Origin: Lama guanicoe | Taxonomy: Eukaryota | Assembly (NCBI GenBank): GCA_013239625.1 | Contig: MU053588.1 | Coordinates: forward strand, 831,988 to 895,987 | Length of the DNA stretch: 64,000 nucleotides | Direction of reading: 5' to 3' | Shown here: positions 1 to 64,000 of the stretch, piece by piece | Position numbering within the stretch: position 1 is the first letter of the stretch | Layout: every line of letters starts with the position of its first letter | Notes under the pieces: model-generated | The model's input: only the letters and a program-made list of their open reading frames with translations | Told to the model about the DNA's origin: nothing | The model's database searches: none | Translations under genes and position numbers: made by a program

Positions 1-971
1 GGATGCTTCCAAGGAGGAAAAGCATCCTCGGACATAGAGTATGTGGACAAAGTGGCCAGCCTGCCAGCTCTTGTGTCTGTGGTTCCCGAGTGAAAGCCAC
101 ATAGGCAGTGACACTCACAACTGAGTCCAGCCAGGCCACTCTCTGCCGTGGCCCTGAGTGTCCTGCCTGGCCGTCCAGGCCCAGCTTCCCCAGCAGAAAC
201 ACGAGCCCAGAGTGTCCTTGGGCTGCTCTGGGGGCAGTAGGGTGTGTGGTTGTGAGCTCAGGCTCCAATGGGCCTGGTGGGAAGTTCTGAGTCAGCTGTA
301 TGACCTTGGCAGTGACCTCATCTCTCCCAGGCTCAGGTCCCTCCACTGTGGTAGATGCCCTCAGTGCCTCTCTCAGGGTGGTTTCAGGATCCAGTGAGAT
401 CACATCTACCCAGCCCTCAGCACAGGACCCAGCGCATCATTAAGAGAATGATGACTCCTGCTTCTCAAGCACTTACTCTCACTTGTTGCTGGAGTTGTCA
501 TTGTTAGGGAAGCACAGAGAGGCTTCAGGGGTTGAAAGCACAGGTCTGAAGCCCTTTCTGACTGTGTGACCTTGGACCAGTTACTTAACCTCTCTGAGTC
601 TTGATGTCCTCCTTCATCTATTAAACTAGTACTAGTATCCACCTCACAGCATCACTGGGAGGATATAGCACAGTGATACATGCAAAGCCTTCACAATAGT
701 TCCTGACACAGAACATGTGCTTAATAATAATCATTATTATGATTATTTTAAATACAGCACTGATCGAAAGTGTGGGCTCTGGGGTTAGACCACATGGGCT
801 TGGGTCCTCTGTTAGCATGTTTGTAAGTTTGATAGATGTTAACTAGCCCTCCACTGGGGTTGTGTGTTCTTTTGAGATCCGATGCTCAGTTCAGACACAT
901 TGACTAGCCTTGGGAGTTCAAACTAATTTACACCCATACCAGCCATCATGATTTTAAACCCATTTCACCTT

Positions 972-1129
972 ATCAAAAAAATTTTTTTTCTAACTTTTTT
1001 TGGTAGGGGAGAGGGAGGAGGTAATTAGGTCTATTTATTTATTTTAGAGGAGGTACTGGGCGTTGAACCTGGGACCTCATGCATGCTAAGCATGCACTCT
1101 ACCACTTGAGCTATGCCCTCCCCCCTCCA
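972..1129 (-). mobile_element. Camelid tRNA-derived SINE (Vic-1-like)
   Basis: Head tagctcaagtggtagagtgcatgcttagcatgcatgaggtcccaggttcaa on - strand; TSD atttcacctt at 962 and 1130. Confidence 0.85.
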
Positions 1130-1913
1130 ATTTCACCTTTGAACCAGCAATTTCACTTGTAGAATTCTGTCCCAAACGCAAGTCCACACTTGCTCCAAGT
1201 TGGGTGTAGAGGACAGACCACCAGAATATTTAGAAAAACTGAAAATAACCTGAATGTCCCTCAATAGGAACCTGGTTAAATAATCAATGTCCATTCATAT
1301 GATGGAATACTGTACAGCTATTGAAGATAAGATAACCTCATGTTCAGTTGTGTGATGATGCATTATGGAGATAATGGAGCAAAAAGCAAGTGTAAGCATA
1401 TTTATTTGTAAAGTGAGAAATCAAGTTGTCAGATGATGTCTGTTATGATTCTATTTTCGTTTAACAAAAAAAGTTGTGCACGTTTAACCAACAAAGGAGT
1501 GCTACCTGGTATATATAAAGGATCCTGTCCACCAATAAGACAGTCAATCCCATAAAAAGTGTGTAAAAAATATGAACAAGTAGTTTACAAATAGAAAAAT
1601 CCAGATGACCAGCAAGGATGAAAACATGCTCAGCCTCCTTTGAGGATGGAGGACTGTTGTAAGGCTTCGCTAAGTTAACCCACGGAAAGCACTAGAGTGG
1701 TACCTGGCACGCAGTAAGTGCTCAGTAAACATTCTGAGTGTTGTTATACCCCAGGACGTGAGCTGGTGGGATCACGGGCTGTGTGAGCTGAGCAGAGAAG
1801 CTGGAAGAAAGGTGGGACCGAGGAGCCACATTTAGGGCCAGAGTCTTTGGGTGGACTTGGGCCAGGGCCTGAGTTACCTCTAACCACCCGGTGTGTCTCC
1901 TGTCTTCCTACAG

Positions 1914-2032
1914 AGCCCTTGTGGCACGTGCCCGCCCAGACCCGGCTCTCGGCCATGGCAGGAAGCAGCGGCAGCAAGCACGCCTCCAGGCAGGACGCAG
2001 CAGGCAAAGATTCCCCCAACAGGCATTCCAAA
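1914..2032 (+). CDS. SIPA1L3: SIPA1L3 internal coding exon (EPLWHVPAQ...SPNRHSK)
   Basis: cttcctacag acceptor, aa|gtgagt donor; peptide matches recalled SIPA1L3 C-terminal half; ends phase 0, joining the next exon GEPQY. Confidence 0.93.
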
Positions 2033-2249
2033 GTGAGTGTGGGCCCCGCCTCCCAACCCCCCGGAGCCAGGGCTGCGGGAGCTGGGCTGCTCCCCCTGGG
2101 TGGGGCCTCGGAACAGCACACGTGAGCCCCTCCTCCACCTCTGGCAATCCCACTCCAGCAGTTAGACCCAGCCAGGCGCTCAGCCTGGCTGCAGCCCCGC
2201 CAGCCACCCCCTCTAGCCGGTCTCCTCATTATTGCGTCGGTCATGGTAG

Positions 2250-2670
2250 GTGTCTTCACCAGCTCTGGCGCCAGAACAAAAATACCACAGACTGTGTGGC
2301 TTATAAACCACAGAAATTTATTTCTCATGATTCTGGAGGCTGGGGAGTCCAAGATCAGGGCTCAGGCAGACTTCATTGTCTGGTGAGGACCCACTTCCTG
2401 GTTGATAGCTTTCCCCTCACCTTATGCGTGAAGGGAGCTCTCTACGGTCTTTTACAAGAAAATAAATAACATGGGTTTTATAACCCCATTCATGAGGAAT
2501 ATATAAACATACATAGGATAAATAGGTAACTATAAATAGGAGTTTTATAATCACATTCATGAGGGCTCTACCTCATAACCTAACCACCCCCCAGAGGCCC
2601 CACCTCCTAATACCATCACATTGGGATTCAGCGTATGAATTTGGGGGAACACGGACTATTCAGTTTATGG
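2250..2670. mobile_element. MLT1-type MaLR solo LTR
   Basis: aaataccacagactg...aaatttatttctcatgattctggaggctgg...tccaagatc...ccacctcctaataccatcacattgg. Confidence 0.75.
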
Positions 2671-3059
2671 CAATAGGTTAACTGCTATAACAGACAGTCC
2701 CCAAATCTCAGTGACCTCACACACCAGAAGTTCTTTCCCTCTCATGTAACAATTCACTGTGGGTATTCTGTGAGCAGCTTTCCACATGGTGATTCAGGAA
2801 CCCAGGCTCCCTCCCTCTTGTTGCTCCACTGTCCCTCAGGGCCCGAGCCCTCTGCTGGGGCCCTGCCTCTTTCCAGTGGATGAGGTGCGGATTGGAGGAA
2901 GAGAGGACGTTTTTGTAGCCCAGACCTGGAAATGGCATAATTCACTTCCCCTTCTATTGCATTGGCCACGTCTCCCTGCAAAGGGAGCTGGGAAATGTAG
3001 TCCCATGTGCCCAGGAGAAGGAGACAGTTTGGGTGAGCACTTGGCAGTCTCTTCACATC

Positions 3060-3960
3060 CATTCATTCAGTGAGTGTTTGATGAGCACTTGCAACGTGCC
3101 AGGCCCTGACCACAGTGATGAAGAGGGCAGAACGCTGACATCCCGATGGGGGCAACAAGCAGTACGCAGCGCAACAGATTCGTAATGTAATGCCGAGAAC
3201 CGATTCTTGCCGTGAAAGGAGAACCAAGTACAGTTAAGGGAAAAGAGTGTCCAGCACGGCTGCTTTAGGATGAGGTGGTTGGAGAAGGCCTTTGAGGAGG
3301 TGACCTTTCAGCAAAACCTTAGAAGAAAGGGGCAATCCATGAAAATACCTAAGGGAAGAGCACTGCAGGCAGAGGGAACAGCAGGTGCAAAGGCCCCGAG
3401 GGGGCAGTGCCTGGCAGGCTCAAGGAGCAGCAGGAGGCCAGTGTGGCTGGAGCAGAGCCATCAAAACGGAGAGGGGAGATGACGTTAGAGACCAGAACCT
3501 GGGACCAGATCATATGGGGCCTCAGGGGCCGTGGTGAGGACTCTTGCTCTTCCCTTGAGTGAGGAGGATTCTGAGCAGGAAGGGATAGGAACTGAAGCAG
3601 ATGTTCACAGCCTGTCTCTGGCTGCACGTAGGGAACAAACTGGGGGTGGGGGTTGGGGGGGCAGGAACAGGAGCTGGGAGACCAGGGAGGAGGCCTCTCC
3701 ATTGTCCAGCTGGAAGCAGTGGTGGACAGGACAGTGTGGAGCCGTGGAGGGAGGGAAAGTGGCAGGTTTGTATCTATTTTGAAGGTGCAACAAGATTTAC
3801 TGTTGGACTAGACATGGGTGTGAGAGCCAAAGCAGGGTCGAGAGTGGCTCCACGGCTTTCAGGTGGGGCAGCTAAAAGGACAGAGGTGCCATTATGAGGT
3901 GGAGGAGGCGGATTCAGGAAGGAAGGCCACGAGCTCAGTTTCAGACGTGTTGAGCTTAAG
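3060..3960 (-). mobile_element. L2 3' segment
   Basis: cattcattcag...gagcact...gtgcaaaggccccgag, L2 antisense hallmarks. Confidence 0.6.
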
Positions 3961-4204
3961 CTGTGGGCAGTACGTCACATACGTAGTGTCATTTATCCCT
4001 CTGAGCAACCCCATGGGGCAGGGTTATTATCAACCCATTTTACAAGTATAGAAAGTGAGGTACAGGGAAGTTGATTCACTTGCCCAAGGTAACAAGGCCA
4101 GTGAGTGGGGGAGCCAAGGTTCACAGTGTGGGGAGGTCCCAGAGGGGAAGGTTTACCAGCCCCACCTTGGAGTCTAGGAATGACACACCTCTCTTGCCTT
4201 CCAG

Positions 4205-4632
4205 GGAGAGCCTCAGTACTCCAGTCATTCCAGCAGCAATACCCTCTCCAGCAACGCGTCCAGCAACCACAGCGACGATCGATGGTTCGACCCCCTAGAC
4301 CCCCTGGAGCCAGAGCAAGACCCTCTCTCCAAGGGTGGCTCCAGTGACAGTGGCATTGACACCACCCTCTACACCTCCAGCCCCAGCTGCATGTCCTTGG
4401 CCAAGACACCTCGGCCGGCCAAGCCACACAAGCCCCCTGGAAGTATAGGCCTCTGTGGGGGCGGGCGCGAGGCTACCGGGCGGTCCCACCATGCAGACCG
4501 GCGACGGGAGGTCTCACCTGCCCCTGCGGTCACTGGCCAGAACAAGGGCTATCGACCGAAGCTGTACTCTTCAGGCTCCAGCACCCCTACAGGCCTGGCT
4601 GGGGGCAGCCGTGACCCACCAAGGCAGCCCAG
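4205..4632 (+). CDS. SIPA1L3: SIPA1L3 coding exon ([20 protein letters not shown]...SSDSGIDTT...DPPRQP)
   Basis: ccttccag acceptor, ag|gtaagg donor; SPAR-family [12 protein letters not shown] and DSGIDT motifs; 428 nt, phase 0 to 2. Confidence 0.96.
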
Positions 4633-5294
4633 GTAAGGCACTGCATGTAGTCCAGGTCCTTCAGGGGGTTCTGACCACCTTCCATATCCCCACAGTCCTG
4701 ACTGTGGAGTTCCCCTCCCCAGGAACATGCTTACGTATTAGTTTGCTTACAGAACTGGGGGGCTCATGGACCTCTCTCTGGTTCACTCTGACCCTCAGTC
4801 TCTCTTTCCTTTCCTCCCTGCTGAGACCAGTAGTTTTTATGCTTTCTGGGAGTCATAGACTATTTTTGTTAGGAGAACATTTGGCTGGCAGTAATAGGAA
4901 ACCTGACCCACAGTGGCTTAAACAAATGGAGGTTTAACAGTCCCCAGATGGGACGTCCAGAGAGGGCAGAGCCGGGCTTGTGCAGCAGCAGCTCAGGGAG
5001 GGCCTCAAGGCCTAGCACCCTCTGTCTTCCGGCTCCATCATCCTCCTCATACTGACTGTGACTTCCTGGTCTCCAGGTGGCTGTGGTGTCCCCTGGAGGC
5101 ATGGGGCAAAGAACAGGGGAAGGATTGTAACATCTGTGTAGCTCCCCGTCTATGGAGAAAGCAAAAGCTTTCCCAGATCCCCCTCAGCAGGCAGTGTCAC
5201 AGGGCCATCTCAGCTACAGGGAAGTCTGGGAGAGCATGGTTTAGCCTTCCAGCCCCCACAGTGAAGGGCAGCGTGGTTCCCAGACAGTCCCCTG

Positions 5295-5416
5295 GAGGGC
5301 TCTTCAACACAGATTCCCCTGACCTCCTGAGTGGGGACTGAGGATATGCATTTTTACAAAGTTCCCCGTGGATGCTGATGCTGCTGGTCCCCGGACCACA
5401 CTCTGAGAACCACTGG
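5295..5416. mobile_element. MER5A-like hAT DNA transposon relic
   Basis: gatgctgatgctgctggtccccggaccacactctgagaaccactg terminal motif. Confidence 0.65.
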
Positions 5417-6283
5417 TAGAGAGGCAGACGGAGAAAAAAGTGAGAATGAGCAGGCATGGTCTAGCCAACAACCTGGAGTCTGGACCACATGCACTTTGAG
5501 AATCCAGTGAAAGCCACGAACTGCCTCCTGGAAAAGTCATTCTGCCGTCACAGGGCTCAGCCTGGTCCAAGGGCTGCCGCCTCCCTTCCCTTCCCTTCCG
5601 GTTCTTTCCCTTCCCTTCCTTTCCCTGACCATAGCTGAGCAGGGGCCAGCCCGTGTCCAGGAACCCCCGTTAGGGTCTTTATCTCCTTCAACTTCCTGAC
5701 ACCTTGACCAGCCACCATACCTGCGCAGGACACGTGCACCTGGGCAGTGGTCTCAGACCTCCTTGACCACCACACGCGGTGGACCTGAGTCCTGGGTCTT
5801 TGTACAGAAATAACTGTTTTAAAAAAAAGGTGAAGGAAGAATTCCCTAGTGATTCTTAGCCTGACTGTGTGGGAAGCACTTTGATCCAGTCCAGTCTGCT
5901 GAGAATGTTTGGATGCGGCTCGCTACCTCCTTCAACAATCTCAAGACCTGACAGTGGTCCCCTCATTACCAAAGTCCAGTTCGGCCGCTTACCGCTCAGA
6001 AGCCAATATCTGATCAGGAGACAAGTGTTGGTTGGAAAGGAAAAATACGCAGAAGCCTAAGGGTCCTGGAGTTTAGCTACTGTAAGAGTTAGAGAGTTTA
6101 AAGTATAACTAGATTCTGAGACCAAGGGGCTGCCTATGCGATGACAGACTTGGAAACCACCATATGTGAGACCCACTCTGGCCCTGTCCTGAAGTCAGGG
6201 AGCCTGGGGAAGGTGAGGGTAGAGAGAGAGCATCCCGGTGAGTTGAGTTTCTGTCTCTGCCTGCCTCTCTAGACAGATCGTTT

Positions 6284-6415
6284 TGGGGTTTTTTGTTTCT
6301 GTTTTTGTTTTTTTTGGAGGGGGGAGGTTTACTAATTTGTTTATTTTTAGAGGAGGTACTGGGGACTGAACCCAGGACCTTGTGTATGCTGAGTATGAGC
6401 TATTCCCTCCCCCCT
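6284..6415 (-). mobile_element. Camelid tRNA-derived SINE (internally deleted copy)
   Basis: gaggaggtactggggactgaacccaggacc..., T-rich tail on + strand. Confidence 0.8.
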
Positions 6416-9400
6416 CAGATCATTCTTAATCATTTGAACTCATGGACTCTCTTGAACAGCTCCTTTATTCATTTATTTATCCATTCATTTCACTTGCTGC
6501 TATTTCTTGGAGATTTGTTAGGTCCTGGGCACTGTGCTGGGAGCTGAGGAGAAAGAGTGGGCAAATTCAGATGAGGCCCCCAGCCCTCACCTCACTCACC
6601 ATCAACTGAGGGTGACAGACTAGAATCAGGTCATCACTGAGACAAATGTCAAAGTACACCCACTGAGAGGGACTTGGTGCTGAGAGAGTCCTTGGGGCCA
6701 CAGCGTCCCAGGTCTCTGCTGTGGTAGCCCCTGTGCTGGGCACAGGCCCGTGATAGTAATGAGAATATGAGTAGCTAGAGGGTTTTGGAATCTGGATATA
6801 AAGGCAGCGGTGCTGGGGTGTAGACTGTGTCTGGGGCAGAGAAGGGGTGGAATAAAACCCTGTGTCTGAGAGGATTTGCTGAACCCAGAAATGAAGGAAA
6901 TAAAATGGGAGAGGAACTGCTACAAAAGAGGGCCCTGCGGTTGGGAGCTTTAATTTGCATACAGACAATTGATGCTAATTGCAAATCATTCTTATCTACT
7001 CATTAAAGCTGCTTCCTGAAGTTTTCTCCTAGGCAACCAGGCTTTAGTGTGAAACAGCATTTCCCAAAATGGGGTGCTCGAGGTGATTTGGGTGGTACAC
7101 GGAGGAAAATGTTTTATCTTAAATGGATATTAGGAAAAGTGTTATCAGCCCTTCCCCTGATTTTATAGATACTGCCTTGGACAAGTCAAGGAAAATTAAA
7201 TAAGTTGATTTAAAGAATCTGATTCATGGCAAACGAGAGAGTGTGTACTCCAGAGTCAGCCCACTGGGGTTCAAGCCCTCTCTCTGTCTTGTCTTGGCTC
7301 TGTGGCCTTGGGCAAATGACTGAACCTCTTTGGGCCTCAGTTTCCTCATCTGTGGAATGGGAGCTAAATCACATACCTACCTCATGGGTTTGGTGAGGGT
7401 TAAATGAGCTCATGTTTGCAGAGGCCTTAGAACAGTACCTGACAGTGAATGTCAAGCCTGGCTGTATTAGAATCTTGGGCGGGGGTAGGGTTGGGTGGGC
7501 ATTATAGAAAAGATGAAGTCTTGCCTCAGACTAAGTAAGTCAGAGTATCTCTCCTTGACCAGACCTTACAGGCAGTGATGGGGACACTATGGTGCCTGAG
7601 ATAGCACCAGGCCTCCCTTCTCAGGACTCAGTGTCAGTGGAGGAGACCAGCCTATCCCCAGACAGTGATAGCTCACAGCGGCCAGGGCCAGGGTGAGGGA
7701 TGCACTCCGGATGTGGGAGCCCAAAGGAGGGGCCTGACCCGGTGTAGGAGAGGCTGTCCTGAAGAAAAGAGGCCAAGCTCCTGGGAACTAGGAAGACAGA
7801 GTGTTCCAGACAGGGAAGATGTGTAAGTCCCACCTCACCTGCGGGTCCTCCCACAACCTTCCCATCCCAATAGCTGCAAATTTTCAGGTGGTCACTGAGC
7901 ACCTGCGCCCAAGGGCCCCACATGTGCCTCTGCTTGCCACTGGCTTCACTGCCTCTTGTTCCTGGCAGCCCAGCCACCTTCTGCATCTGCTGTCATCAGT
8001 CCCTTCCCTGGGACCAAGCTGGAATGATGACCCGCTGCCCAGGGCAGGCACAAGGGCTCCCCAGCTGCCCTGTGTCTCCCTCCTGCACTCTGTAGCGCAG
8101 CACTTTGTGTTCATCCCGGCAGCAAGCGCCTACCCCTGCTGTGTGCTCAGCCCTCTGCTGCAGACTGGGCTCCGGCCATCCTGGCTCTGATAGGGCACCA
8201 GGGGAGACAGCAAGCAAATAATTACAAAAGTAATGAATTATGCTCGGGGAAAGCCTGCAGGAAGACCCACTGGGATCTGAGAGTGGATGTGGTAGGGATC
8301 TGGAGGGGGTATCTAATCTAGCCTGTGGGAGAGTTTTCCCCTAAGGAGGAGTCATTTCTGCCAAGGATGAGAGGGATAAGGAGGGAGCAGGTGAAGTGGT
8401 TTCAGGAGACAAATGATATATTCTTGACCTAGGATGCAGTTATGTGGGTATTTGCTTTGCAACTATTTGTTAAATTATACATATGTTTTGTGTATTTTGC
8501 TCTATGTGGGCTGTGTTACAGTTTTTTTTTAAGGGAGAAAGGAAAGATGACATGTGGGGAGGGTGTCCTCATGAGTGGGAGTAGCATATGCAAAGGCCCT
8601 GAGATGGGGAGGAGGGTGGATGCTATCAGGTCACTGAATACAGGCTCCTTGGCTTAAGTGTAGAAATTGAGGGGGTTGGGGCCAGGGCCAGACCACGCAA
8701 GGCCCTGCCAGCCACATTAGAGTTTGGATTTGATCCTAAGAGCTATAGGCAGCAAGGAAAGGTTTCAGCAGAGAGGATAATGCAGGCAGGTGTGTGTTTT
8801 GAAAGATGGTGCTGGAGGCAGGATTGAAAACGTCTCAGTGATGAGTCTGAGGCCGAAATGTGAGTGAGAGGGAAGGGGGCCTGGACCAGAAGACAGAGCA
8901 ACTGCAGACATGTCAGCAGGTGGCACCGACAGGACAGAAGCAGGGAGGGAAACAGTCTCAGACAGCATGCCTTCTGCTCGTCGGGCCAACTGTGTCAGGA
9001 GATTGCTGCAGACAAGGAGCATGGAGATTCTTGAGAGAGAAAATGAGAGCAGAGCTGGGCAGGCCTCAGAGGAATGTTGTTTGTATGTTCACTGACACTA
9101 AAGCACCCACTATGTGCCAGGCACTGTTCTAAGCATGGCGATACAGCAGGGAACAAAGTCAAGTCCCTCCCTTGTGGTGCTGACAGTCTCCTGAAGAGAC
9201 AGCAAGGCAGAAAGACAATTGAGCAACCGTGTACTATTAGTATGCCAGGCGGAAATAAGGTCTGGGGACAAAACCCAAAGAGATAGAAGGAAGGCTTTTC
9301 GGAGGAGGTGATATTTTGCAGGAAGCATGGGAGTGATCCAGGCAGAGGAAATAGCAAATGCCAAGGCCCTGAAGGTAAACTCATTTGCAGTGCTCTGGAA

Positions 9401-12400
9401 ATGCTCCTGTGGGCAGGTGGAGAAAAGGAGAGGGTGGCAGGAGTTCTGATTTGCAAAGTAGACAGGGGCGCAGCTCTTGGGGCCTTACAGACCACAGTCA
9501 AGTGCTGGGATTTGATTCTGAGGGACATGGAGCCATGGGAGCACATAATCTGACTTAACGTTTTAAGAAGACCACTTGGGCAACTCGAGGGAAAGTGGAC
9601 TGTTTCGGGGGGGATTGAGTTTCCCAGCAAAATTCGAGGCCTGCCAGGAAAGGGATGGGCCCTGCTGGGTCGGACCAGGGAGCCCCGCCCACTCCCTCCT
9701 CACGTTGCAGCCTCGCCGGGGAAGCCCCGCAGCCTGCAGCAGCTTGTGCCCAGCGGTGATTTCAGTGACTTCACAGACTCCCCGCAGACGTGCGTCATGG
9801 GAGCCCGGCTTCCAGGCACGGTGTCTGGCGCCAGCGCCTGCTCTGGGCCCCGTGGCGGGCCCGATGACACCAGGCGGGCCGCCTCCTGCCCCCCGCCCTC
9901 TTTCAGGGCAGCACGCGCTCCGGAGCGTCCTGGGCTTCCAGGGCAATTTGTCAGAGCAGGTTAGGGGCAGTGAGAGACTCTCGGCTGTACGTGGAGCCGA
10001 CGCCGCCGGGCGTTCCCGAGCAGGTAGGGTGCTTCCCCAGACTGCTCTGGTCTCCAGGACTCCCTTCTGGGGGCACAGCCCTGAGATGCGATGTGAGGGG
10101 CCCACCCTGCCTGTGTCAGCTGGGAAGCTGGGGTCACACAACCAAGGCCTACTCAGAGAGTCACAGTCAGCTTCAGAACAGGAACCCAGGCAGGCGTCTC
10201 CAGGAACTCACGGGAGGGAGGGGGCCACTCAGGGATCTGAGGAGCGGGGAGAGTAGTGCAAACACCCCGAGGTGGAAATGTTCTGGTGTTTGAGGAACCC
10301 CTCCCTCGTGGCCAGAAGAGGAGGGAAAGCGGGAGGAGCTGAGGGCAGAGCCAGGGAGCAGGGGGTGTGGGGCCTTGGGGAGGACCCAGGGGAGGACTCT
10401 GACTCTTACCTGGAATCAGGCGGAGCCCCAGAGAGTCCTGAGCAGAAGAGGGCTGTGATCGGAGGCCCCGTCTGACTGTATTTGGGGGTGAGGGCAGGAA
10501 GCAGCCGCTGTGGGGATACAGGTGGACAGTGGTTGGTGGAGGCAGCAAGCGGTGGTTGGATTCTGCATCAGTTTGGAGCCAGGAGTTTTTGCCTCACATC
10601 CTCTGCTTCCATTTTCTGAAGACCTGCCATTTTCCCTCCTGGGCTGCAGGCTGGAACGTTCAGGCACCGGAGCCTGGTCATCCAGCCATGTGCAGGGACT
10701 GACTCGACTCTCGAACCCATGCCAGTGCCCCGGGAGAGAGGGCAGGATTAGTCCAGCGGTTAAGGCCCCATGGGGTGCCCCTGGGTGGTTCTGGGTGAGC
10801 AGTGCTGTTTCCCATCTCAACCACTAGTCAACCGTGATCTCCATCAGGCTCCTCGCTTCCTCCGAGGCTCGATTTCCTCATCCAGAAAATGTGATGACAG
10901 GCTTTGTGTTCTCTGCAAGGCCGAACCCACACCGGCATTGAAGTGATTAGCACGAGGCCCGCGGCACAGCTGGCCCAGACCCATCAGCTGCTGCTAGGCT
11001 CTATTCTCACGTGCTGTGTGTTTACCGTGACTACCATTGTCATGAGAGCACAGGTCAGTGGTTAAACGCAGTGTCTCCTGAGCCAGATTGCCTGTGTTTG
11101 TATCCTGGCTCCATCCCCTACCAGCTGCATCATTTGGAGCAAGTTATTTAATTTCTCTGGGCCTCAGCTTCCCCACCTGAAACTTGGGGATAGTGGTAGT
11201 TCTTGCCTCGTAGGGTCGCTGGGACATCTAAATGCAGCACTGCCTGTGAGATGCTTAGAGCAGGGCCTGGCCATGTTCACAGGCTCGATGTGGTCACCAG
11301 TGTCACCTGCTGTGCCACTGCCCTTCCTTCTGAAGGCAGGGACACAGCTCCCTTTGTGCCTGTTGCCCACTCTGGGCCACCATTGGCCTCCCTTCAGAGT
11401 CCCAGGGCTGGATAAACCCAGGGCGTTGCACATGCCTCTGCTTCTGTACGATTTCTCCATCCCACCTGGGGTTTTTCAGCTTTTTTTATAAGCCACAGAA
11501 CCTTTTCCTCCAGCAAAATCTTAAACGCTCTCCTAGATGCAGTACAATGAGTGCACAGCCTCTCGGGGTGCAGGTGCGGTGTGGTGCAGAGAAGAATGCT
11601 GCATCCGAGTCCTGGCTGGGCCTGGCCTGGGCTTTTAGCCCCTGGACACACCATGTTTCTTTACACCTGCAGCTCTGGGAGCACATCCCTGGTGCCCGGG
11701 CCTGTGCTGAGCACTTTGCACGCGTGATCTCGTGAGGCAGGTGCTGTCATTGCCTTGTTTCTCAGAGGAAGAAACTGAGGCTCCTTGAGGGGAAGGGACT
11801 CAAGCGAAGATCACAGGGCATCAGTCAAGCTGGGTTGGAACCTGGGTCAGATGAGCAGCACGGCCCACGTTCTCATCCACTGCGTGGTGCTGCCTCGCTT
11901 TTCAGGTCGAAGCTGAGGCCCAGGGAGGGCACCTGGCCACACCGGTGCTGCAGAAGGGAAGTGTGTGTGTTGATTGGTAGGTGGGGTAAGAACATCCTGT
12001 ATACAGCACCTGGCACAGCCTGTGGTCCCCAGGGCATGTGGGACGGGCGCCCGCCTTGGCTGGGGTAGGTTGAGATGCACAGCACATTCAGGGGAAGAGT
12101 TCTTTGCTGTCCTACTGTGTACAGACACCATCCATTCCTGAGGCTTGGAGAGGCTAATGACGGCACAGTCGTGGGAACGCCTTTGATTACATATAGCAGG
12201 AAATCCCAGCTCAATTGGAGGAAGTCTGTTATCTCTCAAAAGGAGAAGTCCCAAGTTAGGGAGGGCCCCACGACTGGGTAATTTATTGACTCGAGGACCC
12301 AGGTTCTTTCCTTTTCTTTGTTCTGCCTCCATCGGCCTAAAGACTGGCTCCCCTCACAGTCTCCAAGTGGCTGTCATTCAACCAGATCGTCGCTAGGGTT

Positions 12401-14449
12401 TGTTGTTGTTGTTTCGGTTTTTTCTTTTTTTGTTTTTGGGGGTTTTTTGATCACAAGTGAGAAATATCACCAGAGCTTTACTGCAGACCAAGGGACCCCT
12501 CACAAGCAGCCCCACAGCCCCAAGTCCCTGCCACAAAGACAGAACCCAGGCGCTCGGGGCCGCCCGTAAGTGCACGTACCTTGACCCCAAGCAGAGAGGA
12601 AATAACAACAGGCCATGATTTGCCTGTTTCCACAATTTCCCGAAGGCAGGTTGGCATCAGAATATTGGAGAAATAGCAGCAGGGTAGCAGTTTGTGAATC
12701 CAGGTGCCTGGAGTCCTGGTTCAGTCACAGAGAAGGTAAAGGCCACGATGGGGGAAGAGCTGGAGCCCAGGCCTCAAGGTTTCCAGCAGGGCAGGAAGTC
12801 GCAGCGTCCAGTGGAAGAAATGGTGGTGCTTCCTGCAAGTGGTCTTTGTTAGTTTTCTAGTGACAAAATCTTCCCCCGAGTCACAAAGCAGATAATCCAC
12901 ACTCACACACCCAGCGTCTCACTGGCCAGAAGATCTCAGACCTACTGCAGACCCATCCCAGACAAGTGGCATCAGCCAGTCAGGATATGCCCCCAGGGCT
13001 GGGTTCTAGGTCACCTTCCTCAAGCAACGGGTGAGTCAAATCAGCCTTCATTTATAGGGTGAGGTGATAGGATGGCACCCAGTGCCTGCACAGGCCTGAG
13101 GAGGGGGTGAACCTGTCCCAGGAGAAGCAGTGGACAGGGTCAGCTAGCAGATGCAGAGATGGAAGGTGTTCATCCTTTAACTTTTTTTTTTTAATCATCT
13201 CTTGTTTTTTTCAGCTCACAAAAGTTGAACATACCAGATGACAAGGTAGAGAAATATGTACTGCAGAAAGTAAAAGTTAGGGTTAAAATCAGTTAGAACA
13301 TATTCAGAGAGTGGGCCCCCTGCAGCCGTTGAAGGGAGAGGGGCCGTGTGGACTGACATGGAGATATGGACAGAGCATCTTGTGACGGTCAAAGCCAGGT
13401 GCAGAACAAGCTCAGGGGAGGCTGCCATGTATGTTATAAAGGAAGGTTGGGAGGATGTGCACACATGCTTGTGTACAGCAAACTGTCTGTTGAAGAAGAA
13501 GGGGTGGAGTTCAAGGTTGCCTTGAGAAAGGACACTGAAGTGTCAGGTGGCACTTCCTTTCTACCCCGTGCCATTTACATGGTCTCACTTCCGCACCGTT
13601 ACTACCTGCAGAGGTAGTCAGTGTATGCTCCCCCAGAGACTGCTCTCAGTCTGCAACCAGCCCAGGTCTTTCAAACATTTTGACCATTACCCAAAACAGG
13701 AAAAGCCTTTTACATTACGACCCAGCATGGACATCCGGAATATAGTTTCACAAAACCACTTACTCTTACCTTACATGGGGTACACTGAGGTTTTTTAATT
13801 CTAGTCTATTTCTTTTTTTTTTCCTTTTAATAGTGGTCAAGATCCATTAAATTGATTTCATAAGCCACAGTTGGAGAAAAAAAAAACTACATTTCCTTTC
13901 TGTAGAAAAGACCCCCCCACCCCCAAAAAAAGTCCAGTAGTCACACAGGTATGAAGGTTTACAAAAAAAAAAGTGTGTGCTCTACACAAGGCCTTGTTTC
14001 CACTTACTGTAACTCAGACATCTATTCTCATCCATAAACAGGAATCAACTTCATCCTTTGCACTGGCTGTGTAGTTTTCCATATTGTGACTGTGCTTCGA
14101 ACAGTCTGTTAATCCCCTTTTAAACGACATTCAGGCCATGCCCAACTTTTCTTGATTACACACAGTGTTGCAGTGACCCCCTCCATGTGCCTGCATGTAC
14201 GTGTGCAGGCTTTTCCTTGGCTTGGATTTCTGGGAGGTAACATGTTAGATTGAGGCTCCTCACCCTCCAGTTCTCAGCTCAGACGCCATTGCCTCCTTGG
14301 GGAAGCCCTCCTGAACACCCCAGGCAGAGTCCAATCCCAGTATTACATGCTCCCTGGCTCCCTGGACATGCCACCACCAGTGCACAACCATGGCCCCATT
14401 GACAAATGTTGCTAAATTATCAAAAAGTATAATATATAAGTCAGTCAGA

Positions 14450-15700
14450 GCTTACTTTTTCTAATCCCTTCTGACAGTTTGCAGTTGTGGTGTTTCAACA
14501 TTCATGTTTAATGAAGTTCTTGATAATGATTGGATTTACAGTTGCCATTTTGTTCTTTGTTTTCTGTATGTTTACTGTCTTTTTTGCTCCCTTGTTCTTT
14601 CTTTACTGCGGCCTTTTGTGTTAAATGTATTTTGGTGTGCCATCTGGATCCCTCTTTATTTTTTTTGGACTTTTTTTTTTAGTTTTTATAGCATGCATCT
14701 ATCAGTGTATTTCAGACCAATACAAACTTAATTCCAATAAAATACAGAAACTTTTGCCTAATATAGCCCCATACCCTTTTCCCTTCCTTGTGCTATTTTT
14801 GTCATGTGTATTCCATCCATATACGTTATAAACCCAACAATATAGTGTTGGTATTATTGCCTTATATGGACTTATGTTTAACTTTAAGGAAGTTAGAGGA
14901 GAAATAAGAAAACATACATCCGTAGAGTCTTTTATTCTAAGCCACAAATTTACCATCTCAGACCCTTCATTTCTCCATATGGATTCAGGTCACCATCTGT
15001 AGTGATTTCCTTTCAGCCTGAGGACTTATTTTATTATATATTAGGCAGATATGCTAGCACCAAATTCTTTCAGTCTCTGTTTACCTGGAAACGTCTTTAT
15101 TTCACCCTCGTTTGTGAAGGATAGTTTTTGCTGGATATAGAATTCTTGGTTGACGATTTTTTTTCCTCTCTCTCTCTCAGCGGTTTGGAAATATTCCATT
15201 CCATCATTTCAAATGACCAGTCAGCAGTAAATTGTATTGACACCTCTGTATGTGATGAATCTTTTTTCTCTTGGTGCTTTCAGGGTTTTTATCTTAATGG
15301 TTTGACTTTCACCTATTTTTCTGGGTGTGAATGTCTGTATTTATCCAAGTGGCGATTTATTGAGCTTCTTAGATGTGCAGATGAATGTGTTTTTTTGGTC
15401 CAGTTTGGGGGGTTTTCAGCCATTATTTCTTCAAACCTTTCTCCTGCCCCTTTCCCTCTCCTTCTGAAACTCTCAGTGAACATGTATTGAAATGCTGACG
15501 CCGCCCCAGAGGATCCGCTGCAGCAGAACTTCCTTGTTCATTGAGCTGGGCAAGGGGATAGGAAGAGCCCCAGGTCAAAATGTCTCTTCCCTGAAGTTTG
15601 GCAGTTTTTCAAGCATAAGTGATACTTGGTTTGTTGCATGCTTTTGGTCAATTTCCAGCGTACTAAAATGGTTGTCTTTGTTAGTGTTGTGCTTTGAGGG
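14450..15700 (-). mobile_element. Ancient L1 (L1M) fragments
   Basis: T-rich; gaaggatagtttttgctggatatagaattcttggttgac is typical of antisense L1M. Confidence 0.65.
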
Positions 15701-16529
15701 GGTGAGAGTTTGCCAGTCTCCTCATTCAGCTGTGGTCAAAAGTCCTACCCCTTAATATTGCTAATTCAACCTTAGATGAGATGTATTGACTTACACTTCA
15801 AGGCCATTAATTTTCCCATGAAAGAGCTCTTACTTGAAATGGCGTTGGAATTTTATTAAAAAGTTTTACTGGTTGATTCGCCTTACTGGGGTGAGCAGTT
15901 GGGTCCTAGTTAACAGCATGAGGTTCATTGTAGCATTAGTTCCACAGGAACCCAGCATTTGGGATATGGAGCTAGACTGGTGTCCGACGTGTAGTAGTGC
16001 TCAAAAAATATTTGAATGAAGAGGCTACATGGCAAGATGTATTTTAAGTTAAAAAAAAATGATAAGTTACAGAACAATTTATTAGCATGATTCCAGTTAT
16101 ATAAAAACGTAATTCTCCTACCCACTCCTCAGTAAAAGCTCCTGTTTTCTGATTGTTTACACATGGATGTTTTTAAATCATAGGAAAAGGTTAAGAAGGA
16201 AGCAGAGCAAACTGTAAACCATGGTTACCTCCAGAGATGGGCAGGCAGGACCCCCTCCTCCAGCCGCTGTGTGGGTTGTGCACAGAGACAGGGAATCTCT
16301 GGGGAGAGAGGGGGGAGTCCACCCGCAGGGGTGACTTTTGTAGATTCCCACGGTGGGACTGACTGTGCTCAAAGGGCATCCCTGGGGTGGGACCCGGGCT
16401 GTCTGGGCTGTGAAGGCAGAGTTACCTTTTCTCCACGTAGACGGCTATGTATTGGAATTTTCCATAGCACTAATGTACTTGTGTCTCTCTTGTGTGAATG
16501 AACTTTTTTGTCTGCTAAGAGTAAATTTC

Positions 16530-16645
16530 TTCTTTTTTAAAAAAATTTCTTAAATTTATTTTTTATTTATTATTTTTTCATCTTTTTTGGGGGGAAGTAA
16601 TTAGGTTATTCATTTTTTTAATGGACATACTGGGGGCTGATTCCC
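16530..16645 (-). mobile_element. 5'-truncated camelid SINE
   Basis: gtaattaggtt tail motif; TSD aagagtaaatttc at 16517 and 16646. Confidence 0.75.
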
Positions 16646-16724
16646 AAGAGTAAATTTCAACAGATCAGTTTTTCAAAATGTGGTATGGAAGTGGTGGTTT
16701 ATTGCTCTCATTTTCACTCTGCAG

Positions 16725-16946
16725 CGACATGAGCTCAAGGGCCGGCTACCCCACTCAGGTTCACAAGCCGGCCAGCGCAGAGAGCCCACGACCCTCCCAG
16801 CTGGCCCAGTCCAGCGCCTTCCAGCTCTCTGCCTCTGTCCCCAAGTCCTTCTTCTCCAAGCAGCCTGTGCGCAACAAGCACCCGGCAGGATGGAAGAGGA
16901 CGGACGAGCCCCCGCCACGGCCGCTCCCCTTCACTGACCCAAAGAA
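16725..16946 (+). CDS. SIPA1L3: SIPA1L3 coding exon (SDMSSRAGYP...LPFTDPK)
   Basis: ttttcactctgcag acceptor, aa|gtaagt donor; 222 nt, phase 2-2. Confidence 0.95.
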
Positions 16947-19169
16947 GTAAGTGCCTGGATGCCTGGTGAGGCACCACTGAGGACGGTGACAGCTCAGTCC
17001 CTCGTGCAGGACGCCATGCGGGTCCACACCTTGGGAAACAGCTGTGATCAGGCGGACGGTGATCCCTGCCCTTGGGGAGCTGACTTTCTGGCAGAGGAGG
17101 CGGACAACAAGTAGGATAACTAGGAAGAGAGTGCAGTAGGTCAGAGGGCAGCGAGCACTGTGGTGTCTGGATGAAAAGCATTCCAGGCAGAGGGAGCGGC
17201 AACAGCAAAGACCCTGAGGCAGGAGTGCGCCTGGTCTGCGGGAGGAAGGCCGGCGTGGCTGGGACCATGTGAGCACGTGAGGTCAGAGGGGCACTGGGAC
17301 AGATCGCACAGGGTCTTGTGGGCCCCTCTAAGGGCCGTGGCCTCTGCTGTCAGGGGCCCCCACGGGAGGGGATGAACATAATCTAAACGGGGTGCTCACA
17401 GGGTCCCTGCAGCTACGTGTGGAGCACAGCCTGTGGGGACAGGGGACCAGGGAGGCGCTACCACAATGGTCCAGGCAGGAGACGAGAGGGCTGGAGCAGA
17501 ATGGAGGCCGGGACGGGGAGCCGGGAGAAGGCGGCAGCTCCAGGTCAGATTCTCTGAAGTGGAAGCAGGCAGGCCTTGCTGGCAGATTGGATGTAGCATG
17601 AGAGAAAGAGCAAGGTTGAAGATGAAAGCAGGTCTTGTAGCCTGAAGGGTGGACTCCCCTTGGGCTGAGGTGAGGCTGAGTAGGGAGCAGGCTCCGGAGC
17701 TCAGTCCCCAACGGGTTGTGATTACAACGCGCAGAAGACATGGAGCAGGCAGTCGAGTAAGGAGTCTGGAGCTCAGGGAGAGGTCAGTCAGCATAAAGGC
17801 CACAGAGGAGAGGAGGGGAGGGGAGGGGAGGTGTGAAACTCAGCCTGAGAGAATACAAGGAGGAACCAGCAAAGGAGGCGCCCAGGGGTGATGACTGTGA
17901 GAGGTCAGGGTGGGGTGAGCCCAGGGACTGAGCGACCATTGAGCCTCACAGAGGGGACTCAAGGGTGCGGGAGAGAAAAGTAGGGCAGAGTCGGAAGCAG
18001 CTGATTTGAGGCATTTTGCTATGAAGCAAAAGAGAAAGGAGAGGAGTGGTCAGTTAAGAAAGGGTTTTGTTTTTTTTTAAGTGAGGAGAATGTGATGGTT
18101 TCAAACATGTATTGAGTACTCGCTGTGTGCCAGTCTCGGTTCTGAGCTCTCGTACAGGAATTCACTGAATCCTCAACAACAGCTCCGTGAGGTGAACCTA
18201 TTATTCGCCCACTTTTCCCAGTGAGGCACCTGAGGCCCAGCATCTCACAGCCGGTAGGGGATGGAGCTTGGATCAGAGCCTAGGAACCCTGGTCCAGGCT
18301 CCTCTTCAGTTGGGTGTCAGGGATCTGCCCTCCTCCATCCTGTGACGTTGTCTTTCATGACCTGGGTGAGGCCATGTGGATGACAGGAGGCGTCAGGAGA
18401 GAGAAACGGGATCCCTGGAGACGTCAAGGGTGAGCAAGCCGCTCTCAGGCTGAGCATCCAGTCCACGCACCTCACTAACAGCTGGGGGCATCTGGATAAC
18501 TAGATTTTGATCCTTCACTCCCCTGATTAAAACCTCCAGGGGCTTCCCCTGCTCCCAGGATTAATGATGAAGGCTCATATCTACTGAGCACATACACTGT
18601 ACCAGGCACTAGTACACTGCATGCTTTGTCCAGACTCCCACGCGGACCCGGCGTGACCCGCCTCCCCACTCCTCTGCGCTCATCTCCTCCCATGCTCCCC
18701 TCATTCACCCCACTCCAGCCACCTGGCCTCTTCCTGCTCCTAAGCCCTGCGACACATGGCTGACCTCAGGGCCTTTGCGGTGGCTCTCTCGGCCCTGGAG
18801 TTCTCTTGCCCTGCATCTTGTGTCTGGCTCCAGGGGGGCTTGGTCCAATGCCCCCTCCTCAGCCTTCCCAGCCATTATTCTGTCGCTGTTCTCTGTTCCA
18901 CTGCCTGGTTGCCCCACAGGAAAGCAGGGATCACTGTCTTGGTCACGAGATTCTTATAGCTGCCAGGCATCAGTGGGTGCCCCGTCAGTGAATGGAACTG
19001 CACCCCCATAGGGTCCTGTAAGGCCCCCACTTTTCAGGATGGCCAGAGGGTCAGGCCCTGCTCACCCCACTGTGCTCTTCCATGAGGGCAGCTGCCCTGC
19101 CTCCCCAGTGTGCCTGCTGTTCCCTCTCCCAACCCAGGTCCCTCCCTACCCGGCTCACTCCTTTCTACC

Positions 19170-19510
19170 CACCCGCAGTTGGCTAGGCCGTGGCAGCAAA
19201 GCCCCTACACCGAGTGGCTCAGCAGCAGGAATGCATTGTCTCGGGGTCCTGTAGGCTGGAAGGCCGAGTCGGGGTGTCGAGTCAGGGTGCCGGCAGGGTT
19301 GGTTCCTCCTGAGGGCTGGGAGGGAGGGAGGGACCTGTTGCACGCCACTCTCCCACTCCTGGTTGACTTGCTGGCAATCTGCAGGACTTCTTGGCCTATA
19401 GATGCATGGCCCCAGTCTCTGCCTGTATCGTCATGTGACGTTCTCCACGCATGCAGGTCTCTGGGTCCACATTTCCCCTTTTTATAAGGACACCAGTCAT
19501 TAGATTAGGG
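19170..19510. mobile_element. MLT1-type MaLR LTR relic
   Basis: gcagggttggttcctcctgagggctg...tttataaggacaccagtcattagattaggg. Confidence 0.65.
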
Positions 19511-22500
19511 TTATGGTCTCAGCACAGCCATGCCATCCTCAAAGATGCTCCCCGAGCCCCCACACCAGGCTCACCGCTCCCGCCGACCCTACACTTCTTC
19601 CCTCCCTCAGCATCTGTCCAGGGCACATCAGATGGTCACGTCCTAGAGACTTGCTTCCTTCCTGTTGCCCCACTGGACTGAGGGGTCTGGGAGAGCAGAG
19701 CACCTGAGCCCCCCTCAGGGCCCAGTACATAGCAGGCACTCAGAAAATATCCCTGGATACATGACAGCCATCAACAAACAGCAGCCCCTTGTTCTCAGTG
19801 ATAAGATCCAAGGAAGTCTTTTTACATACGTGTGTGTGTACACGTATGTAAACTACATATATAAAATATTGGGGGACACAAATAGTTTCATAGTTTCTTA
19901 CATTTATTAATTTAGTTATAGATACATTTTTAAAATCACATGCATAAGATTATATGTTAATACAGGATTAATCCTTTTGTCCACACCCTCCCATTTCAAG
20001 AAGCTGGTTTATTCAGACTCTCCCTGCGCAGTTTGGAGATAATGTCTTTGTCATTGTTAGAGACACTTCTGAGTCACTTAACCTAGTTTTCCAGAAAACA
20101 TTGTCTTTACTTCCAGCTAAATTATTTGAGACTAAACATGTTTGCTTTTAATCTGTGTATAATTCTGTTGCTGAATATTTTATCCCAAGGCACAAAAACT
20201 CATTTGCATAACTTATTTACCTACGTTTATTTATACCTACCCTGCCAAGTACTGTCATAAGCCTTTTACCTACTTAAACTCATTTAATCTGCACTATAGA
20301 ACAATGAGTGTAGGTACTTTGTATCCCATTTTCCAGATAAGAAAAATTGAGGTCACATAATAGTTGAGTCCCTTGCCCAGATTCACTTGGTTAGTTAAGG
20401 TTAATCACTGCAAATATTATGATTGTTGGTTTTGTAATTTGTCACCACATATTATGAGCTTTTCCCCCAAGGAGTAATTACCAGGTCTGCCTCCTTTATC
20501 TTTGGTTCTGGTCTAACACATCCCCAGAGGAATGAGAATGGCTATGGCTGACATGGGGGCGCTGCCTCTCAGCCAGGCTGCATGGCTAGGGCTGTGCAGA
20601 CCTGGCCCCACTGATCCTCCCAGAGACCTCCTTTCCAGTTGGGAAACTGAGGCACAGGTAGAAGTGCGTAGCCCAGGACTCCTCCCAGCAAGGTAACTAA
20701 CAGAGCATCTCATCACGTGAGAGGGCAGGGAGGACAGGCATCCAGGGCCGTGGCTCGTGTGTTCTGAGGACTAGCTTCTTGGTGGAAATAGTCTCAGGCG
20801 AACACTCTGTTGAAGAAAAGACAGAGTGAGCTGGTGAAGGACAGAGAATCTGCATGCTGAGGGGACCGAGAGCACCTGCAGGTCCCTCGCCCTCAGCCCT
20901 TCTGTCTCAGGCCCCGGTCAACCCTACAGGGCAGGCCAGCAGCTCTGCCTCCAGAGATGGCCAGACGGCCCTGTTTTGACTCCTTTGTCCCAAGACACTG
21001 GACTCACTGGCCTGCCTTCTCCCAGCCAGCAGAGGGGCAGAACAGCATGGGGTAAGGGCGGGACTCCCTCATAAGCTCTTTAACCCCTCAGCTTCCCTCT
21101 CTTTAAACTGGCCTGACAGTTGTCCCTACCTCCCAGTCGTGAGGACTTATGGAGTTAATCCACGTGAGGACCCCAGCACCGGGGGGTGAGTTGCCCAGGG
21201 CTTACCAGGTGAGGGTGTGGCTAGGCCAGTGGGTTGTCAGGCTGGATCCCTGTGGAGCAGGAGGCAGAACCAGCAGCCCTCAGCCCTGCCTCCCCATCCG
21301 TCCTGGGCTCGTCCTCCCCTGCGGGCTCGTCTCAACCCAACCAAAAGGCTGCCCCTGGAGGCTAGCGGCTCTGCCATCACTGTTGGAAGCCCTTGGAGCA
21401 TCAGGACCCTTACCGGGAGAGCAGGATGATGGTAGGTAATGGCGATGATGGCCATGAGGAGGGAACTTAGCCACATGAGGTGCACTGGCCCCAGGTGAGG
21501 GCCCACATCACCGTGTGCCATGCACACTGAGCGCTACTTTCTGAGTGTCCTCAACTCTCTGTGCCTCCGTCCCCTAGCCTCAAAAGGGAAAGACAGGAGT
21601 GCCTACCCCCCAGAGTTGGTGTGAGGATTCAGTGAGTCGTAGGGAAATGCGCGGTCATCATGGGAACTGGTGTCTAGTGGTTAACATCTGGCCTTTGGGC
21701 TCCTTCCTTGAGTTTAGGGGTCCTGGGTCCAGCTCAGCCCAGCCACGGAAGGAGCAGGGGAAAGCCTCTCACTGACATCCCCACCCCACGGCACAGTTGC
21801 CCCCAACTCCCACAGGCCTCTCCCAGCCATCCTTCCAGGAAAATCTGCCTGCTGCCTAAGGTGCAGACCCGGTGAGTGTCCTCGCCAGCGAGGTTGGCAG
21901 AACCCCCGAGCTCAGGCAGGCCGACAGCCTCCTAATTAGCTTCATTAACCCGGCCCCGAGGGAGCTGCCCCAGTTGGAGGCCAGAGTTCCAAGTCAGCAG
22001 GATCGGCCCAGCCAAGTGGGAGCCCCTGGTTGCCGTCCACTTCTGGCCCTGTTATCACAGGAAAAAGAAGTTGCTGTTGTCTGGGTCCTGACCGCAGAGA
22101 CTTCTTTGTAATTTTTTTTCTTTTTCTTTTCCAATGTAAGCAGTTTAATTCTACAATATGGCAAATGCGAGTTCAGACAACCTGGGCAAATTAGAGACTG
22201 TCTTGTGCTGTCGGTCAGAACCTTGAGACAGGATACCTCCTTCTGGGTGTTTTCTTCATTTGTGTTTTTAAAGATAAAACACACACAGCATAAAAACCAA
22301 ACTGATACAAAAGGGTTTGCATTGAAAACCAGGCCTCTCTCTCTTCCCTGGCCCCCAGCCATCCAGCTCCCCTCCCCAGAAGCAAAACATTGTTTCATTC
22401 CTTCTGCATCCTTCCAAAAATGTTCCAAACATGACGGAGCATGCATGAGTGCGTGTGTGTCCCTCAGGCCTCTTTTTGTTTATCAATGCAGTCACCCCCT

Positions 22501-25500
22501 GTCCCTGCACCTCCAGCCTTTCTCACGCGCTCTTTTCTCAGCTCAGCGACAGTTCCCTGTTAGTACATACACGGTGATCTCATTCTTCTTAACGGTCAGA
22601 GGATAGTCCATTCTATCCTCAGAGGTCATTAGGTTTAAACAATTACGGAGACCAGAGATCTTGAGAAAAAGGGAAAAGGTCGGAGATGTACAAGCCCAGT
22701 TTGGTTTAGTTGGGGTTTTGTTTTTGTTTTTCTCTCAACCTGGAATTTAATAGCATCTTAAATGATTGCTTAGAATATTCAGTTTAGAAAAATACATTGG
22801 AAAATTCTTCCAGAAGAAAGAGAATAAGGGCAAGAGTGATCGATTTGACGCTCCAAACTGAATTTCATCTTACTTCTTCCCGTTAGATGTGTCGCAGAAG
22901 CCCACTAACACTGTCAGGCCACGTGGAGCCCACAGTGGATGGATAAGTGCAGAATTGAGGGCCGGGGGAGAAGGTTCTAGCATGATTTCTTCCAGTGAGC
23001 CAGCCTTGCACTGTAGAATTAGGAGTGCCTGCCGAGAGTCCTGCAGGTCCTGGGAGCTGGGAAGGTGGTTGTAGCAAATGAACACAAACAGAGCAGGGAA
23101 GGAATGTTTGTGTTCTTTTGGCTTGACTTTTTAAAGGATCTCTGTAGTTTTTTCTGTCTTGTAAAAGTCAGTCAAGCTTGTTGTAAAAGGAAGGAAGAGA
23201 ATAAGGAAGGTGGGAAGGAAGGAGATGGGTAGGGAGGTTGGCTGCTTGGTTGGCAGGAAGGTTGGCTCCGTGTGATACACATTTGACAACGAATTTTGAG
23301 TGCCTGCAATGCGACAGGCCTTGTTCCCGACACTAGACATGGAACGCAGAAGGCTGCAGGTGGGAGGAGTGGGACTGCAAACACAAGTACACAGGACAGA
23401 TCATCGTGAAATGAATACAGTGAGGAGGTAACACTGGACTGTGTGATGGAGCTCACCGGGGCAGGGAGCAAGCACCAGGAGGCCGAGCAGTCAGGGGAGG
23501 CCTCTATGAGGAAGTGAGCCAACCCGGACAGATGAGAAGCTGCCACTTGCAGGGAATGCTGGGGAGGGTAGCCAGAATAGCCAGTGCAAAGGCCCTGAGG
23601 CAAGAACATGCCTGCTGTGCTAAGGAACCCTGAGAAACCCTGTGGGAGGGGATGAGGGCTGAGGCGGAACAGGACAACTCGTTTTGGACTTCATGGGCTG
23701 TGGTGAGGAACATTTTTAAAAAGTGAATCCCCCACCTAGCCACCTCTGGAGCTGAGAGCTAGGTAAACTTCAGTATAGCAAGCTAAGCTGTGTGTGAGTT
23801 TCATTTTCTAAAAATGATTTCACACTACACATTCTGCTTCTTTATTCCCATGACATACCTGGGAGAACCTCTTTCTGTGTCCCGTGGATCAGCCCCACTT
23901 CTCTTCAGCAGCTAGATGGTCCCTGGAGGACCACCTTGCCCTTCTCCTGCCCGCCACTGCCCAGTTCTGTGTGCTCCACAGACAGGACCCCACGAAGCAT
24001 CCCCATGCACCCCGGCACACGTGGGTTCATGCGGGCCTTTCAGAAGGCCACACTCCCAGATGTAGAACTCTTAGGGCCAAGAGAGCACACGTTTTCAAGT
24101 TTGCAGCAGGTCATTTTACACCCCTCCCAGAGGGGAGCCTGTGGACAGTGCTCCTTTATTGCAGTAGATGAGCTGAGGGCCCAGCCTGCTCCAGGGTTGT
24201 TGGGCGCACAGCGGGCCCGGCGCTGAGTCACTGCAGCCCCCCCTTGCAGGGGATTCTGGGAAATGGCAAAATCAAAAGGGAAGGTGGGGTAAGTCCCCTT
24301 CCAGCTCCCGCGGGAGCAATATGTGCTCTAGGGTGTGTCTGTCTCTTTCTCTCTTTCTGCCTCTTTCTGTTTCCCTCGTTTGGATAGAAAGCTTTTCATT
24401 TGTGCAGAGAACACTCTTCCCTAGTAAATGACGGAGCCAGAATTACCCTAGACCTGGAATTCTCATCTGGGGAGGAATATGACCTAACAAGAAAAAGCTC
24501 ACCACCCTCTCTTCCTTCCTTTGTTAAACTCCCAAGCCTGGCAGCTGAGAAAATGAGAAAAAAATGTAGACTTCAATACCCTCAGGAGCCCAGGGTATCT
24601 CATTTCTTCCTGGATTCAAAGACTCTTTTTTTCTTTCCTGAGTTACAAAATGATGAAGTCTAGGTATCAGCTCTTTTTAAACTGGTTTTTATTATTATTA
24701 TTGTTATAACACATGATTATAATAAAAATAAATTCAGACAGTTCAGAAGGATGTGGGTATCAGATGAAAAGTAAAAGTCATTTTTCCACCTTCTGATAAG
24801 ACTTTAACTTCCCAGAGGTAATCATTGTTCATAATTTCTTCCAGAATTTTTTTCTGCCTATAAAAGCATGTTATTAAACCAAATGTGATTACGTTCCACA
24901 TACCATACATCTTTTATACGCCGTCTCTGTGATAGAAACATGACAGTCAAGCACAGTGGTGACAGCTGAGGGCTCTGCAGCCTGGTGGCCTTGGCGGGAA
25001 CTCTGACTCCCCTGCTCACAGGCTGGGGGGCTTTGGACAGTTACTTTCTCTCTCTGTGCCTCGGCTTCCCATCTACAACATGGAGGTGCTAGTAATAGTG
25101 GCTGTCGGGGAGGGCTGCTCTGCAGATTTCACAAGGTGGTGGAGAGGGCCTGGTGCGCCCTGAGGGCACCCTGATAGCTGTCCTTATCTCTTTCTGGGGG
25201 GTGGCAACAGCTCAGGTGAGGGACCCAGTTTTCACGGTAGAAGAGCTGACTCCAAAGGCAGGGCCAAAATCAGAGGATGAGGGGGGACCTCAGGGGAAGT
25301 CCCAGGAGTGGAGGACCTAGAGCCCCAGGGGAGTCAGCCTGGGCCAGGAAAGGGCCAAGGGGCGGTGGGATGATGGTCTGTGGAGCCAACAGAGAGAGTT
25401 AGGAGCAGCAGAAGAGGGCTGTGTGCAGCTCAGGGGCCTGGGCTGCCTCAGGGAAACTCATTTCCCCAGTGTCTGCTCTGTCAGGTGCCAGCCAGGCGCT

Positions 25501-26773
25501 TTGCAGCAAACCCCAAAATGCTGTGAGGTCAGCCTGTTTCCCACATGAGCAAACCAAGGATCAGAGAGGTGGTGTGACTTGCCCAGGTTCCCACAGCAGG
25601 AACAGGCAGAGCCTAGACTCAGACCCAGGCCTGTTTGCCTCCAGGGCTCCAGCTCTTAACCCCAGGCTGTGCCTCAAAGACTTTCAGACCACAGAATGTT
25701 CTGGAAGGCAGCTCTGGGTCAGCTTGGGGAATGCCAAAGAAGAGAGTGGTGGTCAGAGAGACGCTGGCTCACAAACCAACTTCTGAAACTGGATGATCAG
25801 TAGAAAAGCAAGATGGCAGCAGTCGGGGGGCTCTGCCTTTACAGTGACCTCATCTCTGGATCCCCCCAGTTACCCCATCATGCGTGAGTCCTCTTACCCA
25901 ATGTGAGGAATGAGGAAACCAAAGTTAGGGATATCTGGTGCCAGGCCCTGGAGCGCTCAGGCCTGAGGTCTGCTGCCTGTGGCCAAGCACTTGCCATAGA
26001 GACCTGTCCCTGGGGGTGCTCCCTCTGTGGGACCCCATCCCTCTTGTGTGGCTGGAATCCCTGGTCTGGGCCACCCGCATCTCTCACCTGAACAACTGCG
26101 GGAGCTTGCTCACTGTGTCCCTGCTTCCATGAGGGTCACTTTTCCATCCGGGACCCTTCTAAAATGCAAATCAGGGCGTGGCGCTCCCCAGATCAGAGGC
26201 TCCCCATATGCAAGTCCCCTCTGTGGCTCATAGGTTCCCAAACATCTGCCCCAGCCCCTCCCAGGCCTCACCTCCCACCCCTCACTCCCCTCCCCTACTC
26301 GCCCCTCCCCCCACTCCATAAACTCACCCGGCTTGTTCCCCCCTCACAGCCCAGCGCTTGCTGTTCCCTCTGCCCAGAGCCCGCTTCTACCTGGTGGATT
26401 CCTGCCTTCCTCCAAGTTTCGGCTCAGACTCCATCCCCTCAGAAAAGCCATCCTCCGTCCCTGTCAGCCCCTCTCCATTTACCTGGCTTTATTTTTCTTC
26501 AGCCAGGCTTCCTGACTGGAGTCAGCTCCACATGCAGGGCTGTACCCCCACCAAGAGCACGCATGGCAGAGTCGGTTCCCCGGAGATCTCTGTGGGATGA
26601 GTGAGCGGAGAGAATCAACCTGGTCCCTCTGTCCCACTTTCACCCGGTGAAGCGGAGAAGCTGCCTGTGGTCACTCGCCCAGTGGCGGCGGCACGGCCTT
26701 CTTGGGTCAGGACAGCTTTGGGCAGCGGCGCGAGCCTCCCAAGACCCCTCCGACCCTGACCCTCTCATTCCAG

Positions 26774-26939
26774 GCAGGTGGACAGCAACACGAAAAACGT
26801 CTTCGGGCAGCCGAGGTTGAGGGCGTCCCTCCGAGACCTCCGCTCCCCCCGGAAGAACTACAAGTCCACCATCGAAGATGACCTGAAGAAACTCATCATC
26901 ATGGACAACCTGGCGCCCGAGCAGGAGAGAGACGCTGGG
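26774..26939 (+). CDS. SIPA1L3: SIPA1L3 coding exon (QVDSNTKNVFGQPRLRASLRDLRSP...STIEDDLKKLI)
   Basis: ctcattccag acceptor, ggg|gtacgt donor; SPAR-family STIEDDLKKLI motif; 166 nt, phase 2 to 0. Confidence 0.96.
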
Positions 26940-27799
26940 GTACGTAGAGGCTGCCCTGCCCTGCCACTCACTGAATCAGGCAGGCCTGGGAGCCGTGGGA
27001 GGGCGAGGCGGGAGGACTGGTCCCTGCGCTCACTCCTGCCCTCCCTGCCCATGGCCTCTGCCCACAGCACCTGCCAGCCTGTTTGGGTGTGTGTGGCCAG
27101 GATATCACGTTGGTCAGGGAGAAGAGTACAGTATAAGCTGGCCTTGGCAGGCACAGGGGAATTTACTCCACACCAGTACCTCACGGGACTGAAAAGGGAT
27201 GCTCTTACTGGCTTTCGTGTAGTCCTCCTGAAGCCCACAGGGGAAGCAGCCCCCACCCACCCGAACCGCAGGGACCAAGAGGGGAGGAGAGCTGCCCCGG
27301 GGGCCTCCAGGCCCTTGTCACCCAAGAGTGGGGGAGGCCAAAACAGCAGACGTCCTTAGTCCCTCACTCCACTGCTCCTCCTCCCTCTTGTCCCTGCCTA
27401 CCCCCAGCTACATGCTCAGGCAGGCACTCTCTCTTGGGGACCTCGGGGGCCGCAGTCTGTCTGGGGTTCTCTCCCAGCAGCACGAGCACTGGGGGCAGCC
27501 AGTGCTCAGTCCCTAGTGTGCCCACATGGACTGACTTCCAGTGCTCCACCTTGGGTCACACCACCTTCCCTGACCTTGCCCGGAGCTGGAGGCTGGGATC
27601 AGCCCAACAGAACCATGTGGGCCGCTTGTGGGGGAGGAGGAACCCCCAGGGGGAAACTGGGGTGTGTTGACCAGAAAAGGGTAGAAATGGATGTTGGGTG
27701 GGTAAGGACCACAGACATCCCAGATGGGAAGAAGCCACTACTGAGGACAGCAGCCATGGGCCTGGCTGTGACCACGTCCGGTGTCCCCTGTCTTGGCAG

Positions 27800-28043
27800 C
27801 AGTCACCACAGAAGAGTCTTCAGCGGACGCTGTCGGATGAGAGTCTGTGCAGCGGGCGTCGGGAGCCCAGCTTTGCCAGCCCCGCCAGCCTAGAGCCCGG
27901 CCTGCCCAGCGACGTGCTCTTCACCAGCACCTGCGCCTTCCCCTCCAGCACGCTGCCCGCCCGCCGCCAGCACCAGCACCCCCTCCCGCCCGGCGGCCCC
28001 GGTGCCATCCCTGCCACCGGCAACGGCTTCCCAGAGAAGAAAT
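27800..28043 (+). CDS. SIPA1L3: SIPA1L3 coding exon (QSPQKSLQRTLSDESLCSGRR...FPEKK)
   Basis: CAGCAG tandem acceptor, t|gtgagc donor; LQRTLSDES motif of SPAR C-terminal region; 244 nt. Confidence 0.95.
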
Positions 28044-31000
28044 GTGAGCCCAGGCACCAAGGGGGTGGGAAGCAGGGGGGGCGAGCTCGTGGATCACCTG
28101 GAGGTCAAAGGCTGGAGGTCATCTGGGTCACAGCCAACTGAGGGCAGGAACTGAAGTGCACTGGGTGTTACCCACAGAGCAAGGGGTCTCCCCAGGGTCA
28201 TCTCAGAGTCCAGAGCGCCCAAGGATGGGGGCCACCTGAGACCAGAGAGAGGATGTTAGCCTTTCCAAGTGCAGGCTAGAGGGCTCAGCGCCAGGGCCCT
28301 GAGGATCAGGGGTTTGTGTTAGCTAGCCTCCAGCCTCAGCTCCCTGTTCTGGCACCAAGCAGATTGCCTCGTAATTATTTATTTACCTACCTGACTTCCC
28401 CCAGGTCGGCCAGCTCTTGAAGGGAGGGGGTGTGGCCCATGTGCCCCTTTATTCACCCAGCAAATACTTACTGCAGAGGGTGCTGTGCACATGGTCCCCA
28501 TCAGAAAGCCATGTTCTGGCTGGGGTTAGCTGTGCCTTCAGTCCACCCTGTACTCCGTTATCCACAACCCCAAAGGCTCTAAAACTGAAAGGCAGTGAGG
28601 TTTGGGCCAAGCTCACTGGGCAGCAGTGTCCCACCTGCATGGATATGAAGCTGTTTGTGGTCCTTCTTTACCCCACTTGGTGTGGACGATCAGTTGCTTC
28701 GTTGAGGGATGCTTGTGTGGGATTAGGGGGTGTTGCCGACCTTTCCGCTTGTGTTCTGTGAGTTCGGCACATCATGCTTTCTCAAATCCAAACACGTCTT
28801 GACTTCAGAGATGTGTCTACCCCAAGGGTTTCAGCCGAGGGGCTGTGCCCCTGTGTCATCTAGTCAGAGCCTTTTGTACACTTCAGGGGATGGGGTAGAG
28901 GAGGCTCTGGGACTATTTTGAGGGGTTCTATCTCCCCTTTTAAAATTCTTTAATGGCTCCCCATTACCCTAGTGTCTTGAGTCCATACTCCCTGCCCTGG
29001 TGTTTTGGGGCTTCCACCCTTGGGCCCCACCTTAGTCCCTCTGCTTCATAGTACCCTCCCTTATATCCTCCGATCCCCCACTCTCCCTCCTCAGGGCATT
29101 CTACATGGCTGTTTCCTCTTCCCGCCATGCTCTTCCCCCGACCCTATTCCTGGTAATTCACTCCTGCTTCTTCTTCAGAGCTTTGCTCAGTTATTGCTCT
29201 TGCCAGGAGGTCTCCCTTAAGCTCTGGGCTGGGTCGCCTCTCCCATCTTAAACTCTAGAGCACCTGGTTTGCCCCTCTGTTTACCCCTTCATTCCACAAC
29301 TGTTTCCTGAGCACTTGCTCCAGGGCAGGCTCTGCTCTGGGCACTGGGCACACAGCAGCGAGAATGTCAGAGCATCCCTGCCCTGGCAGGGCTAAATTCC
29401 ACTGCAGTTCCTCTAGCTTCCCTAAGTTCTCTCTGTGTCTCCTTCCTTTTGCCTCTCATCTTTGCTGCCCGGTCTGTGCCAAAGGCAGGGCCTGGCCCAT
29501 TGTAGGTGTTTGACACATTGTGAGGAGAAGACGAGAGAGGGGCCAGGACAAAGATGGTGTGCACGGAGATCACAGACCCAGACAAGGCAGACAGAATGCC
29601 CTGGACTAGCTCTGCCTCATCCTTTCAGTCTCAACTAAGATGCTGCTGCCTCCAGGAAGTCCTCCCTAACTAGACGGAGTTAGGCACCTCCTCTGGGCCC
29701 CCGCAGCCTCCTGGCTTGCATCATCTATCCTGCTCACTCTGCCTTCTGTTTCTCCATCACAGCCCCACTCAGCCTGGGCTGTCACTCTGGGAATGGGTCT
29801 GGGTCACTAGGGTGACAGCAGCCCAGGGTTCCTGTCTCACGGAGCACACGCATCTCTTTGCCCGTCTGACTCTCCTGTTCCCCCTAAACCAGAGAGAATC
29901 CCATCTTACCTCTGCATGGCCGGGGCCCTCAGGTCTCTCCACCCCTCCACGCCTGCTCAAGAGCCCTTCCCAAGCCACATCGGGGTGAAGAGATGCCGTC
30001 GGCTGGGCCTGGGACTCGCTGATGAAGGGCCCTCCTGCCAAGGAGCCTCTCACAGCAGCGCCTGCTGAGCACTTGCTCGGCAGTGGCAGCTGCTCCCGCG
30101 GCCCCCACCCGCTCAGCGGGGACGCACTAGGAGGCTGGAGAGCATGGAGGTCAAGGGCTTGGCATCCTTCCTGCCTTGTTTTTCTTCCGAGCGCTCATTC
30201 ACTCGGCAAATGCTTACAAGCACCACACGTCCTGAGAGCTGGGCAGCCCAGGTCCTGAACTCAGTCATAACCACTCCGTGCCTGTAAAATGTGGGCAAAA
30301 ATAGCACCTACCTTACTGGGTTCATCCAAGAATCGAACAAGTTAATAGGTGGAAACACTAAGCTCAGTGCTTGACGTGCAGTAAGCCCTGAGGGAACACT
30401 GGCTATTTATGCAGTTTTTTGTTAGTACTCCAGTCACCAGGAACAGGCACGTTAATCTGTCATAAGTCAGCTTTGTGCCTCTGGACTAGAGAGCAGGGTT
30501 GAAATAGAATGTCAGCAGGGACCTTCTGGACACCAAAGCCATGTGGGGTCGGGCTTAGAACAGGTCAGCATAGGACCCTGCATGTCACATCCAAGGGCCA
30601 CCACAGGTGAGAGCAATGTGGGCAGGACAGCGTCCCACTCTGAGCCTCAGTTGCTGCCCCCCCACTCCATAACACGGGGTCATGACAGCATCTCCTTCCT
30701 GGCTGACTGGACGTGTGGCCGAGATGTCCCCCGTAGCACCCAGCGTGGTGCCCAGCGAGGGGGTGCAACCAGGGGACATGGAGCAGCCCGAGTCACCGCC
30801 TGACCTCTGTGCTTCCCTGTCACCCTCAGTGAGCTGAGTGAGCTGGCACGGCGGACTCACCCTGTCTGTGCAGCAGATGCCACTGCCGGCGCCGCTCTCA
30901 TGTCTGTCACTATCAGCACCTGCGACTTCAGGGGCCTCTTTTCTCTGCCCAGTGTGTCAGACCTGACTCGACCAGGTCTCCCCACAGGGACCCTGCCCCA

Positions 31001-31966
31001 TCTCAACACCGTCCTTACACTGAAGACCCATGTTGTGACTTCAGCCTGGCACCCTCCCCTCCCCTCCACTCCAGACTCACGTGGCCAGTGCCACACCGCT
31101 GTCTCCTTGCAGGTGTCTGAGGCATCTCACACTCCACACCTCCAGAAACTACTTTCTGATCCCACCCCCAGTCTTCCCTACCACCCACCCCATCTCAGTG
31201 CCAGCTGCCCGATCATGAAGTCACCCTGGACCCTTCTCTCCGTCTCACACCCATGTCCACTCTCAGGAAATACTGTTGACCCCACCTTGCTCTGTCCACC
31301 ATCATCTCCCTCCTGGACCATCGCAGCAGCCTCCTCACTGCCTGCTCCCCGCTCCCTCCCCTACCCCCCCCCACAGGCTCGTGCCCCACAGGAAGCCAGA
31401 GGGACCCTGTGCACACCCGCAACAGGTCACATCCCTCCCTGCTCAGAGCCCTGTGGTGTCTCCATCTCAGTCAGGGCAGGAGGCAGAGTTCTCATCACAG
31501 CCCGCAGAGCCCTGCACAATCCAGCCCTCTCGTTTCTTTGACTGTCTCTCCCACTGCTCTCTGTCTCTCCCTCTGTCGCAGCCACAAGGGCCTCTTTGGT
31601 GTTCTTCAAACCACTTTCCCGCCTCAGGGATTTTCACTGACTGTCTCATCTGCCCAGAATGCTCTTCCCTCAGGTGCCCTGCTCACTCCCTCCCTTCCTT
31701 CAGAGCTTTGTGCAAAAGCCATCTTCTCAGCGAGGCCCCCCAGCATCCTGCAAGGTATACCCACTTCAGTATCCGGCACCCCAGCCCCTTACCCTGCTGG
31801 ATGTTTTCCCTGGGCGAGTATCATCTAATAAGTATAATGTATTTATTTAAGTAGAAATGTGTGTATATGTTATATAATCGTATTCAGAGTGTGACACAAT
31901 GTGTTGATTTTTCTGTCTCTCTCACGTTGTCACTCACCGAACTCCCGGCTCTGCTCTTCCCACCAG

Positions 31967-32110
31967 CCACCATCTCAGCCTCAGAGCTCTCACTGGCCGA
32001 TGGGCGGGACCGGCCACTGCGACGCCTCGACCCAGGGATGATGCCACTGCCTGACACGGCTGCCGGCCTGGAGTGGTCCAGCCTGGTGAACGCAGCCAAG
32101 GCATACGAAG
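31967..32110 (+). CDS. SIPA1L3: SIPA1L3 coding exon ([10 protein letters not shown]...[23 protein letters not shown])
   Basis: ttcccaccag acceptor, g|gtaggt donor; PLPD..LEWS.LV.AAKAYE SPAR motif; 144 nt, phase 1-1. Confidence 0.96.
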
Positions 32111-34625
32111 GTAGGTGCCACCCACTCAACCCCGCCAGATCCCTACACCCTGCTCTGTTCTGGAAGGATCCACAGAGGGCCTTGGAGCTTTGAAGGGGAA
32201 GCATGCTCCAGTTCCAGAATTAGGGGGAGCAGGGTTCACATCCTGCCCTGTGCCTTGCTCACTGTGCAGTCCTGGGCCGGTGTCTTCATCTCTCTGGTCC
32301 CCCCAATTACTCTGTGACTAGACCCACTGCCTGGGGCCACAGGGAGGAGTCCATGAAATAGCATGTTGCCCAACTGAGGGGGTTGCCCAGATTGTGAGAG
32401 ATAGCTGGCAGTCTTTGCCATTTCCATCCCATGTGACCTTGGACAAGCGGCTTTACCTTTTAAATCTCAGTTTCCTCACCCGTCAAACCTTGACAGACAC
32501 GAATGTACTCTTCTGGCTCATTTTTCATCTTATAAGCCACAGCTTTACTGTTCCTTCTCCAGAAAGCTCTCCTTGATATCCCTTAGTCCAGATCAGGCAC
32601 CTCCTCTGGGTTCCTGTAGCCCTGACCCCTCTACCTGTGCCCTTGCTCTCTGATTATGGTTATGTCTCCCGGCAGGACCTGGGGCTGTCCCTGTCACCAC
32701 TGGGTGCCCAGCACAGCTCTGGCACAGAGCAGAATGTATTCACCCAGACCCATACAGTACACATCCTTCTTTCTTGTTTTCACGTCTGAGCCAGTCCACA
32801 TCTGGCGAGTGGCCCCAGAGGAAGCGTCCTTCCTCCTTGGCTTCCATTGGTTGCTTCCATCCCATCCTGCAGTGGCCTCTGGCCACGAGGTGAAGGCTGT
32901 CAAGCCTCCGGTAGGGTGAGGGTGTATAGGGTGGGAGGGAGAGCGACAGAGCATACGAGGCCCAGCCTCAGGGCTACCCCAGCTTCACACTCCAGAGCTG
33001 TAGGAGGGGAGGCTGCCAGGCAGTGGTCCTGTGCTACTGAGGCCCGGCAAGCTCCGTGGGGGACGGGGTTGCCCAGTGGTACTTCCTGAAGGAGCTGACT
33101 CTGTAGCCACAATGACATTACGGAGCATCTGCTCTGAGTCAGCAGGTTGTTGCTTTACAAACATCACCTCTTCTAATCTCTGGTCTGAGGGAGGTAGTAG
33201 GATCCCATTTACAGGTGAGGCAACTGAGGCTCGGCTGCCGCAGAGCCACCTGGCCAGGCTGCATGCCTTTCAGCGTGTGCAGTTGGTCATGTGTATGTCA
33301 GTGAAACCACAATAAGCTGTTTTTAAAAAGTAAAGGAGAGGAGTGATCAGGGGAATAAAAAAAGCCGAGAGCACAGGAGAGGGAACTGGGGTCTGCCGAA
33401 AGTTGTTGAACCTGGTGATGGGTTCGCGAGGACCCATGGTGCTCTTTTCTCTGTTTTGGGGCCTGTTTGAAACAGTTTTGATTAAAGTATTTTCAAAGAG
33501 AATAAACACTAAATCCAAGATGGAAAATAACAGCTACAAAGGATGTTATTCAGAGAACTGGGGAAATTTCGAGGTGAGCATCTATTAGGCAGTAATACCG
33601 TATAGATGTTAAATTTCCTGAGTACGAGGTTGTGTCACGATACTATAGGAACGCGCCTTTACTTTGTGGAGGTTCGTAGTGAAGTATGCAGAGGTGAACC
33701 AGGATGCCGGCCATTTCCTCTGCAGTGGCCAGGGAGTCGGACAGGCGCCCACGCACATGATGGGGGAGGGAAAGTGTGGCAAGACGTTAACAGTGGGTGG
33801 GTCTCTGGGCGGGCGTTGAGCTTTCACCATGCTCTTCATCCAGCACAGAGATAGAGAGTCGAGTGGGAGCCTGCCTTTGCCAGGTGGTCGGGTCCTCTCC
33901 CTACAGGGGCCACACGCAGCCCCTCCTCCTGGCTGTTCACACCCCGCATGTTCCATTGTCTGGGGGTCCTAGGGCTCAAGGCTCCAGCTCCTTTGGGGGC
34001 ACAACAGGCTCTCCCCACTTCTTGCCCTTTCAGAAAGATCCCCTCACAGCCCCATTTGAAAGTGTAGGCACTTGGCCCCTCCCGCGGAGCCAGTCACGTG
34101 TCTGGAGAGGGACCCCGGAAGCCCCCTCCCCCAGATTTCTTTTCTCTCTTAAGGATACATGATATTCTCTGTTTCACTTTTCTTTTTGCTCTTGAAATTT
34201 CACAGACGTTCTCAGAGCTAGAGTGTGATGAACCCCCACGTCCCCATCACCCGGCGTCAGCCCCATCCACTTCTGGCCATCTTTCCCATACCATTTATTT
34301 ATGGACGAAACCGGGTCATTTCTGCCCAGTTCGGGTGGTTGCATCCCCACGCTGCATTTAAGTTCTTTCTCTCTCTCTTGTATTTTGTGTAAACTGGTCG
34401 TTGGGTCTGGAGGCTTGCTTGGAATCAGGACTGGTTATTGTTATTTGTGTCCTGAATTGGCTTGGTTTTCTGGCAAGAATCCATCCTAAATGCCTGTGTG
34501 ATCTCACCCAAGTGTGGTTGGGAATGTCCTGGAGGTTTGCGGGGCGGGGTTAGTCATTTGGGGAGAGGGGGTGGCGTGAAGAAGAGCCAGGAGCCCTGCT
34601 GACCCCCTTCCTCTTTCTCCCGCAG

Positions 34626-34761
34626 TGCAAAGAGCAGTCTCGCTCTTCTCTCTGAATGACCCAGCTCTGAGCCCAGACATCCCGCCTGCACACAGCCCTG
34701 TGCACAGCCACCTGAGCCTGGAGAGGGGGCCCCCGACCCCCAGGACCACCCCTACCATGAG
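34626..34761 (+). CDS. SIPA1L3: SIPA1L3 coding exon (VQRAVSLFSLNDPALSPDIPP...RTTPTM)
   Basis: long pyrimidine tract + cgcag, ag|gtgagg donor; 136 nt, phase 1 to 2; not in the ORF track. Confidence 0.94.
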
Positions 34762-36580
34762 GTGAGGCTTCCCCGGGAGCACCCAGGGGCCTGGCAACCC
34801 AAGTCCCTGCAGGCAGTTAAAGAGGGTCACCAGGCGAGAGGCCACTGTGCAGGGCACCCCCACTGCCCCCACAGTGGTAGCTGAAGGAGTGACCACCCCT
34901 CTCACCTAACAGACTTTGGACCAATCCACATGCTGGGGCCCACCAGGGACCAAGTCAGGGGTGGCACCATCCTCCTGGACACTGTGATCAGTACTTCCAC
35001 AGTCGCTTCACTGTCAACTGTGGAAAACACTAACTACTGCCCCCACCAGTCCCCCGCATTCCCTGCTCTCTGCCTCACGTCTGTCCCCTCTGAGTCCCTG
35101 CTCCCAGCCTTCAGCCTCCCTGCTGTCTGCTCCTGGGTCTCCTCCCCTGCAGATTCCTCAATTATGCACATGTTCCCCTGACAGCTGCCTCTCACCTCTT
35201 CCCTGGCAGGCCCCGCGCTGGGCTGTCTGGGGACCCAGAGGTGACAGAGGCCCTGCCCTCACAAGGCTTCTGGGGCGGAGGCAGACAGGGAGGCAGACAC
35301 TTCCCATTTGTCATCTCACATTTAGTGCCACATGTTTGACTGAGCTAGCTGGGCAGAAAGCAGAATGACTGAGAGGGAGAGAGGAAGGAAATGGCATGCT
35401 TGCATGTCTGTGGATTTAAATAGTGCATTTCACACTCATCTGCACACTTCACCATGTAGGGGTGTACATACAACAGTCGTGCGGTGTACTTTGTGGGCAG
35501 TTCAGGTGATTTCCAATGGTGATTTTGACTCTTCTTGTTTTTTGCTTCACACACTGGCTTTAGAGCTCAACCTCCACCAAAGGTGTGGTCCCGTTTACTT
35601 AGCAGAACAAGGCAGTTACTGATGGGGTGCCACAGCAAGGGCAGGAACAGGGTGGGTGTGGAAATGGCAGGGCCCGTTACCTCCAGGGACACTCCTGGAT
35701 TCCTTTCACCCCTGAACTGGTGACCCCCTCCTACCTCACCCTGCAGCTGCAGCTCCCCAAGATGCAGGACCAGGCAGGGAGGAAAGTGATGGGAAAGGCA
35801 GGAGGGCCCAGTCCTCTCTCCTCCATGGGCTGAGACCCCCCACCTCCCTCCCCAGCACCCCCACCGGATGTATGTGTCCCACAGCACCCAGTGGAGCCTT
35901 CCGCTGGAAGGTGCTGCCCGCTCTTCTCAGCAGGGGCCAGACAGGCCCCAGGCTGGGAAATCTGCACAGAGCAGGAGCCACAGGCTGGGGGCCTGGGTGC
36001 AGCGTCTCTGCCTTAGCCTGGGTTTTGCCTCTGTCCAGCGGGTAACAGGCCACAGCGAGCCGGAAGTTCCGTCAAGCTGAGACCTCACACGGTACAGGGT
36101 GGGTAACAGACAGGCTATTATCACAGTCAGTGTCATCATTATTCCTGTCCACAAGTCAGGCCATGTTCATCTGCACACTTAGGTGCCCCAAGAGCTAGAA
36201 TAGCAGCTGGGTCTGCCGGTACTCAGTGTGGGCTCACACGCGATAGGGGTTTCTCCTTCAGGCACACGTGTGGTCCATCCTCGGGAGGAATGCACACTTT
36301 AGGGCAGGTACACACACAGCTTTCAATGGGCCTGGTGCTCCCACAACCCCCATCCAGATCCACAGGTGTGCCCTCACCAGGTAGAGCATGGCCAGCAAGA
36401 GGGCTGGCTTCCCTCAGAGCTTCCCCTCCAATCCTCCCCCAGGACTCCAACAAGGAGAGGACTTCCCAGACCCTCAGGGACAAGAGGGGCCTGTACCCCA
36501 AGTTCCTCCCAGCTGTGGGCCAAGAGCCCTCCCTGGAGTCTGGTGGGCCTCTGATCTAACCCTGTCTCCTGTCTCCCCAG

Positions 36581-36662
36581 CGAGGAGCCGCCCCTGGATC
36601 TGACCGGCAAAGTGTACCAGCTGGAAGTGATGCTGAAACAGCTGCACACGGACCTGCAGAAG
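36581..36662 (+). CDS. SIPA1L3: SIPA1L3 penultimate exon (SEEPPLDLTGKVYQLEVMLKQLHTDLQK)
   Basis: gtctccccag acceptor, aag|gtaggg donor; start of the C-terminal coiled coil. Confidence 0.95.
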
Positions 36663-36828
36663 GTAGGGCTGCCGGGCCGCTGCCTCAGGGCACTTGCCTC
36701 CCTGTTTCACTTCCTGGCCTCTCGGGCCAGGGAAACTGCGGTACCTGCCCCCGCCCCACCTCGTGTGGTCTCGGGGAGGCCACCCAGCTTTGAATGTAGT
36801 CATGAGTGAAAAGTAAAAGGTGATAGTA

Positions 36829-36978
36829 GAGGGGAGGGTAGAGCTCAGTGGCAGAGTGCATGCTTAGCATATACAAGGTCCTAGGTTCAATCCCCAGTAC
36901 CTCCAGTAAAATAAATAAAAAATACATACGTAAATACATAAACACAAATAAATAAATGCTAAATATATTAATTAATTA
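36829..36978 (+). mobile_element. Camelid tRNA-derived SINE
   Basis: gggagggtagagctcagtggcagagtgcatgcttagcat...ggttcaatccccagtacctcc + A-rich tail; flanking aaaaggtga repeat. Confidence 0.85.
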
Positions 36979-38175
36979 AAAGGTGACAGCAGCAAAGGCT
37001 GGTAAGCACACAGAGAACCTCTCTTACATTCTTGGAGGGAGAATAAATTGGCCCAACCTTTTTGGAAAACAATCAGACACTATTTATCAAAACTATACGA
37101 CCCAGCAGTTGCACCGTGGGAACTCGTCCAGCAGAATTTCAAGCACAGATACTGAGAGGTCTGTGGGCAAGGATGTCTACTGCTGGCGATAAAAAACTGG
37201 AGCCAGTGCAGCTGTCCGTCTGCAAGAGAAGGGTTATGTACATGACAGGACACCCATGCAGCAGAATATTCTGCTGCTGGTTAAAGTCAGAGCAGAAATC
37301 TATGTATTTACAACATACAAAAGAAGTCTGATAACTCCAGTGAAGAACTAAGCAAGCTCAATAAAAAATAAATAAATAAAGGCTAACTCCCACTGAAGAA
37401 AAACTAAGAACTGCAGGACTGTTTGCTGGAGCATCGTCATGCTTCAGAAATGTTTAACATCCACGGGTCAGAGGGATATCTAGACGGCGACATTCCACAT
37501 CGTCCCTTGTACTTACCTCCAGGGTGTGGAAGAGTGAGGAAAAGTCAGACTGGAAGAGAGTTGCACTTGTTATTTTATATACTTTCGGGCAAAAGGCCAA
37601 AAGGTGGCAGAGTGTAACGTGGGAGTCTCAAGCCCAGGACTCACAGGGGCCCAGGTTCAAATCCCACCCCCAACTTAGTGCCATGTGGCCTTGCACAGAT
37701 CACTGCCTTGGCGTGTTGCGTTCTCCTGGGAGGGCGTCTCGGAGGAGGCAGTGGTGCCTGGACAGGCAGCCCTGCGTCCACATCCCAGCCCCCAACTTGC
37801 TGTGGGAGGCTTGGCCTCCTCTTCTGGGAAAGCGGGTGTAACAGCAGCCCCCAGGGCCCTGGGTGGCTGTGAGGGAGCAGTGAGGTGATCCCAGTTATAC
37901 GGTGATGTTGGTCACACGGTTACTCTGCGTCAGGCTGCGTTCTAAGAGCTCAACCTGTGTGACCTCAGGGAAACCTCTCAACCACCCCCCTTAGAGCGGA
38001 GGAAACTGGGGCCCCAGAGAAGAAGTGGCTTGCCTGAGGTTACCCAGCTGTTGAGAAGCAGAGCTGGGATTTGATCGCTGGCAGCCTGGCTCCGGACCAC
38101 GGCCCAGCCAGGGCGCACAGGCCCCGGGGAGCCATTCGCAGGGCACCCCGCTGACGCCCAGCCCCTGCCCCGCAG

Positions 38176-38319
38176 GAGAAGCAGGACAAGGCGGTGCTGC
38201 AGTCGGAGGTGGCCAGCCTGAGGCAGAACAACCAGCGGCTGCAGGAGGAGTCACAGGCTGCCAGCGAGCAGCTGCGCAAGTTCGCCGAGATCTTCTGCAG
38301 GGAGAAGAAGGAGCTCTGA
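38176..38319 (+). CDS. SIPA1L3: SIPA1L3 last coding exon ([26 protein letters not shown]...FCREKKEL*)
   Basis: cgcag acceptor; coiled-coil heptads; TGA at 38317-38319. Confidence 0.96.
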
Positions 38320-40395
38320 CGGGAGAGGCTGCTGCCCCACCCCTCCGCCCGGGCGGGCCGTGGGCTCCTGCTCTCCTGTCCCTCAGCCCAGCCTCTGGTT
38401 GCAGGCGTGACTGAGATCATCCAGCCAGGGCCCCACCGCCCTCCCAAGGACATGGAAACCAGGGTGGCAGTGGGACCTGAGGGAGCCTCCCTGGGGCTGT
38501 GAGCTGGGGTCTGCTCGTGGTCCTTGAACCCCAGGAGGCGACACAGTCTCTCAGGCCTCCCTCTGAGCTGCCTACCTGTGGTCCCTGGAGGCTGGGCCGT
38601 GCCCACACCGCCCCCCCAGGGGGGCTACCCTGCCATCCCGTCTAGCCTCTTCCTAGGACCAAGCCATCCTACAGGAAACTGTAGGAAGGGGATGGAGGGC
38701 AGGAGTGAGTCTCCAGACCTCATGGCTCCAGGAGTTCACAAACCAGGTTTCTTCACCACGTACAACAGCATCTGGGCTTGTGGGGCCAAGACCCCTGCAT
38801 GAAAAATCACAGTGGGAGACGGCCCATTATTGCCTCGCACCCCGGAGAGCTGAGGGCCGGTGTGGATGCGGGCCAGGGCTCTCGGTCCCTGGTGCACTGG
38901 CTCCAAAAAGCATGGACGTTGTCCCCTCCCAACCCTATCCTCCAAAAAGCAACCAGGAGCACTTTCTTAGAGTTTCAGTTATTTTCTTGGGGGGGTCCCA
39001 GTCTGGAGAGAGGAAACCCCAGCATCCAGAGTCAAATTCTTTGAGGGGAAGCTATTTGCACACTTGGGACCATTTCTACGCCTATTCTATCAGTTCCTTG
39101 GCTGCCAGAGGCCTCAGGGCCTGGGCCCCTCCACCTTCGAGCTACTGACCCGGCCAGGCCGTCCCCTCCTCCCCGGCTCCGCCAGCCCTGACCACGACCA
39201 CACAGCCCCGGCCTCTTCCAGGCACCAGGAGGGGCTCCACAGAGCCCTCAGGCCGGGGCTGGAGAGAAACAGCCTTCATCTCTTCTCTGCTTTTTTCCCT
39301 TTGCAAGAGCCTCTCGGCCCATCCCGCAGGCCCCACCGCAGCGGCGACATCGGACACCCTCACCGTGCTCCCCGGGGAGCACTTGGCTGTGCAAACCCCC
39401 ACAAGACGCTGGTTCTCTAAAGGCAATAAGGGGGCGGCTCTCCAGGCAGCCAAGCCGGTGTGGTACTATGCTGTTCACCCAGGAAATAGTTTCTTTTTTT
39501 CCTTTAAAAACAAACAAAAGTATATATATATATATATATTTATTTTTTCATGTAGAGTTGCGCCAGAATAAGCCTGTGTGGCCACAATCTGTGGATTCCC
39601 CCGACCTCAAGCTGAGGACCGAGGCGCGTCCCCCTGTGGGCCGGAGCTTAGTGGGTGGACTTGGAGGGACAAAGGTGGCTGGGGGAGGGAGGGCCTCAGA
39701 GCAGCACACTCGGCTGGGGCCAGCTCTATCCAGAGACCCTGCCACCTTCTCCGCCTTCTCTCTGCGGCCAGAAACCAAAGGGAGGGAGACTCTGGGGACC
39801 TCACAGAACCCAGGCATTTGGGGAGCAAAAGAAAAGGACCTTCATCGCGCCTCCCTGCATCAGCCTCTGGCCCCTCTCCCCACTGCCGTCTCCTCTTCCT
39901 CACTGTGGTGTGAGGCGGTGGCTGTGAGGGGGGCCTGCCGTGTCCTCAGCCCTGGCCAACTACTGTGATGTCTCTGCCCCTCTTCCCGGATCCCTTTTTG
40001 GAAGGTTCTCCAGGACCACCCACCTGCCCCCTTCCCTCAGACCCTAACCTGGAGCCCACCCTCCCCCACCCTTTTTTTAAGTTGTCTCCTCATCTCTTCA
40101 GATCATTCGAATCATTTTGGGGACCTAATCATGTACATGGACCAGTGTAAATTATGATTTTTGGTTTTGTTTTCTGTTATTTTTTTAAGGACCTCAGCGA
40201 AGCAAATCTATTTAATTTGAGTTTGGTGTTCTATCTGATGGCTGAAGATAGCAGGGTTTTTTTTTCTTCATATGTTGATTTGTTTCATTTGGATTTTTTT
40301 ATTCTTTATTGTCTCCCCCGCCCCTCATCCCTGTCTTGAGATTGTCTGGCATGTTTCTGGAGGTTTCAAAGGAAATAAATGTTTCATAGAAGTGG
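38320..40395 (+). other. SIPA1L3: SIPA1L3 3'UTR (about 2.1 kb)
   Basis: Runs from the stop codon to AATAAA at 40374; U-rich distal part; end approximate. Confidence 0.75.
40374..40379 (+). terminator. SIPA1L3 polyadenylation signal AATAAA
   Basis: Canonical hexamer after a U-rich upstream region, followed by GU-rich gtggcttgtgtgtt. Confidence 0.8.
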
Positions 40396-42521
40396 CTTGT
40401 GTGTTCACTAGCTGAGCAGCTGCCTGGAGTCCCTGACGAGAGGGTGTGGTCCAGCATTAGCCCCTCCTCCTGTCCCCCTGGTCCCAGACACTGTCGTGGC
40501 CAACACACACACACACACACACAGACATTTCCCTAAGAACCAGGGAACATCAGCCTCACAAACTTCTTTTTCTCGAAACCCAAATGACAGAAATCCAGCA
40601 CTCTGTAAGAATTTGTTAAGTTGGAAAGAGAAAGCTGTACCTCAGAAGTCATACATTGGAGGACTGAAAGCCGGCCCCGGCCCACAGAGTTGTGTTAGTT
40701 TTAGAATTAATGGTCAACTTTTTAAAATCTGGAGATGGTACAGAAAGAAATCTGGATTAGGAGCTTGGTGACTCTGTCCTCTGCAGCAAGACTCAGAACT
40801 GAGGGCCCCTGCCTCCTCCAGTGGGCCGTGCCCCAGGCCACGCCCTCCCCAGCGCTGGCGCATTGACACCCCCCTCCTCGATGGGAGTAGGCCTCCCTCT
40901 GCCAGTCATCTAAATGGTGGTTTGGGGTGGAGAGCAGCCCCTGCTTCCAGACCAGGGCTGGGGAGGTGGAGGTGTCTCAGAAAGATACTGACACATCCGG
41001 ACCTCAGCCCTGGGCCAGGCCTTCCTCTTGGGGCTCTCCTCTCTGGGGAAGGGTCTTAAGACTCCTGGCCCCAGGTCTGTGGCTGCCCTGGTGAACACTT
41101 GCCATTTGACCTGAGGATCAGGGTCAAACTTACTTTCCAAATCTCAAAATTCCACGTGGAACTCCATGTGAAAATCCCAAGGTCTGGCCTCTTGTGGGAA
41201 GTCTAGGTCCAGCTCCGCCTGGATCTGAGAAGCAGGACCCCGTGGCTGGGCCTTTCAAACCCACCAACTCATTTTACCTGTGACTGAGTTTACTGTTTAT
41301 GAGCTCAAACCTCATGCTTCTCTGACCCAGACCCTCCCCTCCTGTCAAAAAAAAAAAAAAGCTTTTTCCAAAAGGGGTATATATCCTTTTTCCAGAGGAG
41401 GTGGACCAGCTATTTCCACATCTCCTAAAAATTCTAGAGTGTTCCAGACATTCTCCCTGTCTCCACCCTCCTCGAGGCCCCATCTTCAACCCTTGCTGCC
41501 CTCCCCCCACCAGCACAGAAACGGCAGAACAAGCTGTTCTCACATCCTCTCCTGGCGCCTGTGACACACACCGACTTCCAACACCCTACAGCCCGCGCAC
41601 GCCAGCCTGTGCTCTTGCCCGAACTGTGCCCTGCTCATCCCTTCCCCATCTTGCCCCAGTTTTCCACGTCCTCTGCCTTGTCCCCTTCCTCCCCTGTGTC
41701 TCTTTCTGCCCCCCCACCCCAACACTGGCTCTCTCCTCACCCAGGCTCTGAATCCCTTCATACCTTTGGCTCTCTCCAGATTTTTCTGTTGTCTCCCTAA
41801 ATTCTTTGTGTCCTCTCCCCTGAAGTCTCAGCTCTGTGTCATTATCCTGGGACTTTGCCTGTCCTGGATCCTAACTAAATCCCTCTCCCCAAATGTGCCC
41901 CCCTCTAATTCTCTCTTCCTCTCTCCTATGTTGTTTGCCCTGGTTCTCTGCCTCCCCTCATGGAATCTCTTCTGCTTCTATCTCCAAATCACTGTCAGTT
42001 TCTTCCTTTTCCGTCTCCCCCTATGTGTCTGCTATTTTTTCTTACTATGATTTCCTCTCCCACTAAATCTCCATCTCTTCTGCCCTCTTCCCCCATAATT
42101 CCTGACTCTCTTCATCTACATCTCTCTCCAGATCTATTTCTTTTCCCTCTTCTGCTTGCTTCTCTTTTTTTGATTCTCTGTAAATGTGGGACTCTCATAT
42201 CTGCCTCTCTCCTGACTGCTCCTGTGTCCTGTTTCTCACTCCTCACCCCACTTCACCCCTATCTGGCTTTCTCCTAATGCCCTGGACCCATCTCTTTCTC
42301 TCCTTTTTACCTTCCCCTCTGCCCTTGGCCCCACATCCTGTATAGGGAGCTCCAGGAGATGTCTGGGCCGAGGATGAAGCTCCTGGCACCCCTGCTCCCT
42401 ACCGTAGCCCCAGGAGGGGAGGGGCCAGCTCACAGTCTTCATCTTTCCATCCCCTCCCTTCCCCCAGTCCCCAGCTTCCCGCCTCCCTTCTCACTGCTTC
42501 CCGCTGCAGCTGCAGCAGTCC

Positions 42522-42535
42522 GTTGCCAGGGCAAC
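42522..42535. promoter_or_regulatory. RFX X-box GTTGCCAGGGCAAC downstream of the DPF1 poly(A) site
   Basis: 13/14 match to the X-box consensus. Confidence 0.6.
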
Positions 42536-42769
42536 CACAGCTGGCTGGGTGGGAGCCCCCTCCACCCCATCCCCCCCCTTCTCCTTTCCAGCGAGGCAGG
42601 GAGGAGCTGGGACAAAGCCAGAGAAAGGCGGGGTGCAGGGGGAGCTGGAGGGAGATGGAGGTAGGGGACAGCTCCAGCTGTTAACCTCAGTTGCTTTTCC
42701 CCCAGTGAGGCCCTGTCTCTCCTTCTTGGTGACACCCTAAACCAGCCTAGAGAATGAGGCAGACGTGGG

Positions 42770-43807
42770 CAGAGGGGTCAGGCCCAGTTTAATACACAGA
42801 ACAAGTTAATTCACAGCAGAGGCAGGCAATAAAGGAGACTCGTTTGCAAGGAGGGGCACGCCTGGATTGGGGGAGACCCCCCCAAACCCACCACCTCCCC
42901 CACTTGCAGTCTCAATTTCCCTTTTTTTTAAAACCCGAACAACAAACACACACAACCACAAGAAACAACCACGCCCCCTCGCTGCCCTGAAAATGGCCAG
43001 CGAGGGTGGCAGGGGGCAGCCCGGCCTGGCCGGTAGGGAATCGGGGCAGGAGGAGGAGGAAAATCTAGTCCTTTGCAGAGTCTGTGCTTCTCATTCCAGC
43101 AGGCGCTGGGCAGGGGCCCGCCTTGCCCCACCGGCGACGGCGACGGCCATGGCAGGCACGGTGGGCAGGGCTCTCAGGGAAGGAGCAGGAACGGAGTTCA
43201 GAACCATGGTTCACATCATGCAGTATCCACGGTGGGCGCCAAGAGGGGTCAAGGGGTGGACACCACACCCACCTGCCCCGGGCACCGGGGGCATGGTGCC
43301 CACCTTGGGTGGGGAGGTGGGACTGGTGGGGAGGGGCCACCAGGCGGGAAGCTGGCAGACTGGTGCCCAGTAGATGCGCTCAGCAGTGCCCCCCACCCCG
43401 CACCCAGCCAGGCCTTATAGGACTCTTTGTATATATTAATTTCTTTTTTTTTTTAGCTTTTTGATTTTTTTCTTTAGAAAAAGGTTGTGTCTGTGTCCCC
43501 AGCTGGCATCCACCACCCCTCGTGCCCGCCCAGAGGCGGGGTATGGCTTTGAGGGGAGCAGAAGCCCCTGGTGCTCATTTGCCAAGGGGTGGGGAAGGAG
43601 GGAGGAAGGGAGAGGGCCCTGCCGGGCCCCTCAACCCACAGGGCGAACATTCCACTTGCACAGAGGGGAGGGGGTGGCCCAGCCCCATCTCGGGCTCCCC
43701 CTCGCCCCTCCCACTGTGGGGCATTAAGGATGAGGAGAGAGTGGAGGAGCTCCAAGAGGCAGGTAGGCAAGCACCACCCCAGAGGTCCAGGTGAGCCAGA
43801 GCCAGGC
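42770..43807 (-). other. DPF1: DPF1 3'UTR (about 1 kb)
   Basis: Between TAG (43808-43810) and the ATTAAA signal; end approximate. Confidence 0.7.
42788..42793 (-). terminator. DPF1 polyadenylation signal ATTAAA
   Basis: tttaat on + strand, about 1 kb beyond the DPF1 stop, preceded on the - strand by U/GU-rich sequence. Confidence 0.7.
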
Positions 43808-43878
43808 CTAGGTGAGGGTGATGTAGGCAGAGGCCTTCTCTTTCAGGTGCCGAAGACAGAGGTGACAACTCCAGCTCC
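43808..43878 (-). CDS. DPF1: DPF1 exon 12 ([23 protein letters not shown])
   Basis: ccacag acceptor; end of PHD2; TAG. Confidence 0.96.
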
Positions 43879-44026
43879 CTGTGGGGTGGCCGGGGGACAG
43901 GGAGTTAGGCCCAGGTCTGGGGAGGGCTGCCTCAACCCCCTCCCACCCGTGGCCACAATCTTCTGCAGCAGGAAGACCAGTTTCCAACACCCCCCACCCC
44001 TGTGTCATACCCTCCTCTCCTCTCAC

Positions 44027-44108
44027 CTTCCGGGGGCTCGGCCATGGGGGGACTCAGGCAGTACATGTGGTAACCCCGATCGCAGTCGTCACAAAACAGC
44101 AGCTGGTC
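44027..44108 (-). CDS. DPF1: DPF1 exon 11 ([27 protein letters not shown]), with alternative acceptor at 44138
   Basis: PHD2 core; ccccag acceptor, g|gtgaga donor. Confidence 0.96.
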
Positions 44109-44693
44109 CTGGGGGGTGAGACCCGCCCAGCTGGCTCTCTGGGGGCACGGCGGAAAAAAAAAGGGGGGCGGGGGCAGGGGCCAGGTCAAAGGGGCTAGGG
44201 GCGGTGGTCCCTTCCAAAGACAAAGGGCTCGGAGAAGGTCATCTTTGCAAAACTCTGCTGGGCTGAGCAAAACCCCCCTGAGAGACTGTCAGTTTGCAGT
44301 TTGTAGTTTGGGTTTAATAAGATTCTGTGGGACCCTTAAAATGACACTGTGATGGCCTGGCAGCAGTGAACATGGGTTTGGGTCCCAGCTGTGCCATTTT
44401 CCTAGTTGGGTGGCCTCAGGCAAGTCTATCCCCCTCTCTGAGTTCAGTTTCTTCTCTGTGAAGTGGGAACAAGAGCGCCTACCTCAGGGCAGTCGGGAGG
44501 AGCCAGAGAGTGAAGAGCATTAAGTGCCGGGCTCAGTTAATGGACACGAGCAATACTAATTTTACAGGGGACTAGTGTTCACGGGGCGGTGGGGGGCCTC
44601 CAGGGAAAGACTTTAGGCCCAACTGGCAAAGGCAGAGGTGCCAGGTGGGGCATCCACCTAGGGGCGTGTCCCAGGGAGGGGGAGGGCACTCAC

Positions 44694-44806
44694 GTCGTTC
44701 TCCGAGGTGCCACACAGGCTGCAGGACTTGCACTCGATGCACTGCCAGCGGTAGGTCCGCACGGCCGCCGTCATGTTCACCGTGAACTGTAAACACGAGG
44801 GGTGTC
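44694..44806 (-). CDS. DPF1: DPF1 exon 10 ([38 protein letters not shown])
   Basis: PHD1/PHD2 of the double PHD finger; cccccag acceptor and gtgagt donor. Confidence 0.97.
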
Positions 44807-44924
44807 CTGGGGGCCGAGGGGCAGGGATGCGGTTAGGGGTCTTCGTGCCCCTGGTGGCCACTGACTCCTGGGGAAGAAACTGCACAGCCCCCCATCCCTG
44901 GCTCACAAGGCCTGTGAGCTGCTG

Positions 44925-45720
44925 TGGCCCATGGCCTGACCCTGCCCAGCCCACAGTGCCCAGCACCCGTCCGGCAGGCAGCGCCGCCATGGCCACCAGT
45001 CTCCTGCCCAGCCACCATGGCAACCGCACTCTGCTCCCCAGAACACCATGGCAACCGCATTCCATTACCCACAGTGCTGTGGCAACCACTTTCTACCACC
45101 CACAACACCGGGCAGCCACATTCTGTTAACCGCTGTGCTGAGGCAGCCACATTCCATTACCCACAGCAGAATGGCCAACCGGTTCTGTTAACCGCAGTAA
45201 CGTGGCAACCACAGTCTCCTAGCCACGACGCCATGGCTGCCACTTTCCACCGAGGGGTCCCCGCACCCCCCGGCAACCCAAGCCTATTGCACACGCTGCC
45301 CCAGCAACCACAGTTACCAACAGGTTTGCACAATGTGCCAACCCTACTGGTCAGCCCACCACCCAGTGCAGACGCCCAGCCATTACCCCAGGCCACTAGG
45401 GCTCCCTTCCGCTACACCCAATCTCCATGACAATGGTGTTTCACTACACATAATACCGTGACAACCACAATTCATTAGCCATCATGCTGAGATGACCACA
45501 GTCTACTGCCCACAAGTCCACGTTGGGAAACCACATTCTATTAACCACAACCCCATGGCCAGCACCCTGTTATCCACAGCACCCAGGCAGCGGCAATCTA
45601 TTACTATCACAACCCACTACGCACAATGTCTTAGCAACCATCTCTCACTGGTCCCCACTATGTGATAAGCACATACCAGTACCCGAAATGCCATGCCAAC
45701 CACATCCCATTATTCCCAGA
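44925..45720. repeat. Degenerate ~31-bp minisatellite with a CCATGGCAACC core in DPF1 intron 9
   Basis: Core starts at 45019, 45050, 45081, 45111, 45142, 45173, 45204, 45235, then 45272, 45303, 45428, 45459, 45526, 45557 and others. Confidence 0.85.
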
Positions 45721-45898
45721 GCCTCCCTGACCCCACTCAGTTTCCCACAATACTCAGCGGTTGAGTCTGGTTATCCTCAGTCCCCTGGGATGCTCTGCAT
45801 CCCTCTCAGTCCTCACTCCTCTGCTTCCTATCCTCCACATCTGGGTTCCAGGAATCCTCTCCACCCTGGCCCCCAGAAACTTCAGGTGGAGGCATCAC

Positions 45899-46018
45899 CT
45901 GATCGCCCACAGTCAGCACAGGAGATGAGGTCCTCGGGACACCCCGTCTTCTTGGAGCCACCCAGACAGAAGTCACAGTAGCCATTGGGGATGACAGTAC
46001 CGTCAGGAGCCTTCTTGG
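45899..46018 (-). CDS. DPF1: DPF1 exon 9 ([40 protein letters not shown])
   Basis: PHD1 start YCDFC; ttgcag acceptor and gtgatg donor; 120 nt. Confidence 0.96.
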
Positions 46019-46108
46019 CTGCAAGACAGTAGGCAGGGGTTGGCGTGGGCAGGCGGGTACTCAGTCAAAGGCTGCTGTGGAGGTAGGGGCGGAGGGAGGC
46101 GTCCCTAC

Positions 46109-46159
46109 CTGTGTGTTTCCTCTGTGCCTCAGGGACCCAGGCCAATTCTTTGTAAAATT
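46109..46159 (-). CDS. DPF1: DPF1 exon 8 (QFYKELAWVPEAQRKHT)
   Basis: ctcccag acceptor and gtaggg donor; 51 nt, phase 1-1. Confidence 0.93.
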
Positions 46160-46904
46160 CTGGGAGTGGGGGACAGAGAGAGGGGCTCTCACCATAGGCA
46201 AGGCTCTCACCATAGGCAAGGTTCCACCCTGCCCCCAGTCTCAGCCCCAGGGGTGGACCCCTTGTCCAGGTGTGGACGGGGTGGGGAGAGGGAGTAGCTA
46301 CCCCAAAATGTGGGCAGTAGCAAAAGAGAGTTGGAGGAGCCCAAATAATTCTCATCAGGAACCCACCAACTCTTTGAGCACAACTGATATGTCCTCTTTA
46401 TTAGGTGAAAACTTGGCAGATACAGCTTTAGGAAGAGCCCCCAGCTTCCCCACTCATACACACTTCTACCACACTGCCACCCCCAATGAAGCCCTGTCTA
46501 AATAAAAATTAGGTAGATACCACTGGCCAAGATCGGGTATGGAGACAGACACTCAGAAGGAAAATTCTGAACACAGAGGTGCCTGGGTGTGTAGTGGGAA
46601 TGGGATAAAGAGACTGCCCTCTTCTGCCAAGGGGTGGGTGGGGAGATGGTTTCTCCACTGGCAGAGGCTCCCCACAGCCTCCCCCAATCCCTCAGCTGTC
46701 TGGGTTGGCATGGGATTGGCATGGGTAGAAGCCAAGGGTTCCCAGGCCACGGACCCTGCCCCTCAGCCAAAGCTTAGAGAAGGGAGAAAGGGAGGCAGGG
46801 AGAGAGGGGAGTCATCTATCACCCCCCTCCCCAAGCTCTAATTGAAACAATAAATCAGACCCAGAAATATTACGCCCGGCCGGGAGCGAGGGAGAGAGAT
46901 GGTT

Positions 46905-46920
46905 GGTTGCCATGGCAACC
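46905..46920. promoter_or_regulatory. Perfect RFX X-box palindrome GGTTGCCATGGCAACC in DPF1 intron 7
   Basis: Exact match to the GTTGCCATGGCAAC RFX consensus. Confidence 0.75.
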
Positions 46921-47069
46921 CCAGAGCCAGCATCCCCTTGGTTGGTGGGGGGAGGGGACCGCTGAGCTGGAGATTTTCCAGAAATGTCTAACGTGCCCCC
47001 TCCCTCCCAGGCTCCTTAGCCCCCACTCCTAGGGCCCCTCACCACCCCACTCCCTGCCCGCCTGCTCAC

Positions 47070-47201
47070 GTTTATGGTTGTTTTTCCGGTGGAAGGGTAG
47101 GGCGTGGCGTTCAGCATTCTCCTCCCCCTCCTCCTCAGCCAGGTGGGTGTGGGTGTAGTGGTAGCTGAGCCCTGGCCGGTTCTTATACCGTTTCCCACAG
47201 A
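47070..47201 (-). CDS. DPF1: DPF1 exon 7 ([28 protein letters not shown]...NNHK), C2H2 zinc finger
   Basis: ctccag acceptor and gtgagc donor; 132 nt, phase 1-1. Confidence 0.96.
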
Positions 47202-47401
47202 CTGGAGAGTGAGCAGGGAGGGCCAGTCAGCCCTCCCAGCCCATGCTGCCTCCACCCTGGCCTCCAGGATCACACCTCCCCACTCTGCCAGAGGCCTAAG
47301 CATCCCCCCACCAGGATCCAGCACAGGAGGGAGGGAGCCAGGAGGGGAGAGGTCTCTGGGCCCCCTTCTCTCTCTCTTCCCCCCTCTTCAGAAGGACTCA
47401 C

Positions 47402-47480
47402 TATCACAGACATACGGCTTGTCTCGGTCCTCCAGGGAAGCGGTGTCCTGGCGTTTCCGGAGACCTCCGATGCCATATGC
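47402..47480 (-). CDS. DPF1: DPF1 exon 6 ([26 protein letters not shown])
   Basis: cccccag acceptor and gtgagt donor; 79 nt. Confidence 0.95.
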
Positions 47481-47872
47481 CTGGGGGAAGAGTCAGGAGT
47501 GAGAGGCCAAGAAAGGGAAGGAACTGAAAGAATTTTTATCACTTGGGCCTGTAAGTCAAATCGCAGCTCTGCCACTTTCTAGCTGTGGGCCTTGAGAAAC
47601 TCCCTTGACCTCTCCGAGATTCACTTTCCTCATCCATGGCCCAGTGTGAAGACTGTCCTAACCCACTGTACAATCTCTGTTTTGCAAATGGTTTAATATA
47701 CCTGAGCCTCAACTGCCTCGTCTGTAAAATGGGCATAAAAATCCCCTACCCCTTCAGGCTTCCCTGGGGATTAAATGAGGTCACACTGGGGTAGGGACTG
47801 AACGTGGTGCATACCCAATCAGTGGGCCTGCACTGACGGGAGGAGTGATGAGGAGAAACTCAGGAGTGATAC

Positions 47873-47962
47873 CTTTCCTTTGGCCCTGTTCTTCCTCCTG
47901 GGAATGTCATCCTCCAAGTCTTCCACTTCGAGATCATGTGGAAACTCCAGCAGCTGCTGTTT
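47873..47962 (-). CDS. DPF1: DPF1 exon 5 ([30 protein letters not shown])
   Basis: gcccag acceptor and gtatca donor; 90 nt. Confidence 0.95.
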
Positions 47963-48224
47963 CTGGGCATCAAGAGAAAGGAGACTGAGGTCAAGAAAAT
48001 AGGGGCGCTTTTCTGCTTTGTAGGGGGTTGGGGGGCAGAGCGGAGATTAGGGGTGGCAGGGCAAATCAGGAGGTCTTCCAAAAAGAGATGAGGTACAGAA
48101 GGATGGAGCCTTAGGCTGCCCAAAGGCCCTAGGGTGCCAGGGGAGATTTCAGGATGGGAACAGGGTGGACCAGGGCAGGAGGCTGCGGGGAGAGGGCAGC
48201 TGCAGCCCCCGGGGGTGGTTCTAC

Positions 48225-48352
48225 CTGACAGTCCATAATGGTCTCCTCCTCCTTTAGCTCAATCTTCTTCTCCCCCGTCTCTGCGCACAGTAGAGCCTCA
48301 AGGACTGGCCCTTCGGGAAGGCCGCCCTCCTTCTTCAAGGGCACTTCACAGT
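48225..48352 (-). CDS. DPF1: DPF1 exon 4 ([23 protein letters not shown]...IMDCQ)
   Basis: ccccag acceptor and gtagaa donor; 128 nt. Confidence 0.95.
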
Positions 48353-48579
48353 CTGGGGACAAGGCCATGGTGGGGGAAGGGGTCAGGCAGAGAAGTCATC
48401 CCTGGAGGACTCTTCAAACTGCCCAGATTGGGGAACCATGCTCTGTGCTGGAGGGAAGAGGACTTCCCAACCTCAACCAGCAACAAACTCAAAGATTCAA
48501 CCACACATCCTGGAAAAGATGCCTAGACCTTGGGGAAGGCAGAGCCAGACCCTCAGAGCCACTTGAACACACTCAGGGG

Positions 48580-49640
48580 GAGACAAGGCCAGACCTTCAT
48601 ATATACCTAGATACATGTAGGAGACCCGCGCCCCGCCCCCTCCAGATCCTTACATCTGGAGAGAACAGACACTCAAAACAGGATACACACAGACATAGAC
48701 AGGGAAGATACAGGCAGATCATCTGAGACAGCTAGACAAAGAGACAGACCCAGACACATGAAGGAGACACAGCCAGACCCTTGGGTACACCCAGAGACAC
48801 TCAGAAAGAGACTGTTAGACCATCAGAAACACCCAGATCCACTTGGGAAAGACACAGCCAGACCCCACCATACACCTGAACACACTTAGAGAAGATACAG
48901 ACACACCTAGAGAGAACCACTCAGATGGGTACACAGATACACAGGGGATATAGACAGTCCCTCTGAAGCAGACACACCCCAGCAGACACAGCCAGGTGGA
49001 CCCACACAGATTCTTGGATATACCCAGACAAGGGAAGGGAAACAGCCAGTGACTCTGATAGTACTGGACACACTCAAGAAGTGATAAGGCCAGACTCTCG
49101 GTTATAGCAGCACACATGGGTCGAAACACACCTCATATACCAGACACTCGAGGAAGAGATTCTCCCCGACATTCTGAAGCATCTGGCCCTCAAAGAAAGA
49201 GACAGCCGGACACCCTGATCCACCCACACTCAGGAACAGCTGCACACTCTGATAGACCAGACACACCCAAGAGGAAGTAAACCTTCTAATATACTTAGAA
49301 ACACCTGACAAGAGACACAGACACTGAAATCCACTCTATGACAAACGGAAGGAGTTACAACCGGACACTCTGACACACCCAGAGACACTCAGGCACCCAC
49401 AGGAAGAAATATAGGCAGACACTCTGATACATCCCAGCTCAAAGGGAAGGGATACAAAGACTGGGTTCACCTAGACACATGACAGGTACCACTCTCCTGG
49501 AATTCGCCTGGGCCCAAGGAGGAGAAGATACAGTCCAAAGTTCGGTCACTCAAGGAAACCTTGGAGAATCTTTGGACTACACCCAGACACACGGGGGCAG
49601 ACACACAGCCAGCCACTCAGACACTGGCTAGGAGGGACAT
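48580..49640. repeat. Low-complexity CAGACAC/AGACAC-rich region in DPF1 intron 3
   Basis: Motif recurs more than 20 times on the + strand. Confidence 0.7.
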
Positions 49641-49728
49641 AAAGGCAGATGCTCAGACGCACACCAGCAGCACCACACACTCCGCGGCCTGTGCTGGGGG
49701 CACCGATGGAGGACGAAGCTCCACTCAC

Positions 49729-49836
49729 CGATCTTGTACTCGCAGGGTCTGAGTCTGGGGTCCTCCAGGATGTTGAGTCTCCGTTTCTTTCTCCAGCAGC
49801 GGGCGGGGTACGTATAGATCTGTCCTGGGGCCAAAC
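49729..49836 (-). CDS. DPF1: DPF1 exon 3 ([36 protein letters not shown])
   Basis: Requiem/DPF N-terminal domain and NLS; ctccag acceptor and gtgagt donor. Confidence 0.97.
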
Positions 49837-49911
49837 CTGGAGTGAGAAGTCGGGTAAGAACGCGGCCGCGAAGCCGCCGCGCCGCCCCACCCCCGCCCTC
49901 CCTGCAGGTAC

Positions 49912-50072
49912 CCGGCCCGCGGTGGGTCTTCTCCATCCAGATGTAGCAGTTGTTCTGGGCCACGCCGGTCTGCGAGTCAAGGAAGGGCAGGCGCAGGCTG
50001 CGCTCGGCGCACAGGCGTGCGTTGTAGCTGCGGCAGTGCTCGATGGCCTCGCGGTAGAAGTCCTCGCCTAGG
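49912..50072 (-). CDS. DPF1: DPF1 exon 2 ([54 protein letters not shown])
   Basis: Requiem N-terminal domain; ctcgcag acceptor and gtacct donor; 161 nt. Confidence 0.97.
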
Positions 50073-50264
50073 CTGCGAGGGGCGGGTGAGCGGGCGGGCA
50101 GCTGTCAGCAAGGGCAGGCGCACCCGGTCGCCCAGCACCCCTCCCCCAGCCCGCCCGTCGAGAGTGGGTGGGCCGACTCCTCCAACCTCGCCTCTCCCCT
50201 CCAGTCGCCCCTGGACCCAGGAACCCCCAACCTGGGGCTTAAGCAGGCCTCGAGCCAACAACGA

Positions 50265-51030
50265 GTGGATACACACAATATAGAAACAGACAAAAATACA
50301 CCGAGACCCATCCGTACAGGCACATATCCAAATCCACAACTCAAACGAATGGCACATAGTCGCACTGGATTCACACACAAAGAGAGACATATCCCAAGAC
50401 TCACAAAGGAGAAATTGACACATCTCACATATGTGCACACACAAATATCTACTGAAAAACACAAATATCTCAAGTCCCATAATGTAGAAACAGACAGATC
50501 ACACACATTTCCATGCGTAAATATACAATCACCCAACAAAGACACACAACATGCAAACAGATCACACACTGCACACACTTACGCGTCCAAAGATACACAC
50601 AGATACACAAATGTTAAAAGAGAAAAAATGTTAAAATAAACTACCCACATATGCACTTACACATATATCCAAAGGCACAACACAAATCTCACACACACAC
50701 ACACACACACACATACACACTATCCAGATACAGTATACAAAGAAATCATAGATTCACACAGGAGACACAAAGATACACAATATAGAAGCCAACATCTAAA
50801 ATGCCACATATTCAGACACACAAAGATACACACATACACAACATAGAAACAGGCAAATCCACTCATATTCACACAAAAATTTGCACATAAATACATGCAT
50901 ACCTACATATCCAATGACACAGAACACAAATGATGTACAGTTTCAAAGGACATGCACACACACTCAAAGACGCAAATATCCAAAGGTACCTAGTGTGGAA
51001 TAAAAGAAATTAAACACATATCCACACATA
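50265..51030. repeat. AC-rich low-complexity tract with (CA)n at about 50690-50720 in DPF1 intron 1
   Basis: Repeated acacaaagatacaca-like units; G-poor on the + strand. Confidence 0.8.
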
Positions 51031-51299
51031 TCCAAAAAAAAAAAAGCAGAAAACCCCAAACCAGGACGCAGACAAGTGACACAGACTCCACATCCCAAGA
51101 CAAAGGTAATACAGGCTTCACTCAAGTTTACCGAGGCCCCTGCGCCCCTAGGCCATTTCACCTTCTCCCCAACCCCGGGGGTCGCAGGGCGGGACATGAC
51201 CCCCTTTTCCGAAGAGGACCCGAAGAGGACTCCGAGTTCCCCATACTCTCCACTCCTCCAGGAGCAGCGCGTTGAACACAGTTCTTGCCAGAGACCCAT

Positions 51300-51680
51300 A
51301 GTCACACACACTCGCAACCCCGTGCAGCCCGGCCCACGGTGACAGCCCCCCAGACACCCCATCGGCCCCACCCCCAGCCGCCACACACACACGCCCGCGA
51401 GGACCCGCCTGCGCGCCCTCCCCCGCCTCCCGCCGGCCCGCAGCACCTCAGGGGGCCGGGGATGACCGTGGCCATCTTGCTCCCCGGGTCCTGCCCCCAG
51501 CAGGTCCCCGCCGGGCTGGTCCTCCCAGCGCTCGGGCGGGCGCTGAGGCCGCCCATCCATTCATTCCCGGGGGGCGGGAGCGCCGGGGCCACCGCCAATC
51601 AGGACGGCGGGGCGGGCCCGCGCGGGCCATGCTGGGAGTGGTAGTTCCAGGCCTGGGGCTGGCCGGACCCCGCGGGGAAA
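51300..51680 (-). promoter_or_regulatory. DPF1 proximal CpG-island promoter (GC boxes, CCAAT 51595, ZNF143/SBS-type motif 51628-51646)
   Basis: CpG-dense; - strand AACTACCACTCCCAGCATG fits ACTAY-RNNN-CCCR; GGGGCGGG boxes. Confidence 0.8.
51447..51475 (-). CDS. DPF1: DPF1 proximal first coding exon (MATVIPGPLS); in-frame upstream ATG at 51556 adds 27 aa (MGGLSARP...)
   Basis: aagATGG Kozak context, ag|gtgctg phase-2 donor; with exons 2-12 gives 1164 nt = 387 aa. Confidence 0.93.
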
Positions 51681-52109
51681 GGGGTCAGAGGTAGGGCCTG
51701 GGGCACGCACAGCCACTCACGCACGCTCACTCATGCACACCTCTGAGTCTCACACTTGGGCCTACACTCACACATGTACACCTGGACTCGCACACACCCA
51801 CCCACGGCAGCTTACACACACATTCACACGTATCCTCACAGCTCCCACGCAGACGCACGCACACTCCCTGTCCCACACCTTCGCACAGACTCACATACAT
51901 TTACACTCACTTCAGTGCTAAGAGACTTAGAGACACCTTACAGGTGCCCACACAAAAGTCCCACCAACACGTGACTCACTGACACCGCCCCCTCCCCCCA
52001 GTCCCTTCTAGCTCCAGAGAACCTTCTCGGGTCCCCTTTGGGGCTGTCGCTCTCACAGTGAGCCAGCCCTGCTCCACCCCTTCCCAGGCCTGACAGCATC
52101 CGTGCCAGT

Positions 52110-52325
52110 TAGGAGCTATAGCCATGCCTCCTGGGTTCAAATCCTGGCTCTGCTCCTTGGTGGCCACGTGACCTTGGGCAAATGACTTAAACTTTCTGGG
52201 CCTCAGTTTCCTCATCTGTAAAGTGAGGATGATACCTCATTGGATTATTGGGAGGATTAAATGAGGAAGTATGCATAAAGTGTTTTAAAAGTTTCTTGGC
52301 AGATAGTAGGTGTTCAATAAACTCA
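52110..52325 (+). mobile_element. MIR SINE (further MIR copies near 530-720, 7235-7445, 11055-11240, 44375-44540, 47540-47800)
   Basis: ctgggttcaaatcctggctctg...gtgaccttgggcaaatgacttaa...cctcagtttcctcatctgtaaa core. Confidence 0.8.
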
Positions 52326-54050
52326 TTCTTTCCACAAAGAGGACCTGATGTGTACTGAGATGCAAAATGGTGACAGCTAACTATTATTAGAAAGAATAGT
52401 GCTGGGCACATAATAGATGCTCAATAAATACTTATTGACTAATGAAAATACTGAGTCACCATGTGCCAGGCACAGTTCTTTAACGGGGGTTAACTCATTT
52501 GATCCTCATAAAGACCCTCTGGGGTCTTTTCCAGATTAGAGGGAAATTTACACGCCCTCAGCCCCTGGTGGCTGTTTGAAGGTGGGACAAAGTGGACTCA
52601 CTCATCCAGATGTCTGTACTCAAATGGGTCATCTCCTTCTTTCTCCTACTGTCACCCACATTGACTCTACCAAAGGGATCCCCAGAGAGTGAGCTGACCT
52701 ACTGAGTCACAACACATGCCCAGGCCTACACACACACCTGGAACAACCCCCACTCCACCCACCCCCGTCCAAAGTTCATGTTCAGGTTTGAGCCCCCACG
52801 TGGATGAAAACCCCCATAAATGTCCTTGTCCACCAGGGGGCTCTCCAGCAGACAGAAGAGGAATTGGAGCCTTCACTTCTGTCACTGGATGCCCCCTGCC
52901 TACCCCCTGGTGAGAGAGACCCCCCTCAAGATTTTCCACACCCATGGTCACTTCTAAACACACACACACACCTCTAGTCTATATCCCTTCCACAATCACC
53001 CCCTGCCCCAGCGTCAACAAGAAGGAGTGGGTCTCTACTTCACATCCAACCTAGAGCAGGTGGCAAGGGGAGTAAGTCAGGGATGCTGCCATCCTCATGC
53101 TCACTCTGGCCTCCAAGTCCCTGTAGTGGCCACGCCATGTCTCCTCCACAGTCAGCTCTGCCCTCCTCCACCTGACCTGACAGCTCATCTCACAGAATGT
53201 CCTTACCACTTTCCTCTCTCACCACCCTCACAGATACCCCAATCCACCCTGACACCTGCTCCCCACACTCCTAGCCTCAGACGCCCTGGCTCACTCCTGC
53301 CCCACCCCAGAACTCTTGCATCAGTTTGGTCAGCTTGGAGCCTGAAGTAGAGCCATCACCTCCCTGGAGGCCCTAGTCCACCAGCAAGTTTTGACGCACA
53401 GACACAAGCTGACACTTGGAGAGGGGCCTCTCTTCCTTTCCTTACCCCTTCACAGATCCCTCTCCCACACTGGAGCCTCCCGCCCAAATAATCCTCCTAT
53501 CCCCCACGGCGCAGAGCCCAGCGTGGAAACTGGGCCACAAAGTGAAACCAATATATTGCTACTACTAATAATCACTGCATTTAGTCAGGTCAGGCTCTGT
53601 ACTGAGTGCTTTACAAACAGCGCAACAGCCCCATGAGGTAATAGGATTCCCCCACTCACAGGAGGTAACACTGAGGTGAGAGGGGGGCACGGATTAGAGG
53701 CGCAAGACGGGGTTTGAAGACCCTCTGCCTCCCACTCCCCAGAGGATTTGACTCACATTGTCTCAGGAGCGCAACCCTGCTCTTGCCCCTGCAGACCCCG
53801 CGGAAGGTAGGAGCAAAGAAGGGTGCTGGCATGCCCACGCCCATGCCTCCAAGGCCCTCCAATGGCTGCCCCACACCTCCTCCAAAAGGTCTGGGCCTGG
53901 GTCAGAGTGAGGAGTCCTGGATGCCTATAGATCCACCAATCTGCATCGGAAGCCCGTCCCAGGCACTTTAGGGGTGTCCCTCCTAGGGGAGGCACGTCTG
54001 TGTGGGACACTTAGAGGGAGAGGAGAGCAGAAGGTATCACCGTCACTCAC

Positions 54051-54058
54051 CACCTCAT
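54051..54058 (-). CDS. DPF1: DPF1 alternative first coding exon (MRC-LGEDFY...)
   Basis: ATG AGG TG|gtgagt, phase 2 compatible with exon 2; predicts a 380-aa product, matching an N-terminus I recall for a human DPF1 isoform. Confidence 0.65.
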
Positions 54059-55299
54059 ACAGACCCCAGCCCCATACACGCCCTCCAAGCCCTCTTCGCT
54101 CACGCAAAGCCACACGTGTAGGCGTGTGCCTTTAACTCCCGCCCCCCTCCTCCCCCAACTTCTCACCAGAAACCAGAAGAAGCTAGGGGCCTTAGGTCTA
54201 GCTACCTGGCACAGGCCTTCTGGAAGGCAGGGTCGGCGGGGGGAGGGGAGCTCCCAGGCCCCTCTCCCCATCCCACCCCCCTACCCCAGCACACGTTGCT
54301 CAAGGTCAAGGCGGCGAATGCAAGGGGTTGGGGGAAGGGTGGGGGAGGTCGCCCCGGCCCCTTTGTGAGGCGCCGCCGGCGTTCGCCCCCCTCCTTCTCC
54401 CCCCAGATCCCAACCCAGGCCGGGGAGGAGGGGGAGGGGAGTGCCGCGCACGCCAGCCAGGGAAGGAGGGCGGGAGCGGTCGCCCGCCTGTCACTCCCAG
54501 CCCGCTGTCACCGCCTGAGGAAGGGGGGTGGGGAGTGCTGGGACCCAGGAGTTCGGGATCCTGAAGAAAGAGCGAGAGAGATAGAAAGAGAGGGAAGAAG
54601 AGAAGTGGAGAGAGCAAGGGATTGTTAGGCGATGGGAGGACCAGGAGAGAGCTAGGTTTGAACCCAGGCGACCAGAATCCCAGCCACTGGGCCCAGGAGG
54701 AAGCTAACGCTCAGAGGAGGCAAGCCAACTGGGAGAAAGGGAGGGAATCCCCGGAGATTGAGGGCGCTCCCAGCACCATCTCCCGAGGCATATGGTCCCC
54801 AAGGGGATGAGAGATGCTTTCCTTAGATGTGTATGGGCGGGGAGCGGGAGGGATCCCACGATCTATGCTGACCCGGGCGTCTGGACTTTAGGTCCTGAAG
54901 ACCCAGAAAGAAAAACGGGGAGACAGTAGGGATCGAACCCGGGACCCCCGACGTCTCAGCTCCCACCCCGCAACCGAGGTCCCCAGAGAAAGAGAAGGAA
55001 AGAGAGGAAGGTGCTTTGATGTGAGAGGAAAGGATGGTGAGGACCCTGGAGACTGAGGTCTGGACTTAGGCGTTTGTGCTCGCAGCCCCATGCAGGGGCA
55101 GGCCCAGCGCCCCGAGAGACTCGGAGGAGGAGAGAGGGAGGAGGAGGAGAGGGAAGCCCCTACCCCCACTCTGGGTGGGGAAACGGCCTCCGCCACCCCC
55201 CAGCCCGCGCCACATTCCTTCACTGACAGCGACAAAGAAGAGGCGCCCCCGCGACCCTGGAGGGGCTCCCGCCCCCAACCCCAGAGGGTGACAGGGGGT

Positions 55300-55765
55300 G
55301 GCGAGCCCCCCAGGGGCGGGGGCGCTCACTGGGGGCCCCCATTCAACTACCATCGGCGTGCTGCGTCCCCCTCCCCAGCGAGGGCGGGGGAAGGGCTCGG
55401 GAAGGGGGCGGGATGGAGGGACGTGGACGGCGGGGACACTCACGACTTGAGCGGGTTCTGAATGGCGGTGGCCATGACCCGCTCGACTGGGCCGCCTCCG
55501 GCCCGGGGCGCCGCTGCCGCCGCGCGCGGGCCCAGCCCGGCCTGCGCCGCCCGCTCTGCCGCCCAGCGCGCTACGATTTCATTCATTCTTGGGGCTGCGG
55601 CGCGAGCGGAGCGGGGCGGGCCGGGGGCGGGGCTCGGCCAATCCCCGCACCTCCCGGCGCACGACGGGACGTGGAGTCTAGGGGCGCGCGGCGGCGCCCG
55701 AGGGTGCCCCTGTCCGGACTACACGTCCCAGGGGGCGTCGGGAGGATCGCGCGCCCATTGGCTAC
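55300..55765 (-). promoter_or_regulatory. DPF1 distal CpG-island promoter (GC boxes, CCAAT 55638, ZNF143/SBS-type motif 55718-55736)
   Basis: CpG-dense; ACTACACGTCCCAGGGGGC; second CCAAT box as ATTGG near 55757. Confidence 0.78.
55444..55475 (-). CDS. DPF1: DPF1 distal alternative first coding exon (MATAIQNPLKS)
   Basis: gtcATGG Kozak context, TC|gtgagt phase-2 donor, inside a CpG island; resembles the DPF3 start MATVIHNPLKA. Confidence 0.88.
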
Positions 55766-56449
55766 TGAGGATACAGGGCGGGGCTGGGCTCCCTCCAGAG
55801 CATCCTTTCCTCCTCCCTGGGGGTGCTCCATCCCCAGCTGGGGCTCTTCATCCTCCAGGCACCGTGGGCGGAGGAGCAGATTATCTCTGGCTTCTGGGTC
55901 TCCCCAGGGTATGTGTATGACCCCAAGGTCTGTCGGGTATTCTTGTCCATGCCTCCTTGTCTGGGTGTCTCTTCTGTGTAAGCCAGCCTGTAAACAAGCA
56001 CAAGGGTTAATCAAGCCTTTGTTCACTTACTTAAGTGCCTGCCCGGCATTCTTCTAGGCACTGGGGATTCAGCGTGACCAACAGACAAAGTCGTTGCCCT
56101 CAAGGAGCTAACCTTTTGGTGGAGAAAAACGGATGATAAACAAGCAAATAAACAGACAAGATCCTTTTAGAGAGTGATAAGTGCCGTAGAGAAAGTGGCT
56201 TCTCTGAGGTGACATTTGAACTGAGGCCTGAGGAATTGCCAAGCATGTGCTAGGAGGGGAGGGGAGAAGAGCTTGGCAAAGTCAAAGATCAGTAAGAAAG
56301 CTAGCGTAGTTAGAGCAGAGTGAGTGAGCGGGGAGGGGGGGGGAATACAAGGTTGGGGGAGAGCAGGGATCCAGATCATGTTGGGCCTTGTAGGGCATTA
56401 TAAAGAAAATGAATTTTGTTCTAAGTGCAATCAATCATCCTTGACGCTC

Positions 56450-57215
56450 CTTTTTCACACACAGCCCAAGTCCATCAGCAAACCCTGTTATCTCTACCTT
56501 CACAGAATAGATCCAGAATCCACCCACCCTTCTCCCTTCATGGCCTCCATCCTGGTACTGCCCATCATCATCTGCCCCCTGGACAGCCATATCTGTTCTC
56601 TCCAAGGCAGCTAGAGTGAGCTATCTAAAACATCACAACGCTCTCTGGCTTAAAACCTCCAATGGCTTCTTTCACACTTAGAATAAAATTTGAAGTCCTC
56701 ACTGTGCCCTCAAGGCCCTACTCAAACCCATCCCCAACCCTTATCCCATTTCTGACCTTATATTCTTCTTTCCCTTGGCTAACTTTGCTTCAGCCACGGT
56801 GGCCTCCTCCCTCCCTGTTCCTGGAACATTCCAGTTCCCACTTCAGCCACAGGACCTTTGTTCTTGATGTCTAGAATGCTCCTCCCCCAGACACCTGCAT
56901 GGCTCCACCCCTCACTTTATTCAGGTTTCTGAATAAATGTCACCTCCTCAGAGATAATCTCGGCTCAAATAGCACCTCTGTAAACTCTCTGTCCTCTTAA
57001 GAGCTTTCTTTTCTCCTAATACTTACCATAGTTTGTCATCATGTTGTAGACCTATTTAGTAATTTGATTTATGGTCTGACTCCACTCATTCGAATACCAG
57101 CTCTGTGAGGTGGGGATTGTTGTTCCATCCACTGCTGTCTCCCCAGTGCCTAGAACACGGCCTGAATAATAGCAGGAGCTCAACAATTATTTGTTGAATA
57201 AATCAATGAATCAAT
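56450..57215 (+). mobile_element. L2 3' segment
   Basis: Ends ccccagtgcctagaac...ctcaacaattatttgttgaataaatcaatgaa. Confidence 0.7.
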
Positions 57216-59559
57216 TCGTCATTCTGCTCCGTGTCTCTCCCCACTGTCTAGCTCTGCAGAGCATGACCAGGAGGGAGAGAGAGTCATGGGGGCTCCAGGC
57301 TGTGCCCTCCCACACAGGGACACCTGGACAATCTGAAGTGGGTGGGGGGTGGGGGTGGGAGGGGGCTGTTGTTTTGTATTAAGGAAACTTTCCCAGCAGA
57401 GGGCCTGGAGCTAAAGCTCTGAGGCAAAGGGAAGGAAGAGGTTAGCAGACATATTCACTCATTTCTGGAGTATCTTGGTTCCCAGCGCTGTGCAGCATTC
57501 TGAGGACACAGCAATGCATCTGACGGCTCTGCCCCAGGCTCTGCCTGAAGCTCATGGTCCAGTAGGGTAATAGACCTATTACCATCCAGTGACAGCCAAG
57601 GATGGGGGAAGCCCAGGCAGAGGATCAGGGCCAGGATAGAAGAGGTGCATGGGGCTGTGGGAGCCCAGAGGAGGCTCCTGACCCAGCCTTTTCCTGACCC
57701 TCTGACCTCTCTAGACATGGAGAAAGTCCCTGTTCTGACCTCTTGGGAACCTGATGCCTGATCTTCCTGTCACCAAGTCTTGGGAACAAATAATGTTCCT
57801 GTAAGTCTCAACCTCTGGTCACTTCTCCTAACTTGGAACCCAAAGATTTGGCCACCAGAGGGCACTGTGACCCCAGTCTTTGTCCCCACAGTTTGCTCCC
57901 AAATCCTCAGATCCGAGAGGGACATCCTGGGGGCCGTGGGGCCAGCCAGTGGAGACACTGACTCTGAGCTTCACAGCCTACTTGGGACCTGGTCACCAGG
58001 ATCTGAACCCCTCCCTTCAAAGGCTCCTGTGGAATCAATAAGAGACCCTCTGTCCCAGAACCCAGGGGGCCCAACTTGGGCCCCTGAGGGAGACACTACT
58101 GCAACTCCCCATCCCTCTCTTCCTCACTAATTTTTAGAGGATGCAGCCCTCCCCAAGCTTCCCTTGGGATGTTCAGACATGACCCTCAGAAGCCTCCTGC
58201 CAAAATGTACTGAGGTACAGAGGAGGTGAGGCTAGGGGGTCACACAATACCAGGGCAATAACAATAGCAATTAATAATAATAACAATAATACATAAAGGT
58301 CCCATTGACTTGTCTCCTGCTGTGTGTCACGACCTGTACTGAGCTTTGCACAGGTTTGACGTCATTATCACATAGACCAAGCAGGACTCCTCAGCTCAGC
58401 GTCAGACTAGGCGACTTGGGCTCGTACAGACAATACCCTCGCCAAGAAACCCCACCCATCGGGGTGGGGAGAGCTGGGATTTGAACCTGGGTCTTACTCA
58501 GAAGTGAAACCTCATGCCATCTCCCTGTGATTCTCTGAGGGGAATCTGCTCAGGCCCTCCATGAAAATGCCATCCCAGCCCACCCATGCCTCCCCCCAGG
58601 CCTAGGGATCCAGGGTCTCTGAAGGCAGATTCCAGAATCCCAGGTCTCAGAAGGCAACCCCCAAGTCTTCCTAATGACCACCAAAGCCTGAGAATCAAAG
58701 TTTGTGTTTGGGGACAAAGGCAGGAAGGAAAAACAAAATGCAGTTTCAGGGATGGTTCTCAAGCTCTGGGGTGGGGAGGGGCGATGGGGAGGGGCTTGCT
58801 CCAGAGGCCACAGAGCCAGTGGTGGAGCGTGGGGTCCACAGGCCGACTTCCTGTGTCCTGTGTGGCTCTGCTGGAACTTTTTGGCACTTCAGTTTTCTCA
58901 TCTGTAAAATGGGAGTACTGGATCCAGCCACACAGGTTCGTGGTAAGGATGTTCTGGGTTCATGTCAAGCCCTTAGTGCTTGGCACATTTCAGCACACAA
59001 TAAATATCACCAGTGACCCTCACATCATAAATTCCTGTGGCTGAAAACCTACTGTGTGCTGTGCCCAGGCTGACGGTTGTGTATATATAATCTCAACAGC
59101 CCAGAGAGGGGCAATCTCTGGCTGGAGACCACAAAGAAATCACGACGTCTGGACTTGGACTCAGGTGTGCTGAACCCAAAGCATCCTTTCGGCTGCCCGG
59201 ATGGGGTGGTTATGGGAGGAGTCGCGGTCACAGAATCCTCTTACCTCTGCCAGGCACCGCACTAACCGTGTACACCTGTGTGACCCTCACAGCTATCCTG
59301 AGAGGAGGGATCCAGTGAGACCACATGAGGTATAAAACCTAGGGTAAGGAGTCTGGGTTTGATTCTGAGGATGGAGGGAAGCCAGTGGAGGGTTTTAAGC
59401 ATGATCTCATTCTGTTCTAGAAAGATCTCCATGGCTGCAAGTGTGGGCCAGATGGTGGGAACAAGGGAGGAGGAGGGAGGCCTGAGAGGAGGCTGTGATG
59501 GCTCAGGTGGGAGGATGGGTCAGGGTGCGGCCGAGATGGTGATGAGAGGCAGCAGAAGG

Positions 59560-60005
59560 TGGCCGCTGTAACTGAAGACCACAAACTTGGCTTAGCTAAC
59601 AGAAGTCTACACTCTCAGAGCTTTAGAAGCCAGAAGTCGGACATCAGTATCACTGGGTTGAAATCAAGGTGTCGGCTGGGCCCTACTCCCTCTGGAGGCT
59701 CTGGGGGATACTGTGTTCCTTGCCTCTTCCAGTGTCTGTTCCTTGGCTTGTGGCCAAGTCCCTTCAATCTTCAAGCCTCCTTCTTCACGTCACCTCCTCC
59801 TCTGTGTGTGTGCATCTGTTCCTCTGCTTCTCTCTTAGAAGGAGACTTATAAGTGATGGTATTTAAGGCCACTTGGAAGTCCAGGATACTCTCTCCATCT
59901 CAAGATCCTTGACGTCTCAGGAGCCTTTGATCCTGCAAAGACTCTTTTTCCTTATAAGGGATGAGGACCTGGTAGCTTTGGGGTGCCATGATTCTGCCTA
60001 CCACA
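59560..60005. mobile_element. MLT1-type MaLR LTR relic
   Basis: ccacaaacttggctta...agaagtc...tccctctggaggctctggggg...attctgcctaccaca. Confidence 0.65.
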
Positions 60006-60270
60006 GCAGAGCAGGCAGCATTTGTAGCTGGATGATTTATGGAGCATGAGGGTAAGAGTGTGGAGTGTGAAGAAGGATTCCAACCTCTATGGTCCAAGCT
60101 ACTGCAGGGATGGAGTCACCATCGCTGAGAAGGGGCTGGAGTGGGAGAGGCAGGTTGGGGAGAGCCCTGGAGCCTGGCTTCAAAAGTGGAAGCACTGGGT
60201 TTGAGATGGACATCGGGCATCCAAGTGGGGCTGCTGGGTAAGCCTGGAGGTTCAGTTAAAGAGAGAAATT

Positions 60271-60395
60271 GGGGGGGGGTATAGCTCAGTAGCAGAGTGT
60301 GTGCTTAGCACACATGAGGTCCTGGGTTCAATACCCAGTACCTCCATTAAAATAAATAAATAAACCTAATTACCTCTCCCCCCCAAAAAAGAGAG
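60271..60395 (+). mobile_element. Camelid tRNA-derived SINE
   Basis: gggtatagctcagt...gaggtcctgggttcaat...aaataaacctaattacct. Confidence 0.85.
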
Positions 60396-61383
60396 AGAGA
60401 GATTTGGGTGCATAAAGTGAGGCTGGATGAGCTCCAGGGAGTGAAGCAAACCAAGGTGGAGACCTGGGGCTGGCCATCAGTGACAGATCCGGAAGATGAG
60501 GAGGAACCTGCAGGGGTACTCGGAGGAAGTCAGCAGGGAGCCTGGAGGAGACCAGAGAGGGTGACCAGTGTCTCAGGAGCAAAGTGAAGAAAGCATTTCC
60601 AGGGACAGGGGTTGTTTGCCAGGCCAATGCAGCCGACGGGTGAAGTCAGAGGAGGCCTGGGATGTGACTTAGATAAGCACAAGGGAGACCCTGACAAGGG
60701 CACATCCGAGGAGCAGGAGATAGAGGCGAGGGTAGAACGGGAACATTTGATTGGGAAGGGCGGGAAAGAGAACTGGAGACCTCTCTAGTGAGAAACAGGG
60801 TTGTAGCTGGAGAAGGTCAAGACAGATTTGTTTTGTCCTTTGTTTGAAGAAGGAAGAAGTTACCATAGGTTTGTAAGCCAGCGGCAATGATCAGGTATGA
60901 GAAGGAAAGGGGACGGAGGAGCATTGCTGGAGCCATGACGGAGACAAGAGAACATGCAGGAAGTCCTCCAGTGGAGGTTGGGCCTGAGGGAGGGCTGATC
61001 ATGGCGACAGGAGGAGCAGGAGGCGTGGGCGGAGCTGCTGCCAGGAGACAGGAGACCGAGAACATTCTCTTCTATGGCTTCAGTGAAATAAGCTGGGAGC
61101 AGGGATGGGAGAAAAGAAAGAGGACACTCTGGAACAGTCGATGGAGCGTGAGAGGGTGACCAGACAGCGGGGACATGGCAGGGCGGCCCGGCAGCACCGA
61201 GGACCCCTTGAGGGGCCAGTCAGAAGCTCAGAGTGAGAACTTGAGTTTCCTCCCGCTACGCTCCCAGATCAGGGCTCAGGCATGGAGTAAACGCCAAGGT
61301 TGGTTTAACCAGGTTGAGAGTTTCCCAAGTGAGAATAACAAATAAGGGAGGGAGTTAGCGGTGGATCCAAGGGAGCCATTTTG

Positions 61384-61668
61384 CTTTGTTTTGGTTTTTT
61401 GGTGAAGGGAGATAATTAGGTTTATTTATCTCCTGGGCTTATATCCAGAAGGAACCCTACTTCAGGATGACACCTGCACCCCAATGTTCATAGCAGCACT
61501 ATTTACAATAGCCAAGACATGGAAACAGCCTAAATGTCCATCAACAGATGACTGGATAATTAGGTTTATTTATTTATTTATTGTTAGAGAAGGTGCTGAG
61601 GATTGAACCCAGGACCTCATGCATGCTAAGCATGCGCTCTACCACTTGAGCTATGCTCTCTCCACTAG
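61384..61668 (-). mobile_element. Camelid SINE interrupted by an L1 fragment
   Basis: 14-bp TSD agggagccattttg at 61370 and 61669. Confidence 0.85.
61430..61554 (+). mobile_element. L1 ORF2 C-terminal fragment (LLGLYPEG...TCTPMFIAALFTIAKTWKQPKCPSTDDW)
   Basis: Open frame matching the L1 ORF2p C-terminus; flanked by a 19-bp direct repeat. Confidence 0.9.
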
Positions 61669-61961
61669 AGGGAGCCATTTTGATGGGTAACCACACACTT
61701 GTGGGGCTGAAGGACGGTGAAAAGGGAGTCTCATTAATGGGACTGTAGGTCCCGGCAGAGTTGGGATGCTGGAAGCAGGGTGCGGAGAGGGAGAGGGTGG
61801 ATAGAGACTGAGAAGCTTGAAACTGAAATTGGAAGGGCCGCAGTTATCAGGGGTGGAGGGAGGGCTGCAGTCCGGCAGAGGACCAGCTCACTGGAAGAGA
61901 GGCCAAGGGGTCCAAGGAGCATCTACCTGGACATGATGATTGTGTCAGAAGTGAGTGGTGA

Positions 61962-62094
61962 TGGGGGGGGATGGTATCACTCAAGTGGTAGAGTGTGCTT
62001 AGCATGCATGAGGTTCGGGGTTCAATCCCCAGCACCTCCCCTAAGAATAAATTAAAAAATAAACCTAATTACCTCCTCTCCCTGCCCCCAAAGA
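61962..62094 (+). mobile_element. Camelid tRNA-derived SINE
   Basis: TSD agaagtgagYggtga at 61947 and 62095. Confidence 0.85.
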
Positions 62095-62749
62095 AGAAGT
62101 GAGCGGTGAGCCAGGTGGAAAATGTAAGAGTCTATGATCCCCACAACAGCAGCCTCTGACTCCAGCGCCCACCCCGTCCAACCCTTGGGAGGTATCTCTA
62201 ACCAGAAAAGTGGGCTTGGGTTCTACTGGGTGGGTGGTCAGGTTTGGGAACTAGATTTGCTGCTTCAGCTCCATCAAAGACCCACATGTGAAAGGTAAAT
62301 TGATAAAGTGAATAGGAAAAAAAAAATGTGGCCTACTCTTGCCACTTAGGAGCAGGAGAAAAAAAAATTTTTTTTATCTTTCAAAAGAAAAACAATAAAG
62401 TAAAAAATAATCAATTCATTTGCCCCCCAGAAGTCAAGAATTTCTTTGGCCAAGTCTGAAGTGTGGAGGGGAAAGGTCTTTTTACCCAAGGGGGCTAGAT
62501 CAACTGGATATGAAAATGAGAATTTAAAAGAAAAAGGAACATCAACCCTTACTCAAATCAAACATAAAAATTAACCCAAAATGAATCCTGGACTTGAATG
62601 TAACACCTAAAACTATAAACCTTCTAGAAGGAAATAGAGGGAAAAAATCTTTGTTACCTTGGAGTAGACCAACATGGGGTCTCATGACCTAGGTTTTTCA
62701 ACAAACAATTGGTTTTAAAGACAAAGAGGGAGGGGGTGCTCTTTGCTTT

Positions 62750-63230
62750 TGTGTGCCGGGCACCAGTGTGAACCTAAGCATCCAGCAGAGTCCATGGGCC
62801 CCTGTTCGGAATCAAGTTTATAAAGGTGTAAAATGCACAGGACTGCAAAGGAAACTCATTGTGTTAATCCAAAGTTAGTTAAAAAAAAAAGTGCTATAGT
62901 AATATATGTGCCTTTTAAAGAAAAAGACCTGGCTGCAAACCCAATAACTACCATAATTTCTGAGCAGTGCTGAGTAAAACCAGTGTTTCAAGATATCTGC
63001 AACCACTGTGATGTGCTATGAAACATCTGTGATTTATTTTGGTGACAGAGTCCTAGGTTCTGCCAACAGTACCGTGATTCATTGCCAACATTCGTAATTT
63101 ACAGAAATATTTAATGTCAGTTAGCAGTTCGTGAAAACAAAGATGCCATTTTTTTCCCCACCAAAGGTGATAGACTCCAAGAACTCTGGGCCCCTTGGAG
63201 GTCCCAGGACTCCAGCTTAAGAACCCCTGC
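62750..63230. mobile_element. hAT-Charlie-family DNA transposon relic
   Basis: ataactaccataattt...gatatctgcaacc...ttaagaacccctg terminus. Confidence 0.55.
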
Positions 63231-63714
63231 AGATTAAAAATGCAGCGTGTACATCTTGTGTAGCTCCTGATTTGAACCAACCCATTTAAAAAGACATTTC
63301 TGAGACAACTGGGATATTTAAACAGAGTATGTGTTACAAGATAGTGAGGAAATATTGTTAAGTGTTTGGTCTGATAATGGCATTGTGGTTACGATTTTTG
63401 TAAAGTCATTATTTGGTTGAGATAGATAATGAAGTGTTTGAGATAGATAATTACAGGCAGGGTTGGTTGTGTGTGTGTGTGTGTGTGTGGCTTAAACTTA
63501 GGGTTCGTTTTAAAGTCTTACAACTAGAGGGGAGTGAGGGAACTTTCTGAGGTGATGGCGATGTTCTATTTCTTAATAAAGATTGGGGTTACACAGGTAT
63601 AAGCAGTTGTCAAAATCCATGGAATTGCACACTTAAGGTTTTACATTTCTCAGTGTACAAATTTTACCTTAAACGTAAGTAAATAAATCTTGAACTCTAG
63701 GTAATGGGATGCAT

Positions 63715-64000
63715 GTAAGTTTCCCAGGGCTACCATAACAAAATACCACAAACTGGGTGGCTTAAAACAACAGAAATTTACTCTCTCATGGTCCTAGAGG
63801 CTAGAAGTCTGAAATCAAGGTGTTCACTGGGCCATGCTCTCTCGAAGCTTCTAGAAGAGGATCCTTCCTTGCCTCTTTCAAGCTTCTGGTCCATCCCAGG
63901 AGTCCCTTGGCTTGTGGTTGCTTCACTGCAGTCTCTGCCTGTCTTCACAGGCCTTCTCCCTGTGTCTCTGTGTCTTCGCACGGCTGTCTTCTCATAAGGG
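63715..64000. mobile_element. MLT1-type MaLR LTR (runs off the window)
   Basis: gggctaccataacaaataccacaaactgggtggcttaaaacaacagaaattta. Confidence 0.75.

Follow-up and report, generated by a model that had tools for sequence, protein, structure and literature searches.

An old 31-bp repeat in DPF1 intron 9

The window, the whole 64-kb stretch of DNA analysed, carries on its minus strand DPF1, a neuronal chromatin gene encoding a neuron-specific BAF subunit. As read by eye on that strand, the first coding exon exists in two alternative forms, MATAIQNPLK.. (55444-55475) and MATVIPGPL.. (51447-51476). At the other end, DPF1 and a convergent neighbour, which we take from a mouse peak table to be SIPA1L3, seem to end some 2.4 kb apart (42770-42793 and 40376), with an X-box at 42522 and a pyrimidine-rich tract (41550-42350) lying between them. 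The subject of this analysis is the intron numbered 9 by our own exon count. The exons bordering it, AKKAPDG..CGRS at 45899-46018 and GHPSCLQ..END at 44694-44806, both encode the first PHD finger, and most of its length is occupied by a degenerate tandem array (Table 1).

Table 1. Coordinates of the features of the DPF1 locus treated in the text
Feature	Position in window	Strand	Basis or remark
DPF1 intron 9	44807-45898	-	Exon peptides on either side match named DPF1 proteins
Old 31-bp minisatellite, about 25 units	44987-45752		TRF, lag self-identity, wrap-around alignment
Units 2-4, conserved core	45011-45107		Three RFX half-sites 31 bp apart (45019, 45050, 45081)
TEAD-like CATTCC motif, unit 3	45056-45065	+	Candidate partner site; CATTCC kept in 12/12 records
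Unit 6, second conserved patch	45138-45168		Translated identity 0.88; half-site not intact
Unit-8 RFX half-site	45204-45209	+	Kept in 7/7 records while spacers decay
Unit-9 site	45227-45240		Decayed here (4 mismatches to X-box); near-full X-box in other lineages
Distal two thirds of array	45262-45752		No sign of constraint; poorly sampled
Intron-7 element	46835-46919		Homeodomain/SOX-type motifs and perfect palindromic X-box (46906-46919)
Perfect-consensus X-box	42522-42535		Just downstream of the DPF1 3' end

Three measures agree on the repeat. TRF reports period 31 at 45049-45166 and period 62 at 45018-45237 (score 200). Self-identity at lag 31 is 0.418 (z = 9, 500 shuffles), the top periodic signal among lags 20-69 within the window. 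Wrap-around alignment places 24-25 units across the array with a score of 394, against 65 +/- 14 and a maximum of 93 in 30 shuffles, so that head-to-tail copies exceed chance, as is expected of a minisatellite. A preliminary description had proposed a diverged 31-bp array of some 20-25 units at this place, and these results bear it out; its approximate unit consensus likewise agrees with the computed one. The core positions that it listed are correct, the set from 45428 differing by one base from our register, and the array starts near 44987 instead of at 44925.

The array is evidently ancient. Its units have a mean identity of 62% to a leave-one-out consensus, comparable with the 64-75% identity to a reference copy found for old repeats elsewhere in the window, which we presume to be of MIR type. 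Its first third shows a 62-bp dimer pattern, the array has a weak 14/17-bp internal repeat, three column pairs of the unit vary like decayed CpG, and indels are many. A profile search of the 64-kb window found no further copy of the array, and Rfam gave three matches in the window, all tRNA-like SINE.

RFX proteins bind GTTRCY as monomers and the X-box as dimers (10.1101/2022.11.11.515474), and possess a separate dimerization domain (PMC5838959). In this genome the exact core RGCAAC occurs in only 7 units and exact CCATGGCAAC in only 2. The monomer half-site RGYAAC has 8 matches within the array, which contains no perfect X-box; its best candidates are four 14-bp sites with 1-2 mismatches, among 9 loci in the window that match the 14-bp consensus with at most 2 mismatches. 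Within this genome, core columns are retained better than other non-CpG columns by 0.08-0.10 under flat scoring. CpG decay was considered as the full reason for the better-kept core and accounts for it only in part, the core still standing above non-CpG columns. Against neutral simulations the core excess has P of 0-0.06 if the core is named beforehand and of 0.10-0.50 if the best 6-column window is allowed; a profile-scored alignment gives P = 0.008 for the core named beforehand. The seven exact half-sites compare with 3.6-4.6 expected under neutral decay (P 0.12-0.19), and together with the four near X-boxes they fall within neutral decay (P 0.12-0.20). The earlier proposal that the core is better kept than the rest of the unit is thus marginal in the window alone, and non-significant after a look-elsewhere correction; what stands of it is the keeping of particular half-sites across lineages, described below. 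Judged from the within-genome test alone, neutral decay is the likelier account of the array.

A conserved island in units 2-4 and 6 and retained half-sites in units 8 and 9

Animal contigs carry chance ORFs left behind by gene callers, and protein collections were therefore searched with translations of intron 9, the matches being chance ORFs that read through the intron. For the minus-strand ORF running from the array into exon 10 there were 165 matches, of which the best 120 were listed; a further 3 came from the plus-strand ORF and 12 from phmmer with P0121, and cluster members were added to the set. Translated records were compared by frameshift-aware alignment, with nucleotide identity inferred by calibration. 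The records are mutually related and represent, by our estimate, perhaps 8-10 independent lineages, and the plus-strand records, having been found by likeness to the array region, are selected for resemblance. P0123 (4 flank codons), five aligned records short of the core and near-duplicates were left out of the core-versus-flank count.

The intron translations match records from other animals, so that the array is not restricted to one lineage. Units 2-4 have 84-97% amino-acid identity to the window, against 38-83% and many gaps in the non-array flank, and exceed the flank in all 19 related records that cover both. By calibration these values correspond to nucleotide identities of about 92-98% versus 65-92%, and to an inferred flank/core rate ratio with a median of 5.6 (range 1.9-30). 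When translated identity is averaged over 31-bp bins in 18 records, the flank stands at 0.49-0.67, units 2, 3 and 4 at 0.86, 0.93 and 0.96, unit 5 at 0.75, unit 6 at 0.88, units 7-9 at 0.57-0.66 and exon 10 at 0.96-0.99; on this translated measure, the conservation of units 2-4 approaches that of exon 10. Seven minus-strand records repeat the pattern of units 2-4 above flank and, since they were retrieved via exon 10, likeness to the array was not required for finding them. Among the groups that could be aligned, the most diverged (P0123, P0144 and P0010) has a flank identity of about 67%, a value as expected for rodents, which these records may be. Indels in units 2-4 amount to one whole-unit deletion and one frameshift across records. 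Among the aligned records, whole-unit deletions occur in P0157 and probably P0154, and at unit 5 the window has lost one base pair, a deletion absent from most records. A coding function for the conserved stretch was ruled out, since the match is of similar quality whichever frame or strand is read, and frameshifts set records apart.

Among the matches listed, 48 records hold the exon-10 peptide but lack the normal spliced junction, and 14 of these extend at least 250 nt upstream. Eight of the 14 hold 10-16 core-derived 4-mers and six hold none, the latter being three fish or bird proteins and three others, one of which reads through a 90-bp intron. The exon-10 pattern was found at 6 loci in metagenomes, 5 of them chance and the sixth a contig with a fish-like dpf1 orthologue (L004), and at none in prokaryote genomes; the 2.3-kb intron 9 of L004 is without such an array, and some 120 bp upstream of its exon 9 there is a GTTGCC half-site (L004:1435-1450). 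The unit-3 pattern gave 18 + 1 loci in prokaryote and viral contigs, none matching past about 30 bases. Separately, the last 39 nt of intron 9 (window 44807-44845) are in frame with exon 10 and strongly conserved, and one annotated bat isoform (P0011, Myotis) begins within them.

That the entire array is neutral junk, like other fossil intronic minisatellites, would fit the CpG-type decay at three column pairs, the many indels, the presence of a second old array in DPF1 intron 3 and a within-genome core excess that does not survive correction. We nevertheless regard it as extremely improbable, because units 2-4 change several-fold more slowly than the adjoining flank in 19/19 records, at rates approaching those of exon 10.

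Half-site retention was read through amino acids, ambiguous codons making each count of compatible records an upper bound, and its control was the same compatibility test on every 6-mer, with the gaps in P0154 and P0157 set aside. Among 12 plus-strand records the half-site is compatible in 10/11 at unit 2, where the site at 45019 belongs to a 14-bp X-box with 2 mismatches at 45011, in 11/11 at unit 3 and in 10/12 at unit 4. The same records give 2/7, 3/8 and 0/9 at units 5, 6 and 7, then 7/7 at unit 8 and 5/6 at unit 9. P0123 and P0144, which belong to the most diverged lineage that could be aligned, have lost the unit-2 site, and P0122 and P0152 that of unit 4; one unit-2 change, in P0007 and P0158, stays inside RGYAAC. 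Over all 6-mers, retention is 864/1020 in units 2-4 versus 294/1301 in flank. Among the 86 6-mer starts in units 7-9, only 45203-45206, at the unit-8 half-site, are retained at 0.85 or above (0/135 in flank), with retention at neighbouring starts down to 21/121. At unit 9, the minimum numbers of X-box mismatches in six other records are 0, 1, 1, 1, 2 and 3 as lower bounds, and thus 0-1 in four of the six. These counts support the view that RFX half-sites have been selectively kept across lineages in units 2, 3, 4, 8 and 9. Five retained half-sites within 220 bp exceed the three or more per few hundred bases that characterize a homotypic cluster, and they are conserved above their surroundings, with the spacers of units 2-4 conserved as well.

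The spacers bear on what holds the island in place. Variable sites in units 2-4 number 5/24 in the cores and 14/69 in the spacers; with spacers conserved like half-sites, RFX alone does not account for the island. Exact CRCATTCCAT occurs twice in the window (units 3 and 6; 0.12 expected), and CATTCC of the second copy, at 45148, is kept in 9/10 records. We take these CATTCC motifs to be TEAD-like and other spacer motifs to be RUNX-like. An enhancer held mainly by such factors or by other spacer sites, with the RFX likeness incidental or minor, would suit the conservation of units 2-4 across entire units, that of unit 6 without an intact half-site, and the location of both CRCATTCCAT copies in the best-kept units. 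We consider this unlikely, in that the unit-8 footprint coincides exactly with the half-site, unit 9 is a near-full X-box in 4/6 records, and a three-factor mouse RFX peak projects by spacing onto the island.

The same records speak to the reach of the constraint. In the distal array translated identity is 0.18-0.60 in the few bins covered, which extend up to about 45450, and a protein search with the distal ORF gave no intron match, its sole match lying in antisense exon 9. The preliminary description had seen the whole array as RFX sites or a sink, a view that gains no support from constraint seen only in the first 250 bp. A phased, low-affinity RFX sink or landing array of all 25 units is, in our judgement, very improbable. 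In its favour are exact half-sites outside the retained units (45272, 45303 and 45633), a 1-mismatch X-box at 45295, and the poor sampling of the distal part, which leaves room for constraint there; yet the number of exact half-sites is within the range of neutral decay, those of units 5-7 are mostly gone, and intact ones are spread across phases 0 to 0.62 of a turn. Selection for a single helical face, also suggested earlier, gains no support of its own: the small number of indels in units 2-4 would follow equally from general sequence constraint, and the 31-bp step comes from the repeat unit itself and drifts by about 17 degrees per unit at 10.5 bp/turn, adjacent sites being 2.95 turns apart.

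Nor did the array offer the UGUGG/GGUAAU splice decoys once envisaged: a splice-donor scan of it gave no strong donor-type match, GTRAG and GTRART being absent and GGTAAT present in three weak copies. The island itself might still act in the pre-mRNA, as a splicing element, as an RNA helix near the exon-10 acceptor or as an 8-nt frameshifting microexon (45069-45076). It lies 205-300 nt from that acceptor, shuffled sequences fold less well than the 3' 464 nt of the intron (z = -3.1), and AG and GT flank 45069-45076 on the sense (minus) strand without inferred change. We rate such a role as quite unlikely, however: the conserved 176 nt by themselves fold at z = -1.5, the AG of the microexon is not preceded by a polypyrimidine tract, and retention follows DNA-binding motifs. 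Furthermore, 12/14 proteins spanning the exon 9-10 junction are without insertion, a count that a frameshifted form would escape, and the remaining two look like intron read-through or gene-model errors.

Mouse RFX peaks and the flanking X-boxes

A mouse ChIP-seq data set assigns to Dpf1 the peaks RFX1_39 (+11324), RFX2_53 (+11378) and RFX3_589 (+11350), together with others at about -210 (promoter, RFX1 and RFX3), +9395 (RFX3_5751) and +13816/+13830 (RFX1/RFX3) (PMC7498320 Table S8). The RFX1 peak is numbered 39 of 7440 (PMC7498320); these numbers do not follow genomic order and are likely ranks. The outer mouse peaks (+9395 and +13816/+13830) are 4428 bp apart, and the two perfect X-boxes of the window 4384 bp apart. 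By this spacing the middle peak projects to 44957-45001, at a distance of 10-55 bp from unit 2 and of 130-170 bp from the midpoint of the five retained sites, and the mouse RFX1/2/3 peak probably falls on the exon-10 end of the array. The peak near +11,350, placed between two X-box anchors, thus probably marks the same element; it is a bare table row, and the parts of that study consulted mention no repeat, conservation or function (PMC7498320). Under the projected placement the perfect intron-7 palindrome would be the weakest mouse peak (RFX3_5751 only), which is odd.

The converse assignment, of the strong mouse peak to the intron-7 palindrome, is less likely. The distance between the X-boxes would then have had to shrink from 4384 bp to about 2470 bp; the exons, 3' exon and short introns between them alone make up about 1950 bp in the window, and P0123 and P0144, of the most diverged group, still keep more than 500 bp of intron 9.

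The full X-boxes at 46905 and 42522 had both been described as intragenic. Both are perfect and the intron-7 one is indeed within the gene; the other lies about 250 bp past the sole minus-strand poly(A)-type hexamer in 42600-43300 (at 42788), and is therefore downstream of DPF1. It likely corresponds to the mouse +13,820 RFX1/RFX3 peak. A human candidate CRE at DPF1 contains the same motifs as the intron-7 element, 67 bp apart as against 69 in the window (PMC11140214 Data S8A), by which measure human has kept the element; for interneuron development, the human intron-7 X-box is listed as a candidate active CRE (PMC11140214). DPF1 does not appear in the supplementary files consulted for PMC5838959 (5 files), PMC4498915 (4) and PMC10884155 (1).

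RFX binding to the island would also be compatible with a silencer of DPF1 in non-neuronal cells, or with an element that controls a nearby gene such as SIPA1L3. The mouse peak was obtained in ependymal cells and not in neurons, GREAT assigns it to Sipa1l3 too, and Dpf1 is listed without fold change in the Rfx2/Rfx3 knockout ependymal-cell table (PMC7498320). The last point suggests that Dpf1 is unchanged in the knockouts, if missing values are to be read in that way. We hold this alternative to be improbable nonetheless, given that the same part of DPF1 lies between two further X-boxes, that the promoter has RFX1 and RFX3 peaks, and that the human intron-7 X-box is a candidate CRE active in developing interneurons.

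Origin of the element and relation to known repeats

Taken together, the reading that we favour, and regard as probable rather than assured, is that the exon-10-proximal 250 bp of an old 31-bp repeat, conserved across animals, form an intronic enhancer likely bound by RFX1/2/3 at 3-5 half-sites and likely serving DPF1, the rest of the array likely decaying neutrally. A CpG-containing unit with a chance RFX half-site would have been amplified before the lineages seen here split, and selection would have retained the copies closest to exon 10. RFX could then load onto several half-sites and near-full X-boxes inside one to two nucleosome lengths, where summed occupancy can exceed that of one perfect palindrome, with partner factors on the conserved spacers (TEAD-like, RUNX-like) completing the element. 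On the DPF1 promoter it may act jointly with two other elements, the one in intron 7 and the downstream X-box. The simplest model would be a homotypic cluster of three adjacent half-sites and, 124 bp off, two more, the spacers contributing partner sites; such a cluster would reach a high summed occupancy. One RFX dimer might conceivably bridge two half-sites 31 bp apart.

A bolder version can be entertained, which we think doubtful: a fossil minisatellite would be among the strongest RFX landing sites in mouse by virtue of dimers bridging direct-repeat half-sites three turns apart, stronger than a single palindrome, would tie DPF1 to RFX dosage, and would have counterparts in other intronic arrays that hide such ends.

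Homotypic transcription-factor site clusters and regulatory minisatellites or VNTRs are known classes. The element resembles them in that tandem duplication has multiplied the sites for one factor, several of which fall within a few hundred bases. It differs from regulatory VNTRs in that its units are about 40% diverged from the consensus and only one end is constrained; the former means that it is not a young, length-variable VNTR, and the latter that the history of its co-option is still readable. With fossil intronic minisatellites it shares an old, strand-skewed array that fills an intron and occurs, within the window, at a single locus, and differs from them in being strongly constrained in part, with RFX half-sites kept. 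The likeness to RFX X-box elements (GTNRCC N0-3 RGYAAC, monomer GTTRCY; 10.1101/2022.11.11.515474, PMC5838959) consists in a monomer site in each retained unit, units 2 and 9 approaching a full X-box. Those elements are an inverted pair near the TSS, whereas the intron-9 array offers direct-repeat half-sites 31 bp apart and about 10 kb inside the gene; functional X-boxes far from the TSS are described as the exception (PMC5838959).

No title or abstract on this array appeared in the literature searched, subscription journals and genome-browser tracks lying outside that search, and the element is very likely already visible in such tracks as a region that is conserved and bound. Within the literature searched, its novelty lies in its being built of half-sites and in its origin as the co-opted end of a fossil tandem repeat. 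It would offer a readable case of a putative enhancer born from a tandem repeat: with constrained and decaying copies of one ancestral unit side by side, the sequence reveals which features selection kept. It also offers a test of whether spaced RFX half-sites outdo a perfect X-box, and promoter motif scans centred on the palindrome would miss such elements. In this case a weak test within the genome stood against a strong one across species, so that arrays of this kind can be wrongly discarded on tests in a single genome. RFX3 and RFX4 are both risk genes for autism and intellectual disability (PMC11140214), and a link between RFX and a neuron-specific BAF subunit would be of interest in view of that role.

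Other repeats accompany the array in DPF1. The second old array, in intron 3 (48530-49400), has a unit of about 42-44 bp with an 85-bp dimer, is unrelated to the intron-9 unit and is without an RFX half-site. Degenerate CA-rich tracts in the first introns (50260-51100 and 51700-51950) have the same strand skew as both arrays, and intron 7 carries a perfect, recent 18-bp tandem duplication (46184-46221).
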